From Octopus vulgaris (taxonomy: Eukaryota), in assembly GCA_951406725.2 (NCBI GenBank), contig OX597840.1:13702001-13766000 (forward strand): a stretch of DNA of 64,000 nt. Reading direction: 5' to 3'. The position numbers were made by a program, and so were the translations under genes. The notes under the pieces were generated by a model. That model did no database searches and was not told the origin of the DNA. It worked only from the letters and a program-made list of their open reading frames with translations. How positions within the stretch are numbered: the stretch's first letter is position 1; each line of letters starts with the position of its first letter. Positions 1 through 64,000 of this stretch are shown here, in pieces.

Positions 1-2521
1 CTAATAAAGAATTATCCAAAATTCTTAGTGCCTCATTTTCCTCCATATATATATGTATATATATACACACACACACACACACACATACATATATATGTAT
101 GCATGTATGTGTATATATATAGATGACAGGATATTTAGCATATGGAGTCTTTGCTCTGCACAACTTTCCAAAGCTGGGATATCTCAGAAACAGCTGTCAC
201 AGACTATCTCTACCTTTCATTATATAACTTAATTAAATTAAATGTCCTTGTTAAGTCTTGCCAATTTGTTTACCTCCTCTTTTTACTTTAACCTATGCCT
301 ATTGACTCAAAGGGAAGCCACTTCTAGCCACTTTGCAATTGTACTCACAAAACAGCAAATTTAACTGCTATTCACACCCGAATTTTAGTGGCATAGCTAT
401 TCAAGCTTTACTTAGCTAACACTAAGTAAAGCTTGTAGCATTTTATAAAAATATGATATTAGACTTAATTTCTCTTTTCAATTTTGTTTTTTCTCCATTA
501 TTTCAATATTATATCCTACTCAAATAAAGCTAAAAAGAGACAAACAAACTTAAAAGCAAGAAAAATAATGATTAAAAGGAGGATTCAAATTAATATGTTT
601 TTGCTAAATTATAAAAACAAACACTATTAAATAGAATTAATTTTTGAAAAAATCGATATTGATAAATATATTTTATATATTATCAACAAATAAAAAAAAT
701 ATGTATGTAGAAATTCATCAATTATAACATTTCCTTGTTAGAAAAACAACAAATCTTTATTAACAAAAAGAAAAATGTTTTATCAAACTTTACCATAAAC
801 AACATCACTGTGATCAGTGGCGTTTGATTAAAGTTTATGGTCTGCAATGCTGTCCTCTTTTCTTCATTACCTCGATTAGAACATAATTTATCATTTATTA
901 GTTTATTTCCTTATAAACTTTCTAATACTTATTAATTTATATCAAAATTATTTTCTTCTTATTGTAGGATAAAGATAAGAGGAAATTAAAACAACTGTAG
1001 AGGAAACAAAAATGCAAAATAAACAAACATCTTGGTAGATTAGAGTAAAAAAATTTCATTATGAAATAATTTAATCATTCAAAATAATTAATACTGATTT
1101 GTTGTTCAATGTTAGCAATGTGAGCACTGGATAATAACATTCACTTCAAGTCATCAATTTTGGGTTAAAATAGAATAGATTTAGGTCTGAATTAATGAAA
1201 TTATATTTTGTATTTAAAATATACACTTTATTTTGTCTCATTTACAGTAAAAAGCTATTTTTATACGAAACTCGTGGGAGACATATCTGCTGGGTCATTG
1301 CTGTCCCAGACTTAGTGTCTCCTTCAATAAATATTTACAAAACTGAGCATTCCTTTGAAATATCACATAAACCAAGAAAATATTTCCTTGTCCAAATATG
1401 GGGCAATAGCTTCCCAATACTTCCATAGTTGCTTCTAGTGAAAAGAAGATACCAAAGTTGTATGAGCTGTAGGCAACCTTAGTTAAATCCATGTCTTAAT
1501 GTGGGTCATCTAGAGTTATCTTCTCTAGTCACATCGTTAACAACAAGGTCACGCTCGTGAGATAGGGATAAAAAGATGCGCACAGCCAAGAACAGCCTCT
1601 TTTGCTGTCCAAAGCGGCTTGCTGCTAACTGCCTCATCTCCCTCTCTGTTCCGGCTACTGGACTGCCCCACATTGATTTAAATTGAGTTGAATCCACTAT
1701 ACCAGTCATGGAAAGCAGCAAGAAAAAAACCTTTTCTTATTCAACTTCCATTCTGTTCGGTTAAATGTTAATTTACAAGCTGTGTATAAATGCTCTTCTC
1801 CCGGATTGGAATAAATACACCATGTACATGAAGGCGTCAAAAACTCATACGAATTATTGTTGTTTCTCACTGGATTAATTCCTACAGCTATCGAAGGATG
1901 ACCGGACATTATATTAAATTAGTGGGTTAAAAGCTCACTAAAGAGCTTTAAAAGTTGAAATGGATGCTATGGCTTTTGGAGGTAAAAATTTCCCCACATA
2001 TTTTGTTTTAGCTTATACTTATGGGATGTATGGAATAAATTATGGTTCAAAATAGTGATATGAGAGAATCACCAGTAAAAGGTTGGAATCACTGCTCCAA
2101 ACCATACATAGAATTTAACTTCTATTTCTTTGAGATTTAGATTCAACTGACACAAGAACACTTGTTGGTACCAATGTAGAAAGAAATCTTTCCCTGTTCA
2201 ATTACCATCTTAACTCAACAGATATCAACAACAATATCAAATGGAATATTGTGTTTCAATAAACCTTACACCAGTGGAAACGGCCCCTGCTGACTTCCAT
2301 GCATTTCTGGACATTACAAAATATTCTCTGGTTCTAATTCTTTTTCATTATCGTTCAAAAATATTTTCCCATGTAGAACCCATAGAACCTAGTGGCGCCC
2401 CCTGGCTTGTATGTTCTTGTCAAATCATCCAACCCATGCCAGCGAGGAAAAAAGGATGTTAAATAATGGTAACAATGATGATAATAATAATAATAACAAT
2501 AATAATGATAATAATAATAAT

Positions 2522-3072
2522 AGATGCTCTGATGCAGTACCAGGCAGTGGCTCTCATGGCTTCTGATCTTATCTGATTGGAAGTGTTATCATGTACATTG
2601 TTTTGTCTTGGTATAAAAAATGGGCTACAGCAAATATTCTGCTCAACACCACAGATTTGCTTGTCAGTTGTTTGACCTTAACCTGTTGAGCATGTCCCTT
2701 AGTGGCTGATGATATGTGCATCTCTGATTACGAGCAGACGTAGTGGGGGAGCGTCATAGCCATGTGTTGAAAGGAATTCTTAGAGGTTTGGATAATTCAC
2801 CTTTGGAAACATTGGTGGTTCGTTCAACATCCTTAAACAACCCTTATTCAGGGACCTTTTGAGCGGGATGGGTTACTCAACCAGAAGAAAATTCTAATTG
2901 GGCTCCACTTGCAAGGTCATGTGCTTGATATGAGATCACCATGTCGTGCACATATGGTTTTTGATGCATGTGCCTGGTGCACCCTTATCAGAAGGGTAGT
3001 CATGATGGGTATACTGGGCTTCGTATATTTTACCCCAGCGTCACTTTGATGGCATGCACTGCTCTCTCACTC
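2522..3072 (-). mobile_element. Unclassified retroposon-like interspersed repeat ending in an (ATT)n tail
   Basis: Higher-GC block bounded by (TAA)n at ~2480-2521 (tail when read on the minus strand) and (GAT)n at ~3075; no ORF. Family assignment is inference. Confidence 0.4.
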
Positions 3073-3074
3073 GT

Positions 3075-3111
<37 letters not shown>

Positions 3112-3124
3112 AATAATAATAATT

Positions 3125-3342
3125 AATCCTTTCTACTATAGGCACAAGACCTGAAATTTGGTGGGAAGCAAGGCAGTCAATTAGATCAACCCCAGTATGC
3201 AACTGGTACTTAATTTATCGACCCGAAAGGATGAAAGGCAAAGTCGACCTCAGTAGAATTTGAACTCAGAATGTCAAGACAGTTGAAATGCCACTAAGCA
3301 TTTTTCTTTGCGTCCTTAATGGTTCTACCAGCTTGCCACCCT
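3125..3342 (-). mobile_element. tRNA-derived SINE, family B (GCCTTTCATCCTTTCGGGGTCGATAAATTAAGTACC core, Meta/Nin-like)
   Basis: Reverse complement matches the head and core of the copies at 34546 and 45605. Confidence 0.8.
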
Positions 3343-3343
3343 T

Positions 3344-3344
3344 C

Positions 3345-3381
<37 letters not shown>

Positions 3382-3450
3382 TAATAATAATAACAATAAT
3401 AATAACAATAATAACAATAATAATAATAATAACAATAATAATAAAGATCA

Positions 3451-3490
<40 letters not shown>

Positions 3491-3504
3491 TAATAATTAT
3501 AATG

Positions 3505-3558
<54 letters not shown>

Positions 3559-3572
3559 CTGATGATGATGAT
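3344..3572. repeat. (AAT)n/(AAC) microsatellite
   Basis: Seen directly; produces the poly-I/N/L ORFs. Confidence 0.95.
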
Positions 3573-3655
3573 GATTTCAAATTTTTTCCCACAAGGGCTA
3601 AAAGGTTAGAATTAAGGTTCTTAGAACCCAATCTGGGATTATGTACACATAATAA

Positions 3656-4005
3656 TACTCCTGATGACAGACAATCTGAGATCAAACTGATACTCCTGAT
3701 GACAGACAGTCTGAGATCAAACTGATACTCCTGATGACAGACAATCTGAGATCAAACTGATACTCCTGATGACAGACAATCTGAGATCAAACTGATGCTC
3801 CTGATGACAGACAGTCTGAGATCAAACTGATACTCCTGATGACAGACAGTCTGAGATCAAACTGATACTCCTGATGACAGACAATCTGAGATCAAACTGA
3901 TACTCCTGATGACAGACAATCTGAGATCAAACTGATACTCCTGATGACAGACAATCTGAGATCAAACTGATACTCCTGATGACAGACAATCTGAGATCAA
4001 ACCGA
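3656..4005 (+). repeat. 35-bp minisatellite, 10 copies (TACTCCTGATGACAGACAATCTGAGATCAAACTGA)
   Basis: Units start at 3656, 3691 ... 3971; near-identical, no spacers. Confidence 0.95.
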
Positions 4006-4651
4006 TCAAATTGTAAAGTAGATATAAATATTGATTTCTCCTAACAGCATTAGGTTGCAACATTCAGAGCAGGTGGGTGGGTGGGTTTACAATAAGTTAA
4101 ACCAACCCTGGTACATATCTAGAACTGCATTTTATTAACCCAGGAAGGATGAAAGGTAAAGTTAACATCACAAGTATTTCAAACAAAGAACATAAAAGGT
4201 TGTAATGTAGACATAACTATTAAGAAATATGTTTTCAGTTCAAAATAGTAAACAAAACGATAATCTTCTGGTTATTTGCTTTTATGTCTATATTTATTTT
4301 CTCTTTTATATTTGTTTAAATGTCCATTTAAAATGATGGAGAAATATTTAGTAGATAAAAAATTACTCATCTCTCAGATTTCAATCTACAGTTATTAATC
4401 TAATTTTAGGAACTCACAAACACACTAACACACCATGTGTATATAATCACACATCCATGAACACACAGACACATACGCACACACACACATAATGTGCATA
4501 CATAAATACACGCATATATATAGAAGAAATAATTCTAAACCTACAAAACACAAAAATATGATGCAACAACAGAACAATATGCTTTGGTCAACAAAACAAA
4601 ACGTCAAATATCTAAGCTCTAAATTAATACATCGTTTCCTATATTTTTATA

Positions 4652-5231
4652 CAGGCGTAGGAGTGGCTGTGTGGTAAGTAGCTTGCTTACCAACCACATG
4701 GTTCCAGGTTCAGTCCCACTGCGTGGCAACTTGGGCAAGTGTCTTCTACTATAACCTCAGGCCGACCAAAGCCTTGTGAGTGGATTTGGTAGACAGAAAC
4801 TGAAAGAAGCTCGTCGTATATATGTATGTATATATATATATATATCTCTCTCTATATAAACAGCAGTTTGTCTGTGCGTTTTCTGTGTGTCTGTTTTCTC
4901 GTACCCTCACTCTGACCACGGCTTTCAACCGATTCTGATGAAACTTGACACACACATAGCCCAATGTCATAATTCAAAACTAACGCAGCGAAAATTTTGA
5001 AAAGTTCCCCCAGTTCTGAAAAAAAATCGATAAATTCGACATGGGGTCGAGAATCAGAAACCCAAACCACAGACCGTCAAGGGGACGCAACTCCACCTTT
5101 TTTAACTCTCAAAAAAAAAATTTACCATCATTTTTTCTCCATTTTTTTGCTATTTTTTGGCTATAACTCTCTAAAAATGCTTTATAGTTATTTCCCTTAC
5201 AAACCTGAGCAACGCCGGGCGATACTGCTAG

Positions 5232-5276
<45 letters not shown>

Positions 5277-5490
5277 ATTTGTGTACCTGTGTTTGTCCCC
5301 CCAACATCACTTGACAACCGATGCTGGTGTGTTTACGTCCCCGTCACTTAGTGGTTCAGCAACGAGACTGATAGAATAAGTACTAGGATTACAAAGAATA
5401 AGTCCTGGGGTTGATTTGCTCGACTAAAAGCAGTGCTCCAGCATGGCCACTGTCAAATGACTGAAACAAGTAAAAGAGTAAAAGAGAAAG
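4652..5490 (+). mobile_element. tRNA-derived SINE, family A (CORE-like, internal TA/TG microsatellite), interrupted by a Helitron
   Basis: Head GGAGTGGCTGTGTGGTAAG (A-box-like) ... GGTTCAGTCCC (B-box-like), TTGGGCAAGT CORE-like motif, tail GACTGAAACAAGTAAAAGAG; many copies in the window. Confidence 0.85.
4845..5231 (+). mobile_element. Non-autonomous Helitron
   Basis: 5' TC, 3' CTAG, subterminal GC-rich hairpin CCTGAGCAACGCCGGG, inserted between A and T with no TSD; near-identical copy at 42962-43344. Confidence 0.8.
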
Positions 5491-5849
5491 AAACACACTC
5501 TAAAAAATCGACCAATAATTGTTGCAACAATTTTCACACAGCATTTCCTTACGTCTGCGAGGTGGATATTTTAAAATTTTGTATTCATATAGAGTCTGAC
5601 GAGCTGTCTTCAAGGTATTAGCCTTTGTGGGTGCAAAACCTTGGGAAACACTACATAAAAATTTGCTGTAATATATGTGTATCATCATCATCCTCATAAT
5701 CTAACACCTGACTTCCATGTTGCTGTGGGTTGGACAGTTGGACAAGATCTAATATGCCGGAGGACTGATGTCAAGCGTCCACTGTCTATTATGGTATGGT
5801 TCTTGCAAATGGATTCCTATTTTACTACCAATCACTTTACAAAGTGTAA

Positions 5850-6088
5850 TAAATAAATAAATGCACCCTTTTAAAGGATAGCCAGGCTCATGGGCCTGGT
5901 TTCCCGGTTTCTATGGCGTATGTGTTCCCCAGCTAGACAGGACACCAGTCCATTGCAGCTGAGTGGACTGGAGCAATGTGAAATGAAGTGTTTTGCTCAA
6001 GAACACAAAGTGTCGCTCAGTCCAGGAATCGAAACAACAATCTTATGATCATGATGCTGACACCCTAACCACTAAGCCACGCGCCTCC
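5850..6088 (-). mobile_element. tRNA-derived SINE, family C
   Basis: Minus-strand head GGAGGCGCGTGGCTTAGTGGTTAGGG ... TTCGATTCC; (TTTA)n tail at ~5850. Confidence 0.7.
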
Positions 6089-6399
6089 ACTTTACAAAGT
6101 GTAATGGTTGTAATTTTTGTGACACTGGAAATAGAGAGGATCCTATGCAGCTTGCAAGACAAAGGCAGCTGAGAAGAAGAGCAAGAAGCCTTCTAAGGAG
6201 AGGTTGCTTTATGCCAAGTGTTGAGAGGCTAAAGTATGATGAAGGGACAGGCACAGGTGTCTCACTGTGGAACAGCTATGTGGCCCCCTTACATTATATA
6301 GGAGTGGACTGGAGGAACTAGAAAGAAGACAAAAGTGTTGGAATATACCATCAAGTACATGGTGTGCATAACTGGGGATGGGCAGATTGTGCGTGGATA

Positions 6400-6705
6400 A
6401 ACTGGCACTTCGTTGGTTATGACGATGAGGGTCCCATTTGATTTGATCAATGAAACAGCCTGCTCGCGAAATTAACATATAAGTGGCTGAGCATTCCACA
6501 GACACATGTACCCTTAATGTAGTTCTCAGGGACACAGTATGTGTCAAGGCTGGCCCTTTGAATTATAAGTACAACTCCTTTTATCCAGCTGAGTGGAGTG
6601 GAGCAATGTGAAATAAAGTGTCTTGCTTAAGGACACAATGCATCGCTGGGAATTGAACTCATGACCTGACGATTGTGAGCTGAATACCCTTACCACTAAG
6701 CCATA
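6400..6705 (-). mobile_element. tRNA-derived SINE related to family C, with a different 3' half
   Basis: Shares the TGGCTTAGTGGTAAGG head and CACATTGCTCCA..CACTCAGCTG body with 5850-6088. Confidence 0.65.
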
Positions 6706-7414
6706 CTATACTCCTTTACATGTGGATAAGGGTAAAGGTTAATGTAGTGAATGACGTACAAAGGTGGAGGTGTAGTCGATGGGAAAATATCAAAGGAAGG
6801 AAAAGAAAAAAAGAAACAGCTTCGGAAGGATGATTTGATAAGTGGCATTAGGGGATAGGGAAGTGGAAAGCTGCAGTATAATAAGCCTGTGGATAAGGTC
6901 AGGAAGTAGGGAGGAAAGAAGAGATGTACAGGGACAAAGATGAAGGTCAGAGGTACAAAGGGATGGCTATAATAAGTGGCGGACAAAGGTGGGATAACAT
7001 CAACAGCAGATGTGAGGGGTATGAGAGATGCAGTATGACAGTTTTAAGATGTGACTCATGGGGGGTGGGGTGGAAATAGGAATAGACACTGAAAGGGGTG
7101 AGCGTAGGAAAGTATAATGGGAAGAGGAGGCTGCTATTTGCACAAAGAGAAAAATATGTGCAGATTCTGTTATATGATTTCAGCCGCTACAAGCCCATTG
7201 CCAGACTTTGGTGTTTGGGGTTGGAGGGCTTTGGAACATTCTAGGTGGGAACTCTAATTTACAATAATTCTAAGGTGCAGTTTTGGAATGATAATGTCAC
7301 TGAAAACTTATTTCATCATTTCTTTGAATTTATGTTTTAAACATTGATTATAAATCCGTAAAATAGAAGTTTTTCAGCACACACACACACACACACACAT
7401 CAAAGTATTGTATA

Positions 7415-7578
7415 GTTTCTCTCTCTCCATTTTTTTCCTCTTATTCCTTTCTGCTGAAGAGTGTAGGCTCGAAATATAAAAGACCTTTGCGTTCTTCCTG
7501 AGCATTAAACTAATACACCTGCTTGTTGTTCCTACACTTGTCTTTTTGTTTTATTTTTCTATAAATTTGAACTATATA
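7415..7578 (+). mobile_element. Penelope-type terminal repeat fragment with a minimal HHR-like motif (7446-7483)
   Basis: CTTT-CTGCTGA-A-GAG..CTC-GAAA-TA-TA-AAAG; homologous copy at 32185-32365. Confidence 0.6.
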
Positions 7579-8063
7579 TCATCATCGCATCATCATTGTC
7601 GTTTAACGTCCGCTTTCCATGCTGGCATGTGTTGGATGGTTTGACTGAGGGCTGACAAGCCAGAAGGCTGTAGCAGGCTCCAATTTGATATGGCGAAGTT
7701 TCTACAGCTGAATGCCCTTCCTAATGCCAACCACTCTGAGAGTGTAGTGGGTGCTTTTTATGTGCCACTGGCACGAGAGCCAGTCAGGCAGTACTGGCAT
7801 TAACCATGCTTGAATGGTGCTTTTTATGTGCTACCAGCATGGGTGCCAGTAAGGCAGGACTGTCAATGAGTTCACTTGACTCAACAGGTCTTTGCAAGAG
7901 CAGATTAATGCCCAATGATTGAAGTGTACTCTTAAATGGGACAGTTATGCTACACTGGTACAGGTCACGATTACTGTCTCACTTGGCTTGCCAGGTCTTC
8001 TCAAGCACAGCATATCTCCAAAGGTCTTGGTCACTTGTCATTGCCTCCTTGAGGCCCAACGTT
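7578..8063 (-). mobile_element. RTE-clade LINE 3' end
   Basis: (GAT)n tail on the minus strand; 3'UTR and ORF end shared with 46985-47830. Confidence 0.8.
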
Positions 8064-8789
8064 GTGCAGTTTATAACGTATAATTTTAGCAAATACAATA
8101 CAATAGATGACAGAATTCCTTTAGTGATTAACTGGCACCAACATTTCGCTAGCATTTCAAAAGTGTTGCATGAAAGTTACCAGCATGTGGTGAAAAAATA
8201 TCCTTGCTTCAAACAGATATTTCTTCAACTGCCTATGGTAGCCCTTAGACAGAATAAGAATATAAGAGAATCATTGACCTCTATTTCTGACTCCAAGAAG
8301 ATGAACATTCGAGTATCTACACGCTGTACCATAAAGAACAGCTGCAAGAGAGGTAAGCCCTGTTCATTGTGCAACAACATGAGTGAAGGGAATTTCATCA
8401 GAAATCATAACAGAAATGTTATGATTTATACAGAAGGTGGAACATGTAAAGATTCCCATTTGGTGTACGCTGCAGAATGCATGAAACACAACGTAATTTA
8501 TGTTGGTTGTACAAGAGAACAATTAAACAAAAGGTTTAATGGTCACAGTTTAGACGTCAGGCACAATAACAGTAGTTCGACAGAACTTGCTGAATATTTC
8601 GTTTCAATATTTCATTTTGAAGAAAACTTTAAAGTGCATATTCTCAGAAAATATTCTGAATCTACTTCACTTTCACTTCTCAGGATGTATGAGGAGAAAT
8701 ATGTTTGCAGGTTATTAACATCACGCCCTGGAGGGATGAATAAGATGACAGGAGAATATCATCAAATTTATACAAAACTGTTTGATTAA
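8064..8789 (+). pseudogene. 5'-truncated Penelope-like element ORF: RT-thumb/linker, Cys-rich linker and C-terminal GIY-YIG endonuclease (Neptune-like)
   Basis: RIPLVINWH..PMVALRQNKNIRESL; CKRGKPCSLC; LVYAAEC..IYVGCT..LNKRFNGH; ..E..LLTSRPGGMN. No internal stop. The first ~38 codons of the 7947 ORF are antisense RTE sequence. Confidence 0.85.
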
Positions 8790-8969
8790 ATATTCTTCTT
8801 TCTCTTTTTTTCTTTCCTTTGTTCTGTCATCTTCTTTTTTCTGTTTTTTTCTTTCTTTTCGTCTGTTAAAGACTTAAAAACTGATGATGTCATTCCATCA
8901 ATGTGTGGATGCTACTTGCTCTCGTTCATACTTTACGTTTAAATTTCTGAATTTTTATCACTTCTTATT

Positions 8970-9012
8970 TTGAACTTGACAAAGACAGACGTACTGTTGA
9001 AATATCATTCAA
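8970..9012 (+). ncRNA. Hammerhead ribozyme-like motif with a U3:A8 core, in the Penelope 3' terminal repeat
   Basis: TTGAAC-TTGACAA-A-GACAG acgta CTGTT-GAAA-TA-TC-ATTCAA, immediately followed by AATAAA. Confidence 0.65.
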
Positions 9013-10110
9013 TAAAATATTTTACAATCGAATCGTGCTCTTCGTCTTGACTGTTTACCTTTGTGAAGAGTTACATCAATCCTTTTTTTAAAATATATAA
9101 TAATAATAAAGGGTAAAATTAATTAATCAATTAATAATTAATAATTTTACCAAGTAGTTCAGTATGTTAAAGAACCATTATCGGTAACCTTATACAAAAA
9201 TTCTATAATTATAAGCATAATTATAATTAGGGTTCAGCAAAAATTGTTTCACCACATACTGAAATTTAGAAATAGTAGTTAACTGCTATTGGGCTTCTTT
9301 CAGCTTCCCTCTACCAAATCCTCTCACAAGGCTTTTGGGTCAGCCCGAGGTTTATAGTAGAAGATATTTGCCCAAGGTAGCACACAATGGGACTGAAACC
9401 AGATTTGTGTGAATGTGAACCACACTTCTTACCACACAACCACGTCTGCACCTATAATCTTATCAAGGTATTGTGTCTATAAGCTGTACAGTACAAATAT
9501 AGAGTAAACACAGTGCTTCACTTAGTTTCAAGAAATAAATTGTTTAGCATGTTAATACTTCACCCAATCTGCCCAGTCCATAGAATTAGAGGACTTGAGA
9601 CTTTCCTTCAGAGTTTGATGTCTCGTTGAAGGTGGTCATATAGCCAGCCATTTTAACCTGTTTCTTACTGCAACTTTCATGCGATTATCTGCAAACAGAT
9701 TATCATTGCAAATGTGATGTCAGTAAAGATAAATTCTTCCAACGAGGACTGAACTTTGTCAAAACCTTCATCTGTTTAACTGCCTGGATGTTGATATGGC
9801 AGCAATATTGATTCCGTTTTTTCCTTCTCTTCCCCTGTTTCTATAAACATAAATGTGTATTTAAGTGGAAAAGTTGATGAATCATATCAAAGAATGGTGC
9901 AGTTTATAATTCTTTTATTCTTTCAGTGGTTTCAGTCATTTGACAGTGGCCATGCTGGAGCACCGCCCTTAGTTGAACAAATCAGCTCCAGGACTTATTC
10001 TTTGTAAGCCTAGTACTTATTCTATCGATCTCTTTTGCTGAACTGCTAAGTTACGGGGATGTAAGCACACCAACACACAGTTGTTAAGTAATGATGGGGG
10101 ACAAATACAG

Positions 10111-10142
<32 letters not shown>

Positions 10143-10143
<1 letters not shown>

Positions 10144-10307
10144 CATGCATATATGGGTACAGGATGGCACCAACGGTGCAAATAACATGAAATATGTAAA
10201 CAAACAAGGGAAAATGAGTGAAATATGTAAACAATGAGGTTTTCTTTCATTTGTTTACGTATTTCATGTTATTTGCACCATTGGTGACGTCCCGTACTCA
10301 TATATGC

Positions 10308-10313
<6 letters not shown>
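10143..10313. repeat. Imperfect fold-back inverted repeat within (TA)n
   Basis: Arms of ~65-70 bp (TGCAAATAACATGAAATA.. / ..TATTTCATGTTATTTGCA). Confidence 0.85.
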
Positions 10314-10358
<45 letters not shown>

Positions 10359-10360
<2 letters not shown>

Positions 10361-11440
10361 GTTATGCCTCAAATTCCCCGCGAAAAGCATGCTAAGACTC
10401 ATTGGAAACGTATGCTGCATAAAATAAAATATTTACTGCCGCATAATTAAATTTATAAATTTATAAATTTATAAATGAGGGTGAAAAGTTGATATTAATT
10501 TAATAATACCATTAATTTAACACCAAGTGGCTTAGCACAAAAAACTAGGGAGATAATTAATGGTATTATTAAATTAATATCAATTTTTCACCCTCATTTA
10601 TAAATTTATAAATTTAATTATGCGGCAGTAAATATTTTATTTTATGCAGCATACGTTTCCAATGAGTCTTAGCATGCTTTTCGCGGGGAATTTGAGGCAT
10701 AACTAAAAATGCAATCAATTAAACCGCATGTGTATTTGACAAAAAACTAGGGAGATAATACAAATTTATACATAAATTATTAGAGTTACCACTATGTGGA
10801 TAGCTCTAGTGCTAAAAATAGCTCCGATAGTATAGCCACAGAAACGATGTTTCCAAGTAGAAATAACATTACATTTAACGGAAGGAAAGTGAAACATAAC
10901 GAATAAATAGATTGATCCTGAACAATTGTTTCATTACTAATGTCAATGCAATTTTACTTACATAGACATCTATAAATCATCAGCAGAGGTTTGTCTTAAA
11001 TACAATTTATTAGACCAACACGAGCGTCAAATACACGTGCGGTTTAACCAATTGCATTTTTAGTTATGCCTCAAATTCCCTGCGAATTGGTCTAATAAAT
11101 TGTATTTAAGACAAACCTCTGCTGATGATTTATAGATGTCTATGTAAGTAAAATTACATATTACATTAGTAATGAAACAATTGTTCAGGGTCATTCTATT
11201 TATTCGTTATATTTCACTTTCCTTCCGTTAAATGTAATGTTATTTCAACTTGGAAACATCTTTTCTGTGGCTATACTAACAGAGCTATTTTTAGCACTAG
11301 AGCTATCCACATAGTGGTAACTCTCTAATAATTTATGTATAAATTTGTATTATCTCCCTAGTTTTTTGTGCTAAGCCACTTGGTGTTAAATTAATGATAT
11401 TATTAAATTAATATCAATTTTTCACCCTCATTTATAAATA
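10359..11440. mobile_element. Compound nested inverted-repeat element in (TA)n, with an HHR-like motif in both orientations
   Basis: IR1 spans 10359-10705; IR2 pairs ~10740-11030 with ~11088-11368. CTGATGA at 11122 and GAAACAATTGTT at 11174, mirrored at ~10920-10985. Confidence 0.75.
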
Positions 11441-11520
11441 TATATATATATATATATATACATCTAATATAGGATAAAATTTTATATATATATATAAATT
11501 TATATATATATATATATATA

Positions 11521-12000
11521 TCTAATATAGGATAAAATTTTTTGAAAAAAATTTTATCAATGGCCAGCATATTAAAAAATACCTTTAAAGGTTAAATTTA
11601 TAAACAATTTATAAACAAGGGCAAAAGAAAAAAATTCTAATGCCAAATATGCCGAAAATAGACAAATTGTCAATAGACAGAAATTTCTAAAAAATATCTA
11701 TTTTGGATATATTTGGGGTACTTAAGTCTGCTCATGACTTGGTGCTTGCTTCTTCCGTGGTTATGAGTAAGTATTTCATTTATGTCTTATGTATTTATCA
11801 CTGATGAGGAGAAAATTCTTATGAATTAACTCTGAAATTGGAACAAATATGATAATAACGCAATTTTTAGAAATTCCTGTCGGCTTACTTCGAGACGCGT
11901 ATTTGTAGTGATAAATTGTATGGTTATTGACAATTTGTCTATTTTTGGCATATTTAGCATTAGAATTTTTTTTCTTTTGCCCTTGTTTATAAGTTGCTTA
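11521..12000. mobile_element. TA-flanked element with a partial inverted repeat and degenerate HHR (11794-11915)
   Basis: ~11605-11675 is the reverse complement of ~11925-11995; TTTATCA-CTGATGA-GGAG ... CTTC-GAGAC..GTA-GTGATAAA. Confidence 0.6.
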
Positions 12001-12464
12001 TGTTATATATTATTTATTATCCAATTGAATGTGAGACACACATATATACACACACATATATGAAGGTTTTCTTTCAGTTTCCGGCTACCAAATCCACTCA
12101 CAAGGCTTTGGTTGGCCCGAGGCTATAGTAGAAGACACTTGCCCAAGGTGCCACACAGTGGTACTGAACCCAAAACCATGTGGTTGGGAAGCAAGCTTCT
12201 TACCACACAACCATGCCTGCACCTGTTACCACACAGCCACAAAGAATTTTTAAAAATCCATTCAGTATGTGCTTACATTTTAAATAATATTTTTGTTTAA
12301 AAAATTAACTGTAAATGACACGTGTCAACTGATGCTGAAACAGAGGTGTTAATGAAAAAGCATCTGAAAGAAACCATGAAAATGTGTAAGATGAATACTT
12401 TGAAATACAAGTCAGGATATCAATAATTACAAAGCAATATTAATCATGATCATCATCATCAGCC

Positions 12465-12640
12465 AGTGTTTTAAATCCATATTTTGTCTCCATTGACAGG
12501 GGTTGCCAGATTTACATCAATGCCATAGCAACTGAGGTAGGCAGGTGCAGCCCACCCCAACCTTTGGGCTGGCTGGTGCTTATTCTCCTTTGCTATCATG
12601 AGGCTTTTTTGAAGCTGAATTTTCTACAGAGAGCATGTCC
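12465..12640. mobile_element. Unclassified interspersed repeat (second copy at ~14545-14700)
   Basis: Both copies share ACAGGGGTTGCC.GAT.TAC.TCAATGCCATAGCAAC.GAGGTAGGCA..AACCTTTGGGCTGGCTGGT. Confidence 0.6.
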
Positions 12641-12650
12641 TCTGTATGTG

Positions 12651-12715
<65 letters not shown>

Positions 12716-12796
12716 TATTTTTTTCTCTAGTTTCAGCTCAGAGCTGCGACCATGCTGATGCACCGCCGGAATCCTAACCACTATATATGTATATAT

Positions 12797-12829
<33 letters not shown>

Positions 12830-13040
12830 GTTTAACGTCCGCTCTCCATGCTAGCATGGGGTGGACAGTTCAACTGGGGTCTGGGAAGCCAGAAGGCTGC
12901 ACCAGGCCCAGTCTGATCTGGCAGTGTTTCTACAGCTGGATGCCCTTCCTAACGCCAACCACTCCGTGAGTGTAGTGGGTGCTTTTTACGTGCCAGACAA
13001 GGCTGGCAAATGGCCATGATCGGATGGGGCTTTTTACGTG

Positions 13041-13042
<2 letters not shown>
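12797..13042 (-). mobile_element. RTE LINE 3'UTR fragment
   Basis: (CAT)n then CGTTTAACGTCCGC..CCATGCTAGCATGGG; same terminus at 20605, 27945, 30370, 40843 and 46985. Confidence 0.8.
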
Positions 13043-13083
<41 letters not shown>

Positions 13084-13104
13084 ATATGTATATATATATA
13101 TATA

Positions 13105-14454
13105 TGGACACACCCATACATACTTACATACATACACCTATACACACACACCTACACACCTACATACACACACATGCATACACACACACACATGTACACA
13201 CATACACACACATATACGCACATACATATATACCCACACACATGCACACACACACACATACGCACATGCATGCATGCATGCACACGCACACACCTACACG
13301 CATACACACACACACACGCACGTACACATACATACATACACACACGCATACATACACCCATACACATACATGCATCCTACACACACATACATACACACTC
13401 ACACATACATACACACACACACACTCACTCACACACCTGTATGTACGCGCACACACATGCACATACACACACTTCCCCACACCCACACGTACATACATAC
13501 ACACTCATACACATACACACACACACACACACGGACATACATCTATGCACACACATATATACACACATACTCACATACATTCATCGGACACACTGCCACC
13601 CAGACATACACACAGACATACTCACACATCCACACACATACATACTTACGCGCATACTCGCAGGCGCGCACACGCACTCGCTTGCGCCGGTTCGCACACG
13701 CATACGCGCCGCATGCACCTCGCCCTTGGACCCGACGAGACCTCCCGCTCGTTCCTGGGACCGTCGCTTGTCGTTGGGTTTTCCCACGCCCGTCTCCGCG
13801 GGACCACTCTTCCATCTTCCCCTCAGCTGGAGTCCTTTTTCCTTAACCCCCCCCTTTTTTGTTACACACACGCGCACACATATACACACATTGCTTAAAT
13901 ATATACATTACTCTTACACACATTCAATCTACTCGCCATTAATAGTACCCCTTCCCCCACCCCTTCCCCTCCCTCCCTTCCTCCTTCCTTCTTTTTCTTA
14001 CTACTGACCATTGTCTGCTATGCCGACCACTGTCTCGCCCTACCTCACACGTCTACACACAGACGCACACACTAACACATACATATATTTTTTGTTTTTT
14101 TATCTCGCCTCACACACACACATACACACACGCACACGCACACACTCACACATACACACACATCTGTTGCATTACCAACCTTGTCTCCACTCTTTTGCCT
14201 TTAAAAACCTACTGCTCTTGTTATCGTAAACTTCCGCCTTTCACCATGTGTAACTCGTAAACACCAGTCGTTTTTTTCTCTATCCCTGTTGCCCGCTTTG
14301 GGATCTTTCTTTCCTCTCTCTTCCTTCTTTATGTTTCCGACGAAGAGCTCCGCTCGAAACGTCATACCTTCCTGCTTCCATTTCCTGAGCGCCTATTAAT
14401 AATAATACTGTAATTGTTCCATTGTTGTTGTTTTTTTGTTTTCCCGTTTGCATT

Positions 14455-14460
<6 letters not shown>
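13105..14460 (+). mobile_element. CA-rich and CpG-rich retroelement terminal region ending in an HHR-like motif (14338-14366) and (TA)n
   Basis: Degenerate (CA) repeat at 13105-13650, CpG-rich block at 13650-13810, CCGACGA-A-GAGC tcc GCTC-GAAA-CG-TC; the downstream TTCCTGAGC....TAATA motif is shared with the 7415 and 32185 elements. Confidence 0.55.
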
Positions 14461-14493
<33 letters not shown>

Positions 14494-15301
14494 AGTGAGT
14501 GTGTATATATATATATATATATTCAGCAGCAGCAGCTTCATCCTGTGCTTTAAATCCTGGTTTTGTCCCCATTAACAGGGGTTGCCGGATCTACCTCAAT
14601 GCCATAGCAACCGAGGTAGGCAACCTTTGGGCTGGCTGGTACCCATTCTTTACTATCATGAGGCTCTTTTGGAGCTGCATTTTCTACAGGAAGCATGCCC
14701 TTGCTTAGCCCTGACCTCAGTTTCTAGACATGAGTGGTCCTGAGACCAAGGCTTCTACCAAGATTTTTAGCTCAAGAAGGCAGGGATGCTACTTCCTGAG
14801 ACCGCTTTCAGAGCCCCCACTATACATTAATATAGATCAAAAATATATACTAAAATATTTTTTACATGTTTGGGTTACATTAGTAAAACGTATGTAAACT
14901 ACATTTTGTTACTTAAAGCAATTTAGTATATGCTGAATCAAGGTTATTCTCATCAATATTTTAACAATTTTGCAACCAGGCAGGGAGTCTTCGCATCTTG
15001 AACAAATGTCTTCTGCTATGGTGTTAGGTTCATGGAAGCCTTGCAAATGAAAGTTGATAGATGTGAATTTGTGAAAGCCTGATGTGTGTGTGTGTGTGTG
15101 TCCATGTCTATGTTATTGTTTACACTTCTTAACAACTGATGTGGTTTAACTTCAGGTTTAAACAAACAGTGACTGATTAAATAAATACGACTGAAATCAG
15201 TGTTAGGATTGACATAACCAACCAAAAAAAAAAAACCCTCGAAGGTGGTGCCATAGCATTGCCTGCAGCCATCGATTGAAGACAGCAAAAAATAAAAAAA
15301 C

Positions 15302-15362
<61 letters not shown>

Positions 15363-15367
15363 TATAC

Positions 15368-15569
15368 TCTTTACTCTTTTATTTGTTTCAGTCACTTGAC
15401 TGTGGCCATGCTGGACCACCACCTTTAATTGAGCAGATCGACCTCAGGACTTATTCTTTGTAAGCCTAGTATCGGTTTCTTTTGTCGAACCGCTAAGTTA
15501 CGGGGACGTAAATAAATACACCAGCATTGGTTGTCAAGCGATGTTGTGGGGACAAACACAGACACACAA

Positions 15570-15606
<37 letters not shown>

Positions 15607-15780
15607 CATATATACGACAGGCTTATTTCAATTTCTGTCCACCAAATCCACTCACAAGGCTTTGGTCAGCCCGAGGCTATAGTATAAGACACTTGCCCCA
15701 AGGTACCACGCAGTGGGACTGAACCCAGAACCATGTGGTTTGTAAGCAAGCTACTTACCACGCAGCCATTCTACACCTAT
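15368..15780 (-). mobile_element. SINE family A
   Basis: Full-length match to the family pattern on the minus strand. Confidence 0.85.
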
Positions 15781-15828
15781 ATATATATATATATGTATAC
15801 ACACAGATATATACATATATATATATGT

Positions 15829-15923
<95 letters not shown>

Positions 15924-16331
15924 ATGGAAATGTCAATTTCCACTGTTCTACACATGGCGTTAGATACATTTCCCCTTCCTACTCATTAATCAAAACCAAT
16001 ATTATCAGCAAAGTTCTTTCTGTCTTTGATTTGGTCTTTTTCCTTTCTTCCCTTTGCCAAAATGACTTTTATGTACTCAGTCTTAGAACAGCACCAATCT
16101 CCTCAAATTCCTGTAATTATATTCATCTACGAAGAAAAAAAAAATCCCTTCTTGGCTCAAATACTAAACATAGACTGGTGTGTGAATGTAATGGGTAACC
16201 TTTAAACCAGACCATTAGTTGATCAAATAAAGATCTTTTATTTGAAGCTCTACAGTCGAAAAGTCATGTATGTAAGTAATTTTCTGTGTGTGCATGTGTG
16301 TATATATATCATGTTTGTATGTGTGGGAGTA

Positions 16332-16371
<40 letters not shown>

Positions 16372-16764
16372 TGTGTGTGTGTGGACGATGTAGCATGTTT
16401 CGGCATGTATGCTTTTGTGTGTGAATGTTTGTATTTGCTTGTTCGAGTGTGTGTGTTTGAATCTATGTGCATCTGTGTGTGTGTGTCTGTGTGTGTTTCT
16501 TTGCGTATGTATATGTATGTGTTTCTGTAAGCAAGTATATTTGCATATGAGTAAGGTCATTGGTCCATTTTAGCCATCACGGGCTTGGCATGATAGAGCG
16601 CATGTATATGTGTGTTTACATGTGTTAACTTTTGTTACCATGGTTACAGTAAATGTGGTCTAATGTCAGTAATTTACAGATGGAATATAAAGGCATTCAC
16701 ATGCACACAAACATACCTATACATGCATACACACATATACATGCCCGTGCATACACACACACAC

Positions 16765-17370
16765 CTTTTATTCATTTCAGTCATTTGAATGGAGTCATGC
16801 TGGAGCACTGCCTTTTTAGTAGAAGAAATCGACCCCAGGACTTAATCTTTGTAAGCCTAGTACTTATTCTATTGGTCTCTTATGCTGAATTGCTAAGTTA
16901 CAGGGATGTAAACACACCAACATTGGTTGTCAAGTAATGGGGTGGGGGGACAAATCACAGACACAGAAACACACACAAATATATCCATAGGCATAGGAGT
17001 GGCTGTTAGGTAAGTAGCTTGCTTACCAACAACATGGTTCCGGGTTCATTCCCACTGCGGTTTGGCAAAAGAGACCGATAGAATAAGTATTAGGCTTACA
17101 AAGAATAAGTCCTGGGGTCGATTTGCTCGACTAAAGGTGGTGCTCCAGCATGGCCACAGTCAAATGACTGAAACAAGTAAAAGAGTAAAATAGTAATATA
17201 TATATATATATGACAAGCTTCTTTTCAGTTTCCATCTACCAAAACACCCACAACGCTTTGGTTGGCCTGTGGCTATAGCAGATGTCACTTGCCCAAGCTG
17301 CCACACAGTGGGACTGAAACCAGAACCATATGGCTGAGAAGCAAGCTTCTTACCACACAGCCACTCTTGT
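16765..17370 (-). mobile_element. SINE family A (minus) with an internally deleted plus-strand copy nested at ~16988-17190
   Basis: 3' half at 16765-16975 and 5' half at 17210-17370, with an opposite-orientation copy between them. Confidence 0.75.
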
Positions 17371-17654
17371 GCTTATATATATGTTTTTTTTTGTCTTTTG
17401 GACAGGAGAGAAGGGGCAGTGCCCATGACACTTTAAAGGGCTTTCAAGACAGCTGGGTAGAAGGGAAGAAGTTAACATCCATTTCTCATGCTATTATGTG
17501 TTGGACAGAAAGTTATTTGCAACAGGACTTTACGCAGCTGGATGCTCTTCCTGTAACTAACCATTAAGAGGGAGACTAGTCTTAATATCAATATCTTCAC
17601 TGTTTTTCTCAGTCGCTCTCAAGGACAGAATCTGAACACCACACACATTTGCAC

Positions 17655-18070
17655 AAACACAGACACACAAACACACATATACATATATATATACATATAC
17701 ATGACGGGCTTCTTTCAGTTTCCGTCTACCAAATCCACTCACAAGTCTTTGGCGGCCCGAGGCTATAGTAGAAGACACTTGCCCAAGGTGCCACACAGTG
17801 GGACTGAACCCGGAACCATGTGGTTGGTAAGCAAGCTACTTACCTATTTCTTTACTACCCACAAGGGGCTAAACATAGAGGGGACAAACAAGGACAGACA
17901 TAGGTATTAAGTCGATTATATCGACCCCAGTGCGTAACTGGTACTTAATTTATCGACCCCGAAAGGATGAAAGGTAAAGTCGACCTCGGCGGAATTTGAA
18001 CTCACAACGTAACGGCAGACGAAATACCGCGAAGCATTTCGCCCGATCTGCTAACGATTCTGCCAGCTAC
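17655..18070 (-). mobile_element. SINE A 5' half (17655-17842) interrupted by SINE B (17843-18068)
   Basis: Both family patterns are recognisable. Confidence 0.8.
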
Positions 18071-18937
18071 TCACCACTCCTGCATTTATATTTTCATTTA
18101 TATTGTTTGGGAAAAAGTTAATTTCACTAACTTTCTTCCTATGTTCCATGTCTGTTGCTTGATGGTAAAATGACTTAATCCTGGTTGCAGATCGTCTCAG
18201 TATGATTTCAGTCTTTTCATATATCCAACTGCAGAGTTTTGTTTCACCTTTTGAAAGCAGTTAAACCAATTAGCATTCAGTTCAGAGCTCCAAGGAAAAC
18301 GTCTTTTGTACTTATGGTTTCTTCTGTGACTACAGCTAGAAACAATCTGTTTACCTGCTGAGATGTTGTTTTCCTTCTCTTTCTCAGTTGTGTTGTTGTT
18401 GTTGCTGCGTCCAGCTATGTTGTTTGCAGTAAATCACTGCATGGCAAATTCAAGTTTCAGTCAATAATCACTACGATCATGAATAAAGGGCTCCCTCAGT
18501 TAATTCATCTGAAGATTAACCAGTTATTTAAGAGGCCTGGTAGTTGTGGATTCAAAGTTGGAGATAAGCATTCATTGCATCTTCAATAAATAGTCTCCCC
18601 TGCCAAATATGCGACTTGGCACTTCAAGTGTGTGATTGATGTATCAATCACATACATCTATATATAGACATACATGCGTACATACGTACATATGTATGTA
18701 GCTCTCTTTTACTTGTTTCAGTCATTTGACTGTGGCCATGCTGGAGCACCACCTTTAGTCAAGCAAATCGACCCCAGGACTTATTCTTTATAAGCCTAGT
18801 ACTTATTCTATCAGTCTCTTTTGCCGAACTGCTAAGTTATGGGGATGTAAACACACCAGCATCGATTGTCAAGCGATGTTGAGGGGGAAAAACACAGACA
18901 CACAAATATATACACACACATACATCTATATATAAAC

Positions 18938-18994
<57 letters not shown>

Positions 18995-19250
18995 ATAATA
19001 ATTTATGTTTCAATGTATGTATATATATATGTATATGATGTATGGTATATCTACTTGGACCTATTGTTTAATTGTGTTTATTTAAGTATTTTACACATGT
19101 AAATAGTATATACACTTTGCTTATGTATGTATATGTGTGTATATATGTATATGTATATGTCTATATGTATATTTGTTCATATTTTTTAATATATATTATA
19201 TAATACGTGTATCATGTTTATTGTACTAATATTAATATTTTTAAAGTTCC

Positions 19251-19392
19251 TTATAACCTCTGATGAGGCCTATGGTTATGTATATAAGTACCCTATTTTT
19301 AAATGCCTACAACCTCATTATGTTGACAACTATAGGCAATAAAAATAAAATTAACTACTTTTAGCCATAGGCTGAAACAGCTGTAAGAAGTG
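19251..19392 (+). ncRNA. Hammerhead ribozyme-like motif with an extended stem II
   Basis: CTGATGA (19260), GGCCTATGGTTA ... TAGCCATAGGCT, GAAA, CAGCTG, TA; palindromic stem III; stem I only weakly paired. Confidence 0.7.
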
Positions 19393-19479
19393 ATTTTAAT
19401 GATTTCAATCATTTATATTATGACTTTTATAATTTGTATTCTTATCTTATATGTATTGAATTATAAGATATATATGTAT

Positions 19480-19560
19480 GCTACATCAACCCTAACATCT
19501 GGCCACTTAACTCCCCGGACTTGATTGTTATGTGTGGGGCATGGTTGAGCGAGAGACTAG
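19480..19560 (+). mobile_element. Tc1/mariner-superfamily transposase fragment
   Basis: Encodes WPLNSPDL and, after a frameshift, YVWGMVERET. Confidence 0.55.
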
Positions 19561-19619
19561 AATGTTAAAACTTAGTACACATACACAGCAGAGTTCAAAG
19601 TCAATCTATGCCAAGCAGC

Positions 19620-20050
19620 TTTACTCTCTCTTTTTACTCTTTTACTCTTTTACATGTTTCAGTCATTTGACTGCGGCCATGCTGGAGCACCACCTTTAGT
19701 CGAGCACTCGACCCCGGGATTTATTCTTTGTAAGCCCAGTACTTATTCTATCGGTCTCTTTTGCTGAACCGCTAAGTGACGGGGACGTAAACACACCAGC
19801 ATCGGTTGTCAAGCAATGCTAGGGGTACAAACACAGACACACAAACACATACACATACATACATATACATATATATACATATATATGACAGGCTTCTTTC
19901 AGTTTCCGTCTACCAAATCCACTCACAAGGCATTGGTCGGCCCAGGGCTATAGCAGAAGACACTTGCCCAAGATGCCACGCAGTGGGACTGAACCCGGAA
20001 CCATGTGGTTTGTAAGCAAGCTACTTACCACACAGCCACTCCTACGCCTA
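19620..20050 (-). mobile_element. SINE family A, full length
   Basis: Head and tail both present. Confidence 0.9.
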
Positions 20051-20117
20051 CTCTGTGTACTTTAGCTTCATTACTATGGCAACAGTCCGGATACTTATTG
20101 ATCAGACCATGTATTTA

Positions 20118-20169
<52 letters not shown>

Positions 20170-20964
20170 AGTGATTGTGCCCGTGCTAGCAAGCTTGTTA
20201 TATATAATTTTTTATATCTTAAACAAGTACCTACAATGTTTGATATCATTTAGATTACAATGTTTTTTTTATTGATTTACGATTTGTTTGTAGATTTTAG
20301 GTTAATTTTCAGCACAATCATAACAACTCATTTCTATATTCAACTCTTCAACATTAATTGAAGTAGACAGCAGTAAGTAACTGACTAATTATCCATGAAA
20401 CAAAAGGAAATGGTTGTGGAATTGAGTTTGTTAAACTCTAGCTTAACGTTTAAAGTACATCATTTAAGGAAAACTAAATGTGATGTAACTGCTGATGCGA
20501 TCACTTTTGCTATAAAATACATCACAGTTCCAGCTGTACTGATGCTTATATCGTAGCTCTTTTCCTATATTGGAAAATTTTTGTTGATTCAAGATGATGA
20601 TGATGATCATCATCATCATCATACTCATCATCATCGTCATTTAGTGTCCATTTTCTATGCTAAGATGGTTTGACCAGAACTGGTAAGCTACAGAGCTGCA
20701 CCAGGCTTCGGTCTGTTTTGGCTTGGTTTCTGCAACTGGATGCTCTTCCTAACGCCAACAACTCCAAGAGTGTAATGAGTGCCTTTGACATATCACTGGC
20801 ACGCGTGCCTATTATGTGCCATCAGCATGAGTGCCTTTTACGTGACACTGGCATGGGTGTCTTCTATGTCTCATCAGGCACAAGTGCTTTTTGTGTGCCT
20901 TTTACAAATTACTGACATTGATTCCCCTGACAGATCACTAACACTGGCCACAACTATGAATTCA

Positions 20965-21355
20965 CTCATTGTGAATTCTATGATTCTCTTCAAACAGCAA
21001 AGCTTCCTTTCCGAGGGCCCAGGTTGGCTGGGATGAGAATCTGTTGATTCTCTTCCTTGGCTTTTGAATTGCACTATAATTCTATTAACAGTAGCAAGAG
21101 GAATTTGAAGATTTTTCGCTGGCTAAGACCAGCCTCAGATTGCCCGACAATATGACCTCTTTGAAAATCTGAAAGTTCTGCTGAATTTTTTGTGTGTGAC
21201 ATGGTTACTCTTCACAAATGCTTAATATAATAGCACCTGGAAGGAAAAAGAATAATTACATTGTAAATTCTACACAGCTAAAATCGTATAAAGATGCTTA
21301 GATCAGAAATTTTGAAAATTGAAGGTGTCTATTTACTTCCTGTACAACTGTGTAC
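20965..21355 (-). mobile_element. Tc1-like transposon 5' end with N-terminal HTH remnant
   Basis: Minus strand reads [48 protein letters not shown]; terminus TACACAGTTGTACAGGAAGTAAATAGACACC. Confidence 0.75.
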
Positions 21356-22216
21356 ACTCTGTTGATGAGGTTTAACAAAGTGAAACATGTTTGTTATTGT
21401 CTCTCTTGCCTGTAAACAAAGATCAGACTTCCTTTCCTATAAATATTTAAATGAACTCTGAGAGATGAATCCTTAATTTCTAGAAATTAGCTCTTTTTTT
21501 TTATATATGACAGTTGATAACAATAGCTGCAGGGTTTCTGGCTTGTTTCTCCAACTAAGAGGCAAATTTCAATCAAGAATTTTTTTGCATACATCATTCA
21601 CTGCATCACTACTTAAATTATTCAACCAAATTCATGCCATTGGTTCATTTGAGTTATTTTCCTTTGCTCATTTTACCAAGTGTCAGACAGTTCAAATATT
21701 ACACTTAGCTTTTCACTTTTTCAGTCAATAAATAAAGTACCAGTTATGTACTGGAGTTGATTCTTCACTTTCCTTTTTGTCTGTTTGTCTCTCTCTACTC
21801 AAAGAAATCAGCAATGGTCAAATAGAAAGAGGCATGATCTCTGCCAGGCCTAAAAGAGAATTCCTAAGATATGCTGTATATGAAGATGACACTCTAAGAT
21901 ATGTCGTATATCAAGAAGGTGGCAAGTTGGCAGAAACATTAGAACGTCGGGCGAAATGCTTAGTGGTATTTCATCTGATGTTACATTCTGAGTTCAAATT
22001 CTGCCGAGGTTGACTTTGCCTTTCATCCTTTCGGAGTGGTTGGCATTAGGAAGGGCGTCCAACCGTAGAAACTCTGCCAGAACAAGATTGGAGCCTGGTG
22101 CAGCCATCTAGTTTGCCAGTCCTCAGTCAAATCGTCCAACTCATGCTAGCATGGAAAGCAGACGTTAAACAGTGACAATGATGATGATGATGATGTATAT
22201 ATACATACATGTATAT

Positions 22217-22437
22217 ACTCTTTTACTCTTTTTTTACTCTTTTACTTGTTTCAGTCATTTGACTGCGGCCATGCTGGAGCACCGCCTTTAGTTGAGCAAA
22301 TCGACCCCGGGACTTATTCTTTGTAAGCCCAGTACTTATTCTATCAGTCTCTTTTGCCGAACCGCTAAGTGACGGGGACGTAAACACACCAGCATCGGTT
22401 GTCAAGCAATGCTAGGGGGACAAACACAGACACACAA

Positions 22438-22472
<35 letters not shown>

Positions 22473-22642
22473 CATATATACGACAGGCTTCTTTCAGTTT
22501 CCGTCTACCAAATCCACTCACAAGGCATTGGTCGGCCTGAGGCTGTAGAAGAAGACACTTGCCCAAGATGCCATGCAGTGAGACTGAACCCGGAACCATG
22601 TGGTTGTTTAGCAAGCTACTTACCACACAGCCACTCCTGCGC
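22217..22642 (-). mobile_element. SINE family A, full length
   Basis: Head and tail both present. Confidence 0.9.
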
Positions 22643-23373
22643 ATATATATATATATATATATCATCATCATCATCATCATCATCGTTTAACGTCCGTTTT
22701 CCGCGCTAGCACGGGTTGTGTGTGTGTGTGTTGTACACCTGCTGACATTAACTCTTGTAATATATAATATCTCCAATTGATATCAGAATTGTTTAGTATT
22801 ACAAATCAAGTATTAACCGATTTTCATTGACATTTAATCAATAAATTTTTCAGTCAAACAGTTTGTTTTACATATGTATTTTATATCTTTTTCCTTTTTT
22901 TTTAGTCATATTTTATTTTCAAAATCATCATCATAACCATCATGCCATTATCGTCACTACCATCTCCCACCCCCATGGCCATCTCCTTCATTGTGTTGTC
23001 ACAGTTGCCACCACCACCATCACTGCAGCAATTACATTCAATCATCATCATCATCATCAACAATGATGACAACTGCTCTCAAATGAAGCGCAACTGAGCT
23101 CACACTTGTATTTATTATTATAAATAGTTACGGCTGGTTCCATTCCATTACTCTGGAGCAGAGCAGTGACTTTCAAATGGTGTCTTCTGTGACACTACGT
23201 CAATATGAGTAAACATTGAAAGTTCTGGAATAATTCAACAGTTTACACTGTTTGAAAATTCCTTTCACTGGTTTGGAACTGTACTGGAGTGTAACAAACT
23301 ATAACAACTGACAATAAATACAAACATTACCTGAAGGTATTGAGTACTTTGTTTATGATATTTGTTTTCAATA

Positions 23374-23780
23374 CAGGCACAGGAGTGGCTGTGTGGTAAG
23401 TAGCTTGCTTACTTACCAACCACATGGTTCCGGGTTCAGTCCCACTGCGTGGCACCTTGGGCAAGTGTCTTCAACTATAGCCTCAGGCAGACCAAAGCCT
23501 TGTGAGTGGATTTGGTAAATGGAAACTGAAAGAAGCCCGTCGTATATATATGTATGGGTGAGTATATGTTTGTGTGTCTGTGTTTGTCCCCCCCCAACAT
23601 CGCTTGACAACTGATGCTGGTGTGTTTACATCCCCGTAACTTAGTGGTTTGGCAAAAGAGACCGATAGAATAAGTAATAATTCTTACAAAGAATAAGTCC
23701 TGGGGTCGATTTGCTCGACTAAAGGCGGTGCTCCAGCATGGCCACAGTCAAATGACTGAAACGACTAAAAGACTAAAAGA
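23374..23780 (+). mobile_element. SINE family A, full length
   Basis: Head and tail both present. Confidence 0.9.
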
Positions 23781-24274
23781 TTAATACTGTTCTACGTAAG
23801 ATATAAAGTATATCAACTGGTGAAGTTTCAGATTGGGGTTTCAAGTGTTTTAGGGAGTAGGGTATTACTCCTTAGTCACCTGTATCACCAGGTTTGTTCT
23901 TGCCTAGAGTGGTAGTATTGTCCAGGGCCTCTGTTATGGGCCAAATAACAGAAGATGACCCTATAGCTTTGATATATAGGACCCAGAGGTAGGCTGGTTC
24001 CTTAGTCATGTGTTATGCTGGCTAAATGATGTGTGGACATACCTTGATGTCACATGAACGAATGTTACCACCTCACAGTTTAAATAGGTCCTGTGCCTCA
24101 AATGTAAGCTTGGGACAGCAAAGAACTAGCAAAGTCAACTTTAAATATACTGGCAGAAGACAGAAGTCCGGTGCAGACTTCTACCCAGCTGGCTCTTGTG
24201 AAACTGCGCCACCCATGCCAGCATGGAAGGCGGACGTTAAATGATGATGATGATGGTGAAACATATATATATAT

Positions 24275-24555
24275 ATGCCACACCCTAGAGGTTGAGAGAA
24301 CTTGTGGAAGAGGTAGACCCAGGAAGACTTGGGATGAGATGGGGAAGCACGACCTTCAAATATTAGGCCTCACCAAGGCAATGACTTGTGACCGAGAACT
24401 TTGGAAATATGCTGTGCTTGAGAAGACCCGGCAAGCCAAGTGAGACCATAACCTCATGGCCTATGCCAGGGGTGTAAACAGCTCACTTATGGGTACCTTT
24501 CCTTCATTGGACACTAAACTCTGCTTGTGAAGACCTGTTGAGGCAAGTGAAATAA
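24275..24555 (+). mobile_element. RTE LINE ORF C-terminus fragment
   Basis: TCGRGRPRKTWDEMGKHDL..YAVLEKTRQAK*. Confidence 0.8.
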
Positions 24556-24933
24556 AAACCATAGTTTCCCAAAAATCATGAATGTTGAAACTTTATGCGA
24601 TACAAGTAGTGAGATGCAAATGGAACCTCCAATGGATTTGAATATACAATATCAAAGAAATATTTAATATTCAAATATTATTCATAAAATTATGCTACGA
24701 CTATTAATTCATGAGTCACAAGTGACTCCTGACATCATCAGGTGAACATTGAAATAATGCGAGTTTCAAGAAAACAACAGCATCCAAAGGCATTTGAATG
24801 GAAAGATGAGAGAAAATAGAAAGGAAGGCAATAAGTCCATATGGCCTTGCAAACTGCAATGAGAGAGGAGAGAATCGGATAGAATGAGCCAAAAATAGCA
24901 AATTGACAATTGGTAACACCTGATCTGAAATGC

Positions 24934-25416
24934 TTAACTTTTTCATTACCAACCCAGCTGAAACCGGCTCTGGCTCTGTAGTACAAATGTCTTGTTTTCA
25001 TAAGTTCTGAATTATAATCTTCCACCAAACCTTAGTCACAATTTATGTTCCTAACACTAGCTTAATGATAACAAAGTTATTTTACTAAGTTCTTTGTTAT
25101 ATTTAAAATTAATTCAAAGAAACACAGAGCATCTTAACAGAAATACAGTAACAAAAGGGTTAAAATATATAATAGAGAAATAATTCTTAACCCTTTGGAT
25201 ACCAACCCGGCTGAAACAGCCTCTGGTTCTGTAGTACAAATGATTTGTTTTTATAAGTTTTGAATTAAAATCTTCCACCAAACCTTAGTCACAATTTATG
25301 TTCCTAACACTAGCTTAATGATAACTAAGTTATTTCACTAAATTCTTTGTTATATTTTAAAGTAATTGAAAGAAACACAGAGCATCTCAAAATAAATACA
25401 GTAATGAAAGGGTTAA
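24934..25416 (+). mobile_element. Dimer of a ~225-bp TTAA-flanked MITE (piggyBac-type)
   Basis: TTAA-CCCTTT...AAAGGG-TTAA termini; same dimer at 28224-28602 (minus) and 57806-58287. Confidence 0.8.
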
Positions 25417-25669
25417 ACACAAGATATGAACATGGAAACAAGTGTCCCAGTATTATTAAAAGCTGAAAAATCTATCCAGGATCTGATTACAGCAGTGAGC
25501 ACAATCTAATTCTGACTTAAATAAATGTAAAATTAACAAAACCCACTCAATCACCAAAGTTAATCATAGAACTAGGTTAGAACATGAGAGAAAAAGACAC
25601 AATGGTGATTAAAATAGACTGTGCTGGAAGAGCTGACAAATGCAGAAAACCATTGAGGGAAACCTTAAG

Positions 25670-26075
25670 GAGGTGCGGGAGTGGCTGTGTGGTAAGTACC
25701 TTACCAACCACATGGTCATGGGTTCAGTCCCACTGTGTGGCACCTTGGGCAAGTGTCTTCTACTATAACCTTGGGCCGACCAAAACCTTGTGAGTGGATT
25801 TGGCAGACAGAAACTGAAAGAAGCCCGTCACATATATGTATATGTATATGTGTGTGTGTGTGTCTGTGTTTGTCCCCACAACATCGATTGACAACCAATG
25901 CTGGTGTGTTTATGTCCCTGTAACTTAGCGGTTTGGCGAAAGAGACCGATAGAATAAGTACTAGGCTTACAAAGAATAAGCTCTGGGGTCGATTTGCTCG
26001 ACTAAAGGCGGTGCTCCAGCATGGCCGCAGTCAAATGACTGAAACAAGTAAAAAAAAATAAAAATAAAAGAAAAG
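25670..26075 (+). mobile_element. SINE family A
   Basis: Matches the family pattern. Confidence 0.85.
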
Positions 26076-26286
26076 AGTATGCAAACGATGTAGGGCAAAA
26101 TACGGTGTGTGATCAGTTAAGGCACTTGGTCTTAAATTCATGTATTTTTTCTGTTTTTTTTTAATGTTTATCTCTTTTCTTTTCTTTTTCTTTCTCTGTT
26201 CCTCTTTTTCCATTTTTGTACTCCTGGGTTTTTTTCGTTATCTACTCTTGTTGATGATACGTATTATATATGTATCATATACATAC

Positions 26287-26337
<51 letters not shown>

Positions 26338-26389
26338 CATACACACGTGTTATATTCCAATTAAGGTTTGGAGCATAGTAACACATTAA

Positions 26390-26545
26390 AAAAATGGGTG
26401 TCAGATGAAATTTAATCTCTCGTTAGAAAGAGTAAAATAAATATAACTGATGATGGGAAATACCAAGAACTGAATAAAGAAATAAGACAAAAATGTAAAG
26501 AAGTAAAAGAACAGTGGATGAAAAATGCGATTATATTGTGAGATT
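26390..26545 (+). mobile_element. RTE-like LINE EN-RT linker remnant
   Basis: KKWVSDEI..KYQELNKEIRQKCKEVKEQWM. Confidence 0.55.
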
Positions 26546-27686
26546 GTTCCAGAGGGTGTCACTGTGCATAAAAAAAGAGGTAGAAGTCTTATCTGTTAAT
26601 ATTTTTCGCAATAGCTTTGTTTTGTGATGTGAGGTATAAATGTGTTGCAATTGTTGCTCATTGTAAATGCATTGTGAGCGTACAAGAGAATGTTGTACTT
26701 GTATGGCAGATGTAACTATTAGAATGATAAAGTTTACAACTTTCACTTATAATGAATTGCCTACAAGACTAGATGATAAATTATGGAAGCAATATCACAA
26801 CACTAAGCTGAAATAAGTCTGGAAATTGTCAATAAAATGAATTTAGGAACTGTATTGTTCAAGACAAACTACATAAATCATAAAATATGAAAAAATCTAA
26901 TAAAAGCATTTAAACTGGAACATAGGTATATTTGCAATATATAAATATGTGTGTGTTTTGTATTAATATATTACAATTGTTTCCATAAACTGACTGTTTT
27001 TATTCCATCACACACACACATATACATATGTATATACGTACATATATATATATATTTAATAATTAAGGGTACAACAGGTAACACCAGCATGCTAAAAGTA
27101 TGTTGTATAGTGAAACTGTACTCTTCTCCCAGTAAAAAGTGGTAGTAGCCAGCCATTATGAATAGGTCAGTAGCCAGTCAACAAGAGTAGATAAAGAAGG
27201 TTGAGAAGGTTGAGAGTGATGAGAGTACGTGTCGACTGTGTTGTAGTCGTGTCTGTGTTGATGTAGTAATTATGCTGTTATACTGAGTGGACTTTTGAGG
27301 ATAATAACACTGTGCAACTGGGGGTTGTACGGTGCCAGATAGAACCATTCTATTGATGACTTTGGAATATAACAATATCTGTCAGAGCGACAACCATTGT
27401 CAAAAGACAGATATAACAGTGGCAAAAGACTGCTTTACAACAAAACAGCAGTCAGAAGACGACTACAATCACAAATTTTCATTCCTCCGACTTCAGTTAA
27501 TGAGTATCAGTGAACATTTGTGGTTGTAGTCGTCTTCTGACTGCTACTTTTAGTGCACTGGTGCCACCTGTAATAATCTTAATTATTAATTAATAATTTT
27601 TTACCTCATGATATTTTCTTACACATGCTATGCCACTTGATATTATTGTAAACAATAATATGCTTGGGATCTTGGGGTTAGAGCCA

Positions 27687-27910
27687 GGAGCATATGGCAT
27701 AGTGGTTAAGAGCACAGGCTACAAACCCCAAGATTCCGAGTTCGACTCCAGGCAGGGACCTGAATAATAATAATAACATTGAAAAATACCTTAGGAATGA
27801 GAACCCAGGATCGAAATTTCCCCAAGACACCTAAAGAAGGCTGGAGGGTATATCAGCCGAAAAGTTGTATTAACAAGATGAGGACAAATATCCGTCAACT
27901 GTAAATAATA
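27687..27910 (+). mobile_element. tRNA-headed SINE with an HHR-like 3' region
   Basis: A box TGGCATAGTGG (27695), B box GTTCGACTCC (27740), (TAA)n spacer, then ACAC-CTAAAGA-A-GGCTG..CAGCC-GAAA-AG-TT-GTAT. Confidence 0.65.
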
Positions 27911-28223
27911 TCCTTATATATATTTTTATAGTTTATATATCAAAATCATCATCATCATTTAACATCCACCTTCCATGCTTGCGTGGGTGGGAGAGTTTCA
28001 CTAGAGTCAGGCAGGCAGATGCCTGCATCAGACTTCTGTGACTGTTTTGGAAGGATTTTTACAGCTGGATGCCCTTCCTAACACCAACCACTCAGCTGAA
28101 TGGACTTTTATATTTATGGTAAGTGGCTCTTACAGGACTTGTTCTGTTGCATTCTTGGAGAATTCATGAGAGAGTAGAATAGATGTTTCTGCAAGTAGAT
28201 CAAGATTGAACAGTCAATGGCCA

Positions 28224-28602
28224 TTAACCCTTCTGTTACCATGTTTCTGTTGAGATGCTTTGTGTTTCTTTCAGTTAAATTTAAATATAACAGACTATTT
28301 AGTAAAATTACTTAGTTATCATTATGTTAGTGTTAAGAACACAAATTGTGACTAAGGTTTGGTGGAAGATTTTAATTCAGAACTTTTGAAAACAAGACGT
28401 TTGTACTACAGAACCAGAGGCTGTTTCAGCTGGGTTGGTATCAAAAGGGTTAAGAATTGTTTCTCTATTATTTATTTTAACCCTTTTGTTAGCATATTTC
28501 TGTTAAGATGCTCTGTGTTTCTTTGAATTAATTTTAAATATACCAAAGAATTTAGTAAAATAGCTTAGTTATCATTAAGTTAGTGTTAGGAACATAAATT
28601 GT
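28224..28602 (-). mobile_element. TTAA MITE dimer, one unit truncated
   Basis: Reverse complement of the 24934-25416 family, including the spacer. Confidence 0.8.
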
Positions 28603-29060
28603 ATCGTATTTATTGTCTGTGAAAATTACAGAATATAAAACAACTTTGATAAAAAATTATATCTACTTTTCTGACGAAAACAATGCCATTCTGAACATTT
28701 TGGCCGCAACTGTATATGAAATATTGAATTTAGTTCACGAACTTCCAGTACTACTTTTGCAGACCTCCAGGTTTCTGCAGACCACAGGCTGGGAAACACT
28801 GCTCTAGGCCAATACGGTAAATAAAAATACCAGTCATATACTGAGGGATTCTATTAAACCACTGGTTCACAAAGTTGTTGTCTTGTGCTAAGAAATTATC
28901 ATTTAATTTTTATCAGTTAGTTTAAATAAATGTCCAAGTTTTGTATTTGAACAACAATTCTGAAGTGGCTGGAATTTTAATTACATTGGAATTTTAATCA
29001 GATTTTCAATACATGTCCATTATGTATACACACATTGACATGAATGCACTTATATTATAG

Positions 29061-29115
<55 letters not shown>

Positions 29116-29155
29116 ACCTAAATATATATATAGATATGTAAATATAAATATATAT

Positions 29156-29188
<33 letters not shown>

Positions 29189-29239
29189 TATAAAGGTATA
29201 CCTAAATATATATATAGATATGTAAATATAAATATATAT

Positions 29240-29309
<70 letters not shown>

Positions 29310-29415
29310 ATGTGTATATATATATGGCAAGAAGAAAATGGAGTGAATCAAGAGATAGTATTCATCAGCTGTTAGACATTATATTATGTCTATTTATTTA
29401 TTTTAAACAGTTCAG

Positions 29416-29469
<54 letters not shown>

Positions 29470-30369
29470 TATACATCTGTGTGTATATGCATATTCATAC
29501 ATATATTCACACGTACACATGCACACACATGTTATAGCATATAAATAACATTTATGCGCATATAATGAATGAATTAACTTGGTTGAAATAAATTTATCAT
29601 GTTCAAATGTTTTTTTTGTATGTTTATTAATGAATATCAATATACAGTATTGAAATACATAATAATTAATATTCAAATATTATTCATAAAATTATGCTAT
29701 GACTATTAATTAATGTATATCATGTGACATAGACTTCTGACTATTTACAAAGACAATTCTGATATCAATTCTTTTCAAGTGTTTTTAAAAAGAAAAGATA
29801 CATGAATGATATAAACGTCCCAAATTATTTGTTCTCTCTGACAGGAGAGAAAATTCTCTGAGAGTGATACACATTTTGAACTTCTTTCAAACAACATTAA
29901 AAACCTACAGAAGAAAAATTGGCACATAGTGTTAGAATTTATCAAGAAGCCCAAATATTAGTCATCAAACTTAAAATAAATGGAACTAAGTCTTTAGCAT
30001 CAGCTAAACCATAAAATACATTTAAAGACCATAAGTTACATTTAAAGATCATAAATTACATTTAAATTAGTTGTCATTTGTAAACTATTTTAAATGCCTG
30101 TTGTACTAAAAAGAAGTTAAACCAGTAATCCATCTTCATGGAAAAATTGTTCCACTCTAATCAATTAATGTCACCAAACAAACTATAAGCTTGAAATTTA
30201 CCCAGTTTAACATAGAGGAATCTTCACTACTCATTACAGAGGTGATAGCTCATTAATTTCCTGCCACATGAACAGTCATCAGCATCATAAGACAAGGAAA
30301 CACCTTAATTACTTAAAGAACATAGCTTAAGATTGACATCTATCATTGACATTAATGTTATTTATTTGT

Positions 30370-30940
30370 TATCATCATCATCATCGTTTAACGTCCACTT
30401 TCCCTGCTAGCATGGGTTAGACGATTTGACTGAGGTCTGGCAAACCAGATGGCTGCACCAGGCTCCAATCTGATGTAGCAGAGTTTCTACAGGTGGATGC
30501 CCTTCCTAACACCAACCACTCCGAGAGTGTAGTGGGTGCTTTTACGTGCCACTGGCATGAGGGCCAGTCAGGTGATACTGGCATTGGCTATGCTCAAATG
30601 GTGCTTTTTATGTGCCACCTGCACAGGAGCCAGTCCAGCGGCACTGGTAACGACCTTGCTCAAATGTTTTTTCACATGCCACCAGCACAAGTGTTAGTAA
30701 GGCAACACAGATAACAATCACGCTCGAATAGTGCTTTTTACATGCCACCGGCACAGAAGCCAGTTTTTTGCTCTAGCAACGATCACACTTGAATGGTACT
30801 CTTAGTACTCCACTAGCACGGATGCCAGTCATCGAATTTGATTTCACTTACCTCAACAGGTCTTCGCAAGTAGAGTTTAGTGTCCAATGAAGGAAAGGTA
30901 CGCACAAGTGGGCTGGTTTCACCCCTGGCATAGACCATGA
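30370..30940 (-). mobile_element. RTE LINE 3'UTR with internal subrepeats
   Basis: (GAT)n tail; repeated GGTGCTTTT(T)ACGTGCCAC motifs. Confidence 0.8.
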
Positions 30941-31579
30941 GGTACACTTATATATGAGTAAATATTGCTCTTATAGGAAGCTTCAGGAATTGCTGGTAAT
31001 TAGTAAGAAGTCCTCCAGTAATCTTGAAAAATTTAGTGAATAGCCATTAGCTGTCACATTTCTATTATTTTCTAAGTTAAAAATTGTTTTTACTTTACTC
31101 TGTAGGAAACAATGACATTGTCTTGGTACAAGAGTAGCTCCTAGTTTGAATTCAAGGGTAGGAGTGATAATTGGTTATGATAGTTGTAGGCCGAAGGTGG
31201 ATACTAGACATCAAAAAGAAGTCTTTAGCAGCAGACACCATTGTTCTTCAGCAAGCTAACACATCTAGAATTGAAACGATCAGATGCATTGGGTTGGGCA
31301 TCTTGCTAGGATACAGGAGGACAGGTTTGTGTATATCAAGTATAAGGAAAGGTTTCGGTAATTAGTAACCATTTTAATTTATAGTTAATATTTTGCATTT
31401 TTAGAAGGATGACATATGTTGCTAGTGATGTGGAAAATTTGCTGAATATCTATTGTTTCAATGCATATATTTGCCTCTTATATTGAAATATTTATTTTAC
31501 ATAAATATTTTTATGAAGCATTTAATGGATTGAAATTTTACTTTCATATATGAACTGATAACCCAAAATTTTGTCTCTG

Positions 31580-31980
31580 CTGAGACCTGTTGAGGCAAGT
31601 GAAATCGAAATCAAATTCAATGATTGGCATCCGTGCTAGTGGAGCACTAAGAGCACCATCCGAGCATGATCATTGCCGGAGCAGCTGACTGGCTTCAGTG
31701 CTGGTGGCACATAAAAAGCACCATTTGAGCATGATCGTTACCAGCATCGCCTTACTGGCACTTGTGCAGGTGTGCAGGTGACATGTAAAAAAAAACGATT
31801 TTTATTTTTGTGGCCGTTGCCAGTACTGCCTGACTGGCCCTCTTGCCGGTGGCACAAAAAAAGCACCCACTAAACTCTCAGAGTGGTTGGCATTAGGAAG
31901 GGCATCAAGCTGTAGAAACTCTGCCAGATCAAGATTGGACCCTGGTGCAGCCATCTGGTTCACCAGTCCTCAGTCAAATC
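31580..31980 (+). mobile_element. RTE LINE 3'UTR fragment
   Basis: Plus-strand match to the same 3'UTR. Confidence 0.75.
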
Positions 31981-32184
31981 ATTATCATTGATTTTTATTT
32001 TGATGTTGGTGTCGATGTACTTGACTCAATAGGTCTCCTCAAGTATAGCGGTTCACCCTATGATCCAAGGTTAGCACAGCAGGCCACCCTGCGAGCCATG
32101 AATTCACTTCATTTGTCAGGTCTTCGTAGTCAGCATATCTCAGATATCTCGGTCTTATATATATAATTGCTAGCTTCTGCACGC

Positions 32185-32363
32185 ATTTTTTTTCTCTCCT
32201 TGTTTCTCTCGGTGTTTCTTTTCTGTGTATCTTTCTGTTGAAGAGCGTAGGCTCGAAACGTAAAAGACTTGTTTTATTTATATTCCTGAGCGTCATACTA
32301 ATACAATTGTTTGTTTGTACTCCACCTACCTTCGTCTTTTGTTTATTTTCATAAAGCTTCCCG

Positions 32364-32365
<2 letters not shown>
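32185..32365 (+). mobile_element. Penelope-type terminal repeat with a minimal HHR-like motif (32230-32267), ending at (TA)n
   Basis: TCTTT-CTGTTGA-A-GAGC gtag GCTC-GAAA-CG-TA-AAAGA. Confidence 0.65.
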
Positions 32366-32411
<46 letters not shown>

Positions 32412-32415
<4 letters not shown>

Positions 32416-32848
32416 GAGATTTGATCAATAAGTATTTGGACTGTTGCCATAGTAACGAAGATAAAGCATGCAGAGTGAAGCCACCCACCAAAGATTGACC
32501 ATGAACTCTGATGTGCATGTGCAATAAGTTTTAATGTTCTAGCTCACTTCCACTGTTTACTGCAGTGCTTGGAAGGAAGGTGAGTAGTGTGTGATTGTCG
32601 CATTGGCTATGACGGAGAAAGTTGTCATGGAGGTACCTGCTCAGAGGACTACGTAAAGTTGCAGAAAGCGTATGGAGAGGAGTGTATGAGCCGCACACAA
32701 GGGTACGGGTGGTTCAGACGTCGAAAAGTGTCAAACGTTCTACGAGATACGCAACCAGCAGAACTGAGAAAAACATCGCAGATGTGCGTGCAGCCGTGAG
32801 TGGAAATTCTCGAATCACCATCCGTGAGTTATCAGCGGATGTGCAGAT
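32412..32848 (+). mobile_element. Mariner 5' end with a frameshifted HTH region
   Basis: KLQKAYGEECMSRTQGYGWFRR / TSRTEKNIADVRAAVSGNSRITIRELSADVQI; terminus TGATCAATAAGTAT..GGACTGTTGCCATAGTAA also present inverted at ~20052-20113. Confidence 0.85.
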
Positions 32849-32870
32849 TATATATATATATATATATAAA

Positions 32871-33477
32871 TACATAAAAGCAAATAAATTGCACAACGAA
32901 GTACCGATATTTACTGGAAAATAGCGAACATAATAAATACGACGCTAATGTATAGCTTCACTGCGTATGTACTAGCAAAAATGCGTGTGTGCAACAAACT
33001 TGAAAAAAATTGTCTTACCTCCAGGGAGAACATCTGAAAGATGAAATACCTAGAAAGGGATAATGTGGGACCGGTTTCAGATTTTTCAAAATATGTCTGC
33101 CCACATATATTTGATTTATCTTCATCAGCCAACATATACTTCGACAACATTTCAAATGTTGCCACATCCATGCCAATACACTCGACTGAACGCCAAAACG
33201 TTGACAGAACGAGAAACCGGTACCACATTATCCCTTTCTAGGTATTTCATCTTTTAGATGTTCTCCCTGGAGGTAAGACAATTTTTTTCAAGTTTGTTGC
33301 ACACACGCATTTTTGCTAGTACATACGCAGTGAAGCTATACATTAGCGTCGTATTTATTACGTTCGCTATTTTCCAGTAAATATCGGTACTTCGTTGTGC
33401 CATTTATTTGCTTTTATGTATAATTTTCCCTCACGGGCTATTCTTTACTGGAAAGCAATACTCTCGTATTGCATTAC

Positions 33478-33485
<8 letters not shown>
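32871..33485. mobile_element. Fold-back element in (TA)n with 208-bp arms (32871-33078 / 33213-33420)
   Basis: Arms are reverse complements with about four mismatches by eye; flanked by (TA)n on both sides. Confidence 0.9.
33063..33136 (-). ncRNA. Hammerhead ribozyme (type I) with an intact core
   Basis: ATGT(T)GG-CTGATGA-AGAT..TCAAA(T)ATATGT gggcag ACATATTTTGA..ATCT-GAAA-CCGG-TC-CCACAT; GUC cleavage triplet. Confidence 0.75.
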
Positions 33486-33515
<30 letters not shown>

Positions 33516-34545
33516 AATTAATATAAACAACTAGGTGCATGCAATGTATATATAAATGTGTGTGCATGCGTATGCATGCAAGCTTATATAAATATACCTA
33601 TTTATATATGTATGTGTGCATACATATACACACACATACACACATATGCATTCTTAAACAATATATATATACACACACACACTCAAATTCAAATACATAT
33701 CATACATACAAACACATACATTCACACACATAGACACTTGGAAGCACATACACTCACACATTTGCATGCACATGCACGTACACACACACATACACACACG
33801 CACGCACACATGCTTCCATCCACTCACAAACACATATGCATGCATAGACATTCTCATACACGCACACACACACACACACATTCACACCAGTTTCCATTGA
33901 AGTTTCATCAGGTTTTGATGCCAACAAGGGAAATCAAGGAAATTTAATTTGTCTCTTCCCTGCATCTTCTAATATCTGTAACCAGCATCCTTATCACCAT
34001 CACCATCATCTCTGATGTCGAAATTAACAACAGCAATATTAACTGCACAACAACAACAACAACAACAACAGCAACATCTATACAATAATAATGCAGAAAA
34101 CAACAAGAATACCACCACCACTATTACCATCACCACCACCACCAACGCCACCACCACCACCACCAACAACAACAACAGCAACAACTACAACAGCTACAAC
34201 ATCAACAACAGTAATAATAAAACCAACAGCAGAAACAAAAAAAATTCCAGTCACAACAACAACAACAAAAACAACATGGATCTTTTATGTTGTTTATTTA
34301 ACCTTCCAGAAAGAAGTCGAGTCTTTCTTAAAATATCCTATCATCTTAGTAATAGTAAGGCCATACTGAATGATGTTGTCCTTGAAAAGATTGGATGGTC
34401 ATGGCTGGAATGCCTTTGGTCATAAGTCTATTCTTTAAGCAAAAGTAAACGTGAAGCAAAAACGACAACAGTAGGAACCAGGGTGGCAACAAAGCAGCGA
34501 GGGAGCTTCTAGAGTGTTGCTCAACTTGCTAGAAATAGTTGCCAA

Positions 34546-34775
34546 GGCGGTGAGCTGGCAGAAATGTTAGCATGCCGGGCGAAATGCTTAGCGGTATTTT
34601 GTATGCCGTTACGTTCTGTGTTCAAATTCCGCTGAGGTCGACTTTGCCTTTCATCCTTTTGGGGTTGATAAATTAAGTACCAGTTATGCACTGGGGTCGA
34701 TGTAATCAACTTAATCCCTTTGTCTGTCTTTGTTTGTCCCCTCTGTGTTTAGACCTTGTGGGCAATAAAGAAATA
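34546..34775 (+). mobile_element. SINE family B, full length, 15-bp TSD AGAAATAGTTGCCAA
   Basis: TSD at 34531-34545 and 34776-34790. Confidence 0.9.
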
Positions 34776-35202
34776 AGAAATAGTTGCCAAATATTCCTCG
34801 AAGCATACTCTAACATTCTTAAATTTGGACACATTGCACTATGTAGTCAAAGGTACACTATGCCAAAAAAGAGAAACAGACAGGATCTTTATTGCTGCAA
34901 TGTTTCTGATCCCAAGTCCACTCAAATTGAGCTGACTTAGGGTTAAACAAAAGCAGCAAAAACAAGGTTATGATGATAACGACAACAGGAATTACATTAA
35001 CATCAACAACTAATTAGACAATTGGCTCCTTCAGACGCTTGCATTAAATGTCATCAATTACTAGAAATTGCATTTCATTGCCATGGTAACTTCAGGTTGA
35101 TATGCTACTGATTTATAGCTGGATGCACTCCTTCCTGATATCATTGTTGATGACAACAGTCAACAAGGTTTTGGACAACCATCTAAAGAAAGTGACACTT
35201 CT

Positions 35203-35565
35203 TAACACTTTAACATTCAGATTATCCTGTCAGATGTAATGCTTATTTAATCACCTTGTTTTGAATCAATCATGGATAATCTCATAGCTTTGAGATTTCA
35301 ATAATGTGAACGTATGATTCTAGAATGACATTGTAGGGTAAGTGTGAAAGGTTTGAACATAAAACAGATAGAATATTTAGGGCAGAAACAGGTGGTTTAA
35401 CCTCTTAGCATTCAGATTATTCTGTCAAATGTAACACTTATTTATTCAAATAGTTTTGGATTAATCATGGATTATCTCACAGCTTCGAGATTTCAATGAT
35501 GTGAGTGTTTATTGTTAGAGTGACATTGTAGGGTAGGTATGAGAGACAGGATCTGGCCAGTTTGA
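35203..35565 (+). mobile_element. Second TTAA-type MITE family, two tandem partial copies
   Basis: CATTCAGATTAT.CTGTCA.ATGTAA occurs twice; another copy at 46877-47945 is split by an RTE insertion. Confidence 0.65.
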
Positions 35566-35668
35566 CATTCCCCCATTACTCCTTTTTATTATGAGTGACT
35601 ATGGTTTCTACCATACTGTGGGTTCTCATTTCTTTATCCTCAGGGTTATCCTTCCGACGGATTTCCTT

Positions 35669-35865
35669 CTAGGGTTTCCTAGCTACAACATCATGTCTCA
35701 TTGGTAGATTATACCCTGATGACATTTTCAAACAACTGCTTATGATGTGGTTGATATCATGGATGTTAATTCCACAAAGTCTGCATCGGTTGTCACATTT
35801 TACTGCTTTACCTGTATCTCCATCCCTTTTGTGCATCAGGTATTTCCTGTTTCTGGATTGCTGTT
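35669..35865 (-). mobile_element. R4/Dong-like (restriction-like endonuclease) LINE remnant: CCHC knuckle and RHD motif
   Basis: CRLCGINIHDINHIISSC..MRHDVVA. Confidence 0.75.
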
Positions 35866-37115
35866 CTTCTGATTTACCCATACTGAACTTAGCCCTTCCC
35901 CCTCATTATCATTCTTTGTATCTTCCATTTATTCTTTACTTTGTTTTGGTTATTTGACCATGGCCATGCTGGGGCACCGTCTTAAAAGGGTTTTTAGTTG
36001 AGCAAGTCAACCTCTTTTTTCCTTTTAAAAGCCCAGTACTTATTCTATTGGTGCCTTTTGCTGAACTGCAAAGTTACTGGGATGTAAACACACCAACACC
36101 AGTTGTCAAGCAGTGGTGATGGACACACACCCACACATATACTATGGGCTTCTTTCAGTTTGTGTCGACTAAATCCACTCACAACACTTTAATCGGCCTG
36201 AAGCTGCAGTAAAAACATCTTGCCCAAGGTGCTGCGCAGTGGGACTGAACCTGGAATCATATAATTAGGAAGCAAGCTTCTTACCACACAGCCACACCTG
36301 TACTTGTGTTCTTTATTCTTTTTACTCTTTTACTTGTTTTCAGTCATTCGACTGCAGCCATGCTGGAGCACTGCCTTTAGTCAAGCAAATCGATCCCAGG
36401 ACTTATTCTTTGTAAGCCTAGTACTTATTCTATCGGTCTCTCTTGCCGAACCGCTAAGTGACGGGGATGTAAACACACCAGCATCAGTTGTCAAGTGATG
36501 TTGGGGGCACAAACACAGACACACAAACATATACATACAATTTTTTCTTTTTTTACTTTAAAGAAGGGCTTCGACTGAAATGTTAGAATTCATATCTCCA
36601 GCATGTGCTTCCGATATGGACTTATCCATATCAAGCAAATGAGGGTATATTCCTGTGCTTCCTAGTGTGCTAGAAACAGCAGCAACAGCAACAACAGCAT
36701 CAACAACAACAGCAGCAGCAACAACAGCAACAGTAATAACAACAGCAACATCAACAACAACAACAACAACAACAGCAGCCACTGCTGCCTCTACTGCACT
36801 CATCATCACCAGGAAGAACATACAACACCACAGACTTTGAGAGAGACAAAAATGGTGAGGCAAGTTACATGTGGAACAAATTTGATTCTACACATGGTTC
36901 TGAAATGGATTTCATAACCAGAGCCAAGCCTGCGTCAATGCCTGTATAGAGAGCAAGGCAGAAAGACAGCATGCACCTGCCCTGAATACAGACGAACTAC
37001 TACTGGCACACCGGTCATCTCTATCAGAAGCAGCATTCACACAAATATCATCAAAACCATTACAATTGCTCTCCCACAGGTTCTCATCCATCGCCCTCCT
37101 CGCTACCACCAACAC

Positions 37116-37715
37116 CTATTTCTTTACTACCCACAAGGGGCTAAACACAGAGGGGACAAACAAGGACAGACAGACGGATTAAGCCGATTACATCGACCCC
37201 AGTGCGTAACTGGTACTTATTTAATCGACCCTGAAAGGATGAAAGGCAAAGTCAACCTCGGCAGAATTTGAACTCAGAACGTAAAGACAGACGAAATACC
37301 TATTTCTTTACTACCCACAAGGGGCTAAACATAGAGGGGACAAACAAGGACAGACAGACGGATTAAGTCGATTACATCGACTCCAGTGCGTAACTGGTAC
37401 TTATTTAATCGACCCTGAAAGGATGAAAGGCAAATTCGACCTCGGCGGAATTTGAACTCAGAACATAAAGACAGACGAAATACCTATTTCTTTATTACCC
37501 ACAAGGGGCTAAACACAGAGGGGACAAACAAGGACAGACAGACGGATTAAGTCGATTACATCGACCCCAGTGCGTAACTGGTACTTATTTAATCGATCCT
37601 GAAAGGATGAAAAGCAAAGTCGACCTCGGCGGAATTTGAACTCAGAACGTAAAGACAGACGAAATACTGCTAAGCATTACGCCTGGCATACGAACATTTC
37701 TGCCATCTCGCCACC
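37116..37715 (-). mobile_element. Head-to-tail trimer of SINE family B (183-bp period)
   Basis: Units start at 37116, 37299 and 37482; a single head at ~37665-37715. Confidence 0.9.
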
Positions 37716-38494
37716 ACCAATACCATCAAAACTTTTACAACTATTATTCAACTGCTACCACCACCACCACCACATCTACTTTGACCCCACCACTACAACC
37801 ATACAATGCACAGACACAGGTCTGCCTAAGCCTTTGCTGTCTCCCCCACTCGGCCATTCTTCACTACTGTGTGCTCAGTTATTGTCCATTTTCCTGTTGA
37901 CCTTTTATTTGTCATGCACCGAGTCTGCATTGCATTGTCATTTCCCTTTAACATTCCGTATACACCCACATTACACCAACACACTTCATACTGCACACTG
38001 CCCTATATACACATATACATCCTGTTGTCTGTTTACTTATCCATCTATCTAAACACACACACACACAAGAATCCCCAGTCTTGGGGGAGTAATGTGTTCC
38101 TGAAAAACTTATCTGTAATGTGAAATTTATTTCACTGTTGATTCTCCTGTTTATAACATGAGAATGTCTTCCAAAAGATGTTTACAAAAGAGAAAGGAAA
38201 AAACAACAGCAAAAAACAAAAAAATAGCAAAACAAGAAGCGACAACCACAGTTTCTAAATATATGCAGTCCAATATTTATACGTAAAAACATTTGGTGAA
38301 AAACGTTAAAGAGTAAATAAAAAGAAAACATATTATTGTAATAGGATACATTCTTACAAAAGATGTTGTCTAACATGTGAGGGATAGTGATAATGGAATG
38401 AGAGTTCCCTGGGAGAATGAAGGATTCTTTCTTCTAACTTTGCAGTTCTTCATCAACATTTACTTGAGCAACCAAAGAACTTTTCTCCAGAATT

Positions 38495-39402
38495 ACACTA
38501 TAGATCTTTATTGCAATCAGACCTGGACACAATGCAGCAGTGGATCATGGACTGGCAACTCAAGCTGGCTGTGGACAAATGTACCACCATGCATTATGAG
38601 AGGAAAAACCCAGCGTCCACTTACTCCCTCCACAACACTAATCTCAAAAAGTCTTCTTGTGAACATGATCTGGACGTTATTGTCAACAGCGATTTGTGTT
38701 GGACAAAACACATCGCTCAAATTGCCAAGAAGGCTGAGGGTGTCTTGGCATCACTCACCAAGTCCTTTGTGAGCCGCTCTCCGGCTATATATCAGCGGCT
38801 TTATATAGCTATGGTGCAGCCTCACCTGGAATTTGCACCACCGGTCTGGAACCCCTATCTTGCCCAGGATATTAATTGTCTGGAAACCGTTCAGCGATGT
38901 GCAACCAAGAGAATACCCTCCATCAGGCATTTGCCATATTCTGAACGTCTTACTTCCCTGGGCATGGATACATTGAAACTCCGATGTCTGGCAGCTGACT
39001 TGGCATAAATTTATTAACCATCTTACTAACAATAACTCTGAGCACCTTTTCAAACTCCACCTGTCTAACACCTGTGGACATGGTTACAAAGTCAGAAAAT
39101 GGCACAGCTCCCATGACTTTTGGAAACATTTTTTCACGCTAAGAGTTGCTGAAGTATGGAACAAACTGCCGGCATCAGTTGTTAGTTGTCGGAGCACTGC
39201 ATCCTTCAAAACTTCCATGCTTCCTGAGATTCGCCAACACTACACCTGATTTTCTCCCCTCCATACACACGCAAGCATGTATCTGACTCATACACTGTTC
39301 ACTTCCCAGACATTTGTACATTACTGCATATGCTTTATATGCACTTTTGACAAGTTGTGGTGCACCTGAGCACTGTATACAATAATTTCATTATTATTAT
39401 TA
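38495..39402 (+). mobile_element. CR1/L2-group LINE, 5'-truncated, (ATT)n tail
   Basis: LQSDLD..WQLKLAVDKC..DLDVIVNSDLCWTKHI..LYIAMVQPHLEFAPPVWNPY..LETVQR..LPYSERL. Confidence 0.9.
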
Positions 39403-39542
39403 TATCTTTGTACAGCTCAGAGTAGGAACTGAGTTCATGTAATATGTTTCTTTACCTTCTTGGTTAGCACTGTGAATTATCGGTAAAATTTTGTGACTTA
39501 TGTCTATAAGTGCCAACCTTTTAGCAATATTCTTTGCAATCA

Positions 39543-39709
39543 TAGGCGTAGGAGTGGCTGTGTGGTAAGTAGCTTGCTTATGAACCACATGGTTCCGGGT
39601 TCAGTCCCACTGCGTGGCACCTTGGGCAAGTGTCTTCTACTATAGCCTCGGGCTGACCAAAGCCTTGTGAGTGGATTTGGTAGATGGAAACTGAAAGAAG
39701 CCTGTTGTA

Positions 39710-39762
<53 letters not shown>

Positions 39763-39977
39763 GTTTGTGTGTCTGTGTTTGTCCCCGCCCAACATCGCTT
39801 GACAACCGATGCTGGTGTGTTTACATCCCTGTAACTTAGCGGTTCAGCAGAAGAGAGACCGATAGAATAAGTACTAGTCTTACAAAGAATAAGTTCCGGG
39901 GTCAATTTGCTCAACTAAAGGCGGTTCTCCAGCATGGCCACAGTCAAATGACTGAAACAAGTAAAAGAGTAAAAGAA
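39543..39977 (+). mobile_element. SINE family A, full length
   Basis: Matches the family pattern. Confidence 0.9.
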
Positions 39978-40739
39978 TTATATTAAGGAGGGTTGGCGGA
40001 ATTTCCATATTCTCTGTTTGCTCTTCTTCTAACAACATCAGTTTCCCATTAAATGTGATTTCTCCAAGGGACACCTGCAACTCAACCACATCATCCTGTG
40101 TGGCTTCTTGAAACCCTTTATCACATGCAAGTATATTCTTTTTATTTGTTTCAGTCATTTGACTGCAGCCATGCTGGAGCACCACCTTTAGTCGAGCAAA
40201 CTGACCCCAGGACTTATTCTTTGTTAAGCCTAGTACTTATTCTACTGGTCTATCTTGCCGAACTGCTAAGTGACAGGGACGTAAACACACCAGCATCGGT
40301 TGTCAAGCGATGTTGGGGGAACAAGCACAGACACACAAACATATACAAACACACACACACACATATATATATATATAAAAATTTATAAATAAGGATAATA
40401 TCGATATTTAAATATCAATATTATCAAGTGGCCAGCATGGGAAAAAATACCGTACAAAGGTAATAGTTTTTTACAACTAAAAATAAGGGTGTCTGAGAGA
40501 CACCACCATGCCGGAATCGCAGTATTGAAAGAAATGAAATTGCTCTCTGAAAGGAATCAGGCTGGAGACCAAATAAAGAACTCTTGTGATGTATTTGAAG
40601 GGCTGACTGGTCTTTTCCAGGCTTGTACTTTATTTTCTTTATCTCTAAACAAACCAACTGACTTAGAATTTTTATAAGAGACAGGGAAGAAAATTTTAAT
40701 GCTTGAAGAACTTGTCAGTGTTGAATCACTTCTTTTGTG

Positions 40740-41400
40740 AGATGCATTGGTTCTCTAGAGGACAGGATCTGAGTAGATTTTGGAAACTGAAAATACTATT
40801 AATTATTTTCTGGAAGAGAATGTTGTGAAAAACAATTGGCGGATCATCATCATCATCATCATCATCGTTTAACGTCCGCTTTCCATGCTAGCATGGGTTG
40901 GACGGTTCAACTGGGGTCTGGCAAGCCCGAAGGCTGCACCAGGCCAGTCAGATCTGGCAGTGTTTCTACAGCTGGATGCCCTTCATATTTAGTAATTTTT
41001 GTTGATGTAACTATCCGTTCTAATGAGCTAAATTTGGAGCTGCAGAGAAAGAACAAATTGTTATTTAGCTTGGTAAATGTGGTCAATGAATTCAAGATGA
41101 AATTAAAACTGTTCATCTCTTAGTTAGAAAATGAGGATTTGAACAAAGAACAAAGTTTCTATAACCGAAAGAACTGTGAATGTCCTGAAGATAATGTCAA
41201 TTTGACAAAATATGTTAAAAAAAAAAAAGAGAGAGAGAGAGAAAGAAAGAACCAGATTATTGCAAGTCATTTGAAAGTCGTTTTCAGGATTTTTTTAAGA
41301 AAACTGCATTCAAGCATTTATAAAACTGTTTGCAATTAGCGAGGCAAAAATCATTAAAATGTCTTGTAATATAGAAATGGAACTCATTGACTTGTTTCTA
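40740..41400 (+). mobile_element. hAT (SPIN/GTF2IRD2-like) transposase remnant, interrupted by an RTE 3' end at 40843-40983
   Basis: WFSRGQ..SRFWKLK; LVIFVDVTIRSNELNLELQRKNKLLFSLVNVVNEFKMKLKLF. Confidence 0.7.
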
Positions 41401-41703
41401 AGCTGTATAAATGTAAACACAGATATGGACACATGCATATAACATCATTATTTTAGAATCTGTTTTTCCATGCTAGCATGGGTCACACAGTATTTTTTGA
41501 GGCAAATTTTTTAATGCAGGATGCCCTTCCTGTTGTCAACACTTACTTGTTTCCTAGCGAGTTAATATTTCCCCATGGCTGAACATGTTATCATAGAATA
41601 TTGGGAATGAAGAACACTGCTTCTATGATGATGCTTGTTCACAAATATTATACAATGTCAAGGTATGGAGATGCAAACACACACGGGCATTTGCACATAT
41701 GTA

Positions 41704-41719
<16 letters not shown>

Positions 41720-41743
<24 letters not shown>

Positions 41744-42125
41744 AATTATTGTATACAGTGCTCAGGTGCACCACAACTTGTCAAAAGTGCATAAAAAGTA
41801 CATGCAGTAATGCACAAATATCTGGGAAGCGGACAGTGTATGAGTCAGATACATGTTTGCGTGTGTAAGGAGGGGAGAAAATCAGGTGTAGTGTTGGCGA
41901 ATCTCAGAAAGCATGGAAGTTTTGAAGGAAGCAGTGCTCCGACAACTAACAACTGATACCGGCAGTTTGTTCCATACTTCAGCAACTCTTAGCATGAAAA
42001 AATGTTTCCTGAAGTCATGGGAGCTGTGCCGTTTTCTGACTTTGTAAACATATCCACGAATGTTAGACAGGTGGAGTTTGAAAAGGAGCTCAGAGTTATT
42101 GTTTGTAAGATGGTTAATAATTTTA
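41720..42125 (-). mobile_element. CR1/L2 LINE 3' end, same family as 38495-39402
   Basis: Reverse complement of ~39005-39400. Confidence 0.85.
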
Positions 42126-42961
42126 TGGGTGAGACAAGATTCAGGATTTATGGATTACGAGCAAAACGCCCCCCCCCCGTCCAATAGACAGTGCTGAGTT
42201 TTCAAACATTTAAACCAATTTTTCTCAAAAACAACTTGTCTGACCTCCCATAGGCCTCCCTTTGAGAAACACTGATTTAACCTAAATTTGAGACACCAGC
42301 AAAAGAAGAAATAAAGATAGACTTTTTTCTATTCCAAAGAAAAACGATTTTATTCACACAAATATGCAACCAAAGAGTTTAAAGTACCAGTAATGATAAG
42401 GCTGTTGACTGGGAGAACACAAACATGGTTTAAACAGTAAGCTTGGCAGGAAAGAAACGTGCCTTTAAGCAGTACAAAAACAACAAAAACTGGAAGGTGC
42501 AGTTATGTACAGGTTGACGGAAGAAAAGCAGGACAAAAATGGCTTTATCGATAGCATTCTCACCTGGAATTGATTTTTGTAATTTTTTCAAGACTTATAC
42601 TCGCCCTGATACTGTTGGTATCTACATATCAAATTTGAGCGCAATCGGATGGAGGATGCCCGAGATCCGAGAAGACACACAGACAGAAAGACAGAACAGA
42701 TTTTATATAAGAGATATTCACTCTCAAAGCATTCTTCAGCCTGGTCCTATCATAGAAGACATTTGCCTTATCATGCACTGGCACTGCACCCAAAACTATG
42801 TGGCTGGGATACACACTCAGCAGACTCCGACACCATTTCCAGATACCAAATTCTAGTCCCATGGTATTGGGCAGCCCAAACAACTACACAGCAAGATTGA
42901 ATGTAAAACATATATTTGCAAAGCAAAATTTTTAACCATAAAGCATTTCTTGTGTCCATGA

Positions 42962-43344
42962 TCTCTCTCTATATAAACGGCAGTTTGTCTGTGCGTGTTT
43001 CTGTGTGTCTGTTTTCTTGTACCCTCACCCTGACCACGGCTTTCAACCGATTCTGATGAAACTTGACACACACATAGCCCAATGTCATAATTTAAAACTA
43101 ACACAGCGAAAATTTTGAAAAGTTCCCCCAGTTCTGAAAAAAATCGATAAATTCGACATGGGGTCGAGAATCAGAAACACAAACCGCAAACTGTCTAGGG
43201 GACGCAACTCCACCTTTTTTAACTAAAAAAAAAATTTACCATCATTTTTTTCCATCTTTTTGCTATTTTTTGGCTATAACTCTCTAAAAATGCTTTATAG
43301 TTATTTCCCTTACAAACCTGAGCAACGCCGGGCGATACTGCTAG
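42962..43344 (+). mobile_element. Non-autonomous Helitron, second copy
   Basis: TC...CTAG termini at an A/T site; near-identical to 4845-5231. Confidence 0.8.
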
Positions 43345-43999
43345 TATTTCATAAAAGATATTTATTTTTACCAAACATTGATAAGGAACATAAATCCAAT
43401 TCCTCTGTGTGTGTGTGTGTGTGTGTGAGCAAAAAGGAATGAATGGTTCATTCTAAATCCAAGTTCTTTTTTTTAATGTTACTGGCAAAATACAAGCATT
43501 TCAATAAATTTTAAACGTTTACAAATTAATGTTTGTGCTAGCATGCAAAATATAGTTTCTTATCTTCATGTATGAATAGCTCAGCCAATTGTTGAGTTAT
43601 TCATAGATCTTCACTTGCAGGCCTCAATGACACTGCCATTGTTATGTCTGTATCGAGGTTATTTTGGTATGTACTGATTATTTAAATCAGTTATATTATA
43701 AAAACTCAATACCGATAGACTTAATGGGGCAAGCAAGATAACTTTAATTGATTTTGACTACAGTCATTGCTACTGTGGCATCGCAGCTCCCACCCCAGAC
43801 CAACCCTGACTAGATAGACCTACAAACATAAGCAATCCATTCATGGCATTTCAGTCATATTGTATATGAAGGATTAGATTATCCTTCTTTACTTAGAAAT
43901 AGAAGTGCAATTCAAGGGATATTTGGCTGTTATTTCTAGCAGGTTGTGCAACCCTATAGGAGTAATGTTAGTGCTTAAATCAAAGGTAAGAAGGATTAC

Positions 44000-44385
44000 T
44001 CTTTTACTCGTTTATTTGTTTCAGTCATGTGACTGTGACCATGCTGGAGCACCGCCTTTAGTTGAGCAAATCGACCCCAGGACTTATTCTTTGTAAGCCT
44101 AGTACTTATTCTATTGGTCTCTTTTACTAAGTTACGGGGACATAAACACACCAGCATTGGTTGTCAAGTGATGTTGGGGGGACAAACACAGACACACAAT
44201 CATATATACATACATATATACGACAGGCTTCTTTCAGTTTCCGTCTACCAAATCCACTCACAAAGCTTTGGTTGGCCCAAGGCTATAGCAGAAGACACTT
44301 GCCCAAGGTGCCACACAGTGGGACTGAACCTGGGACCATGTGGTTTGTAAGCAAGCTACTTACCACACAGCCACTCCCGCGCCTA
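44000..44385 (-). mobile_element. SINE family A
   Basis: Matches the family pattern. Confidence 0.85.
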
Positions 44386-45308
44386 TAACTAAAAATTTTT
44401 TTAAATGTTTATTTGAAATGCTAGTACAACTACTGCAATCATCTCTTAGAGAAATTTTAGAACTAGCTTTTTAGCTTGTAGCAAAATCAGTGAATGTGTG
44501 TTGCTTGAATTTATATATATTGTGAGCAGAGGCTATTTCTATCAGAAATGGTGTCCATTACTAAAGAGAGGCAGAAATATCCCGAAACCAGATTGCTCCG
44601 CCGGTCCCATCGCTAGAGGATGGTATGGGTTCATTCCCGTGTTAGCAATATATCGGATGCAACTTTGCATCATTTACCAGCTAAAGGAGATGTCCTCTTG
44701 GGGTTAAAAAAAGTCCCAGTAAAGTCCGTTTGAACGGAACAGGGAGCGTAGTATGATCCTCAGCAAGTTAAAAGTGAGACATAGGATCTGTTGTTTGGAC
44801 CCTTGTTATTTCAGCGACCTCGTGTGTACTACAGGAGTGCTCTGTCAGCTCTGATCTGGGGTTACACAACAACAACAACAACCCAACCAGGACCACCTCT
44901 TCTGGTTGGCCAAGTATATCATTGTAGTCTCCAATTAACGTGTCATTTTTCTCCTTGTTAAAGAATATTGATGACTAAATCAATAATAGTTATGTATTGA
45001 TTATGTGTTGTTGACAGGAGAGTCGTTTCCATGTTTCCCTAATGCTTCCTTTCCGAACTTTTTCTCCTTCAGCTGTCTCCCTATTGTCTTTCCAATGGAA
45101 GATATTGACTTGTAGGAGAACAGAACACCACCACCACCACCACCACTACTACTACGCCATTATCATTAACACCAACACCCCTACCATGACATGAACACTG
45201 TCACACCACTACACTGCAACCACCACCTCCTTAGTTATTATCAACAGAACCAGCAGCACTGCCATAATACCAACACCACTACCACTATCACATAAGCAGA
45301 AGCCCATC

Positions 45309-45367
<59 letters not shown>

Positions 45368-45604
45368 GTATTTCTGTCAGTTTGTGTGTGTGTGTATGTG
45401 TGTGTAATCTTTGAGGATTTTTAAAAGAAGAGAAAGTACAGTTGCTTGGTGATACAGTCTGGATATATTATTTGAGGTTATTATTGGGGTACGGAGCATG
45501 GTGGGGATATCATTGTTAGATCTACAGAGCACCACACCACACCATGATATCAGGGTATAAAGGAGATTTACGCAGTCATTGCATCTACTAGAAACAGCAG
45601 CCAA

Positions 45605-45835
45605 GGCAGCGAGCTGGCAGAAACGTTAGCACGCTGGACGAAATGCTTAGCAGTATTTCGTCTGCCGTTACATTCTGAGTTCAAATTCCACCGAGGTTGA
45701 CTTTGCCTTTCATCCTTTCGGGGTCGATAAATTAAGTACCAGTTATGCACTGGGGTTGATGTAATCGACTTAATCCTTTTGTCTGTCCTTGTTTGTCCCC
45801 TCTATGTTTAGCCCCTTGTGGGTAATAAAGAAATA
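45605..45835 (+). mobile_element. SINE family B, full length, 15-bp TSD AGAAACAGCAGCCAA
   Basis: TSD at 45590-45604 and 45836-45850. Confidence 0.9.
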
Positions 45836-46984
45836 AGAAACAGCAGCCAAGTATCTTTCAGTGCAAACTATGGTTTTAAAAATGGACATGGATAATATAA
45901 TCACACAAGCTCTCAGCACTTAGGAAAAGACAGGTTGATTATAAGATTTTCTCAATCAGGATTACCTGGGGTTAAATAATACATGAGAATATACTATGTT
46001 ACATCAAACTACATGAATAACAACAAAGACAATAACATCTTCGTTATCACCACCACCACCACCACCACACCATCATCTGTACACTTCATGATAGAATGGG
46101 AGTGAGCCCCTGGGGTTTTTTGGGAAGCAGTGGTATGTACTTTCTTCATGGGGATGGACAGAGGTAATGAAATGGTGGCATAGCAGACAAAGAAAAGGAA
46201 GCTGAAACCAAGGGCAATTACATCACATGAGAAGCCCATCTCTCGCTCTCATTCTCTCTCTCTCTCTCTCTCTCCCTCTGTCTTGGAGAAATGACCTTTG
46301 AAAAGCTGATTGAAGACTGATGAATCTACTCAACAAACTGTAAGAAGTGGGAGGGAATATTGTGCTGATTGAAGAGGAGACAGGTTCTGATTGTGTAGAA
46401 TATTTGAATGCTAGACTATTGGTAAAAGACAATAGTCTGTAGAAAACTAGAGGGTAATTACCCCAGGGGACTAGGGAGAATTATTGCCTTGTCCAACTGG
46501 GAAAATGCTCCCAGATACGTTGGAGAACCAGTTTCCAGTATCAGGTGGGGAAGGTGGTTGCTCTGATCTAACCTAAAAGATGGAACATTCTAACTTGATT
46601 TTTATGTATCCATATATGTCAGTTGTGGGAAACTTTCAAGAGAATTGAAAAGCAGAAGGCCTTCAGAGAAGAAACCCCACTCAAGCAAGTTCTTAGGCCC
46701 TTAACTTCTTATACTCTAAAGGGACTGGGCTGGACCATGTCCAAATCATGACTCTTGGGGGCTCTTCTGCAGACACTTTTTATCCTCTTAAATATCGGAA
46801 ACTTGTGCATTTAAACCGTTTGGAGATTACATGCAGTTGTAACTCCTTTCTGTTGGCTCAGCTTTCAAACTTATATTTAACCATTTCGCATTCAGATTAT
46901 TCTGTCAAATGTAATGCTTATGTATTCACATTGCTTTTGATTAATCATGCATTATCTCAAAATTTTGAGATTTAAATGATGACG

Positions 46985-47830
46985 ATCATCATCATCGTTT
47001 AACGTCCGTTTTCCATGCCAGCATGAGTTGAACAATTTGACTGAGGACTGGCAGACCAGATAGCTGCACCAGACTCCAATCTGATATGGCAGAGTTTCTA
47101 CAGCTGGATGCCCTTCCTAACCAATAACCACTCTGAGAGTGTAGTGGGTGCTTTTACGTGCCACCAGCACGAGGGCCAGTCAGGCAGTACTGGCAACAGT
47201 TACGGAAAATCATGTTTTTTTTTTTATCCAGAAGAACTCATACATCAGTTTAGTGTTAGCAATTATGTGCAGGCTCAAGTGACAGTAAGGCAACACTGGT
47301 AACAGTCACACTCGAATGGTGCTTTTTACGTGTCACCAGCATGGAAACCAGTTAGCTTCTTTGGCAACAATCATGCTCAGATGGTGCTCTTAGCGCTCCA
47401 CTAGCACGAATGTCAGTCATGAGGTGTTGTCATTGAATTTTATTTCAATTTCACTTGTCCCAACAGGTCTTCGCAAGCAGAGTTTAGTGTCCAATGAAGG
47501 AAAGGTATGCATAAGTGGGCTGGTTACACCCCTGGCATAGACCACGTGGTTATGATCTCACTTGGCTTGCCGGGTCTTCTCAAGCACAGCATATTTCCAA
47601 AGGCCTTGGTCACAAGTCATTGCCTCAGTGAGGCCTAATTTTCGATGGTTGTGCTTCGCCACTTCATCCCAGGTCTTCCTGGGTCTATCTCTTCCACAGA
47701 TTCCCTCAACCGCTAGGGTGTAGCACTTTTTCACACAGCTATCCTCATCCATTCTCGCCACATGACCATACCAGTTCAGTCGTCTCTCTTGCACACCACA
47801 TCTGATGCTTTTAGGTCCAAATTTTCTCTC
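46985..47830 (-). mobile_element. RTE LINE 3' end (ORF C-terminus, 3'UTR, (GAT)n) inserted in a MITE
   Basis: RRLNWYGHVARMDEDSCVKKC..GRDRPRKTWDEV. Confidence 0.9.
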
Positions 47831-48354
47831 AGTTGTTTATTATTAGAATGACATTGTAGGGTAGGTTTGAGAGGCCTGATCTGGCCAGTTTGAACATAAA
47901 ACAAGTAGAATATTTGGGCCTAATATGGCTGGTTTAAATGCTGATAGACTCTGGCTGAAAAACCACGTCAATACTCCATTACAGGGGCTCTCTACTTAGA
48001 GAAGGATTTGAAGGTGTCAAGATAGAATTAGGATCAATAATCAATAAAATGTGACTTTCTTTAGATTGCATAGAATCTGTAGAATTATAGAATTGCTGTT
48101 TATTTTAAATTTAATTTATGATAATCAATAAAATTTACTGAATGTCACAGATTAAATTAAAAATAAATATTTCATTCTCTATTTGTAGAAATATTGCATT
48201 TATTATCTTTGAATTAATATTGGTTTTAATAATATAATTTTGGGCTCATCATGGTTGTCAAAAAAGGGAGTACAATCGTTTATATATCTATAATAATAAA
48301 ATCGAAATTCTGTCTGTCTGTCCATCTGGGACCCCTGTATCTCAGTCTATGTTT

Positions 48355-48915
48355 GTTCTACATAGACATATTATACCTTTTCGGAATCAGGATGACCCCA
48401 GCATTGAAAATCTGCCCTTCCTCTGGTTCTTGAACATCCAGCATTTGGATCTGATTTAAAAGCATTTGAGTTGCTATTTCTAGCAGATAAAGCTTGGTTG
48501 ATTCATGACATCTTTGTCAGATGACGTCAGAGATCAAGGGGGAGATAAATGCTAATTTTACATCGAGATAAAGATTTTGGTACAAATTGACCAACTGTTG
48601 GAATTCAACTTGGGACTGGAACAATAGAATGATTGCATTACAGAATTAATTCTCATCCACCCTTAACCTCTGATCAAACATCACGGAGGCATATAGTCAT
48701 TATAGATGTATTGTAGCCATGCTGTTTAGCTCTCTTTAGTTTTGGGCTGCAGGCCCAGTCAGCCCTACATTCACTCTACATAGACATATTATACTGTTTG
48801 GGAATCAGGATGATCCCAGGATTGAAAACCTGCTCTTTCTTTGGTTCTTGAACATGCAGCATTGGGATCTGATTTAAAAGCGTTTGTGTTGCTATTTCTA
48901 GCAGATAAAGCTGAG
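48355..48915 (+). repeat. ~140-bp imperfect direct repeat (48355-48495 and 48775-48915)
   Basis: TCTACATAGACATATTATAC..GGAATCAGGATGA..TTGCTATTTCTAGCAGATAAAGCT occurs twice. Confidence 0.85.
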
Positions 48916-49221
48916 CTGATTCACACAGTGCTGCTTTTAAGCTGGTTCAATATAATTTCATATCTATTTATCATCAATGGAGAGGAATATCTCAATGTGC
49001 TAGCCATAACAAACTGTTGCCAAACAAATTCTCTGAAACCAGAATATAATGGAAATGTCTATAGGATGAATTTGGATGGAATAGGGGCATTCCAAGAAAT
49101 CACCAAAAAACGTTATTGAAGCTCCGTATGTTGTTTTACTGGAGTTAACAAAGTAGAAAAAGACACGATTGAAGATATTTCCATCAAGTTTTATGCTCTT
49201 AATGTGACAGAAACTGTAGGG

Positions 49222-49451
49222 CAGTGCTTTTCAAACTTTTTGCTGGAGCGGAACCCCAAGGAAACATTCCACTGGCTCGAGGAACCCCTGTGCAATAATT
49301 TAATTGTCTTATGCACACATATCTGCACAGGAGAATTAAAAATTACTGCCGATTTTAGCAGTTTTGTAACTTCTTGCAGAACCCCTGGACTGTACTGGCG
49401 GAACCCTAAGGTTCCACAGAACCCTGGTTGAACCCTGGTTGAAAACCACTG
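49222..49451. mobile_element. hAT MITE with 8-bp TSD CTGTAGGG
   Basis: TIR CAGTGCTTTTCAA / TTGAAAACCACTG; TSD at 49214-49221 and 49452-49459. Confidence 0.9.
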
Positions 49452-49959
49452 CTGTAGGGGGAAATGAACTGGAGAGAAATGAACTGGAGAGAAATGAACT
49501 GGAGCAAATTCACTACACAGTACTGTTGAAAGGAAACCTTTTCTGAAATATCTCGGATGTAGTTTTTCAGAAAGAGAACCTCCCCTGTGAATGAACTTGA
49601 GTGAACATATCTTACAAACACCAATGAATGATACAACATCAAAAATAAGCTAAATGCCTCCAATTTAGTATTGTACGCAATTTGAGCCTCGACATCGATG
49701 GTCGTCCTGTGTACAGTACTGTTTATTCGTTTATTCTTTTACTTGTTTCAGTTATTTGACTGCAGCCATGCTGGAGCACCAGTTTATTTCTCCAGTCTCT
49801 TTCGCAATTTCCCATGTTTAGGGCAAAGAGGACAAAGTTAAAGTTTTTCCCAGTTGTATTCTTTGGTTTTCTTCTTTAATATTTCCAACTTTAAAAAGAA
49901 TTTTGATAACCTTTTGGTGTATTGTTTGGAACTCCCTATTTGAATCCAGCTCCATCATG

Positions 49960-50535
49960 TATTTTGCCTATTTGATCAATATTTTTGAGCAATTGAACAT
50001 ATTGAATCTTCAGATGCAAAGAAGGAATACAAATATACATTCATTGATTCTTTGAAAGCTTTCATAAACCAACTCGAAAATTGGAAGAGAAAAATCTATA
50101 TAAAACAAAGTTACAATATTTGAAAAACTTTGTTGTTAATGGTGAAGACCAAATGCTTCCAAAATTTGAAAAACATGGAATTTTGCAACATTTTACAGTA
50201 TGAGAAAATTAGCGAAGATATATTTCCGAATTCAGTAATAAGGGGTTTCATTCACCACAAAACTGATTTCAGTTGAAAAAGTTTTTGATTATTGTGAAAG
50301 TCAATTTCTGGAGTCGAAGAGTGATTCGAGGACAAAAGATATGAGAAATCAATCAGAATTTGGTCCTTTGATGTGCAATATCTACCTGCCAGGGAGAGAG
50401 CTTTATATGTATTGCTTCCATCTATGTCAACATATCTTTGTGAAGCAGGCTTTTCAACTTTGAAATTACAAATGAAAATGAAGCAATGAGTTAGACTGGC
50501 AGTTGAAAATGACCAGAGTTGAACCCTTTCAAGTC
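49960..50535 (+). mobile_element. hAT (Buster/Charlie-like) transposase C-terminal remnant
   Basis: AYLINIFEQLNILNLQMQ..SLKAFINQLENWKRK; ALYVLLPSMSTYLCEAGFSTL. Confidence 0.8.
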
Positions 50536-51224
50536 CTCTTCCATGAATCCAATTACGGAAGAAGAAAAAAAGAAAAATAATAATTGCAGGTTTCCCATCG
50601 ACTGCATTCTTCATCAGAATAAAGAAAATTAAAATGCCTGGCATTCTAATGAACCTTTTGTTTAGTGAAGTATGCTTCAGTTACTTTAGTCTGTTAACTA
50701 ATTAGTTACAAAGAAGAAACAAGAAAGAAAATAGCAAAAATAACAAACAAGAAACTTTTGTTCAACTTTTAAACTCCATCGACATTTTCTATTGTTATTA
50801 AAGTTGTGGAATGCCATTACAAAAATAATCAAAATAAATAAATAAGAACATAAAAAAAGGAAATAAATAAATAAATAAAAAAGAACTTCAATATTATGTG
50901 GAGTCCTTGAGAAACACTCATTTATTATCAGCTGGTAAAAAAAAAAACCTGCCCAGAAGACATAGAAAGCTACTTACCTTCTCAATTCAGAAAATGCTTT
51001 CAGGTATTCTAACTGTTCACAATACAATATGTGGAATGTAGGAAGAAACATGGATGGCTCTGATCCAATTTTAAATGGTGGCATCTCATATGTGCATGGG
51101 TGAGCTATATCTAGGGACATGCTACCTCTCCACCAAACTTTATTTCATTCTTGTAGGCATTTTAAAAATTATATTTCATTTAATCGTGTATATGTGTATG
51201 TGTGTGTGTGTGTGTATGTACTCT

Positions 51225-51642
51225 ACTCTCTTTACTCTTTTACTTGTTTCAGTCATTTGACTGTGGCCATGCTGGAGTACCGCCTATACTTGAGCAAATC
51301 AACCCCCAGGACTTATTCTTTGTAAGCCTAGTACTTATTCTATATCAGTCTCTTTTGCCGAGCCGCTAAGTTACGGGGAAGTAAACACACCAGCATCGGT
51401 TGTCAAGTGACATTGGGGGGGGGGGGGGACAAACACAGACACAGAAACACACATAAATATATATACATACATATATACGACGAGCTTCTTTCAATTTCCG
51501 TCTATCAAATCCACTCACAAGGCTTTGGTCGGCCTGAGGCTATAGTAGAAGACACTTGCCTAAGGTGCCACACAGTGGGACTGAACCCGGAACCATGTGG
51601 TTGGTAAGCAAGCTACTTACCACACATTCACTCCTACACCTA
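51225..51642 (-). mobile_element. SINE family A
   Basis: Matches the family pattern. Confidence 0.85.
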
Positions 51643-52384
51643 TGTTTATTTTTTCCTCTTTTTAATGTAGAGTTAATTCTGATTGGCCACCTTTTTGTTT
51701 TATTCATCATTCTTTAAATCTTCAGAAAGCTTTGTAGATCTTCATTGTTCTAGGTATTGGAATCATTTGTAGTGTATGAATTAAGGAGTTTCATTCCTTC
51801 CCTACTTCTAGCCATATGACAAAAGGATATGCACCGACCTAGCAGGTGGATACATACTCTGTTGCTCTTGAGTACAGTATTTGTAAACTCCTTACCAATG
51901 GTCCATAGATGTTCTCTTACTCTTGTATTTTTTTTACCTCATTGGTGTCCAGAGAACAGCTGATTCACACAGCAGAGCCAAAGCATATCTTTTTACATAA
52001 TAACATTCATACACATATACATACATAGCAAAGCCCAAGTGGGTAAAAAGACCCCACACAATAATATTTAGCTGGCTGTGTTTTAATTGCGAAGCTCCAC
52101 CAATATTCTTTTGATCCATCAGTACCAATCTAGTCATCTTTACCTGCTGATATTTTCTTTTTTCCTATTCTAGTCCAGATTATTCTGGCCACAGCATCAT
52201 GCATAGGAGTAGGTGTATGGTAAGTAGCTTGCTTACCAACTACATGGTTCCGGGTTCAGTCCCACTGTGTGACACCTTGGGCAAGTGTCTTCTACTATAG
52301 CCTTGGGCTGACCAAAGCTTTGTGAGGGGATTTGGTAGACGGAATCTGAAAGAAGCCCACCCTATATATGTGTATATATATATA

Positions 52385-52421
<37 letters not shown>

Positions 52422-52573
52422 AGCCCAAGGTGCCACGTAATGGGACTGAACCCAGAACCATGTAGTTGGTAAGCAAGCTACTTACCACACAGCCACATAC
52501 ATACATACATAGTGGCGAAAGCAGTTAACCGCTGTGTGTTCTTAATACTTACCCCATGCTATGTTATTTAATC

Positions 52574-53100
52574 TCAATGATAAAAGTTGAAATGTTTTAA
52601 CCAATGCACAGCAATACAATCTTGACCAGGGGATATTCCATTTGATATTCTTATCAGGACTGTATCTAGTACCAAAGTGTTGATTTTATAATTTTTGGTC
52701 AGCATGCTATTTTGATTTGTCTCCCCATTGAGCTTTTTCATTGAATTTATCATTCCTTCCCAAATTGATCTCCAGTAGCTTTCCATTTATTTTATTGATG
52801 AGATATTTTTTACTGATTGTGTGTTGTTTTTGCTGAAGCTACAACAGACTGGTTTGGGATTTCTAGCAATCAATCTGTTCAGAGTTTTCCGTTTATACGG
52901 GTTTATACTTTAATTTCTCAGCTGCAGCTGTTAGTTCTTGTTTCAGCTGATGAAATTTGGAATCTAAGGATTTTGTTTTTGATTCCCCAAAACTACTTTC
53001 CTAGTTTATCTTTTGGCCATTTCTGGCGTTTTGTAAATTTATTGATAGTGTTATAATCATGATAACCTGTGAGATAGTTCTTCAAAGAAACAGGATTTTA
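52574..53100 (-). mobile_element. R4/Dong-like LINE remnant upstream of the RT domain
   Basis: MESYWRSIWEG ... SPGQDCIAVHWLKHF. Confidence 0.6.
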
Positions 53101-53330
53101 TTTTTCAACTTGGGAACATTCAGAGCAATGTTCTAGATATTTGCCTCTGTCTTAATTGTGCAGATCTATAAGTGGGTTCTGATTCAATAGACTTTGATAG
53201 CTTCCTGCCTATGTATATATATATATATATAACAATTGCAGCATGGAAGGTGTTTGTAAGCCATTTAAGAAACACACAAAAGCTGTTCGACATTTAAGTT
53301 TCAACATTAAGCTTCAACATTTAAGTTTAA

Positions 53331-53380
53331 TTTGTCAAAATATTTTCGTCGCTAAAATCCGCGACCTGTTCACTGACAAA
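53331..53380 (-). ncRNA. Hammerhead-like motif with a G3:C8 core
   Basis: TTTGTCA-GTGAACA-G-GTCGC ggatttta GCGAC-GAAA-ATAT-TT-TGACAAA; second copy at 60922-60982. Confidence 0.65.
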
Positions 53381-53869
53381 AATCTGTGCTATCATTGCTA
53401 TTATGCATAGTGTCATAAGCCCAAACGTTGCTTTTTCAGAATATGAAAAAATAGTTTCACCATTCCATAGCAAAACCATTGTATTATATTTTGACAATTT
53501 TTGATATCTTGGTATCTGAAGTAGCTGGAGATACAACAGTTTGACCAAAAGAACCAGCTATTGCAAGCAAAAATAGATATTGGAAAAACACATTTGACCA
53601 AATTTAGACATACGACAGTTTAACATAATAGCAATGATATATATATATAGTTCAGTAAAACTTTGATTCTGTTGAATATGGTACTTAAGTTAGAATTTAG
53701 AAAACTATATAAATGAATCCTTTGAATTTAACTAAATCTTATATTTTTATGCAGCTGAAGATTGCTCTACATTTTAAAACTGATGTAATATTTACATTGT
53801 TCAATTAAATGGAGTTGCATGAAATGATCGTGCTGCATTACCTCTGGATATCCTTGTTGCTTATTTTGA

Positions 53870-53910
<41 letters not shown>

Positions 53911-53911
53911 T

Positions 53912-53973
<62 letters not shown>

Positions 53974-55896
53974 TATATCATATATATATACACATATATC
54001 ATATATATGTGTGTATATGTATGTCTATGTGTGTGTATGTGTATTTGTTTGTATGACTGCATGTATGTTTGTGTGTACAAATGTGCATGTATGTATGTGT
54101 GTGTGTGTGCATGCATGCATGTAAGTAGTGCACTTAAGTTGCTGGCCATTACAAACGCAGTAATAATGAAATTCGAGATAGTTGCAGATCCGTCCTTCTT
54201 CATAAATCAAATTTCGATAGAACCATCGTGTCCACCGGGTTCCTTTTCTTCCATTTTACCTTTATGTTCCTTTTGTTGCTCAATTGCACTGCTTAATTCA
54301 GAAATAGTTTTCTTGTTTTCCAAAGAAAATATCAGAATCTGCACAGATGGACAATCTTTCTTCAAACTGATCAGAAGACTCCTATCAACAACCTCTCATA
54401 CACATGGTTTTCATTGCCATTTACAATATCAACCTGAATCTAGTTCATACTTCATATTACATATTTGAGTATTTTAATGACTTTACTGCGGAGCAGATTC
54501 CAACTTTTATATATGCGTTAGAAATATGCCAAGAATAATTACTCAGGGTAGGCAGTTGGTGACGTTTATGTAGTAAAACACAAAAAAGTAAGCGAAACAC
54601 AGGTGTGCGACTGAGTTGTAGGCTGATTTACTTCTGCCTTTATAGTGTGTAAAGAAAACGTTGTTGTAGGAATGTACGCAGCATGTGTACTACAGCAGTT
54701 CTATGCATAGTTTTTATACTGAGATTGAAAGGCAAGGGTGAATTGCGCCTACCTAATCTATAAGAAATAAAATATTTTGCATTTTATGCATAGTAACAAG
54801 AGTAACCTTCATAATTTTATTGAATTAGATGCATATTTTGCCATAAAAGGAAAATGTTACTATCGATCTATTTCATTCAGGGTAGGCACTACCTACCTTG
54901 CCTACCCAGGCGGCATGTCCCTGATATGCATCGAACATTGCACAACTCCTATAATTTTCCTGTTGGCTTTCGTAACACTGATTATTTCTGTTAGTGGGGC
55001 ATGTCTGCTTGTGTTCACTTAATTCATTTGCAAGATGGTTGGCATTCTGTCTGTCTGTCTGTCTATCTCTATGTATGGTGCAAGTCAACTCAGGACTAAG
55101 ACCACTTTTTAAACTCATTGAATCTGAGTATACATTCCAAGAGTCAAAGAAGTTTCTGAGCATGAATTTGTTAGCCCTGAACCCACTTTTCAGGGCAATC
55201 AGCTATGAAGCCAGGGGAACAACAGAGGCTGAGATGACCGGAAACTAGCTGCACTTCATGTAGTTTTCTAATATGAGTTTACCTTCTCTGAAAGGAAGTT
55301 CTAATGAGAACTACAAGTTACATGCTCACACACACACACACACACACACACGTGCATGCACACACACACACACACACAACACACACATACAACAGTGGAG
55401 GAATAAAGGGAAATGTTAGGACTGGAAACAAGATGGAAGTGACATCGTATCAAGAAGCAGGGCATTTGAACAGCATCTTTCATAATCAAGTCTCTGAGGT
55501 GAATGGATGTGTGGAGCAGATGTCAGAGGGATAGGAGTTTCTGGTCAAAGGCTGGAATAGTCTACACATGTTGCTATGTCCAACAAGTTCTTCCAGTCTT
55601 GGTGGAACAGTTACATCCAACAAGTTTTTCTGAATCTTTATATCCTGCTGTGAAGTTCATCTCGAAGTAAGAGCATTCTTACTTTTGCTGTCCCATTTAC
55701 AACTTATTTTGGGGTACTGTTTATCTGTCATAGGGATATTTTTTCTTCTTCCTTTCTACAGCTGATGTTCAATATGGCTACATGGATAAGGATCAGAAAG
55801 ACATTTTGAGACGGTTTTCTGATGAATGTGATGTGATGGCCTGGACCAAAAAAGTGAAGCTCATTGCAAAACTGCTGGGAATACAAAACATAGCTA

Positions 55897-56809
55897 CGAG
55901 AGGGTACCCAAAACAAAATGGAATTTTGCAATATCATTTTATCCACTTAGTTTTATATGTTTACACTTTTATCACCTCTAAAGTATTCTCCATTTGAAGC
56001 AATGCATCGATTCAGACATGTTTTCCACTGTTCAAAGCAGTGCTGGAACTCTTGCAAAGTGATGCCTTTATACCTTTTAATTCCTCTGTCGTTGTTTTCT
56101 TCTCCTCTTCCACATCTGAAAATTCCATAGCTCCAGCTTTTATCACCAGTGATGACCTCCAAAAAAAGGTCTGGACCAACTTCCAACTCTCCTTTCAATT
56201 CATGACACCCTTTCATTCATGACTGCTTTTGATCTTCTGTGAGCAAGCGAGGCACGAAATTTGCTGCAACTCTTTTCATTAGCAATCCCTTGCTCAAAAT
56301 TCGATGGCAGGAGCTCCAGGACACTCTAGTCATATCAACAACTTCATTAAATGTTTGGTGGTGCTCCTCCAAGATCAGTTCATAAATTTTTGTGATGCTT
56401 TCATTTGTTCAGGAGATCAATGGTTGCCCTGAATGAGGTTGGCCTTCAAACAATCAGTGATCATTCCTAAAACATGGAAACTTCTCATAAAGGTGTGTTT
56501 TGCTCATGACAGCATCCTTGTAAGCAGTATGAAGCATGACGACTGCTTTGGCTGTTGTTTGTCCCAGCAGGAAACAGAATTTCACAAAGCACACTGTTTC
56601 TTCATTTCACTCATTGCAAAATTCGATGAACAGCAGGGAAGCACTCCAAAACAAAGATGCATCATGTGGCAGTATGACCTGACCTAATGCTACCGGTCTG
56701 CAGACTGATGCCTGGGGGTCACATAAAGTGGCTTCTAGCAGCAGAAGCCTGATCTACAATGGGCTTGTCCCACAGAGAACGTTTCTGGTTACTTTTGGGT
56801 ACCTCCTCA
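55897..56809 (-). mobile_element. Internally deleted mariner with both TIRs and TA TSD
   Basis: TA-CGAGAGGGTACCCAAAA ... TTTTGGGTACCTCCTCA-TA; DLFLEVITGDKSWSYG and FQHCFEQWKTCLNRCIASNGEYFRGD. Confidence 0.9.
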
Positions 56810-57805
56810 TAGTCTTATGCCACTTTACTCAGAAAGAAGAGCGGGATGAGGCAGACCAGTTTAAAGTTGAGAAAACTGAAAAGTGAGAGGAAGGATGTGT
56901 GCATGGAAAGAGCATTTAAGGCCTACAGCAAAGTTGGGGGAGTGAGATGGATGGGTGAATAAACTGGCAAACTATATGAGTAAGATCAGGAGATTAACTG
57001 GGTAATTCGGGTTTACCAGTGGAACAATGGAGCCAGTGTGAAGCTGGCTTTTGTGACTGGTTACCCTGATCATATCTTATTGAAGTTGCGGCAGCTGCTG
57101 GACACCAATATGATGTCAGTGGGTGACAAAAGAAATAAATAAATATGATATAAACTACACTATGAAACAAAATGAAGAGGGGATTTTTGAAGCTGGAAAA
57201 GTGATTCTGGAATGGTGTTTCAAAGAAAAAAAGAAAACCAACGGAAACCCAAAAATATTATGTACTTAAAAATTATGTTATGAAAATGAAGGGATAAATA
57301 TTTAGGATTCTTTAAAGATTGGAAATTCAACAATTGATAAGATATTCGAAGAGATGCTGGATTGTCGTTGCAGAAGGTAAAATAAACCCCCAAAATATCA
57401 TGTACCTCCAAGTGTGATGAAAATTACCTTGAGGAACAAAGGAAATATCAAGGATTTACAAACTATTCAACCAAATAAAACCAAAAAAATATATATATAT
57501 ATAATAATAATAGATCAGACTAAATTCTTCAACTGGACAACTTCAGGAATATCAACCCCAATAGGAGCAAATTACTGCTGTATATTACGTAACAATACAT
57601 GATTGAAAATAATCTATCTCTGGCCTGTTTATTGTTAAGATTTGCCGATAAATATCTTGTGTGTACAATCGCCATTTTAGGGGTTTAGCGGGAATACTCT
57701 CAATATATTAAACAAACATTTAGATTCACTCTTTTAATTTATTTCTCTTGAAGTATTCATGAAAAAGAAGGAAAAGTTAAAATACAATAAAACAAATTTA
57801 TTCTT

Positions 57806-58287
57806 GTAACCTTTTCGTTACCGACCCAGCTGAAACCGGCTCTGGTTCTGTAGTACAAATGTCTTGTTTTCATAAGTTTTGAATTAAAATCTTCCACCAA
57901 ACCTTAGTCACAATTTATGTTCCTAACACTAGCTGAATGATAACTAAGTTATTTTACTAAATTCTTTGTTATATTTAAAGTGATTGAAAGAAACACAGAA
58001 CATCTCAACAGAAATACGGTAACAAAAGGGTTAAAATATATATAATAGAGAAGCAATTCTTAACCCTTTTGTTACCAACCCGGCTGAAACTGGCTCCGGC
58101 TCTGAGTACAAATGTCTTGTTTTCATAAGTTTTGAATTAAAATCTTCCACCAAACTTTAGCCACAATTTATGTTCCTAACACTAACTTAATAATAACTAA
58201 GTTATTTTACTAAATTCTTTGTTATATTTAAAATAATTAAAAGAAACACAAAGCATCTCAAAATAAATACGGTAATGAAAGGGTTAA
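57806..58287 (+). mobile_element. TTAA MITE dimer
   Basis: Same two units and spacer as 24934-25416. Confidence 0.85.
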
Positions 58288-58514
58288 ATCATTATCAATG
58301 CAAAGAAAGACTTTTGTGTTCATTGGCTCTGATATTGGTTTCAAATTTTGGCACAAGGCCAGCAAGTTCGAAAGTTATATCTATCTCAAAAGACAAATTC
58401 GACCCCAGCAGAATTTGAACTCAGAACACGAAGATGGATGTCTGTTGCTAAGTGTTTTGCCTGATGTGTTAATGACTCTGCCAGCTCATCACCCTGCATT
58501 GGATCTGATATCAA

Positions 58515-58850
58515 AAACAGTTCCATCAGCATTAAAGATCTATTTATCATCTTACATTTCTTCTTCAATAAGACTTTGAAATTCTATTTTAAATCTCTCT
58601 GAAGTTTCTTAATCAGCATTAGTGAACTTATTTTGCATTCTTACAATCCAGACTAGTTTTTGAAATGTTTGAATCATCCTGAGACATCTTTGGTTCATCT
58701 TCTCCTTTCAAGACGAAGAACAGTCTCAACATTTTGGTAATGCTGGCACTCAATGGAGTTTGCAATTCATATGATTAATAAATGTTCCATTTCAATCATC
58801 TTCTCACCCTGATTGCTGTCCAAGATGAAATCATCTGTCTTTTTTCTAAT
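58515..58850 (-). mobile_element. pogo/Tigger transposase remnant
   Basis: AD*ETSERFKIEFQSLIEEEM..IFNADGT resembles the QIFNADETG motif. Confidence 0.6.
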
Positions 58851-58869
58851 AATTCTTTTCTTTTTCTTT

Positions 58870-59072
58870 TCTTTTACTCGTTTCAGTCATTTGACTGCGG
58901 CCATGCTGGAGCACCGCCTTTAGTCGAGCAACTCGACCCCGGGACTTATTCTTTTTGTAAGCCCAGTACTTATTCTATCGGTCTCTTTTTGCCGAACCGC
59001 TAAGTGACGGGGACGTAAACACACCAGCATCGGTTGTCAAGCAATGCTAGGGGAACAAGCACAGACACACAA

Positions 59073-59107
<35 letters not shown>

Positions 59108-59272
59108 CATATATACGACAGGCTTCTTTCAGTTTCCATCTACCAAATCCACTCACAACTCATTGGTCGGCCCGAGGCTATAGCAGAAGGCACTTGCCCA
59201 AGATGCCACGCAGTGGGACTGAACCCGGAACAATGTGGTTGGTTAGCAAGCTACTTACCACACAGCCACTCC
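58870..59272 (-). mobile_element. SINE family A, full length
   Basis: Matches the family pattern. Confidence 0.9.
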
Positions 59273-60731
59273 TAATCTTCATTTTGCTTTTGAATGAGCC
59301 GTAGGATTGCTTTAATCAACCCAAATAAGGGGGCAATCTCTGACCTTCTTGCCTGCACTTTTTCCATGTTTATTTTTGTTTTTTTGTTTTTAATGCTGCC
59401 ATCCCCACCCGCATTTTCTCTTTTCTTTCAATAAAATGGGGAAAATATTAGATAATCAAGAAAAGTAAGTGGTCCGATGAGGAAATAACTGAAACAACAA
59501 ACATTTCTGCTGCCGGCTGCAAGTTGTTGCTCTGACAACAGAATAGGCTATGAAATTAAAATTCTTTTACACAAGACTCTATTGTCTGAAATTATCTTAG
59601 CTTAAATAAAATCAGGATATAATTAATAAACCATGTAAACTCACACACACACACACTCTCTCTCTCTTTCTGACCCAAGGTTAACTGAGCCTAAAACCAT
59701 GCTATTGGAAAGCAAGTTAATTATGGGAAGATAATTTAATTAAACAATTTGGGCCAAGATGGAAAAGAAGGAGTAACAAAGAAAAAATTGGAAGCACATC
59801 ATGACCAGTTGTAGGAAGGAATTAAGAGAGGTGATTTATCAAGAGTTATGCCCTTGCCCCACAAAAAAACTGTTCATAGTGACTGCCAGTAAAAATGATC
59901 TGAATTGAGGGTAGCATTGGGCTAATATGTGTGCAGCAGGTTTTGAAGTGGTTATTGCATAGATGGCCAAATTTGTAAACATATATGTGGTAAATGTGTT
60001 AAGTGTGTTTATGTGCGTATGGTTTGGTGTGGTCAGAACTTTGCTGGGCTCTCAGATTGTGATGGTGGAGGTCCTCATGTGTATAATTGTGGTGGAACTT
60101 GTAGGTAAGTGATCATGTATTTTTTTATAAGGGCATGAGTGGAATAATTTACTCCTGCAGTTTAAATGGGTGTCTAATTGAAGAGAACTTTTTAATATAA
60201 TTCTTTTTTCTTATTTGCTTAGGCATAGCTTGCACTTCTCCAACACTCATCACTCTTTTCCTTCAATGACCATACATGCCTAGCCATGGCTGTGATATTG
60301 TGTTTCTCCTGGATATTAAAGGGAGACTTATGGTTGTTAATTCAGGTTTTGAAAGGATCTTCTGTCATGCCCACAAACTTCCAAACAACACACTATCTGC
60401 TTGGGGTCCTTTGATGACACATATACAATTGCCTTTTTGTTGCAGTAGTCATTAATAGAATATATAGTGTTGCTTGTGTACAAGCATCCTGCCTCTGTTT
60501 CAAGTATGGATTTACCTAACAATATTTTGTTTATACTAGATGCACAGCTAAAAGAAACACTCAAGATGTGTCTGTTAAATATTTTGTGGAACCTATTTAT
60601 AAACAGAAAGTGTTTATCTCTAAGCTAAGGAAGATCATACCTACACAAGTTTATATGCTTATCCACCCATACATCTGTACAATCATCCATCCAGCTCTCT
60701 TTCTCTCTCTCCCCCTCACTTTCCCTTCCTC

Positions 60732-61278
<547 letters not shown>

Positions 61279-61879
61279 TAGGTAGATACATACATACATG
61301 CATACATAAGTATATTGTTTCTGATTCTGACAGTTAAGAAATAGTTAATAAAGACTAATGCCAAAATCATTGATAATTTCTTCATCCTTTCTTTTCTTCT
61401 TAGTTTTGCTTGCTTTTTATATTTCCCTGTTTGTGTTGTGGAATCTCTGGCAAACTCCATGGAGGACGGCTGTCCACTTTGCAGGAACTGAGCTGATTCA
61501 TATGACGTGGGTGTGGTGTACTTTAAATCAATTGTTTATATATTTGCCCTTTTCTCTGTCTTGCAGTATATGTCTGTGCATGTGTGTGTATATGTGTGTG
61601 TGTGTGCATGTATGTATGGAGGTAGGTAGATAAGTAGGTTGGTATGCATATATGTAGCAGTGACTTGGCAGAATCATTAGAACATTCTATAAAATGTCTT
61701 TACAATTAAAGTTCAAATCCAGCAAAGGTCAATCTATCTTTCATTCTCTCAGAAATACAGTTTCAGCCAAGTTCTTCTTTCCTCCAGCTTCTTTCCCTCC
61801 AGCTGTTAAATTATGGACATCCTTCAGGATGAAGAGTGGGTAAGTCAAGAGCCCGTCCCTGCATGCTAGCCTTATTTCT

Positions 61880-62600
61880 TTCCTATTTTTTCATATCCTC
61901 TGTGTTCAAGACCCATATCTCATTACCATGTAGCATTGCAGTTCTAACACAAACATCGTATAATCTGCCCATCACTCTATGGGAAAAGACATCTGTTGCC
62001 AATAACAACAGTAGCTCCCTGAACGTTTCCCAGCCTGTTCTTACCCTGGTTGCCATACTCCCAGAACAACCACCTTCACTGCCATGCATGTCATGACTTC
62101 CAGTAAGTCTCCTGAGAATTTAAGAGAATGCATTTTAGGTGTGCTCTTTGTGTTTGTTGCCTCAGTGCATCTGCCACATACAAATCCTGCCTTCATTGTT
62201 ACTCTGTCTCTGATTACACCGAGTAAAGCATATGGAGTTCCGGCTTACTCATTTTCTACATCCTGAGCAAGGCTTTTTTCCCTGCTGGAACCATGATCCT
62301 GTCTTCTGTTTTACTTCTAACTTATGCTATGTTTACTGTGAGACTCTTGATTCTAGCTTCCATGTCTGGAATTTCTACTGTTATTCTACTAAAGATTCAG
62401 CTGTAAGAACTAAATCATCAACATAAAATCGTTCCCAAGGACAATCAGTCATGAAGTCCTCTGTGAAGGTCTGTTGGACTATGTGGGTTGTGGACTGAAC
62501 ATTTATGGACTCCTGTCTTCATGCTGAAGTCATTGTTAAACTCATTGCTGACTTTTACATTATTAACTGCTCCCTTGCATATAGGTTGTACAGATCTAAC
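61880..62600 (-). mobile_element. RTE LINE RT/thumb remnant
   Basis: GGCSGSMATRVRTGWETFRELLLLL..GRLYDVCVRTAMLHGNEIWVL. Confidence 0.8.
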
Positions 62601-63109
62601 AAGCCTTTCATTTTAGACTTTCAAGAACTGTACATGATGATCCAGTCTCAGTCTTTTCTATTGTTATTGCTGTAGGATGTGCTCTGATGAACTCCCTTAA
62701 TTCCAGATCACCTGACTTGAAACGCAGAGTATCTTCACCCAAATGCTGTTGTGCTTCAATGACTAAGGAAACCTTTCAAGGGTCACAACTTTGGAACTAT
62801 CTTCCTTCTTATTTTTTTTTCTCCTTCTTATGACCTGAACTCTTTCAGGTCTGAAGAAAGTTCATTCCTTTTGTCTTAACTTCTTCCTCATAGTCCCTTA
62901 CGCTAAATGGCTTCTCACCTTATTTGGGGCTTTCTTATATTTAAAAAAAACCCCATTAGATTACTGAGTATGGTACCCAGTCAAAATATTTCTCTAAGTT
63001 ATCAAATGCCATGTATAGTACTTTATCCTAAGTTAAGTACTTCTGGTGTTGCCTCACCTGGAAGGTGGCATCTGTGGCAGCATCTCTGAGTACAAAACCA
63101 AACTGATAG

Positions 63110-63826
63110 AGTGTGGCACTTCTTCACACAGCCGTATGAATGAAAACAGCCATATGAAGAAGTCCCGCACTATAACAGTGGAGGGAACCTGTGGAAGAGG
63201 TAGACACAGGAAGACATGGGATGAAGTGGTGAAGCATGATCTTTGAATGTTGGGCTTCACTGAAGCAATGCCAAGTGACCAATACTTTTGGCAATACACT
63301 GAGCTTGAGATGACCCATCAAGCTAAGTGAGATCATAGTCATAGCTGATGCTGGGGTCACATAACTGGCATGTAAAAAGCACCCTTCAAACATTGGGCAA
63401 TATGCTGTGCTTGAGGAGACCTGTCAAGCCAAGTGAAACTGTAGTCGTGGCTGATACCAGTGCCGTCTGACTGGCACCCAAGCTGGTGGCATGTAAAAAG
63501 CAGTATTTGAGCACTCGGCCTCATGGAGGCAGTGACAGGTGACTAAGACCTTTGGCAAGATACTGTGATTGTTTAGACCTGTCGAGCCAAGTGAGAGTGT
63601 ATTCTTGGCCAATGCTAGTGTCAGATCAATGGCACCTGTGCCAGTGGCACATAAAAAGCACCCACCACACTTTTGGAGTGGTTGGCATTAGGAAGGGCTT
63701 CCAGTTGTAGAAACCTTGCCAGATCAGATTGGAACCTGGTGCAGCTCCCTGGCTTATCAGTTCTCAGTTAAACCATCCAACCCATGCCAGCATGGAAAAC
63801 AAACGTTAAATGATGATGATGTTGAT
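63110..63826 (+). mobile_element. RTE LINE 3' end with (GAT)n tail
   Basis: VEGTCGRGRHRKTWDEVVKHDL, 3'UTR, AAACGTTAAATGATGATG. Confidence 0.85.
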
Positions 63827-64000
63827 GTGTCTCACTAACATTATTCTGTGGTATTTTTTTTGATCTCCCATATCCTCATCAAACCACTTCGATGTCTCCG
63901 TAATTTCCGCTCCCTTACGCATCTCCTTTGTCCCTGGGGCAATTTACATTGATACCGCTACACCAGTCATTCGCTATGACACCTTCCTGTATTAACTGAT

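Follow-up and report, generated by a model that had tools for sequence, protein, structure and literature searches.

What is the function of the AT-rich hairpins that recur beside TA-rich tracts in the Octopus vulgaris genome? A preliminary description of a 64-kb stretch of this genome (hereafter, the window) placed four such hairpins at the ends of unrelated-looking insertions and proposed that they form a 3′-terminal RNA signal recognized by a TA-targeting retroelement reverse transcriptase (RT). Reading the sequence confirmed the coordinates of all four hairpins, and the AGG-type end pattern that marks them has five matches in the window, at 9110, 10478, 11529, and 40392 (+) and at 11428 (−). 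The insertions proved to be diverged homologues rather than unrelated elements, with pairwise identities of 42–86% (median 53%).

A conserved branched RNA fold contains the hairpin

We found that the hairpin, here termed P4, is one arm of a branched fold of ~140 nt. A long-range helix, P1 (8–10 bp), encloses hairpin P2 with the CU and AU-rich stretch behind it and then P3, a small hairpin; after P1, a short conserved linker leads to P4, which is followed again by CU and an AU-rich stretch. Two sites at which genomic copies end lie 75–100 nt apart, S1 (proximal) behind P2 and S2 (distal) behind P4. The window contains the following features, with arm coordinates inside the 10344–12001 cluster taken from self-BLAST alone.

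7923..9100 (+): truncated Penelope-like element with a C-terminal GIY-YIG domain (family P), a neighbor outside the motif
9104..9290 (−): family C copy, the 5′-truncated end of a non-coding unit of ~570 bp, holding the whole P1–P4
about 9095–9105 (−): distal end site S2 of the family C copy
9112..9151 (−): P4, the hairpin first described, with CU and then an AU-rich stretch behind it
9158..9167 (−): 3′ strand of P1 (from the fold), containing the downstream letters of the end pattern in the preliminary description
9174..9185 (−): P3, a small hairpin (from the family C fold)
9190..9230 (−): AU-rich stretch with the proximal end site S1 (about 9190–9200)
9231..9253 (−): P2 hairpin, then CU (from the fold)
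9254..9263 (−): 5′ strand of P1 (from the fold)
10344..11434 (unstranded): rearranged tandem/inverted cluster of family B (~495-bp unit), by self-BLAST
10480–10524 (−): second P4 of family B
11116..11190 (+): variant hammerhead-like motif of family B whose helix II is mismatched at its base, recognized by eye and missed by the descriptor
11286–11434 (+): full motif of family B
11520..12001 (unstranded): fold-back of family A (~465–480-bp unit), by self-BLAST and covariance model
11520–11675: inverted arm of the family A fold-back, ending at S2 (motif 11523–11660, P4 11531–11558)
11697–12001: forward arm of the family A fold-back, ending at S1
11795..11855 (+): type I hammerhead-like motif of family A, with a predicted cut near 11849
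27058..27100 (−): inverted arm of family F, a decayed relative, with its end at S1
27545..27670 (+): forward arm of family F with a decayed motif, alone not significant
40386..40519 (−): family D copy (~490-bp unit) with the whole motif (104 bits), P4 at 40394–40425

The whole-motif covariance model (CM) match of the family C copy spans 9104–9267 (81 bits), and this copy lies tail to tail with the family P copy. Weaker versions of the hairpin had also been reported at 27058 and 27590. A relative is indeed present at 27058, where the site is a proximal-type (S1) end behind P2 in an inverted copy. Position 27590 falls inside a decayed forward copy whose distal hairpin lies at about 27640–27661; this hairpin scored 24.5 bits with the CM (E 0.48) and z +0.96, and alone is not significant.

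To assess conservation of the fold, we ran profile searches over the fetched loci, which returned 168 matches in 17 clusters, some of them partial. Fifteen full-length representatives were chosen; family F and others that are decayed or truncated were excluded. Folded singly, the representatives mostly adopted the same P1–P4 design. On the strand that carries the hammerhead-like motif (the hammerhead strand), 13 of the 15 reached z ≤ −2.0, and those of A2 and G2 folded no better than shuffles (z −0.3 and −0.8). Within the window, folding was clearly above dinucleotide shuffles at 9110–9155 (z −6.9, minus strand), and the whole motif gave z-scores of −7.5 (40386–40519), −4.7 (11523–11660), and −3.5 (11286–11434) against the same kind of control.

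RNAalifold predicted P1 unprompted, and 6 of its 8 pairs had changed on both sides. Across P1 and the outer six pairs of P4, 88.5% of 209 cells were paired, compared with 78.0% after shuffling and 35–45% in slid controls, and both sides had changed in 10 of the 14 pairs. Four of five covariation measures were reached by none of 500 shuffles, a significance that is overstated because the families are related; the fifth, which considers further pair types, was not above the shuffles (481/500). The 28 CM matches gave a similar covariation result in an alignment fitted to the model. P2 and P3 derive from single-sequence folds and stand outside these alignment counts. The proposal that the stems differ while their pairing is kept is supported, as covarying RNA structure across the 15 representatives (P1 and P4). 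Wobble cells of P1 comprised 14 G·U against 2 A·C on the hammerhead strand, an excess that favors this strand as the folded one, and P4 had no such bias (1 vs. 2).

A G·U pair at 40394 on the minus strand had been offered as further evidence of maintained pairing. The pair does not count as such evidence: it is carried by 5 of 25 family D copies, 2 of 25 have the opposite-strand CpG change, and the G·U looks like CpG decay. A separate observation concerns the family C copy of the window, in which both sides of one P1 pair (9158–9167/9254–9263) differ from most family C copies with the pair kept; both changes are at CpG, and chance may account for them.

The fold belongs to short non-coding units of probable Penelope type

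We then characterized the repeat units that carry the fold. Preliminary genome candidates, which are not copy numbers, amounted to 3135 for family A, 1926 for B, 2532 for C, and 1399 for D, and 40 were scored per family. Judged from tandem copies, the units measure 463–480 bp (A), about 495 bp (B), about 570 bp (C), and about 490 bp (D). Copies are 5′-truncated, often joined head to head, and set in (TA)n; the truncation and fold-back points vary, and the tandems are partial.

The preliminary description suggested testing for linkage to upstream hammerhead ribozymes or RT open reading frames (ORFs). Hammerhead-like motifs do precede the hairpin on its strand, and a type I hammerhead descriptor recognized them in five of the seven families tested (A, A2, A3, C, and H); families B and D fail the descriptor, and by eye their helix II is mismatched at its base. 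The linkage to RT did not hold, as the units lack an ORF and contained no Penelope protein match in their fetched loci. ORF-bearing versions were sought from the unit A start (30 loci) and likewise for family C, and none was found. Rfam returned nothing at gathering level in the 64-kb window, with no hammerhead match, and only microsatellite noise on four unit loci. The Penelope-type insertion anatomy, combined with a non-coding unit, points to non-LTR retrozymes, and we conclude that the units are very likely non-autonomous Penelope-type elements.

Adjacency to (TA)n was observed: TA runs lie near the copy ends, although the tract at 9105 is short and imperfect. A TA run stood within 40 nt of 13 of the 19 CM matches of at least 40 bits, compared with 5.6% of random windows, in a count whose CM had been trained on TA-adjacent copies. 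In 350 kb of arbitrary stretches we obtained five CM matches of at least 40 bits, some of which had trained the model. Coarse extrapolation from these 350 kb puts the motif at roughly tens of thousands genome-wide, and repeats with P1–P4 represent a large repeat class of this genome. The family count and the partner search below cover about 330 fetched loci.

These units resemble the animal non-LTR retrozymes (PMC7229834; bioRxiv 10.64898/2026.07.22.740005), which are likewise short, non-coding, and low in GC, occur as tandems and monomers, and carry a type I hammerhead, to which the hammerhead-like motif may correspond here. Mobilization of such retrozymes by Penelope-like elements has been proposed in the same sources. 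The units differ from them in length (460–570 bp vs. ~300–390) and in that the copies here are mostly truncated fold-backs in (TA)n. In the available text of the two sources there is no mention of octopus, of hairpins or a tail, or of any further conserved structure.

Insertions of endonuclease-bearing Penelope-like elements are described as having a pLTR, an inverted truncated copy, and a one-sided tail (PMC8557442; PMC3846280). Partial tandems, a head-to-head copy, a one-sided tail, and a (TA)n preference are common to both, the last being non-specific since it also occurs in Neptune-type families of this genome. In contrast to those elements, the units have no ORF. Their tail measures 75–100 nt, compared with the published 30–40 nt, and its borders coincide with a covarying fold, whereas the text of PMC8557442 and PMC3846280, as far as available, describes none.

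Copies end at two sites that pair in fold-backs

We analyzed where the copies of families A–D end. The alignment ended at S1 or S2 in 174 of 199 cases, with S1 and S2 contributing 23 and 33 of 66 in A, 11 and 28 of 43 in B, 11 and 30 of 48 in C, and 9 and 29 of 42 in D; a minority of copies ended at other AT-rich points. A TA run came next at 38 of the 54 S1 ends and 82 of the 120 S2 ends. At the three of eight end sites computed, with 12, 13, and 17 clean junctions, it began 6–21 nt behind the hairpin and generally had 1–4 bases in common with the element; the family A S2 reference was itself a junction copy. Contigs from sequencing runs X1 and X17, aligned to unit B, had loose TA ends at S1.

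Fold-backs numbered 63 in the loci of families A–D, and 13 of them had an end at neither site. Among the 50 that could be classified, 48 combined one S1 end with one S2 end, two had S2 twice (the family B cluster of the window and its near copy), and none had S1 twice. One S2 end in the fold-backs of B, C, and D reflects selection because the queries contained S2; their other, informative end was S1 in 28 of 30. Family A loci, which had been picked by the unit start, gave S1 with S2 in 8 of 8, two of them possibly one duplicated locus. The near copy of the rearranged family B cluster (10344–11434) lies ~85 kb off (C27:13797654) and has a similar S2/S2 layout.

The hairpin ends the DNA copy and lies inside the RNA

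Among the 30 loci selected with the start of unit A, 19 have the S2 end immediately upstream of it, and tandems of families B, C, and D likewise run through S2. S2 lies ~230–260 nt behind the hammerhead, near the middle of the monomer. Since the tandems read through S2, P4 ends the DNA copy and not the RNA, and the hairpin is not 3′-terminal in the RNA as had been suggested.

A candidate landmark for internal cDNA starts

Based on the sequence comparisons, we propose that the fold is probably a landmark bound by a Penelope-type RT, which would position internal cDNA starts. It likely delimits the Penelope "tail", which would be the stretch between these starts. A tandem would be transcribed, and its transcript might then be cleaved at the hammerhead into a monomer, either linear or circular. 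The P1–P4 fold would be bound by a borrowed RT–GIY-YIG protein, which would nick each strand of (TA)n; priming from the two resulting 3′ ends would take place in the AU-rich stretches at S1, behind P2, and at S2, behind P4, with no more than 1–4 shared bases. Joining of the two cDNAs head to head would produce a fold-back with the S1–S2 tail on one side only, and copying beyond one unit length would produce the partial tandems.

PAc, a Poseidon element of Anolis carolinensis, cuts AT-rich DNA on both strands in vitro and starts reverse transcription at two internal stem-loop sites, the stretch between which is the tail; its protein is a predicted dimer, and hammerhead cleavage is dispensable in vitro (PMC11167929). 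The octopus units likewise have two putative start sites downstream of a hammerhead-like motif at a stem-loop, an AT-rich target, and predicted extension of both strands. The PAc stem-loop is AC-rich and comes from one element, whereas the starts inferred here lie 3′ of the hairpins, are AU-rich, and share 1–4 bases. Moreover, PAc is known biochemically, without comparative evidence, whereas the fold described here is known from covariation. Circular templates and more-than-unit copying have also been proposed (PMC4209133).

Template choice, one-sided tails, and head-to-head copies of Penelope-like elements and retrozymes are stated to be open in PMC8557442, and in vitro work on a single element has given a partial answer (PMC11167929). 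In many diverged families, the hairpins of a covarying fold lie just upstream of both end sites, and this fold provides an RNA element to mutate. The available parts of PMC8557442, PMC7229834, PMC3846280, PMC10085705, and bioRxiv 10.64898/2026.07.22.740005 contain no description of such a fold. The repeats represent a known element class with an apparently undescribed conserved RNA landmark, as judged from the open literature; Repbase, Dfam, and subscription journals may bear on this point.

A bolder reading, which we put forward tentatively and consider the less probable one, is that P1–P4 provides Penelope-like elements with a portable template domain akin to that of telomerase RNA, seating both halves of an RT–endonuclease dimer. 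TERT and the Penelope RTs are sister groups. As in P1–P4, a template with a 5′-side helix lies inside a long-range helix in the telomerase RNA core (PMC4993307), a likeness in topology only. With a core-enclosing helix and two template-adjacent hairpins, both (TA)n strands would be primed from one RNA in one step. In telomerase, however, the helix stops synthesis (PMC4993307), whereas here synthesis must pass through the helix, and genomic copies include the helices plus sequence upstream of them. If true, the telomerase-like reading would account at once for the tail and the head-to-head fold-back, offer a comparative handle on the origin of telomerase RNA, and imply that P1–P4 suffices to make any RNA a (TA)n insertion substrate.

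Alternative explanations of the fold and its ends

We considered whether the fold instead serves the RNA's own life, through stability, circularization, keeping the hammerhead free or blocked, or transcription, with the ends set only by AU-rich microhomology to (TA)n. Such a role fits the junctions, which share 1–4 bases with the TA run and are spread over several positions, and it also fits the copies that end at other AT-rich points. However, although the units are AT-rich throughout, the 174 of 199 ends fall into two narrow windows behind a hairpin and CU. These windows are common to widely differing families, and their ends pair one of each, which makes this explanation unlikely.

It is more doubtful still that the structure acts in DNA, with single-stranded cDNA or tail DNA being recognized by the GIY-YIG endonuclease in insertion resolution. 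PMC8557442 attributes the tail to endonuclease resolution, PMC11167929 cites a need of the tail for endonuclease recognition in a fly element, and the lack of a G·U bias in P4 would agree with a DNA structure. On the other hand, the P1 wobbles favor the hammerhead strand by 14 to 2 whereas the cDNA is the other strand, and a four-way fold spanning 140 nt is in keeping with RNA.

The model of the preliminary description, a LINE/SINE-like 3′-terminal stem-loop at the true RNA end of a Naiad-type element, appears very improbable. On the hammerhead strand, the DNA copies do have P4 at their 3′ end, beside (TA)n, and an unknown step could cut the transcript at S2; yet tandems read through S2, and the second end site, S1, lies inside P1. 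The octopus elements Naiad_Ovul and Naiad_Obim target (TA)n, as the units do (PMC8557442 supplement). Naiads are autonomous, with an N-terminal endonuclease and without canonical hammerheads in the account of PMC8557442, whereas the units have no ORF and carry a hammerhead-like motif. The published octopus Naiad end motif has 220 exact pattern matches in the genome, and in the 20 that we fetched P1–P4 was present at the Naiad's own end in none, which argues against the Naiad link.

Terminal hairpins and inverted repeats are typical of DNA-transposon or Helitron-type elements, but ends of that kind, or chance AT-rich palindromes, are largely refuted and retain a minimal probability given the variable 5′ truncation and fold-back points, the partial tandems, the hammerhead-like motifs, the covariation, and the shuffle controls.

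Search for an autonomous partner and neighboring elements

We searched for an autonomous partner of the units, and found none among the fetched loci of Neptune-type, family P, Naiad, and other GIY-YIG families. Among 148 matches for Neptune-type families and further GIY-YIG families, 30 were taken as loci, and 20 stretches were extended; the Neptune-type label refers to the cysteine linker described in PMC8557442, not to a tree. CM matches near Neptune-type, family P, and Naiad elements were separate insertions beyond the TA tract, and these elements were rejected as partners; the ends of the Neptune-type family with intact 781-aa ORFs and of several others differ from those of the units. Family P, whose GIY-YIG ORF in the window (7923–8789) has a Pfam E-value of 1.5e-5, ends in TAA/ATT repeats without P1–P4 and is a separate family. 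When autonomous ends were folded, in an uncontrolled comparison, four closed with a small hairpin and a pyrimidine- or AT-rich stretch, and three had no clear one.

Several of these families have ends of their own. Family P (window 9040–9100, L106–L135) has two end sites ~40 nt apart and a terminal hairpin, and its hammerhead core halves lie >100 nt apart. In a young Neptune-type family (L231:2664–5006 and relatives), many copies keep an open 781-aa RT–GIY-YIG reading frame preceded by another open frame, together with a minimal hammerhead. Copies of this family end at two sites of their own and have a ~38-nt tail with a small hairpin and CU. At 3 of 15 Neptune-type ends (L212/L231, L213, and L234), the TA tract that follows immediately contains a motif-bearing fold-back. 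At the octopus Naiad ends (L281–L300), hammerhead core halves occur in swapped order, ~40–60 nt either side of the match, with a hairpin preceding the first core half; this arrangement is possibly a permuted or dimeric ribozyme.

Two further elements were observed in the window. A genome search with 27260–27620 was discarded since the element it retrieved, bounded by short terminal inverted repeats, was unrelated; positions 27100–27445, inside the family F fold-back, are such a MITE-like element, with 561 preliminary candidates. A LINE-type RT frame fragment lies at 38421–39008, with a weak Pfam RVT_1 match (E 0.044).
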